Shown one piece after another: positions 1 through 64,000 of a stretch of DNA of 64,000 bases. Both the position numbers and the translations under genes were made by a program. Every line of letters starts with the position of its first letter. Within the stretch, counting starts at the first letter, position 1. The notes below the pieces were generated by a model that did not search any database, had not been told where the DNA came from, and saw nothing but the letters and a program-made list of their open reading frames with translations. The stretch comes from Felis catus (lineage: Eukaryota): positions 41,292,001 through 41,356,000 of the forward strand of contig NC_058381.1 of assembly GCF_018350175.1 (NCBI RefSeq), written 5' to 3'.

Positions 1-2089
1 CAAAGTTGTAGATCAGAGTCATGCAACCCAGTTCAAGCTCCACCTCCTAGCTAAGCCTCCCAACCCTCCTGGATCTCCCCCTGCTGCGTTCCCAGCATCA
101 CTTCATGCTGTTACCATTATGCTACATGATACTTGACACAGGACTAAATCAGGCTTTAGTTAAGTGATTAGTGCAGGATTTCGAAAGCAACTTCCCACAT
201 CACCACTAAGCATGGGGTTCTTGGGGGAAATTTGTCAATTGGCTCCTCCTCATTGTGATGGGAGAGGGTTTTTTTCCTGAGACCAGGGTCTTCCTTAGCT
301 GACCATGGTCCATGACACACTATCGGCCAATGCTTGTTTGGCCAACTCTTCCAACCCTTCAGGTCTTTGTCCTATAAATTCATAGAAAAACTGTTGGCAA
401 GTTGTTGGCAACTGGACCTTTGAAAAACAGTACCATCACCTCTGCCCCACTCCTCCCAGCCCCACCCCCAGGCAGTTAATAGGAGAAAGCAATAACTATG
501 TCACTCCTGGCTTCCAGTTGCTCATCTTGCTCTTAAATCCAAGGCCTCTGGGGCCGAACGGAACTGGACAAAGTGTGCTGAGTAGTCTAATAGGGCTGAT
601 TCTTTTTCTGAAAGTTTCTTATTGTGGAAAAATAAAATTATGTGTTTAATTTCTGAAACCTGATGCCTGATTTGCCTTGGCAGCCATTCTCCCAGGCTTG
701 GCCAAGAGTCCAGCAATACTAGTATACTGATTAATACCAGCTCAGCTTGCTCCCTGGAGAAGAAGAGCATTATTTACTTGACCATTTTCTTAAATCCTTT
801 TTAATTTGCGTGTATTTTGACATGATCTTACTGGCTTTAACATGCTGTATCTGACCATGAGCCCCAGTGAAGCCCTGGGGAAGATTGTTCTGCTTTGTGC
901 GCTCATGTCCCCATCACAAAGCAAGATTTTGTTCTATCCAGTGATTAGAAATGACATGTCACGTGTTGTGTTCCTTTTGGGGCTGTCACGTTCTAAGTGT
1001 ACTTTTGTCCCCTGCTGGTCTTCAGGCCACTGGTAGAAAGGGAAGAAGATGATGCTTCCCAGAATTCAAACAGAGCTTTCTGCACTATTCTCTCCTCCTT
1101 TCCAACCTCTTTCCCTTCCTCCTTCCAGCCCCCTTTGGATGGTGACCCCTGGGCTCATAATGCCCCTCCCTCGTGAAGCCCACAGGGAGATCAAATAGCG
1201 TTTCTCTAAGGGGACACAGGGGACCTAGGAAAGGTTGGGCCCCAGACAGTCCCTGACAGGGAAGCATAAACACAGCTGTGGAGATGGGAGCAGGGAGCAA
1301 ACTATCCTCCCTTCCCCCTCCCCAGTTCCCACCCAGAAGCAGGGGAAGGCCACCCTGCTGTGGAGAAACAAACAACAAAACAAAGCAAAGCACAACCTAA
1401 AAGCCTGCATGAAGGTCACCAGAAACTGGGGCTGCTGCCCAGGCGTTGGTGGGGCCAGCTGAAGTGCCAGACCCCTCCCTGAACACTTACAGGCAAAGGC
1501 AGCTCTAAAGCAAGTTGAGGTCTGGACGTTACTGAGCCTGAAAACATGGCTCAATTTTTGAAGCCTCTCCACTCCTGGACATTTTGTCCTCTGATCTCAA
1601 AAAACCCAGCTATCCGCCCCAGGTACTTAGCTCCTGACCCCTAGTTGCATAGGGATCATAATAATGCATTCAATTCAGCAAGTAAGAACAGGCCCACAAT
1701 AAACCCTTGTTCGTGGCTGTTTGTTATAAGTTTAAACTCTGAACCTCCAGGCCAAAATTCAGAAAGGGCCCCCTTAGCCTTTGTTAATTACAAAATAAAT
1801 AATTCCAGCAGGAAGGGACTTTCTCTTTTGGGGTTTACTTGGGTGGGATTCATGCCTCACTTTGCACATACTCTGAAGGCTCCAACCCCACAGCTAGGGT
1901 GGTGCTGCCCGTTCTTGCTCCCTTGGCACAGTTAGTGCAGGGCCTTGATCTCACGGGACACGCCTTTGGCACAGCCTTGCCTGGGAAGTAGCCCTGATCG
2001 GGTGGACAGCTAATGAGCTATGCTTCCTTTCTGGCCATCAGGGTCCTCAACTGTAAAACTGCAGAACTAGAGAAAACATGACAGTCTTC

Positions 2090-2310
2090 AAATACTGTCC
2101 ATTCAGTATGTGCCTGGCATTGTGCTGAGTGCTTTACAATTGGTCATCTCATTTCATATGAAGCCAGTAATATTCTTATCCTCATTTTATAGCTGAGAAA
2201 ACTAAGGCTTAAAGAGATTCTGGAACTTGCCCCCAAGGTTACCCAGCTGTTGTGGCCAGGATTTGGGTCCAGTCATTCTGACCCCCAAACCCATGCTCTG
2301 AACCCCGGCC
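2090..2310 (-). mobile_element. MIR remnant (similar remnants at ~2860-3030, 3640-3880, 4670-4820, 5590-5830, 25670-25850, 26960-27140, 58945-59175, 59240-59420)
   Basis: MIR core CTCATTTTATAGCTGAGAAAACTAAGGCTT...ACTTGCCCCCAAGGTTAC. Confidence 0.65.
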
Positions 2311-3056
2311 ACTCTACTTCCTCCTTTCTCTGAGATCTTCTAGCTCTGACATCATGATTCTGGATTCTCTCCATGACTTTCTGTTCTCACCAGTGGTGCC
2401 AGAAAGAGAAATGTGTTTGGGACTCTGCAAGTTCAGAGGAAAACAGTTCCTGAAAGGCAAGGGGCTCCTTACTCCCTCTGTACTGGAGATACCAATCAAA
2501 GCTGGACACTCGACAGACCCCCATATCAGTAGGGAACAGCCTATGTGGAAGACAAAAAAAAAAAAAAAAATCCTAGCCAGACAGGAAAGGGGAGTTCCTC
2601 TTGTTTCTGTAACTTCCCCTTCTCTCTTCCCTGGCTTATCAGCAGGGTCTCACACTGCTGATACTATGGCCCTTTGAATCCTAGTCTAGCTCGGATGGAA
2701 CACCAGGTCACAGAGACACTTTTGGAGCAAGAAAAGTACATTACGTACATCTACAGATTACATCCACGACACTGTACATAAAGGAACATAGATTACATTT
2801 ATTTACGTGTTTAACAAATCACCTTTAACATTCATGTAATCATTAGATATTGGGCTGGGTGTGAACCTACGTTATTCTGTGTAATCCTTGCAAGATGCCT
2901 GAGAGGTGGGTATTGTTGTCCCCATTTTACAGAGAAGGGCATTGAGAGGGAGATTGAAAACATTGGACATGGCCACATGGCTGGTAAGTAGGAGAGCTGG
3001 AATTCTATCTGGCTTTGAAGTCTCTATTCTTTTAAATAAAGAGTGCTGTGTAATGA

Positions 3057-3555
3057 GGGGTGCCTGGGTGGCTCAGTCAGTTAAGCATCCAACTTTGGCT
3101 CAGGTCATGATTTCACAGTTTGTGAGTTTGAGCCCTGCATCAGTGCTGGCAGTTCAGAGCCTGGACATTGCTTCGGATTCTGTGTTTCCCTCTCTCTCTC
3201 TGCCCCTCCCCCCAACCTCTCTCTCTTTCCCTCTCTCTCTCTCTCTCTCTCTCAAAAACAAATAAAATATGGGGCGCCTGGGTGGCTCAGTCGGTTAAAC
3301 GTCTGACTTTGGCTCAGGTCATGATCTCTCGGTTTGTGGGTTTGAGCCCCCCCATTGGGCTGTGTGCTGACAGCTCAGAGCCTGGAGCCTGCTTCGGATT
3401 CTGTGTCTCCCTCTCTCTCTGTTCCTCCCCTGCTCGCGCTCTGTCTCTCTCTCTCTCTCTCTCAAAAATAAATATTTTAAAAAATTTTTTAAATAAATAT
3501 ACAAAATATTTAATAAAATAAGCAATCAATCAATCAATCAATAAATAAATAAAAT
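3057..3555 (+). mobile_element. Two tandem carnivore SINEs (SINEC)
   Basis: GGGG(C/T)GCCTGGGTGGCTCAGTC heads at ~3057 and ~3271, (CT)n tracts and A-rich tails. Confidence 0.9.
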
Positions 3556-3890
3556 CGTGTATTGAAAAGAACAGAATTATAGAACTGGAAGGATCCCAGA
3601 GTATCTTGGAAATACAATTGTCATAACCATATATGTTACACCTTATGATAGTGACTACCATTTATCAAATGCTTACTAGCACTGGGCATTGGGTCAAATG
3701 CTTGACCTGCATTATCTTTACTGCTAGGTGAGATACACAATGGTAACCCTATTTTGCAGATAAGAAAACACGTCCAGAGGAGTTAAGTAATTGCAGAGGG
3801 TCACATACAGCTACATAAGTGATGGAGATGGCTCCAAACTCAAGTCTACTTGACTCCAAAATGTGTTCTCTTAACCACTAAGGTAATAGA

Positions 3891-3934
<44 letters not shown>

Positions 3935-4065
3935 TAATATGTAATTAAATATCATTATAATTATATAATTATAATATATAATTATATAACATTATATAAT
4001 TATAATTCTTTATAATTATATATTGTAATTGATTATAATTATATGATAATAATAATATTATATAC
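3891..4065. repeat. (AAT)n microsatellite followed by AT-rich low-complexity tract
   Basis: About 13 AAT units, then TATAAT-like repeats. Confidence 0.9.
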
Positions 4066-4244
4066 TGCTCTAAGTGCTTTAAATCTTATAACTTATAGGT
4101 ATTATTACTATTCCCATTTTACAGGTGAAGAAAATCTTGCCTTTTGTAGTATTAAGCTCACATCACAGATACCACAAGTGTTCAACACAACATATGTGGG
4201 ATGTTAAGATCTAGAAAATGTTTTTTGTGTGTGTGTTTGTTTTT

Positions 4245-4420
4245 TTAAAATGTTTATTTATTTTTGAGAGAGAGAGAGAGAATGTGAGCAGGGGAAGGCA
4301 GTGAGAGCAGCTGTCAGCACAGAGCCTGATGTGGGGCTCAAACTCATGAACCACGAGATCGTGACCTGGGCCAATAGCAAGAGCCAGTTGCTCAACCAAC
4401 TGAGCCACCCAGGTGCCCCA
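4245..4420 (-). mobile_element. SINEC
   Basis: Reverse-complement head CTGAGCCACCCAGGTGCCCC, (GA)n, T-rich tail. Confidence 0.85.
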
Positions 4421-4829
4421 AAAATGTTTTATTTCATAATATCATGAGTTTTTTTCATTGTCCATCTAATGCATTAAGGTGTTGGGGGAAAGGATGTGAA
4501 AAGATGCTGTCTGTAAGTGAAACAAGCATAGTCAGGAGAGGGATCATACAGAGGGAGGAAAGTCCTCTGGCATGAGGAATCCTGTCTGGTTACCCTTCCG
4601 GCCTGTCTTTTGCATCCCTTTCTATTTGGTTCTTTCTAGCAGGCTGGCTAACGGGTTCTATCAGGTATTGTGGAGCAGAGGTTAAGTACTCTGGCTTCAG
4701 CATTAAGAAGATCTGGATATCTGCCAATATTAGTTGCATGAGCTTGGATAAATTACTTAACTTTTCAGTTTCCTCATCTGGAAAGTGGATTGCTATGGTA
4801 CCTGATTTAATAGAGTTGTGAATTTTACC

Positions 4830-4885
<56 letters not shown>
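4830..4885. repeat. (CTAT)n tetranucleotide STR
   Basis: About 14 perfect CTAT units. Confidence 0.95.
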
Positions 4886-4886
4886 A

Positions 4887-5002
4887 CTTAGGCTTCACAC
4901 CCAGCATGGAGCCCAACTTGAGGCTTGAACTCATAACCCTGAGATCAAGACCTGAGCTGAGATAGAATTGAACACTTAACCAACTGAGCCACCCAGGTGC
5001 CC
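4887..5002 (-). mobile_element. Short SINEC with adjoining (CTAT)n
   Basis: CTGAGCCACCCAGGTGCCC head; CTTGAACTCA..CCCTGAGATCAAGA body. Confidence 0.75.
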
Positions 5003-6910
5003 TAAGTCATGAGTTTTAAATGAAACAATCTGTATGAAGTACCAAGGATACTGGTGGGCATCATCAGGGCATCTTCATGTCACTTAACATCTAAACTCTT
5101 GGGGTGCTGGGAGCAGGTAGAAGCGTTCCTGCGGATGGTTTCATAGGACAGTCCTGAGGAACGGAGGAAGAGTGAAAGCAACCCTGGCGTCTGGCAGCGG
5201 GTCCTGAGAGCAACCATGAGTCAGCCCCAGGTGCCGAGGGACCAGCAGTGTTCTCAGCACTGCTGGGCGTGGGCTATGGTCACTTGGCCATGGTCCTCTT
5301 CAGTCATGCTGTCTGAATGTCCTTCTTATAAATCTGGTCTGGTGGTGGTTTTTTTTTTTTTTCCCCTTTCAGAAAAACAGCCTCCACCATATGATGTCAT
5401 GGTCCAGCCTGGATCTGGGAAGGAAGGGAGGAGGAGGTTGTATGTATGTAGTTGGGTAAAGCAGCATCTTCTTATTTCTGGAGGGGTCTATCTGGCCCTG
5501 GAAGAAACTCTCTATCCTTTTCTCTTCTTTTCAACCTCATTTTCAAGACCCAGTAAGAAATCAATATTCAGATGTAGATTGAGAGGGAGGTGATACATCA
5601 CAATGGTTAAGACATGAAGCTTAGCATCAAGCAGTCCCAGGTTTAAATCCTGACTGTCAGTTGCTACCTTTGAGGCCTTGGACACATCATTCCTGTTTCC
5701 CCATTTTACCCACAAACAAGATAATTCTAATGTTACGGTGGTAAGGTTTTAAGACATATTTGCAAAGCTCAGCACATGTGTCAGAGAACACACTATGCAT
5801 CACATAGTAATTGTTCAATAAATGGTAGCTACATTAAGAACCAGCATTTGATGAGGAATATGGCCTAATCATTTTCTCTGCTTCTTCTAACTTGAGAGCC
5901 AAAGTTTTCTCCAATAACCATTCTTCCTTCTGTGGGATGGCCATACTCACACTGAGTGTTCCTTCATTCTGGAGATGAGGAGATGGGGAGAGATGGAGCT
6001 GTGTCCCTACATCTTTGTCTTCCCTCCCTTAGCTAGCTGGCTCCCCAGCTGCAGCTCTTCTGGTTCTCTCTGCTACCTCCCTGCCCTCTAAAGAAATCTG
6101 TTTCCTCTCTCCAGCTTGGAAGGATCAGCCCCTCCCAGCCAGGACTTCTGGCTCCCCTGACCCTGACTCTCCCCCACATCCTCTCCTGAGCTCTGGTCTT
6201 TATTTTGCAGACAGCTGGAGAAGAGGCCAGCATATGTGAATGTCTCTACATGGTGGAGATGCTGATTCCAGGATGCTCTGCATGCAATTTCATTGTGTAG
6301 GAGGCCCCCAGTGCTTTTTACTCCACACTATGTTGTTCTGGATTTGGGTGTAGGGGGAAGGGTGAAGATTAAAAATGGCACTTCTTTTAAGGATCAACTC
6401 ACCTCTCTTCTTGTTTCAGGCAGGATGTCCCTTCCCCTGTAACAAGAAGGGGAATTTACCTGGCAGTAGGATCCCTATCAAGGAAAAGTCAGTCTAGGTT
6501 GGGGCCATAAATCTCAGGTTAATGTCCAGCTGGACCAGAACTAGATCCCTCTCTTCCTAAGCAGTAGGAGTGGGTATGGAGTATGGACAGAGGACTAAGG
6601 AAGTGTGTAGGAAACAAAGACCAGACTCCACTGGATATGAGACAAAAAGACTACAGATAGTATTATACTACAGTTAAAAGAAAAGAGGCACATCTGTATG
6701 TGCTATTGTGAAAAGAAGCCCAAAACATGTTATTAAAGTAAAAAAAAAAAGTCATCAAACAACAGAGATATTATATCCCATTTATGTTTTTTTTAAGTCC
6801 AAAATATATAGGGAAGTGAGAAAGGAATAAAGGTATAAAGTTTTCTGTGTTTAAATATTTTGCAATGAGTATATACTTGTGTATTACCTGCAATTAGAAA
6901 GTATATTTTT

Positions 6911-7075
6911 GGGGTGCCAGGGTGGCTTAGTTAAGTGTAAGATTTTGGCTCAGGTACTAACAGCTCAGAGCCTGGAGCCTGCTTCAGATTCTGTGTCTTC
7001 CTTTCTGTCTACCCCTTCCCTGCTCACACTCTGTCTCTCTCTCTGTCTCTCTCAAAACAAACATTAAAAAAAATA
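6911..7075 (+). mobile_element. Internally deleted SINEC
   Basis: CAGCTCAGAGCCTGGAGCCTGCTTCAGATTCTGTGTCT core. Confidence 0.8.
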
Positions 7076-8708
7076 AGTATATTTTTATAGCAGAAAGTAT
7101 GTTTTTAAGGCAGCAGTAGGGTCTAAAAGGGAAGGGAAGAGAAGAGGGCGTCCATGGGTGGAATACGGGATTTGCATAAAAGAACTAGCTTCTGTCCTTA
7201 ATGAAGCCCTTCTCTGTCCCCTCCTTGCAGAACATGGGACTGTCTTCTATGGCAAAGCAAAGTCTCTGGTCCTCTTTCAGCCCCATAGTACCCCAATACC
7301 AGACCCCCAGTTACCAGGATGCCCTCAGGAGTCAATGAAACAGCCAAATGTCCAACTGGTAAGGAAAAGTAGGAAGAGGAAAATCAGGAGGAGGGAAAAT
7401 TCCCAGATTCTCCAATGGGAAGGTTAGACTCCCAAGTTCAGGAATGACTACATCAAACTTCCCTTTGGAGGTCTCCATGTCATGCTCCAGGCTAAAGATA
7501 ACATTTTCTACTGAGTCACCTATATTTTCCCTTTTGATTCTAAGGTCATTTTATATATGAAAATGTTGACCTCCAGAGATATGAAATGACCTGCCCAAGA
7601 TTACACAGCAACACAGAAGCAGAACTTGCCTTTAGAATCCCAACCAATGCTCGTTTGTGTTTGTTTGTTTGTTTTTATCAAACGATACTATACTGCCCTA
7701 TTTAAAACCCAGCATTTATTTTCATCAACTTTAATCTTGATCCCCAACCCCATTCCTAATTCACGGTGGGCTCAGGTGTTTCTGGCCCCAGCCCAGTGGA
7801 AATGGTTTGTTTTGTTTTCTGTCCCTCCATGCTTTCCCTTCCCATCTTATCACCCAGAAATCTCCCTCTTGACCATGTTTCCTTCTTGAAAAGGGCAGTC
7901 ATGGGTGGGAGGAAACGAATGGATTCGGTCCCTGGCCTGATGTGGCTCTGAGGCTGTCTGGCTCTTTCCTGCACATTGCAGAAGATGACAATCACCAGGA
8001 GGGCTTTGGGGTTCCTGCCAACTGGGCCACCTCCTTTCTTCTTTGGGATGCCTTATCAAGGCAACCTCTTGACCCTAGTGATGGAGGAGGACAACAGGCT
8101 TTTAGTGGCCATAATTCAAGAGCCTAAGATCTTCCCTGAGATGAAGATTTGAAGAGAGATCATGAAAGATAATTTATGGTGGGCAGAAATCAGTAAACTG
8201 GGACAAGAGCAGCAGCTGAGTCCAGGGGTCAGTGTCTGGGAGTAATTTAGGAAAGTTCAGTGCTGACAGCTGTGTCTGGAGTTGAACGCCAGGGCCAAAC
8301 CAGCTCCTGGGCTGCTCGGCTGCTTCAGGCTAATGAAGCTCTGGCTCAGGACACAGAGACAGCTGTGGTATGGCAGAAGTCAGGGCCCCTGGGGCCCCAG
8401 GCCCAGCCTGGCTGCTTCGTAGCAGTGTAACCTTAGGCAAGTCCTTAGGAAAGAAGGAAAAGAAACGTCCACTGAGTGAGTCCACTGCCCTTTCACATAC
8501 ATTGTCCTCAGTACAGTTTATCCAGGAAGATGATGTATGTCCTTATCTTACAGGAGAGTAAGCGGAGATCATCAAGGTAACCGAGATCATTCTGGGCTAT
8601 CTGGCTAGGGAGTGGGAAGACAGAAATACCAGTCAGAGCTTCTGAACTCACCCATAGTAGGTTCTAAATAAACCCTTCCCTTTTCACAACCTTGGTCTTG
8701 AAGAGTAG

Positions 8709-8836
8709 TGGCCACTTTCTTCCTAGGAATGGAGTAATCTTTTACTTTTGCCCCTCCCCCCCATCCGGTTTATGGCACCTTTTTCCTAGGAATGAAATAA
8801 TCTTACTTTTGCCCTTCCCCCCAATCAGATGTGTGG
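8709..8836. repeat. Two-copy ~63-nt tandem duplication
   Basis: TTCCTAGGAATG..TAATCTT..ACTTTTGCCC.TCCCCCC appears twice (8720 and 8783). Confidence 0.85.
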
Positions 8837-9189
8837 ATCGAGGTGCCTCCGAAGGGAGGGTATTTGGATTTTGGTTTCCCCTCTGCCCGGATCCCCAGGC
8901 CTTCTCCTGACTCTGGAGGGCTGGCTCCCTCATCTCCTCCTCCCCAGTTTTGGCGGGTGAGTTGACATCAGTGGGTGTTCCCGGGGAAGGGGAACTCTGA
9001 GCCCAGCTCCAGGAGCCCCTTCCCCCACGGCCCAAGACAGCCCCAACCTCCTTCCTTAGATACTGCGGCGTGGAGAGGCCCTCTGAACTCCCAGCCCCTT
9101 TCTTCTGCAGGTCCGCGATAGCAACACGCTAACCCCCTTCCTCAGCCCCCGCATCGAAAGAGAAGGGGACGACTAGGGTCCCGGGAGCG

Positions 9190-9850
9190 GATGCTCAGAG
9201 ACCCGGGAGAGTCCTTGGGCGCCACGCGGCTCAGCCCAGGAAATGCGTCCCGGTTCTGGGGTTACAAGGGGAGCTGTCCAGCCCCGCAGGGTGAACTAGA
9301 AGAAAGAGTGGGCCAACGCCGACCCGCCGGAGGGAGCGGCGGGCGCCGGGGCGGGGTGGGGCATCGACTCCCCCTCCGGCCCGCGGGCCCCGGGCGTCGC
9401 CCCCGCCCCCCACGTGGCCGCAGCCGTCCCAGCCCCTGCGAGGAAGCGGCGCGGCTTCCTGGGGCTTGGGCCGGGGATATAGGCGCCCCCGCCCGGGCCC
9501 GGCTCAGCGCCACCGCCCCTCCTCGCCTGCTAGCCGCGCGATGGCCTCGCTCCGGGCAGAGCGCGCCGCCGGCGGCCCGCGGTTCTCTACGACCCTCGCG
9601 GGGCGACCGGCAGCGCTCCGCCTCCTCCTCCTGCTGGGCGGTGAGCGCTGCGCCCCGGGGCTCGGGCGGGAGGCGCGGGAGGCCCGGAGGGGAGGGGGGG
9701 CTGGACCGCCGAGGCCGAAACGGGCCCCGGGGTGAGGGCGGAACAGCGCTGTCCTCCGACAGTCCCCGGCTCCACCTCGGTGAAGGCGCAGCGCGAACTG
9801 CTTCCCACTTGGAGGAACGTGGGGTGCCGGGGGCCCGGCGGAGAGGTCTT
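9190..9850. promoter_or_regulatory. CpG island / RAMP2 promoter
   Basis: Dense CpG, several GGGCGG/CCGCCC boxes, TATA-like GATATA ~9476-9481 upstream of the ATG. Confidence 0.8.
9541..9640 (+). CDS. RAMP2: RAMP2 coding exon 1 (signal peptide)
   Basis: ATG 9541; donor G|GTGAGC at 9641. Confidence 0.95.
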
Positions 9851-11096
9851 GGGAGGTCTGGGGCTGGCCTGGAGGAAGAGGGTTTGGGGTCTGGATGTGA
9901 GTGGGAGGGAGCTGGTATCAGCCCTCTCTTCCAGTCACTGAAGCACCCCTTGGGAGCCTGGATTATTCTTCTTTCTCTTCTGCGAGTAGCTCTGCCTTCC
10001 AAGGGTCTCAGACCCCTCCTCCAGGCTCCACCGCCTAGATCCCCGCCATCCTCCTTCCCTCCCCCATTTCTGCTCACAGCTGTCCTGAAGCCCCAGGAGT
10101 CCCTGGCTCAGCTTCTTCCCACTGAAGGCAGCTTGAAGTCAGAAGGTGTGTACCGCGCGACTCTGGGAAGGTGGCCGAGGGCAACGAGGAGAGCTAGGTC
10201 AGTGGGGAGGGTCCCTTTCCCACAAGGCAGGCCCCAACCCCAAATGAAATCGCACTAAACACCCTTCCGTTCTCTCCTGGGGTTCCTTGTGGTCTTTCTC
10301 CCTCTCAGCCCACAACCCACCCTCCCCGCCCCCCCACCCCCCCCCAGCTCTGAGCTGGCTCACCTCAGGTGGGTTAGAAGACCCCAGAAAAAAACGTATA
10401 TGGATGTTCCCGTCAGGCTGGGAAGTGCTGAGCACATGGAAGGCATTAACATTTTTCTGAGCTGAGACTCTCTCCTTGGGAAACTTTCTGAGGCTGTTCC
10501 TGGTGACTGCCATGTCTGAAGACAGGAACAGTGGAAGTACCTGGACCTGAGGGCTTGGAGGGAGGGCCAGGGGTGTGGTCAGTGTGCAGCATCTGTGCCC
10601 ACAGAGAACAAGATGGAGGACTATAAGGCGAATGCCCAGTTTTGCTGGCAATCTTATAAGGAGCAGATGGACTCTATCCCCAAGGACTGGTGCGACTGGA
10701 CCATGATTAGCAGGTAGGGGCAGTGCTAGGGCAGCTTGGACCAGGGGTGGGGCCTGCTCCTTGTGTGTGGGCCTTGAGTGTGGGGTATTCCTCTCTCTGG
10801 GCCCAACCCCATATTCACTCTAGTCTTCCCTTGCTTCCAGGCCCTATAGCGACCTGCAATATTGCTTGGAGCATTTTGCAGAAGCATTTGGCCTGGGTTT
10901 CCCCAATCCCTTGGCAGAAGAGATCATCTTTGAGACTCACCAGATCCACTTTGCCAACTGCTCCTTGATGCAGCCCACCTTGTCAGACCCTCCAGAGGAT
11001 GTGCTTCTGGCCATGATCATAGCCCCCATCTGCCTCATCCCCTTCCTTGTCACCCTTGTGGTGTGGAGGAGTAAAGACAGCGAGGCCCAGGCCTAG
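9541..11096 (+). CDS. RAMP2: Receptor activity-modifying protein 2; join(9541-9640,10080-10145,10605-10713,10841-11096), 176 aa
   Basis: Spliced translation MASLRAERAAGGPRF...RLLLLLG|AVLKPQESLAQ...|...QFCWQSYKEQMDSIPKDWCDWTMIS|RPYSDLQYCLEHFAEAFGLGFPNPLAEEIIFETHQIHFANCS...DPPEDVLLAMIIAPICLIPFLVTLVVWRSKDSEAQA*; all introns GT-AG; 531 nt total. Confidence 0.97.
10080..10145 (+). CDS. RAMP2: RAMP2 exon 2
   Basis: CTCACAG| acceptor; AVLKPQESLAQLLPTEGSLKSE; donor AAG|GTGTG. Confidence 0.93.
10605..10713 (+). CDS. RAMP2: RAMP2 exon 3
   Basis: CCCACAG| acceptor; FCWQSYKEQMDSIPKDWCDW; donor CAG|GTAGG. Confidence 0.93.
10841..11096 (+). CDS. RAMP2: RAMP2 exon 4 (TM helix, stop)
   Basis: TTCCAG| acceptor; ends WRSKDSEAQA TAG. 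Confidence 0.96.
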
Positions 11097-11260
11097 GGTG
11101 GTGGTATGAGCTATTAGCAGTCATCTTACTCCTTTCCCCTGCCACCACCAGGTCTCTCTCTTCCCCTCCCTGCCTCCTTCTCTCACTCTCACCCCCACCA
11201 CAGACCCTTGAATTGCTGGAAATGGAAGCCCAGTGGTGGCACAAGTTTTGTAGTCTTCAA

Positions 11261-11266
11261 AATAAA
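11261..11266 (+). terminator. RAMP2 polyadenylation signal
   Basis: AATAAA 165 nt after the stop, followed by a long U-rich tract. Confidence 0.75.
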
Positions 11267-12155
11267 ACTTTTTTTTTTTTTTTTTTTGGTACTATCCCCT
11301 CCCCATCCCAGAGTCTCTACCATTTCCCACAGCTCTGGGCAGCAGAGCTGGGAAATCTGGATACCAGCACTGTTTTGTTCACTTGCCTGCTCCTCACTAT
11401 TCCTCTCCCCCCACTTGAAAGCCACCCCCTACACTGCTTCCTCCCAGGGCTGGGCCTTTCCTGTCCTTATCCAAAACCAACACCAGGAAACCTGCAGGAA
11501 GAGACTCCCTTCCGGCTTGGATGGCAGCTGGGGAGGTGTGGGGGAAGGGGCAAGGGTGGAATCTCTGCTGTGACTCCTGTGAGAAGGAAGGGGGACTGCC
11601 TAGGGGCTCTGAATTTTCCTCTTTTTCATGCCTCAGTTTACTCCCAGGGCCTAGGAATAGAAACCTTGATATGACCAAAAAGAGTTCATTCCTAAAGAGC
11701 TCAGGATTGAAGGGAAAGGCAGTGGGACTTATTCTACTAACTCCACCACAGAACTCCCTGTCCAGGTCCCTGGCCCTCATCCTACATTGTCCTGGACCCT
11801 GGGGGTGTGGCCTACAGCCTGTTAGCACACTGCCCCCTGGTGTCCACTGGAGCTAACAGCCAGAAGATGGATATGACCTGGAAGAAGCTCAAAGCTGAGG
11901 AGACTGGACCCTGGAATCAAACATCTGTCATCCCCATAGCAACCATTAGTTCTTAGCAAACCCTTCTATCAGCTTCCTAAGCCATACTGATACTCCTCTA
12001 AGACACCTTCCCACTTTCTAGGGACATACCTAGCCTCTGAACTCACCATTTCTGTATATGAATACTCTTACATGTTCCCTGGACAGTGAGGCCCAGTTTT
12101 CCCCAGAGAACCTTCATCTTCAGTTCTTCCAGATCATCAAAAATACTGGAGAACA

Positions 12156-12367
12156 AGGACAGCTGGATGGCTCAGTCAATTAAGTGTCTGACTTTGGCTC
12201 AGGTCATGATGTCATGGTTTGTGGGCTCGAGCCCCACATCAGGCTGTGTGCTGACAGCTCAGGCAGAGCCTGGAGCCTGCTTTGGAGTGTGTGTCCTCTC
12301 TCTGCCCCTGCCCTGCTTGTGCTCTGTTTGTCTCTCTCTCCCCAAAACAAATAAACATTAAAAAAAT
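12156..12367 (+). mobile_element. SINEC with TSD
   Basis: SINEC body; flanks AAAATACTGGAGAACA / AAAATACTAGAGAACA. Confidence 0.85.
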
Positions 12368-13500
12368 ACTAGAGAACAACTTTGGTCTCCATAAAGACAC
12401 CTGTTTATTTTCTGTGGCACGTGGAGCCTTGTCAGGGACTTTCCTTCCCTCCTTCCTGAAATATTTGCCTCCCTGAGTACATGCATATCCATTTCCTTGG
12501 GACATGCCTGTCTATTCCACAGATAGATGTCTGTATGCTTCCTAGAATGTATCTACTCATCCTCTGAGATAGACTTCTCTCAGGGCATATCTGTCTCTCT
12601 AGGGGCATACCTGTTCCCTAGGACATTTTGGGTTTTCACCTGAGATAAGTCTCTGCTCTGTTCCCATGAATGCATTGGTCTTCCCCGGGGATATATCTAT
12701 CCTCCTTTTGGCCCATATTTGCCTTCATGTGTTTTACTAATGTACATCAAGGGCATACTGGTATAAAATACTGTGTATGGCATATTGTGTTGGAAAGATA
12801 AGTTAGGACTTGGTTTCTGCTCTCAATGACTTTCCATCTAGTACGGGAGCTGACATGTGTACCAATCAACAAAAGCAATGGAGTGTGTGATTAGAGTCAC
12901 GAAAGGGATACAAACCAAATGTTATCTAAGTGCAAAAAAAGGAGGGGTCACACCTAGCTGAGGTGTGATCACAGGAGGGTGATTGCAGAGTTTGTACACG
13001 ACTAGGCCTTAGGATGGAGTGCATTTCCCCTAGGGAAGAGAATAGGAAAACAGGTGAATTAGGAAAATATTGTGATAATCCAGGCTTGAGAAAAAGAGGA
13101 CATGGGTCAAAGGAGTGATGAATGGGAAATAGAAAATAAAAAGTAGAAGAAATGATTAAAAACAGGGGAGGGACTTTGGATATGAAGGAGATGAAAGAGA
13201 GGAGAGGTTAGAGCTGATTGAGGCTTTGCATCTGAGTTACTAGGACAATGATGGAAGTAATGGTAGAAAATGGCCATTAGGGAGAGAAGCTGGCATGAAG
13301 AAAGGGATTTACAATATGAGCTAAAAATGGAACAAGCTTTTATGTCCCACAGAGAGTTAGAAATGGGAGGGGTGTTGGTGGTGGAAAGAGATTGGAGCTG
13401 GAAATACAGATTTAGGAATCTTTTGCACAGAAATGTCAAGTGAAACCATGAGAAGGATGAAAGTTCTCAAGACAGAAGATGTATTGAAAAGAAAGCTAAA

Positions 13501-14206
13501 AGGGCACCTGGGTGGCTCAGTCGGTTAAGCTTCCAACTTTGGCTCAGGCTATGAGCTCGAGGTCCATGAGTTCAGGCCCCATGTTGGGCTCTATGCTGAC
13601 AGCTCAGAGCCTAGAGCCTGCTTCAGATTCTGTGTCTCCCTCTCTCTCTGCCCTCCCTCACTCACACTTTGTCTCTCTGTCTCTGTCTCAAAAATGAATA
13701 AACATAAAAAAAGAAAGAAAGAAAAGAAAGCTGAGAGGGCACCTGGGTGGCTCAGTCAGTTGAATGTAGCTCAGGTCATGATCTCATGGCTCATGAGTTT
13801 GAGCTCCAAGTCGGGCTCCGCACTGACAGTGCAGAGCCTGCTTGGGATTCTCTCTCTCCATCTCTGTACCTCCCCTGCTCGCATGGTTCTCTGTCTCTCA
13901 AAATAAATAAAAGAAAAAAAGAAAAGGAAAGGAAAGAAAGCTGAGGTTAGGTTCTTAGGAAATGTGCACACTTATTTTATTTTTTTTAATGTTTATATTT
14001 GAGAGAGAGAGAGGGCGAGTGCAAGTGGGGGAGGGGCAGAGAGAGAGAGGGACACAGAATCAGAAGCCGGCTCCAGGCCCTGAGCTGTCAGCACAGAGCC
14101 TGACACAGGGCTCAAACCTACAAACCGCAAGATCATGACCTGAGCCAAAGTTGGATGCTTAGCTAACTGAGCCACCCAGGTGCCCCATGGAAAATTACAC
14201 ACTTAA
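13501..14206. mobile_element. SINEC cluster: 13501-13730 (+), 13737-13930 (+), 13978-14206 (-)
   Basis: Three SINEC heads, bodies and tails. Confidence 0.88.
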
Positions 14207-15369
14207 AGAATGAGGGGGAAATGAGACAGAAAGATCAGAGAGACAGTAGCAGAACAAGGATAAAGCAGTGCCATGGAAGCAAAGGAGATAGTGCCTTTTG
14301 AAAGAACACTGTCAACAGAATGGTCCATCCATTCATACAACAAATATTTGCTGGGTACTACTGTGGATCAGGAACTGTGCACAATGAAGGGTGAACTTGG
14401 GTGGGGGAAAGGTTAAAGATCGGATAGGAAATTGAGAGGGTGACAGAGTCAAGGAAACTGTACATATTTTCAAGTAGGGATGGCCTATGCATATTTGTCA
14501 ACTAGGGGAGAGGAGCCAGAGGAAAGGAAAAGAGGGTAGATGACACCCAGAGAAGTCCTGGAGGCACTTGGAAAAGAGAGGCAAGAAGATATGCCAAAGG
14601 TTGGCCTTGTAAAGGAAGAGTGACACTTCTTCCTTTGAATCCAAAATGAAGGGGTAAAAGTGGAGAGAAATTCTTGTGGGATGCATTAAGTGTGGTGACA
14701 AAGAGGGACAAAAAGGGAAAGATTAAGAAGTTCACATGTTCGGCCTCAAGTTCACAAAATAGAGAAAGGCATTCTGCAGAAAGAAGGAAGACGGAGACAG
14801 GTGGAATGACTTGACGACCGGAAAAATGTGAAGAGTTACCTGGAGGGATGTGACAGGGAGTCAATAAAAGTGTTGGGCTGCACCGAGAGCCCAGCAGTGA
14901 GGTTAGTCAGGGAATCTGGGGTTCAGCCAGCATGTTCAGACAGAATTGGGTAGTCTAGGCTGGGTAAGGAGTCAAATACGACCACAATGGGTCCGGAGTC
15001 TTGAGACTAGGAAGGTGAGGATGTGAGAGATAGATGGCTGTGGTCCAAAACGGCAGCAGTGAATCATGGAAGCTGACCCATTTCAGCAATAAAAGCTACA
15101 AATATGCTCCCATGGGTGCTGCAGGAGACCAGGGAATGGTGGAGTCGAAGGACACAGTAATTGAGGAGGCTGGGGAATTGTGAGTGAAGTTAAATGCAAC
15201 TAACACGTGTTAACATTAAAAGAAGCCTTAGCAGAGTGAAACAAACTATCAAGCTATGCCGCTTTGGGGGAAGTCACTGCCCATTTCTAGAGCTGAATGA
15301 GACTTCTCTGGGCTCTAAACGGTACGGATTTTTAGGTTCATAGCAAGAGACTGGCAGAGAAGCAAGATA

Positions 15370-15497
15370 CCTTCCGTTGGGCGGCCCTTCTCGGGAAAGG
15401 CCTCCGGAACCTTTCTGCTGTGCTTTTTGCCCGGACGTGCAGAAGCGGAGGCCGGAAGTCCTCTGCCCGGAGGTTCCGGGTTTCCTGGGCTACTACG
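15370..15497 (+). promoter_or_regulatory. VPS25 CpG promoter with tandem ETS (GABP-type) sites
   Basis: CCGGAAGT at 15452-15459 plus several CCGGA/TTCCG repeats just upstream of the ATG. Confidence 0.7.
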
Positions 15498-15550
15498 ATG
15501 GCGATGAGTTTCGAGTGGCCGTGGCAGTATCGCTTCCCGCCCTTCTTTAC
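15498..15550 (+). CDS. VPS25: VPS25 exon 1
   Basis: ATG 15498; MAMSFEWPWQYRFPPFF; donor AC|GTGAGG. Confidence 0.95.
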
Positions 15551-18500
15551 GTGAGGCTCAGACCCCGAGAAGCCCCGCTGTGCCTCCCTCCCCTGCCCCG
15601 GACCCCGGGCTCAGCCCTGATGCTTCAAATGGGGAGGGGGAGAAAGGACCCGGTCGCCACCACCCTTAGTCCCTCACTTTGTCCCCCAGACGCGCCTGCG
15701 TCTGTGCTGCCTCTCGCCCTCTCACGCCCTCTAATTCTGCGCCCCACCCCCTTCACCNNNNNNNNNNNNNNNNNNNNNNNNNNNNNNNNNNNNNNNNNNN
15801 NNNNNNNNNNNNNNNNNNNNNNNNNNNNNNNNNNNNNNNNNNNNNNNNNNNNNNNNNNNNNNNNNNNNNNNNNNNNNNNNNNNNNNNNNNNNNNNNNNNN
15901 NNNNNNNNNNNNNNNNNNNNNNNNNNNNNNNNNNNNNNNNNNNNNNNNNNNNNTGCACTTGCACACATGCCCAGACTTCACACCCCCTTCACCCCAGTAG
16001 GCAGGTTCCCACCCAGACTGGACTTGGGAAGGAGCCATATGTGTAGCTGACTTCCATTTTAGCCCCAACCCCCAATGCAAATGCAGCATCAGACCCTCCA
16101 GTCCTAGGTAGTGATGAATACCCAGGTGTCATTCCGGGCTTAGAATCTCTGACCCAAAGCCAAGTCCCCGGTTTTCCAACCTGAGCCCTTTTGACTCTGA
16201 ATCTCCTGTCCTCTTCTGAGTGAAGCTCAAACTCTGGTACTACCTTAAGTAATTTTCTCCACCCACTCTCCTTCTCCCAGGAAGTAAGGGTCATTTGTTT
16301 TTGCTTCCTGATTCATAGCTAAAATATCTGTGGAGAAAGTCTGAAGGAAGAAGAGGAGACAGATGGTGACAAAAGGGAGTGCCTTTCATTTCTAAAGCTC
16401 TCCTTTTTTTTTTTTTTTTTTTTAATGTTTATTTATTTTTGAGAGTGAGAGGGCACAAGTGGGATAGGGACAGAGAGAAAAAGAGAGACAGAATCCGAAG
16501 CAGGCTCCAGGCTCTGAGCTGTCAGCACAGAACCTAACTCGGGGCTTGAACTCAGGAACTGTGAGATCATGACCTGAGTTGAAGTCCCACCCTTAACCGA
16601 CTGAGCCACCCAGGTGCCCCCATAAAGCTCTTCCTTTTAATTGAACTAGTATCTCTTTACCTTCCTCCCCCCTTTATCCAGGAAGTGCCAATTTATAGCC
16701 TTTTGGGGAATTGCACATATAATTGTGTGGGAGGGAGAGGAAGGGGACAGGTGGTTCTTCGCATGAGACTGGCCTCAAGAGTTTTTATCCCACCTAATTC
16801 ATTCCATCAATGCTGTTCCCTTAACTTTAAACCAGGGAAGCTTCCTGTGGAATCAATCCAGGTTGTATTAGAGGAACTGAGGAAGAAAGGTGGGTTCAGG
16901 TCCTCAGATTTCCTTATTTTTCCTCCTAGTTGGGTTTTCCTGAGGGCAGCTTGGCACAAGTCTTTGCTTTTTTTTTTTTTTATTATTATTTTATTTCTTT
17001 TAACTTTTATTTATTAAGTAATCTCTGTACCCAACATGGGGCTCAAACTCACAACCCCTGAGATCAAGAGTCCCATGCTCTACCAACTGAGCCAGCCACG
17101 TTTCTCTGAGATTTTAGTTTTAAGTAATCTCTCTCACCCAGCATGGGGCTCGAACCCACAACCTCAAGATCAAGAGTCACCCACTCCACTGACTGAGCCA
17201 GCCAGGTGCCCCATGAGTCTTTGCTTTTAACAACTTTCTTTTTCTCTCCCCTGGCTTGGAGCCCATAGTGTTCTATATAGAAGATAGTCCAATTCCCTGG
17301 GTCCTTTTCCCTATTGGTATTCATTATTGAAATCTCTCCATCTGTGTTCTGAGACCTGGAGAAAGGTGGAAGGAGAATTGGTGCCTTGCAGATAATAATA
17401 GTAAAACAATTCTTGGATTTCACTTCCTGAAAGCTGAATCTCTTTCACTCTTTATACATTGGTTTTGCCTTTTGTCCCTTCTTAGCGTAAGATACTCTCA
17501 TAAGTATCTTTTTTGTAGGAAACCTGGAGTGGTTGGATAAGAACAAATCTAGCTTCCTGATCATGTGGCGAAGGCCGGAAGAATGGGGGAAACTCATCTA
17601 TCAGTGGGTGAGACTGTTCTGCCACAGTGACCCATGGCAAAGGAGAATTATATCTGTGTTCAGCAGATACCTAGTGTTCCTAGGTCTGGACTGAGCAAAG
17701 TGGGAAGGGGAAGAAAGAGGAAGTATAGGTCTTCCAGGCAAACCTCTTTCAATGACTCAATTTCCTAGGCTCCATAGAACTTCCCTACCTTTATAGGAGG
17801 CCAGAGGCTATGTGAGGCCATGTTTGGAGAATGCAGTGCTGGGAACCATGAGTACTATTGTTGGCTGGCGTCTCTGGCCACAGAAGATAAATGGGGAAAG
17901 GAAGGGCAAAAAAAAAAAAAAAACAACAACAACCCTGGGGCCCCTCCCCCACTAGGCGCTTTGGGGCTGTCCACAATATGAATGAGACATTCTGAACCAG
18001 TATGGGTGTGGGGACAAACTGTCTTCCCCAAATTCCTAGCCACCACCAGCCCTAAACTTTCCCAAGGGAGAGAAGAGGGGAAGAAGCATCAACAACCTAA
18101 ATATAACAAACACATGCCACCTATTCCTGAACAGGAAAACAAAATGAGAGGTCACTCCTCAGACATGTGAAGGCCTGTGGTTTAGTGGTTCCGTATATGT
18201 GTGTACACGTATAAATATAGCACCTGTAGGGGTTGTGGTTTTTAGGCCACTCCTGCCGAGGTGACAGTGAGCCCTGGTTTGGGAACAGGTATCATTCGTG
18301 GGTCAGATAGGTGGAGTCAGTGAGCTCACCTTCCAGGAGATCCCTGGTCCTTATTCAGTCACTGTTTTCTGTGTCTATAGGTTTCCAGGAGTGGCCAGAA
18401 CAACTCCGTGTTCACTCTCTATGAGCTGACCAATGGGGAAGACACAGAGGATGAGGGTAATGCTTCTCCCTTTCCCTCCAGTTTTGTCATCTGAATCCTC

Positions 18501-19969
18501 CAGTCCTTGTTCAGCTGACATTCAGACTTCCCATCCCTGCCTTTGAATTCCAAATACTACATGATAGAAGGGCTCTTAACCCATGTCCAAGGTTTCCCTA
18601 AGCCACCTGAATTTACATGCAAAATACCCCCAAATTTTGTCAGTGGGATATGTGCATTTTTCTAGGGATAGAGTCCATATTAAAAGATTGTCAAGGGCAT
18701 CTGTGATCCATGAAAAGTTAAGAATTCCTGGTGTAGATAATGAATGAGGAACCGGCGCAGAAGATTAAGCCTGAAATCTCATTCTTTGCTGACGCTGGCT
18801 TTCTTTCACCCTTTATACTTACAGAGGGCTCAAGATTTGTGGGTGTCAGCTGAAGGGATTGGGCCAACACCACCATCCCCACCCTTAGGCCTTTTAAATA
18901 CTTTAGTTTCTAGCCAGGTGAGGATTTATATACTGTTTGATTTTTACATAGTGTAAATATACTCTTAGCTTTTTTATCTCTGACTTCATATTCTGATCCC
19001 AGGATCACCAAAAGTTCCAATCTCAGCTGGGGAGGAAAGGGCAGCTCCCCTTTCTGCCAGGCCCTGGCTGCCGTAACAGAGTTTACAGGTCTTGGCTGTT
19101 CCCCCCTGCCCTACAGGCCTCTGCTTGCTACTCCCACCATTGCCCCATGACTTCAGTGCCACAACCATGCCCAGCCCACCACTCATGCTGGGCAAAACTG
19201 GAGGCTTCCTCAGAAAGCAAGCTCCCTGACTCAAGCCGTAGGCCCCCGCAGGGAGTGAGGTGTGCGAGCCTGTTAGGGCTTGCCACCTGCTTCTCACATC
19301 TCCCTGCAATATCTTGCCATATCTCCAGATATTCAGCTGGCCCTTGGCTCCCAGCCTTGTTCCTTTTAACTAGGAAAGGGCAGATATCTGTGCTGGCCCT
19401 TAACAGTCTCCTGGTCAGAGGTATGGCTATACTTTGTGTTAGGACAGGTGCTCCTAATGGGTACAGGTGTGCAAACTAGGGTCAGTGTCCAGTGTCAAGG
19501 ACCTTGACGTTCCTAGGTTTAATTGTCCCCCACTTTGTGGCCCAAAAGTAGATGGTGTCACTCTCATACATCAGATACTAATGGCACATGGGTGGGGGAT
19601 ACACATGAGGGTTGAGTCCAACAGAAGAACCCAGAAGGGGAAAATAAGTGTGAACTCACATTTTGTGCAGACTCTGGCTTTCTCTCACCCCTTACTCTTA
19701 AGGCGTACCCAGGAAGGATTGGTGGCAGCGGCAGCAGTATAGGTGGTACATGTCTACCCTGGCCTCAAGGGGTCCCAGATTCCAGCTAGACTTCTCCTCA
19801 GGGGCCTTGAGCCCCCAGGAGCCAAGTGTCCCTGACTACCCATCTCTCCCTTCCAGAGTTCCATGGACTGGATGAAGCAACCCTACTCCGGGCTCTGCAG
19901 GCCCTACAGCAGGAGCACAAGGCTGAGATCATCACTGTCAGCGATGGCCGAGGCGTCAAGTTCTTCTAG
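15498..19969 (+). CDS. VPS25: ESCRT-II subunit VPS25; join(15498-15550,[exon 2 inside N-run 15758-15953],16836-16889,17519-17607,18381-18456,19857-19969)
   Basis: MAMSFEWPWQYRFPPFFT...KLPVESIQVVLEELRKK|GNLEWLDKNKSSFLIMWRRPEEWGKLIYQW|VSRSGQNNSVFTLYELTNGEDTEDE|EFHGLDEATLLRALQALQQEHKAEIITVSDGRGVKFF*; a 146-nt exon 2 restores frame and gives 176 aa. Confidence 0.96.
15758..15953 (+). CDS. VPS25: VPS25 exon 2 (hidden in N-run; boundaries not visible)
   Basis: The ~49 codons missing between exons 1 and 3 are found nowhere else; the 196-nt gap can hold them. Confidence 0.6.
16404..17212 (-). mobile_element. SINECs in VPS25 introns: 16404-16620 and two short copies at 17013-17212
   Basis: Reverse-complement SINEC motifs. 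Confidence 0.8.
16836..16889 (+). CDS. VPS25: VPS25 exon 3
   Basis: KLPVESIQVVLEELRKK; donor AAG|GTGGG. Confidence 0.93.
17519..17607 (+). CDS. VPS25: VPS25 exon 4
   Basis: TTTTGTAG|; NLEWLDKNKSSFLIMWRRPEEWGKLIYQW; |GTGAG. Confidence 0.95.
18381..18456 (+). CDS. VPS25: VPS25 exon 5
   Basis: CTATAG|; VSRSGQNNSVFTLYELTNGEDTEDE; |GTAAT. Confidence 0.95.
18565..18735. mobile_element. Probable old hAT-Charlie-type MITE
   Basis: Degenerate terminal inverted repeats (GGGCTCTTAACC ... AGTTAAGAATTCCTG); internal TTTTCTAGGGATAGAGTCCAT resembles Charlie MITEs; subfamily not assigned. Confidence 0.45.
18747..18860 (+). repeat. Diverged direct repeat, copy A (VPS25 intron 5)
   Basis: Aligns without gaps to 19626-19739 at 73/114 identity. 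Confidence 0.8.
19626..19739 (+). repeat. Diverged direct repeat, copy B (VPS25 intron 5)
   Basis: Aligns without gaps to 18747-18860, offset 879 nt. Confidence 0.8.
19857..19969 (+). CDS. VPS25: VPS25 exon 6 (stop)
   Basis: TTCCAG|; FHGLDEATLL...GRGVKFF TAG. Confidence 0.95.
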
Positions 19970-20464
19970 CAGAGACCTGTCTCCTTTTACTTCTTACCTC
20001 CCACCCTTCCAGGGCTTTCAAAAGGAGACAGACCCAGTGACCCCACAGACTGGATCTGTGACTCCACCAGACTCAAAAGGGCTCCAGTCCAGGGATGGGT
20101 TTCCCACTTACCCCACGTTTCTGTCCCTGGGGAAGGGCGAGGCTGAGGCGCCTGGGAGAAAAGATGTGCTTCTCCTTGCCCTACCTCCTCTCCCATCCTA
20201 GACTGTCCCTGAGCCAGGGTCTGTAAACCTATAACTCCACATGTGTTCACACACGTAAGTACATACACACGCCTGCACAAGCTTCTGTCTCTTCCCCTTC
20301 CCACCCCCTTAGCTGCTATTGCCTCCCCTCTCAGGCTGGTGCTGGATCCTTCTTAGGGGATGGGAGAAGCCCTGGCTGCAGGCAGCCTTCCAGGCAACAT
20401 GAAGATAGGAGGCCCAGGAAGGGGCCTGGCAGTGAGAGGCCAGGCCCGACACTGATTTTATGAT

Positions 20465-20470
20465 ATTAAA
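20465..20470 (+). terminator. VPS25 polyadenylation signal (variant)
   Basis: ATTAAA ~500 nt after the stop. Confidence 0.55.
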
Positions 20471-21622
20471 AAGCTCATCCCCACTGCCTCCTGTCGGAAG
20501 TTACTACTGGAATGGGCATAGGGAGGGCTGTGAAGTATTGCCCCCTGAGTGAATCCCAGCCTAGGAGAGGGTAGAGGAGGCCTATGGCCTTTGTAAATGA
20601 AAAGGTGCCCCCGTGCTGGCAGGCTCCAGGGGGCCTGTGGTTTTACATCTGCTGGGTGGGCTGTGTGGGGGAGTGCTGATGGAACACAGCTTGGGGACAG
20701 ACTGCTTTCTGAATTGGAGTAACTTCATGGCTTCCCCTTCTCCCCCATGAAAGTCCTGAACTGCTCTGAAGCCCCTCCCTCCATCCCACTGGTCCGGGGT
20801 GGGGTAGTTGAGGCCAAGGGGAGCTGAAGGGGTGTAAACCGGATATGGACTTTGGTTTATTGGGAACTTGGGCAAACAGAAGGAGGAGGAAGGAGAGCCC
20901 ACAGAGCAAAAACAGCTACTGTGGCCAGGCTAGGCTGCGGCCAAGGTAGGAAGGCGGAGGGGATGGGTGACCGGGTCCTTGGCTTGGGGGAGGGACTTGT
21001 CCTGGGGTGCACACACCCATCCCTGTGCAGCCCAGAGGGTCAGCGGCTTGGGAGAAAACCAGACCTTTCCATTGACCTCTGTATTGTCGGCCTGGGGCTA
21101 CTCCGGACGAACAGGGGGGGGTGGCGCTACCTTATCTGGGGCTTGCAGGCGGGTGGTAACCTTCCCTTAACCACCCCTCTCTCCCCCCCACGCTTCTAGG
21201 GCCGGAGGGCCGCTGTCACGTTTCCTCTCCCAACCCCAGCATCGTGCCTCCCCCAGCTACCCCCGCCCCCCGACAGGTTTGCTCACTCTTAGTGCGGGAG
21301 GACACACGGCCGCCTCGCACCCGGTCGACTTCGGAATGAGCCTCCGGGCGGTGCACCGGGAGGCGAGGGAGAGGAGGGCCTGCGGCCGGGGGCGGGGCGG
21401 CCGAGGTGAGGGGCTGCGCACCCGATTCCGCGCGGCTGGCCGCTCCGAGGGGGCCGCCCTGGGGGGATGAGGGCGGGGCCGGGGGCGGGGCTGCAGGACG
21501 GTCGAGCCGGGACTGGGGCCCCTGTAGCTCAGCCCGAGCGCTGCGCACCCAGCCAGTCCGCCTGTCAGACCGCCTCCTCTCCAGCCGCCCGGCTTGCTGC
21601 CCTGCGGCGCCGGCCCTTCCTC

Positions 21623-36845
<15,223 letters not shown>

Positions 36846-37191
36846 ATTCAGAACAGAAGCCATGTGTCTCTCCCATACCAGGGCCCATGATGGAGTTCCT
36901 GCTCTCAGAATCTGCTGACCAACACAGCTCTGCAAGGAGACCCCAGTACTGAGGAAGTAGAAGGCCAAAGGGGCATGGAGAGTGCTGCTCCATTAGAGAG
37001 AAGAGCCAAACACAGGGAATGATTTACTGTGTAGAAGGTGTCAATTCTGCAGCCTACCATCCTCATTCCTCCACCTCCCCAGCCAAAGGTCAACCACTAA
37101 GCAATTCCACTCAAGCCCTAATGCTTCTAGAGAGCACACTCCCAGCTGAACAAGTGTAGGGGGTGTACTCACATAGAATTGGCAACAGTCA

Positions 37192-37197
37192 ATTAAA
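37192..37197 (+). terminator. WNK4 polyadenylation signal (variant)
   Basis: ATTAAA ~350 nt after the stop, followed by GU-rich sequence (TCTGTTGTGTCTT). Confidence 0.55.
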
Positions 37198-37796
37198 ATG
37201 CCAAAAACTAGGAATCTGTGATTCTGACTCTGTTGTGTCTTAAGAACTGGGAGTAAAGGCTTGTGGGGTAAGGCAGGGGAAAATTTAGAAGGGACTCTCC
37301 TCACAATGGGAGCAAGGCTAGAAGCTGCCCTGCTTTCTGGCTTCCTGCCAACAGTTCATGAGGAAACTGCAAGATCAACCAATGATGCACTTGACCAAGC
37401 TAAGATCTCATCTAGACCCCACCTTAGGCCTACAAAGCAAGGTCCAAGTGGAAATTAAAAGAATTTTAATTCCCTCATCTTTCATCTACACCTCTCAGAA
37501 TGGGTAAAGGCAGGAAAGTTGGGAGTAAGGGTGTATTGTTTTTAAGGGTAGAGGACAAAAGAGTGACCTTCCCTCCCTGGAGACACAGTTTGGTCTCACA
37601 CAGCCCAGTGACCTACCATGATCTCTCCCTTAAATCAGATGGAAACATCTCATGGAAAAAAGTAATTCTAGTTAAACATTTACAGCTCCCTGGGGCAATG
37701 CCACTGCTGCAGCTACTGCTTGTGGAGCTTTCCAGCATGGTCATGCCATCCCTCAGCCTCAACACACTCATCTTGGCTCCAAGAGAGGTGACTCAG

Positions 37797-37802
37797 TTTA
37801 TT
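37797..37802 (-). terminator. COA3 polyadenylation signal
   Basis: TTTATT on + = AATAAA on -, ~390 nt downstream of the COA3 stop. Confidence 0.65.
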
Positions 37803-38194
37803 ATTCTCAACCTAACCCCATCTTTTCCACTTTAGGTTCCAACACCACACAGAGCTGCCACCCCACCCCTATAACAGCTAAGCCCCTGGGAGGTGGAGAA
37901 GGTAAACCACAAAGTTAGAAAGACCGAGAAAAGCCAAGGTCAAGGTTGTACAACTCTCAAATAAGGAAACATACTATAAGAAGGGCTCAGTGACTGGACA
38001 CAGTGAGCATGAAGTGGCCAATATTCCCTTGACCAGGCCAAACGCAATAAATCCCTGGCTTCTTGGGCTCATTCATCGTCCAAGGTTGAGGCCAGCAATG
38101 CTGTGTGCAGGCTTTGATTTCCACAGGGTCATGGGGCATCATCCACCATGTGAAGGGGCTCCAGCAGGTTGGAGATGCATAGTGCCCATCTGGT

Positions 38195-38301
38195 TCAGGG
38201 TCCCGATGCCCTCTCCATGGCTCGGGCCCGGGCAGCTTTGGCCTCGTCCTCCAGCTCATCTAGGAAACGCTCCTGGGACACGGAGTAGAAGGTGTAACCA
38301 T
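38195..38301 (-). CDS. COA3: COA3 exon 2
   Basis: TTCCCCAG|AT GGT TAC ACC...; stop TGA 38197-38195. Confidence 0.94.
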
Positions 38302-38860
38302 CTGGGGAAGTGAGTTCAGGAAACCACTTGGAGTATGCACATTGCCTTCTCCTAGCCTTGTTCCACCACCCTTGTTATTCTCTCACCCTCCCAAATCAGT
38401 GATTGGATCTTCTGCCCTCTGCTTTTCTGAGCCTTGATTATTCCGTTATTATTGACAAAGCATATTAAAAGAGCATCTTACAGTGACAAAGTAAGGTACA
38501 TTAAACGCTTGGGTCAGCATCAGGAATGGCCAAGACTTTCACAGCTCTGGCTCTTTTTACCACCCCCACACTACCTAGTACTCGCCACTGTTCCCCTGTC
38601 CCTGCCCCCATATGCCGTCTCCTGAGCCTACAGTTCGAACGGATACAAATAGCTAACACCAGGGCCCCGATGCCCAGGCCGGTCACGATGTTCCGGGTCC
38701 GCCGCTGTGGTAGAGTCTTCTGCCACTGGGCGAGCTGCACCTGCCGCATGTACTGCAGCTGCGCGGGAGTCAGCTTCTCTCGAGTTGGGTCGATGCGCTG
38801 AGCCACGGGGGCCTTTCCACTCTTAGCATCGAGAGAATCACCAGCTCCTGGCGCCGCCAT
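38195..38860 (-). CDS. COA3: Cytochrome c oxidase assembly factor 3; complement(join(38195-38301,38647-38860)), 106 aa
   Basis: [31 protein letters not shown]...[16 protein letters not shown]|[35 protein letters not shown]; 321 nt. Confidence 0.96.
38647..38860 (-). CDS. COA3: COA3 exon 1
   Basis: ATG at 38860; donor T|GTATCCGTT. Confidence 0.94.
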
Positions 38861-39252
38861 GTTGCCGCTCCGCCCTTCGTAGCCCCAAGGCGCGGGGCTT
38901 GCTGGGAATAGCCGTCCTTGGCCGCAGCAGCGGACTCTGGGAATTGTAGTCCGCGTTTTCTTTCGCGAGGGGAGTGCGGCTCTTGGCCTTAGGGGAAGGG
39001 GGGCGGGGGTGGCAAACCAGCCGAGCTTTCTGATTGGCTGAGGGGTCCGTGGCCGTTAGGGCGAGAAAGGGCTGTAGAAGGCTCGAGGCAGTGGGGGAAA
39101 CTGGGTTTTCCTCAGACTTGAGGTGAAGACAAGCACACAGAAGGGGACGAGGAGTCCCAGACAAGAGTGTGGCGGAAGACTCGGGGGTGAAGCTAAGGGG
39201 GTCGGTTTATGGATCCCGTGAGCCGTCCGGGTGCCCCCAAAGGCTTCTGAAA
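38861..39252. promoter_or_regulatory. Bidirectional CpG promoter COA3/CNTD1
   Basis: Head-to-head ATGs 392 nt apart; ACTACAATTCCCA (ZNF143/THAP11-type) on - at 38938-38950; GC box ~39000; inverted CCAAT (ATTGG) ~39033. Confidence 0.85.
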
Positions 39253-39421
39253 ATGCAGGAACCTGTGAGGTCAAGATTGGCCTCCCTCAGTGACTTTCAA
39301 TTTGGAGCTGTTGCCACAGAGACGATCGAAGACGCTCTGCTTCACCTGGCGCAGCAGAACGAGCGAGCCGTGCAGGGGGCTGCCGGCCGGATGGGCAGCT
39401 TCAGGGAGACCCGGATCGTGG
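39253..39421 (+). CDS. CNTD1: CNTD1 exon 1
   Basis: ATG 39253; ends FRETRIV G|GTGTGG. Confidence 0.88.
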
Positions 39422-42400
39422 GTGTGGACCCAGGGCCCGGGAGATGGTTTTGTGGGAGACTGGGGCACCTGTCTGGGAGGCACCCCAGCCTGGAGATTCT
39501 GTTTGCCTTCTTCATTCAAATAAGTGTTGTTAGTAACCACTATATGCGAGGTACAGGGGATACAGTGATGAACAAGATAACACCAGCACCCTACCCTTGA
39601 TTTCAACCCATGTAGAGTGCTTCTCCACACCGCTTGGCACAGAAGGACAAAACAGAGATTCAGCCCCTGCTTTCAAACCATGCCTAATCTTTAGAGGATA
39701 TTAGAACAAATCTGTAAATGACCAGGTACAGGTACTGTTAGTTAAGTGACACAGCAGATAAAAGAAGCTTTCTGGGGATGGAAAGGAGCGATAGTGTGAG
39801 GTGAGGTTAGGAAGATTTAAGAGTGTTCTCCAGGCATGGTAGACCTCAAAGCAGGATGAGGTTTTGGTTGATGAAGGTGGAGGAGGGAGGGGGGCAGCAT
39901 TTCTACCAAAAGGGGCTAACCTGAGTAAATCCATGGAAACAGGGAAGCTTAGGGTGAGTGTGGGTACGGTGGTTAAGTCCAGGTTGTCCAGAGCATGTGG
40001 AAGAGGAGTTGAAATTAAGACCAGAAAAGTAGTTTGGAGACATTCCATATGGGACTTTGAATGCCAAGGGCCGGGGTGGGGGACTGTTTATACTTGGCTT
40101 AGTAGGAAAACAAGAAGGCATTGAAGGTTTTCAAATAGGGGAGTGATATGACTGTAACCTTCCCCCTAGAAAAAATTATTTTGGCTGCGATGTATAGAAT
40201 GGAGTGGAGTAGGGAGGGATAGGAGAGAGGTAGACCAGTAGGAATCTTCTGTCACTAGTTTAGGCAATAGGGCAGAGGGAATGACAGGGGAGGATGGATT
40301 AAAAACATTTCAGAGACAAAATCTTGGGTTCTGCAGTGGGTGAATTTAAGAGGTGGAGAAGGCAAAGAAGGCCATACCAAAGGGTTGAGTCTAAGAGAAT
40401 GGGAATATAGTGGTGCCATTAAGAGAAATACATACATCTAGTAAAAAATAATAAAACAGGGCATGACTTTTGTTTGTGAAAGAGAACAGCTTTGGTTTCA
40501 GATCCACTGAGTTTCAGGTGCTTGTAGAACCTCTAAAGGAAGGTTTCTAGTAAGATATTTAAAAAAAAAAAGTCAGAAGAGAGGTCAGAACTAAAGGTAA
40601 CGGTTTTGGAGTTATCTCCATAGTGATACTGTTGAAACTGGTAGAGAATGAGTCTGAGAGGGAGAAAAGAGAAGCAGGTCAAAGACATTTCCTCCCTTGG
40701 GAAACATTTTGTGTTCAGGCAACTGGAGTAGGGAGAAGAGTCATGAAGGAAATTCTTAAAAATAGGGAGATAGGAACAGAACCAAGGCACCTCTGGAAGC
40801 CAAGAGGAGAGTTTCAAGAAGGATGATGGTCAGCAATTTCAGCTGCCTCAGGGATATGAACGACAGGATTGAAAGTTGCAAAAAGGTGATGATGTTTAAC
40901 AGTTTGGACCTGTTTTCTGGCCTTTGAGACCATCATTCCGGCAAGTTGATAAAAGTAGAAGCCAAACCACAGAACGTCAGGGAATTCACAAGGAAGTGGA
41001 AGCAGCAGGTTTGAGCAAAGGCTCTCAAGAAAGTTAACAGTGATGCAAAACTAGCTTAAGAGGATAGAAGGGGAGGGTCTTTCAGGTAAATGATGTATGT
41101 TTTTAAGTGCTGGAGGGAGAGCCAGCAGGAAGGGAAAGCGTAACCACCATCTATTGCATCTAACCCTAGCTCAGTTTGCTTGGCAAATTAAACTAGAAAA
41201 TAGAAACAACTGCCCAGATAATTCAGTCCCAAACCAAACCCAAACAACTACACACACACACACACACACACACACACCCCGAAGAAGTAAGGCCTAACCT
41301 CCAGCAAACAAAAGGACTAATAACACACAGTTACGTGTGCAAGGGCATTTTGCTTAATTGCTTAAACTAATTATCTTCTGCATTGGGCACTGCTAGCAGG
41401 GCTTTAGTTTCTATAACACCCAGGTTTTGTACATATGTGTAACATGTGTTGGGCAGACTGTTCAACTGTCTTGCGCCAGCTTAACTTTTATGTGCCTAAG
41501 AAAGGCAAATTTTCTCTGAAGACACATGGTCATTTGACTATGCATAATTCTTTGCTAACCAGCGCTAAAAGTCCCAAGTTCTGTGGGAGCTTTCTTTGTT
41601 GAGAACTAACATTTACCCTTGTTTCCACCCTCTAATGATAATGCAAACTAAATAGAATTCTATCTGGGGCTGTTCTTTCAAAGAGAAACAGAGGCGGCCT
41701 AAGATTTTGCCAAGGTATCTTGCCCTTCCCATCTTCCCAATGCCCTTGCCCCCCTCACAGAGTGGGCTGTGGTCCCTGACGTAGGGGATATTTCTTCAAA
41801 ACGAGCCACTCCCCAGGAACAAACTTGCTCCTGCGGACAGGCCCAGCCACTGCAGATTTACCCAACAAACGGGTGGTGGAGAGATGGTGTCCAGCTGTAA
41901 GGTGAATCCTGTTTGTAAAGCAGTGGGAGTTCTCCAGAGGGTGGTTACTAAACAAACACTGTTACGAAGAGTATTGAAGCTCCGGGAGGGACTTTTCTGT
42001 TCCTGTCAACATTCCACTGAAAACAGAATATAGGGGTTAGGGTTTTTATCCATCCAAGAATCTCTCTTGAAGCTGGAGGTTCCCAGCATGGTGTAGAGGC
42101 CAACTGGACCAGCTGGTATGTTTGTGTGTAGCTGGCCAAGCCTTTTATCAGCTGAGACCCACAGGAAGGCTCAAGGGTCACCAAGGGGGCTCTGTCCGCT
42201 TGGATCTGCCTGTTGGCAGGAAAGGGAACTAAGCTCAGCTTGTGTTGTTCCAGTCTCCCCCTTCTCAGCCCCTGACCCTCTTCCCTCGGCCCCCTCGTGG
42301 CTTTTACACAATGCCAGGAGTTCACGGAGTGGTTTTGGTTGCACCTTGTGAATTAGGCTCTTCTTTTCTGTTTTGGCAGAGTTTGTTTTTCTCCTGTCTG

Positions 42401-43025
42401 AACAATGGTGTCTGGAGAAATCCGTGAGCTACCAGGCTGTAGAAATCCTAGAAAGGTAAAGCCCTGAGCATAGGTCTTTGTGAGTGGTACCTCTCAGAAT
42501 AGCTAATGTCTCCAAGTCTTAAAAAAGTACAGTTGTCCCTTACCATGAGGCCTGGTTTTACACCCTCTGTTACTTACAAATGCACATGTCTCACCAAGGG
42601 ACTGATATCGGAGAGGAGGAGATATAGCATAGTTCGATAGCACAAACTCCCTTTAGTTTGAGTGAGTGCGGATGGTTTACTCTCCCCTGCCCTTCCTTAC
42701 AGGTTTATGGTTAAGCAGGCAGAGAATATCTGTAGGCAAGCCACGGCCCAGCTGAGAGAGAAGACGGAGCCTCAGAATTGGAAAGCTCTGAAAGAACAGC
42801 TTTCCAACAAGTTCATCCTGCGTCTTGTGTCATGTGTTCAACTGGCGAGCAAACTTTCCTTCCACTACAAAGTAAGGAACTGGGGTCTCTCGTGGACACC
42901 TGAATGTTAGGAGAAACCAGCTCGTCCAAAGGTGACTGTGAGAAACCTGCTCCTAAGCTAGGTGTTACTACTCCTGTGGAAATTCCAGAGTGTGATTATG
43001 CTTCCTAGGCATACCTCCTACACAT

Positions 43026-43060
<35 letters not shown>

Positions 43061-46000
43061 CACACAGAGGCAGTTATTAAATAGCCTGAAGTTCTGTTCC
43101 CAAAGTATAATTGCTGGACAGATGCCACCATTCATACAGGTCACCTTTCCTCCCCTTGGACTCAAGGACAGTTTACATAAGGTGCCTGAATTACCAACAG
43201 ACCTATCAGTATTAAAGACAAATGGTCACATTTATAGGGGATAAAATGTTTCCATACCCCTACCCAATGCCTGTATAGTAAAATACCATTCACTCAACAA
43301 ATGTTCACTGTCTTCTATGGTCAGATGCTGCACTAGGTGCCATGGGTACAACATTAAACATATTGCCTGCGATCTCAAGGAATTTATTATCCAATAAGAG
43401 AAGACATGCAGGCAAATAATGTGGGAGAGTGCTCTGATTAGTGTAAATACAGATGGCTATGAATGTACACCCACAGCCTTGGAGAGTCAAGGAAGTATAT
43501 TTAGAGACCATGACTTTTTGAAGGGGGTATGGGCAGGAGATGGGAAGGTCCTTAAAAAAGATGGAGAGGAGTTAAGGAAAATGGGGAGAGAGGAGGGGGA
43601 GGAAAGGGAGATCCAGATATAGGAAACAGCACGCATACAGGCCTGGAGAGCTGGACGGGCTCAGAAACTGCAAGTAACCCTATATGACGGCGTGGGGGCG
43701 TAAGGGGCAATTACTAAGAGAGAAGACGCGATGAAGGCATGGGCTGGATTGTGAAAAGCTTTGTATACTGTGCCAAGATGTATGACCTTTATTCTGACAC
43801 CCTTCTCTCCCTCTCACTGTTTTGTTTTTCTTTGCTCAGATTATCAGCAACATTACAGTCCTGAATTTCCTCCAGTCTCTGGGGTATGTGCACACTAAGG
43901 AGGAACTGCTGGAGTCAGAGCTTGATGTTTTGAAGTCCCTGAACTTCCAAATCAATCTGCCTACTCCCCTGGCATATGTAGAGATGCTTCTGGAGGTTTT
44001 AGGTACTTTATTACGTGTGTCAGAGAACATGGGTTGGAGTCGTCCATAGAAGGCAACAAGAATGTGCCCAGAGGTTTGGAAGCCGTGGAAAGAACCTGCC
44101 AATGAGAAACAGCAGGAAGTCGGGGGTGGGGGGGAGCAGGAAGACTGGGGACACAGTCAAGTGTCCCCTCTGGTACTTGTCAGGGAAGGAAACTCAGGTC
44201 TCAGCACCTGGCTTCTATTTGGACTCACTAGGCACTCTTGCTGTAGGATCAAAGAGGTGATTTTCTAGAGAGGTATGAGATAAGATGGGAACAAACAAAT
44301 ATACTCTTATCTGTATATATACTGTAGATGGAGATTTCTCTACCTCTCCCTTTATCCTTTTTTTCTTTAACATTTATTTTTGAGAGAGAGAAAGAGAGAG
44401 TGGGGGGGGGGAGGGGCAGAGAGAGAGGGAGACACAGAATCTGAAGCAGGCTCCAGGCTCTGAGATGTCAGCATAGAGCCTGACATGGGCCTCAAATGCG
44501 TGAACCGCAAGATCATGACCTGAACCAAAGTTGGATGCTTGATGGACTGAGTCACCAGGCACCCCTCCCTTTATCCTTTAAAATTGACCTCCTGGGGCAC
44601 CTTGGTTTAGGCTCAGGTCATGATCTCATGGTTTGTGAGATCAAGCCCCATGTCAGGCTCTACACTGGCAGCACGATGCCTTCTTGGGATTCTCTCTCTC
44701 TGCCCCTCCCCTGCTCGAACGCACACACTCTCTCTCAAAATAAACATTTTAAAATTGACCTCCAAAAAAATAAAAAATAAAATTGACCTCCCAACTAAAG
44801 AGATTTCCTACAGAACTCATTATCATTAGCTCAAGAGCTTTATGTCACATGACAACGGTGATTACGGTCAGAGAAGATGCACTTAATGTTCTTTACCATG
44901 CCCACACTCCATCTAGGATACAATGGCTGTTTGGTCCCAGCCACACAGCTGCATGCAACCTGCCTGACCCTGCTCGACCTTGTCTATCTCCTGCACGAAC
45001 CCGTATATGAGAGCCTGCTCAGGGCTTCCATTGAAAACTCCATACCCAGTCAGCTGCAAGGGTAAGGCAACTCCTTTAGGGTAGGCCTCTTCCAGAAATA
45101 GCGAGTTAGGAGCATACCTCGAGAACATACCATGGGAATGGAATTTCCCCAGTAAGGCATCCAGGCCACAGATAACCTGCACAGGTTACCTGTTTTTAAT
45201 TAACTTCCAGTATTGCTTGGATGCAGATGACTAAGCCCAATCAGCAAAACTCTGAAGTATTTCGTTTTAAATTTAAATGACTTCAGGTAATTAACATACT
45301 TTCTTTCTTAGTTCTTCCTTTATGGCTGCTTAAATTTGAGATTACTGGACGGCCCTTATAGTCACAGGGCTGCAACTTGGACAAAAGTGTTTGATTACTG
45401 TAAAGTCAAACTGGTAAAAAGACTCACAGTTACATTTGTTAGGAAGACCGATGGGACAACAAAAGGCCCATAAACGAGTCAGAAGGCTCAGGTTTTAATC
45501 CCGGTTGGGCTGGGGAGGGGGTCAATTAGCTATAATTTGGCCATTTCCTTCCATATCTCAAAAAGTCCAAGATGATCAACATAAACAACTCTTAGTTGAA
45601 GTTCCATGACCCTCGGGTTTGGAAGATCAAATTTCATTCTAGCTCCAAAATTAATATGGTTTTAATCACTCAGGGAGAAGTTTGCTTCAGTGAAGGAAGA
45701 CTTCATGCTGTTGGGAGTAGGAATCATTGCGGCAAGTGCTTTCATCCAAAACCATGAGTGCTGGAGCCAGGTACGCACCACTGAGCAGGACCAGCACGGT
45801 CAGAATTCACTTAATAGAAAGCATTCTCCCATCAGTTAAAGGAAAAGAAAAGACAACTTCTAAATGATAAGTCCAGACCCAGGATTAGGATGAATAAGCA
45901 GGATTTGGGAGAGGAAATGCTAGAGTAGGCCTGAAAAGCGCTCTCCAGTTTTTCCCTTATGGAGCTGGGAATGGAGGTCCGTGTTCAGCTCGTTCATTTC

Positions 46001-46515
46001 CCTTTCTGACAATATCCACTATCATGTTCAAGTCCAGTAAGTATATCGTCCCAAATAGAAGACAATGTCAAGGCCCAAGTGTCCCATTTATATTTCACAG
46101 ACCTTATCTCCAGCACAATGAGATGTCTAGCAGAAACTTTCCAGGCTAACACTATCAGGGTAAAGGTATCCATCCCAATGTAATTTGGCCATTGGCAAAC
46201 ACTGGGATCTGGATTTAATCATCTCGGTAAACTCAGAGAAATGAAAAAATTTACATCTGGCTTGAGAGAACAGCATGAGCGATGTGTCTGTGCACTAAAA
46301 CACGTGGAGATTATTTAGTAATAAAAAAAATCCGTCTATTTCTGAAGGTTGTGGAGCATTTGCAGAGCATCACTGGCATTGCCCTGGAAAGCATCGCTGA
46401 GTTCTCTTACGCAATCCTGACTCACAGCGTGGGCGCCAACACTCCAGGGCGACAGCCTGTCCCCCCCCACCTGGAGGCCAGAGCTCTGCGGGCTGCCACT
46501 TCCTCCAACACGTGA
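39253..46515 (+). CDS. CNTD1: Cyclin N-terminal domain-containing 1; join(39253-39421,42380-42455,42703-42871,43840-44002,44917-45061,45674-45770,46348-46515), 328 aa
   Basis: MQEPVRSRLASLSDFQFGAVATETIEDALLHLAQQN...EFVFLLSEQWCLEKSVSYQAVEILERFMVKQAE...LVSCVQLASKLSF...ELLESELDVLKSLNFQINLPTPLAY...ALRAATSSNT*; 987 nt, phases consistent. Confidence 0.95.
39520..41100. mobile_element. L2-like remnants (also ~12760-13500, 30050-31400, 43260-43800, 51350-52035)
   Basis: Purine-skewed degraded sequence with L2-type phrases (GGCATTGAAGGTTTT...GGGGAGTGATATGA); boundaries approximate. Confidence 0.5.
42380..42455 (+). CDS. CNTD1: CNTD1 exon 2
   Basis: FVFLLSEQWCLEKSVSYQAVEILE; AG|GTAAA. Confidence 0.93.
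42703..42871 (+). CDS. CNTD1: CNTD1 exon 3
   Basis: FMVKQAENICRQAT...LASKLSFHYK; |GTAAG. Confidence 0.93.
43840..44002 (+). CDS. CNTD1: CNTD1 exon 4
   Basis: IISNITVLNFLQSLGY...MLLEVL; G|GTACT. Confidence 0.93.
44361..44791. mobile_element. Head-to-head SINEC pair in CNTD1 intron 4: 44361-44564 (-), 44594-44749 (+)
   Basis: TSDs CTCCCTTTATCCTTT and TAAAATTGACCTCC. Confidence 0.85.
44917..45061 (+). CDS. CNTD1: CNTD1 exon 5
   Basis: YNGCLVPATQLHATCLTLLDLVYLLHEP...PSQLQ; GG|GTAAG. Confidence 0.93.
45674..45770 (+). CDS. CNTD1: CNTD1 exon 6
   Basis: EKFASVKEDFMLLGVGIIAASAFIQNHECWSQ; |GTACG. Confidence 0.92.
46348..46515 (+). CDS. CNTD1: CNTD1 exon 7 (stop)
   Basis: VVEHLQSITGIALESIAEFSYAILTHS...SSNT TGA. 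Confidence 0.92.
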   Translation, partial: VVEHLQSITGIALESIAEFSYAILTHSVGANTPGRQPVPPHLEARALRAATSSNT

Positions 46516-47158
46516 GGAGGGCTCCACCCGCCAAGTATGCAACAGCCTTCACCACTGCGCTTATCCCTCCTTTTGTTTACTCTTCAACTCAGGGTACAAA
46601 AGTTCCGAGTATCTTTTGGACTATGTTTTGTGTTCCAACTTCATGTGCACTTTTCTGCATCAGACAAAGAGTTAAAGTTGACAAGCATGTCCTTTTTGTT
46701 GTATCAGACTGAAAATGTCAAGGAGCTGGGAGGAGATAGAACATTAGTGAAGTTGGTTCGTTTTTGTTTAACAAGGTATTTATAGCTTTTCCTTAGCTGT
46801 TCATTTCACTGAAAGAGAACATAGGATGTGGACATTAGTGTTAACCAGGGGCTTGAAAACCGAGACTGTTTGGGTGACCTTGACTGAGCATCAAGGAGGC
46901 AGCCTTTATTTCCCCTTCAAGTTAGTTTAACATCTCTGTTCTGTCATTGACATGTACACAAATAGGGCTTCCTCCACAGCTGTCTATTGCCATTAGTCTT
47001 TTTTAAAACTAACACCAATCCATCTCTAAACATGTTTCAACAGAGCTTTCACATACCTGCACTTGAACTCAATACTCCCAGGATACAAAGTGCTCTATTT
47101 CAGTCAACAAAAAAACCAGCAGTGCACTTCTGGGCAGTTATCAGACTGCAGTAAATCT

Positions 47159-47164
47159 TTTATT
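47159..47164 (-). terminator. BECN1 polyadenylation signal (second candidate at 46905-46910)
   Basis: TTTATT on + = AATAAA on -, ~620 nt downstream of the BECN1 stop. Confidence 0.7.
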
Positions 47165-47784
47165 ACAAATAATTAAATCTCTCCATAATGTCTCAAACAA
47201 TATCAAACACCATTTCATATCTCTAACAGAGAGCAGAATAGGCATTCAGCACTGGAAGCAAGTGAGGACAAGTGTTAAATTTCAAGCTTCTGATCACATC
47301 ATCTGGTGACCAAAGCTTACGTGTCATTTTCTCACGTTATCCAGCTGTACGTCTCACACATCTCGTCGTCTCAGTGGAGACAAAAGTTTCTATTTCATAT
47401 TGTAAGTGCAGGAAGTTGAGAGAGATAAAACCCAGTGAAAACACATTGATCTCAATTCAACTCAGTTAACAAAACAAAAACAAAAACAAAAACAATTTTA
47501 AATTAGTTGTTTTGAGGGGAGAGAGGGAAAGGAAGGTTTGGGGTTAAGAGTCAAACCTATGACAAAGGCTGATAGCTGTACATGACACATTGTAGCCCTG
47601 GAAACTATCTGTCACATGATATCCTGAAATAAAGTGGCTTTTGTAGATTTTTTCTGTTTTGGTATTGTAAACATGTGCTGTTAATAGTACCCGAATTTAA
47701 TTTAAAACTTTTTTTTTTTTTTTTTTTTTGCAAACAAAACAAAATCTAAAGCCTTTAAGGCAAACATCTCCCTAAGAAAAAAAG

Positions 47785-59838
<12,054 letters not shown>

Positions 59839-60087
59839 TTAGGGAGAATCAGCGCCCTCGAGCCCCTGGTCCGAGGCTACCACCTGCCTTGCTGGTGTAG
59901 TCAAGGGGGCAAATCCTCGCCCGCGCCGTTCCCTGTAGGAACGGTCTGATACCAGGCAGACCCGTTTCCGGGGCAGCGCTGGCAAAGGCAATTTACCAGC
60001 CCAGAGTCAGGGAGGGGCTGCAACAGGGGCCGTCAGGGTTCCCAGGCTCCCTTCTAAGGCCCCGGCTCAGCCCCCGACGCCCGTCAC

Positions 60088-60235
60088 CTTGGAACCCGGT
60101 GCCCGCCACCGTGGTCCGGTCTACCGCGGGGGCACCGTGGCGTCGGGTCTGCCCCGGAGGGAGGCCTCCAGAACTGCCATCGCCCAGTCTTCAGCTACTT
60201 CCCGGTCGGCCAGGGGAGGACTTCCGCCCGGACCG
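60088..60235 (-). other. BECN1: BECN1 non-coding exon 1 (5'UTR; TSS approximate)
   Basis: Donor CCAAG|GTGACGG at 60088/60087 inside the CpG island, upstream of the exon 2 acceptor. Confidence 0.75.
60121..60180 (-). CDS. Upstream ORF in BECN1 5'UTR, MAVLEASLRGRPDATVPPR*
   Basis: GGGCG ATG G (strong Kozak), 19 codons, TAG; ends 35 nt before the main ATG in the spliced mRNA. Confidence 0.6.
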   Translation of the reverse strand: MAVLEASLRGRPDATVPPR

Positions 60236-60619
60236 GACGTGACGCCACGACCGCCCTGCCGGCGCTCCAGAGGTCAGAACGGGTCCACTCGCCTACGGGC
60301 CCCGTCGCGCCCCCTAGAGGCTAAGCTGGGAAGCGCGGCAGGCGTCGGCGGGTGGGCAAAGGTAGCGAGGGGAGGTGAAGGACGAGTTGAGAATGAGGAG
60401 ACTGCCGGTTTGTAATTCTGTGACTTTTCTTTAGATTTGTCACTTCCGGGCGGAACCACTTTATTTCTTCTTGCAGTATCAGTTTTAAAAGTTTCTCCTT
60501 GGGAGAACCCGGCTTTCTTTTAAACACCCCTGAAAGTGGTAGACACACTTGGAGGGGAAGGTGAGAAGGTAAATTTTATTGTTTTATTTTATATTTTAAA
60601 TTTTCAGTTATTAATCAGG

Positions 60620-61860
60620 AAAAACCGAGTCCTTCTGATACTAAATATTCAGATATTAAAATTATAAAACGAAAACCTTTTTGTCTTGGTGCAGGAATAG
60701 ACCGATCAATGGAAATAATATAGTTCAAAAATAGACCAAGTGTACAGGGTATTTAGTAGGTGGTAAAGCTAGTATTCCATTTCAGTGGGGAAATGAACTA
60801 CTTAATAAGTGATGAATGGAGCCAAAGAGCCTGAAGATAGTAGATAGTACGTAGTAGTGAGCTGAATCTCTGCCTCCCTGGTTACACCAAAGAAGCTCCA
60901 AGTTTGGTCACAAATTTAAGCATCAAAAATACAATGATTGGGACGCCTGGGTGGCTCAGTCCTTAAGCCTTTGACTTTGGCTCAGGTCGTGATCACATGA
61001 TTCACGAGTTCCAGCGCCCCCATCCGGCTCTCTGCTGTCAGCACAGAGCTTGCTTTGGATCTTCTGTTCCCCTCTTTTTATCCCTCCCCTGCTTGCTCTC
61101 TCTCTCAAAAATAAATAAACATTAAAAATATTTTTAAAAAAAATACAATAACTAAAGGCACCCGATGAAAGCATTTGGTGAATATTTTTTATAATCTTGG
61201 AGTAGAGAAGGTCTGTCTAAGCAGGACATGAAAATCAAAACCCGAAAAAAGGAAAATATTGAATTTTACTCGTTAGAAATTAAAACTTTCCTCACCATCA
61301 ATGACACTGTAAAAAAAAAATTTACAAAAGAAAAATGTAGAAAATGGTTGCAGCTCAAGATAGAAGGGCATTTCCTCAATATACAGAACTCTATTCAATC
61401 CATAAAAATACCAATGGGCCTGGAATGAAATGGGCAAAAAATATGAAAACGCAGCTCACAGAAAAACAAATGATTGATAAAGAAATAGATGTTTCATTTA
61501 ATTTGTAACGAAGTCAATGGAAATTCAACTTAAGTGAGGCAGCATTTCTCACTTATGAGATTGATATAAGCTGAACCGGTTGATATCATCCACTGTTAAC
61601 ATTCGCACAACTATAGAATACCATTGGCTGGGAGTGTACATTAGTATAATCTCTCCAGAGGTCAAATTGGAAATGTCTATCAAAATTTTCAATGTTCATA
61701 TTCTTTGACTTATAAAATCTCTAGGAATTTTCCTAGTAGATATTCAGGTGCACAAATGTATATGTACAAGAATGTTCACTGCTAAATGTCTTTCAGCAAT
61801 AGGGGATTGTTTAAATAAATTGTGGTGTTATTGATTCAGCCGAATACCATGCAATCGTTA
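60620..61860 (+). mobile_element. Old degraded L1 ORF2-region remnant interrupted by a SINEC (60940-61143)
   Basis: A-rich + strand with L1-like phrases (AATAGACCGATCAATGGAA, AAATGGGCAAAAAATATGAA, GTACAAGAATGTTCACTGC); no open frame. Confidence 0.6.
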
Positions 61861-61874
61861 AAAGAAAATAAAGT

Positions 61875-62086
61875 GGGGCGCCTGGGTGGCGCAGTCGGTT
61901 AAGCGTCCGACTTCAGCCAGGTCACGATCTCGCGGTCCGTGAGTTCGAGCCCCGCGTCGGGCTCTGGGCTGATGGCTCAGAGCCTGGAGCCTGTTTCCGA
62001 TTCTGTGTCTCCCTCTCTCTCTGCCCCTCCCCCGTTCATGCTCTGTCTCTCTCTGTCCCCAAAATAAATAAATAAACGTTGAAAAA
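61875..62086 (+). mobile_element. Young felid-type SINEC
   Basis: GGGGCGCCTGGGTGGCGCAGTCGGTTAAGCGTCCGAC...GGGCTCTGGGCTGATGGCTCAG; TSD AAAAGAAAATAAAGT. Confidence 0.92.
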
Positions 62087-62607
62087 AAAAGAAAATAAAG
62101 TAAACTTGCTTTTTATTTGGTTCATTTGGCCACTTTGAGGATAGTCTGAAGCAGGGCAAGGGTGGAAGCAGGGAGACCAGCTAAGAGGTTTTCCATGAAT
62201 TGAGGCAAGAGATGATTGCCAATTGAAATAAAAATTATAGGCAGTATACATGGTATGATTTTATTTGTACAAAAAAACCATGGTATATGATATGATGTTA
62301 CATGTTACATGTTACAGGAAGTGATGCACAACAAGCTGTGACTGTAACTGAACAATAGGACAGAGACTTTTTCTTCTACTTAATGCAAGTTTGTATTGCT
62401 GGGTTTTGTTTTGTTTTCCACAATAAGCCTATAATTCATTTACAACAAAATTAAACCTTTATAGAAAGATAATATAACAAATACAAGAAGCTATTATTTT
62501 TATATTTTCCATTAAGGTGTGTTTTTCCTATGGATTTTAACACAGTTGTGTTTGTACTTATAACCTATCTGCAATTTTTGTATCCTGCTTTGAAAATTTA
62601 ACATTAC

Positions 62608-63764
62608 AGGGGCACCTGGGTGGCTCAGTCAGCTAAGTGTCCGACTCTTGATTTCAGCTCAGGTCATGATCTCAGGGTTCATGGGTTCGAGCCCTGCATT
62701 GGGCTCTGTGCTGACATCGCAGAACCTGCATGGGATTCTCTCTCTCCCTCTCTCTCTGCCCCTCCCCTGCTCTCTCTCTCTCTGTTCCTCTCTCTCTCAA
62801 AAAAACAAAAAAACAAACTTTAGGGGTACCTGGGTGGCTCAGTCAGTTAAGCGTCCAGCTTTGGCTCAGGTCATGATCTGGCAGTTCACACTTTTGAGCC
62901 CCACGTCAGGCTCTGTGCTGACAGCTCAGAGCCTGGAGCCTGCTTTGGATTCTGTATCTCCCTCACTTTATGCCCCTCCCCCACTCATACTCTGTCTCTC
63001 TCTCTCTCTCTGTCTCTCTCTCAAAAATAAATTAAAAAATTTTTTAAACCTTAAAATTTAACCTTATATATTATTTTTCATTTTGCTACATAATTTTCAT
63101 AATTGTCATTCTCATGGCTGCATTACATCCAATGAGTGACCTTAATGTATTTTTTTTAATTTTAATGTTTATTTATTTTTGACAGAGAGAGAGAGACAGA
63201 GAGAGACAGAGCATGAGCAGGGGAGGGGCAGAGAGAGAGGGAGATACAGAATTTGAAACAGGCTCCAGGCTCCGAGCTGTCAGCACAGAGCCCGACGTGG
63301 GCCTCGAACTCACAGACCGCGAGATCACGACCTGAGCCGAAGTCAGACGCTCAACTGACTGAGCCACCCAGGCACCCCAATGTGTTTCTTTTTTGCTGGA
63401 AATTTCCATCGCTTCCAGTTTTGGTGGTTACATTCATGCTGCCACGAAGAGCTGACTGATGCCTTGTGATAGGGTCTCACAATTGGGATTTCTGAATTAA
63501 AAGAGCATGGCTATTCCATGTCTACTGATTAACATTAGCAATTGCTTTCAATTTTTTTTTTCAATGTTTATTTATTTTTGGGACAGAGAGAGACAGAGCA
63601 TGAACGGGGGAGGGGCAGAGAGAGAGGGAGACACAGAATTGGAAACAGGTTCCAGGCTCTGAGCCATCAGCCCAGAGCCCGACGCGGGGCCCGAACCCAC
63701 GGACCGCAAGATCGTGACCTGGCTGAAGTCGGGACGCTTAACCGACTGCGCCACCCAGGCGCCC
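62608..63764. mobile_element. SINECs: 62608-62817 (+), 62823-63040 (+), 63150-63378 (-), young 63552-63764 (-)
   Basis: SINEC motifs; last copy has TSD TTAGCAATTGCTTTCAA. Confidence 0.88.
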
Positions 63765-64000
63765 TTAGCAATTGCTTTCAAAAAAGGTTGCACATAATTA
63801 CATTCTGCCTCCAGAATGAGAGAGCCTGTTTCACGATGTGTTGGCCAGTATTAGGTATCATATATCTGAGGAACATGGGCTAAAAAATGGCACTTGCCTG
63901 TCATTTTAATTGGCATCATTTGTTACTTGTATATACTGGCTTGCTGTAATAGTTCCTCTTTTGTGAATTTTCTGTTTCCATCCTTTGCTCATTTATCTGC

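What the first reader, a model, noticed from the sequence alone, without database searches (positions are those of the whole stretch)
18744..19742. Unexplained gap-free diverged direct-repeat pair in VPS25 intron 5, both copies inside short ORFs with related peptides
Seen: 18747-18860 and 19626-19739 (offset 879 nt) align without indels at 73/114 nt, and 64/93 in the core. Core A: AGATTAAGCCTGAAATCTCATTCTTTGCTGACGCTGGCTTTCTTTCACCCTTTATACTTA. Core B: AAAATAAGTGTGAACTCACATTTTGTGCAGACTCTGGCTTTCTCTCACCCCTTACTCTTA. Both are open in the same frame after an ATG (18744; 19605): RLSLKSHSLLTLAFFHPLYLQRAQDLWVSA vs KISVNSHFVQTLAFSHPLLLRRTQEGLVAA, with several synonymous swaps (AGG/CGT, ACG/ACT, TCT/TCA, GCT/GCG). 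It is not SINEC, MIR, L1 or L2. By my count the 41 mismatches are 18 transitions and 23 transversions with no indel, which is atypical of neutral mammalian decay. Caveat: mismatches by codon position are 12/13/16, so a coding signature is not established. Options: paired cis-elements or small intronic RNAs, duplicated micro-ORFs, LTR-like ends bracketing the ~765-nt interval, or a non-natural insertion. This is the most anomalous unexplained structure in the window.
Basis: partly seen in the sequence, partly recalled or inferred. Interest (0 to 1): 0.7.

Follow-up and report, generated by a model that had tools for sequence, protein, structure and literature searches.

The report
Old local duplicate in VPS25 intron
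Two look-alike 90-base stretches in one intron of the VPS25 gene are real and were found nowhere else in this mammal's genome, apart from one faint relative in the same gene; they are likely an old accidental copy of nearby DNA that is now mostly decaying, not a pair of small genes.

Summary
The pair is real. The homologous unit is about 18762-18855 / 19641-19734, with sharp ends. No further copy turned up genome-wide, except a weaker relative in intron 3. It is no artefact: 14 runs hold all sampled words. Unnamed database ORFs proved to be translated orthologues of both copies from other mammals. They show that the duplication predates those lineages, that copy B changes as fast as its flanks, and that neither micro-ORF is kept. 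The copies share no fold and no Rfam family. Gap-free pairs like this are ordinary: 860 of 2248 detectable simulated neutral duplicates, and a twin case elsewhere on the contig. Best reading: an ancient proximal duplication of the repair-mediated kind, largely neutral (0.65). Loose ends: the transversion excess (17 of 860 simulations), mild extra conservation of A, an A-only hairpin, and a predicted 93-nt cryptic exon starting inside A with no read support in shallow data.

The parts
18762..18855 (+). Copy A of the duplicated unit
   Evidence: orthologue in P0001-P0005
19641..19734 (+). Copy B of the duplicated unit, 879 nt downstream
   Evidence: orthologues in P0007, P0009, P0010, P0011, P0012 clusters
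17400..17457 (+). Probable weaker third relative C in VPS25 intron 3 (38 of 60 columns vs A, one 2-nt gap); could also be a pyrimidine-tract look-alike
   Evidence: 31 bits vs null 15 +- 2, 0 of 300; top non-A/B hit of A in 664 kb, both strands
18457..19856 (+). VPS25 intron 5 (phase 1), host of A and B
18606..18730 (+). Old dispersed repeat just 5' of A (hAT/Charlie-type MITE by recall; inverted ends near 18567-18580 and 18717-18730 by eye); not part of the duplicated unit
   Evidence: profile from 11 own-genome copies matches at E 4.6e-7; ends printed
18775..18860 (+). Predicted long hairpin of copy A only
   Evidence: z -2.9, -3.9; 7 of 150 random 99-mers reach z -2.8
18825..18917 (+). Predicted cryptic exon, 93 nt, phase 1-1: CTGAC at 18789-93, pyrimidine tract, CAG acceptor, CAG/GTGAGG donor; TGA at 18851-53 in the VPS25 frame. 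Use not shown
   Evidence: scores 4.4 and 7.1; both sites compatible in the orthologue; no junction read

Best explanation
A and B are two diverged copies of one 90-95-nt piece of intron DNA, likely made by a single old short-range copying event during DNA break repair and since then left mostly to decay. Shown: the two copies, their sharp ends, their being private to this gene, their presence in other mammals, and B changing as fast as its flanks. Inferred: the mechanism (a broken end invades DNA about 1 kb away, copies a short tract and re-anneals, as in repair-mediated duplication), the date (before the split of the lineages seen, so likely before the placental orders radiated) and the lack of function. 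Which copy is the donor cannot be told. C may be a still older or shorter product of the same process.
For: Size, spacing and single partner fit the class: proximal duplicates of median 147 bp, peak distance about 1.2 kb, 192 found in dog (PMC2671141). No flank homology on either side. No other copy: patterns with 2-3 mismatches hit only A and B in 2.43 Gb; a looser one adds C and 3 outside hits against 5 control hits, none extending significantly. A-B identity is 61-64 of 91 whichever orthologue is used; B orthologues keep the B base at 18-21 of 26-27 A/B-different sites. B core vs flank amino-acid identity to this genome: 17/28 vs 18/27, 15/25 vs 50/85, 18/28 vs 50/100, p 0.2-1.0; one lineage has a three-codon deletion in the core. 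Private gap-free local pairs: 4 in 664 kb including this one; one is 99 nt, 73%, 11 transitions/16 transversions, offset 829. 860 of 2248 detectable simulated neutral duplicates are gap-free over 85 nt at 62-78%.
Against: Transitions at 37% or less of mismatches arose in only 17 of those 860 simulations. A's core changed less than its flank in the one orthologue cluster: 3/84 vs 40/372 minimal changes, p 0.016; 25/28 vs 90/124 residues, p 0.087; the hit was found through shared words, which biases upward. Two non-felid B orthologues share 22 of 25 core residues. A folds well (z about -3). A third relative on the same strand in another intron is what intronic RNA families look like. Breakpoint hallmarks and an empty site could not be examined. 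Orthologues were seen only as peptides, so synonymous changes are hidden.
Confidence: 0.65

Rival explanations
1. Copy A is a functional splicing element: its branch point, pyrimidine tract and AG start a 93-nt cassette exon that would truncate VPS25 and trigger decay in this species, and the A hairpin would hide these signals. B is its decayed duplicate.
For: Donor score 7.1 beats the real exon 4 and 5 donors (3.2, 1.4); an equally good acceptor-donor pair occurs 43 times in 1.33 Mb. Orthologue peptides imply TAG for CAG at the acceptor and GTGAG or GTAAG at the donor, and a 12-nt in-frame shortening. A is somewhat better kept than its flank. The hairpin pairs the CTGAC motif with the start of the exon.
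Against: Noticed after the fact, thresholds set at the observed scores, matrices recalled. Acceptor is only 4.4, and 4 other cryptic acceptors in this intron score higher than 5. The orthologue has no stop in the exon. Both changes at the sites are plain transitions. No junction read; one contig runs unspliced over both sites (shallow). The one mouse Vps25 event with coordinates is skipping of the 90-nt exon that matches exon 4 by size and order.
Confidence: 0.13
2. A, B and C are relics of a very old family of cis-duplicated intronic elements (small RNA or DNA-binding module) under purifying selection, with free sites saturated and B relaxed in some lineages.
For: Transversion excess fits fixed plus saturated sites. 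Three same-strand relatives in two introns of one housekeeping gene. Flanks show no homology.
Against: No shared fold: consensus index 0.30, 21 of 200 column shuffles as good. No Rfam match. Identity is not patchier than chance (p 0.33). Changes do not avoid shared sites once polarised (p 0.2-0.7). No read pile-ups (not a small-RNA library).
Confidence: 0.11
3. A and B are independent insertions, or a local copy, of a low-copy ancient repeat that my tools could not name.
For: No Dfam library was available. Copies at 70% escape the DNA search, which did not even find B from A. A's hairpin could be a transposon palindrome.
Against: Three patterns and profile scans of 664 kb found no family. An L2 profile from 30 own-genome copies misses A and B. 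No A-tail at either 3' end.
Confidence: 0.08
4. Duplicated micro-ORFs encoding related peptides.
For: Both copies are open after an ATG in this genome; the ATG of A is compatible with its orthologue.
Against: No third-position bias in any frame. B's ATG reads V in P0007 and P0017. The other tempting frame has a stop here that the orthologue lacks. No Pfam family near its cut-off; no named homologue.
Confidence: 0.02
5. LTR-like ends around a 765-nt element, an assembly error or an artificial insertion.
For: Direct repeats bracket a spacer.
Against: 14 runs hold all sampled words, 11 of them from 4 studies not marked as a possible source. Spacer and both copies are collinear with other mammals' sequence. 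The spacer is single-copy; no TG..CA ends or target-site repeat seen by eye.
Confidence: 0.01

Closest known systems
Repair-mediated duplications (Pace et al. 2009, PMC2671141; abstract, sections 6, 7, 12 and passages read)
   Same: Short (50-619 bp), non-tandem, partner within 5 kb, one other copy, no poly(A) tail; occur in dog and cow; can copy splice sites.
   Different: Their set lies inside interrupted transposons and is mostly young, with readable breakpoints. This pair is about 30% diverged, not inside a recognised transposon, its breakpoints are erased, and a possible third copy exists.
'Doublets', short paired duplications (Thomas et al., known here only as cited in PMC2671141)
   Same: Short local two-copy duplicates in mammalian genomes.
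   Different: Those surveys cover identical or near-identical pairs under 100 bp; this would be an aged example.
Cis-duplicated intronic snoRNAs or miRNA clusters (recalled)
   Same: Same-strand paralogues of about 100 nt in introns of a housekeeping gene.
   Different: No conserved boxes, no shared fold, no Rfam match, two copies in one intron, B evolving at flank rate.
Poison (NMD) cassette exons (recalled)
   Same: Branch-point motif, tract, YAG, strong donor, stop 64 nt before the junction in this species.
   Different: Stop absent in the orthologue, no junction reads, no strong conservation shown.

Membership tests
Repair-mediated proximal duplication | 50-619 bp, partner more than 50 bp and less than 5 kb away | tested here: met
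   about 94 nt, offset 879
Repair-mediated proximal duplication | Found at only one other place in the genome | tested here: inconclusive
   only A and B at 2-3 mismatches, but a weaker relative C 1.36 kb upstream; copies below 70% could be missed
Repair-mediated proximal duplication | No poly(A/T) tail | tested here: met
   ends printed
Repair-mediated proximal duplication | Microhomology, filler or deletion at breakpoints; empty site in an outgroup | not testable with these tools
   too old, and no outgroup DNA available
Box C/D or H/ACA snoRNA | Match to a curated family | tested here: not met
   none at gathering score; 8 weak matches at E up to 10, none over A, two touching the 3' end of B far below cut-off
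Box C/D or H/ACA snoRNA | Boxes and fold kept in both copies | tested here: not met
   by eye, no C box in either copy and no ACA in register in B; consensus index 0.30
Box C/D or H/ACA snoRNA | Stable small RNA with defined ends | tested here: inconclusive
   no pile-ups, but 3 reads only and no small-RNA library
miRNA cluster | Both copies form long hairpins | tested here: not met
   A z about -3; B and its orthologue-implied forms z -0.3 to +1.4
Conserved micro-ORF | Third-position bias, start and frame kept | tested here: not met
L2 LINE fragment | Match to an L2 3' profile | tested here: not met
   profile from 30 copies finds many elements in 264 kb, none over A or B; covers only about 520 nt of L2, family name recalled
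Any Dfam interspersed repeat | Match to a consensus | not testable with these tools
   no Dfam library; indirect tests found no dispersed family
LTR element | TG..CA termini, target-site repeat, many copies | tested here: not met
Poison cassette exon | Splice sites present and kept | tested here: met
   (one orthologue cluster, inferred from peptides)
Poison cassette exon | Premature stop kept across species | tested here: not met
   stop here, none in P0001-P0005
Poison cassette exon | Inclusion seen in RNA, raised when decay is blocked | tested here: inconclusive
   no junction in shallow data

The most novel reading that the evidence does not exclude
Copy A is a conserved, hairpin-gated cryptic exon (18825-18917) that tunes VPS25 dosage: the hairpin hides its branch point and acceptor, and inclusion breaks the second winged-helix domain or triggers decay; B and C are spent duplicates of the same splice module.
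Probability: 0.1. Interest if true: 0.5.

Novelty: new member of a known kind. Interest (0 to 1): 0.17.

Why it matters
As an aged local duplicate it matters little: it is one example of a known process, and such pairs turned up about once per 170 kb here. It is a useful caution for the scan: gap-free 70% pairs with look-alike peptides arise without any function. It would matter if A gates a cryptic exon, because VPS25 is a core ESCRT-II subunit, recessive variants cause lethal neonatal encephalopathy, and an intronic change that alters its splicing is a hypomorphic allele in mouse (PMC13712088, title and passage).

Tried and rejected
Tandem duplication of intron tail plus exon 6 (an eye-catching likeness near 19013-19070): no signal, 90-139 of 300 nulls as good. 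Homology upstream of the old repeat: none. L2 origin: rejected as tested. Enrichment of changes at A/B-different sites (p 0.03) vanished after polarising. Metagenome scan: 5 exact hits, none extending beyond 27 nt. P0008 and P0013, 2 of the 8 hits, are translations of tandem arrays judged by eye and were left out of all counts. Protein search with A's ORF: nothing; the last search covered only 241-2000 residues and found nothing, which is uninformative. Atlas look-up gave no answer. Reads were laid on the intron only, so exon depth, and with it the power to see a rare exon, is unknown. Human-rodent conserved regions near WNK4 list none upstream of the promoter, but regions overlapping annotated genes were excluded, so this says nothing (PMC3298642; parts 2-3 of 5 read). 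Nine paper searches listed no title or abstract on an element in this intron; only 8 papers were opened. Earlier-findings look-ups were empty.

Full report
Observation. The best ungapped diagonal scores 36 against a mean of 12.4 and a maximum of 17 in 200 shuffles. The gene is VPS25 and intron 5 spans 18457-19856. A pair-HMM gives the core 42-46 bits but the flanks only -1 to 4 bits, matched by 6-82 of 100 nulls. The unit is therefore about 18762-18855 and 19641-19734. The organism is likely a felid (inferred from SINE-like tRNA matches and run labels).

Not an artefact. Of 24 listed runs, 14 hold all sampled words; 11 of these, from 4 studies, are not marked as a possible source.

Copy number. 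Three shared-position patterns with 2-3 mismatches hit only A and B in 2.43 Gb, with no control hits. An A/B profile finds nothing at E below 0.3 in 664 kb of fetched DNA. One weaker relative, C at 17400-17457 in intron 3, aligns to A at 38 of 60 columns. It scores 31 bits against nulls of 15 +- 2 (0 of 300), matches B in register at 20 bits (0-4 of 300), and is A's best non-A/B hit in 664 kb on both strands. With C as query, two unrelated places score as well, so I put C at about 0.7. A pattern covering all three adds 3 outside hits against 5 control hits; the best scale to E about 6 for the genome. An L2 profile from 30 own-genome copies misses A and B. An old dispersed repeat lies at 18606-18730, next to A but outside it.

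Orthologues by an indirect route. No related genome was on offer, but protein searches returned unnamed ORFs called on Logan/ENA contigs that are translations of this intron in other mammals. One cluster of 5 is collinear with A and 350 nt downstream, across stops and frameshifts. Six of the 8 hits are B: one near-identical cluster and five more distant ones; those long enough align along B's own flanks. The other two hits are tandem-array translations and were dropped. The species are unknown, and no record holds both copies. Still, B orthologues keep the B base at 18-21 of 26-27 A/B-different sites, A orthologues the A base at 25-26 of 28, and A-B identity stays at 61-64 of 91 in every pairing. 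So the copies had already diverged about as far as today when these lineages split (inference; hidden synonymous sites were taken from this genome, which favours constancy).

Not coding. Mismatches show no third-position bias in any of six frames. In the frame one base off, this genome has a stop that the orthologue lacks. No Pfam family comes near its cut-off.

Constraint. B's core is no better kept than its flanks: 17/28 vs 18/27, 15/25 vs 50/85 and 18/28 vs 50/100 identical residues (p 0.78, 1.0, 0.20), and one lineage lost three codons inside it. Against this, two distant B orthologues share 22 of 25 core residues with each other. A's core shows 3 minimal changes in 84 nt against 40 in 372 (p 0.016; residues p 0.087), from one cluster found through shared words. 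One contig shows G>A at 18794 within the species.

RNA. No Rfam family. A folds into an 86-nt hairpin (z -2.9; -3.9), a level reached by 7 of 150 random 99-mers; B and its orthologue-implied forms do not, and the joint consensus index is 0.30. Reads: 3 in X24 (2% of the run read), all over B and the intron end; 0 in X21; 5 unspliced contigs in X17 and X18; no joints or pile-ups. This is too shallow to exclude a rare product.

Is the pattern anomalous? Among 4800 simulated neutral duplicates, 2248 were detectable and 860 of these were gap-free over 85 nt at 62-78%. The lack of indels is thus expected. Only 17 of the 860 had as few transitions, so that oddity stands under my model (parameters recalled). 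Real DNA is less tidy: 22 of 118 such genomic pairs do, though these include simple-repeat tails. Of 1959 raw local hits in 664 kb, 4 private pairs remain after removing multi-copy and low-complexity sequence; one besides ours is 99 nt, 73%, 11 transitions to 16 transversions, offset 829. Its copies end in A-rich tails, so it may have another origin.

Mechanism. Pace et al. (PMC2671141) describe 824 human duplicates within 5 kb, median 147 bp, peak spacing about 1.2 kb, made by strand-annealing repair, with 192 in dog. Size, spacing, sharp ends and the lack of a tail fit. The defining breakpoint marks cannot be read at this age, so the pair works like that class but membership is not proven. 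Confidence 0.65.

The boldest open reading. A holds CTGAC (18789-93), a pyrimidine tract and CAG; a strong donor follows at 18918. Together they outline a 93-nt phase 1-1 exon with a stop 64 nt before the junction. Both sites appear usable in the orthologue, and A's hairpin would cover the branch motif. But this was noticed after the fact, the stop is not kept, stronger cryptic acceptors lie nearby, and no read supports it. The mouse Vps25 event in PMC7397853 (one supplement row; file 1 not searched) concerns another exon; the human skipping event in PMC8100795 has no coordinates in the passages seen. Probability 0.1.

Papers seen: PMC2671141 abstract, three sections, passages; PMC1579232, PMC5919691, PMC11358489, PMC13712088, PMC8100795 passages only; PMC3298642 passages and part of the supplement; PMC7397853 passage and one supplement row. 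Their unread supplements, and bioRxiv supplements, which were closed, could hold intron-level annotation. Repeat family names (L2, hAT/Charlie, SINEC) and the snoRNA and poison-exon criteria are recalled.

Verdict. Real, old, locus-private duplication; ordinary in kind; small residual chance of a splicing role for copy A. Interest 0.17.

Noticed in passing
L101:1801-1899 and L101:2630-2728 (G000:C37:50041801): A second private gap-free pair, 99 nt, 73%, 11 transitions/16 transversions, offset 829; both copies end in AATAAA plus an A-run; no Rfam match; shares a 12-nt word with copy A but no profile match.
   Followed up: partly
L083:7367-7437 (offset 600) and L075:5861-5905 (offset 374): Two more private local duplicates, 71 nt at 80% and 45 nt at 89%; the second brackets SINE insertions.
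   Followed up: no
window 17400-17457: Weaker third relative of the unit in intron 3, about 60 nt before the exon 4 acceptor.
   Followed up: yes
window 17489-17508: Perfect 7-bp inverted repeat with a 6-nt loop directly before the pyrimidine tract of the intron 3 acceptor.
   Followed up: no
window 18457 and 18918: The real intron 5 donor scores weakly (1.4) while a cryptic donor 461 nt inside the intron scores 7.1; it could also act as an alternative 5' site.
   Followed up: partly
window 19221-19337: Faint L2-like stretch in the spacer, not significant (E 0.66).
   Followed up: partly
window 19665-19677: Orthologue peptides imply that other mammals carry a Maf/AP-1-like site here (motif recalled) that this genome has lost; not tested.
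   Followed up: no
P0001-P0025: Unnamed ab-initio ORFs in the large protein collections include translations of mammalian intron DNA and can serve as a rough source of orthologues; they are not evidence of coding.
   Followed up: yes
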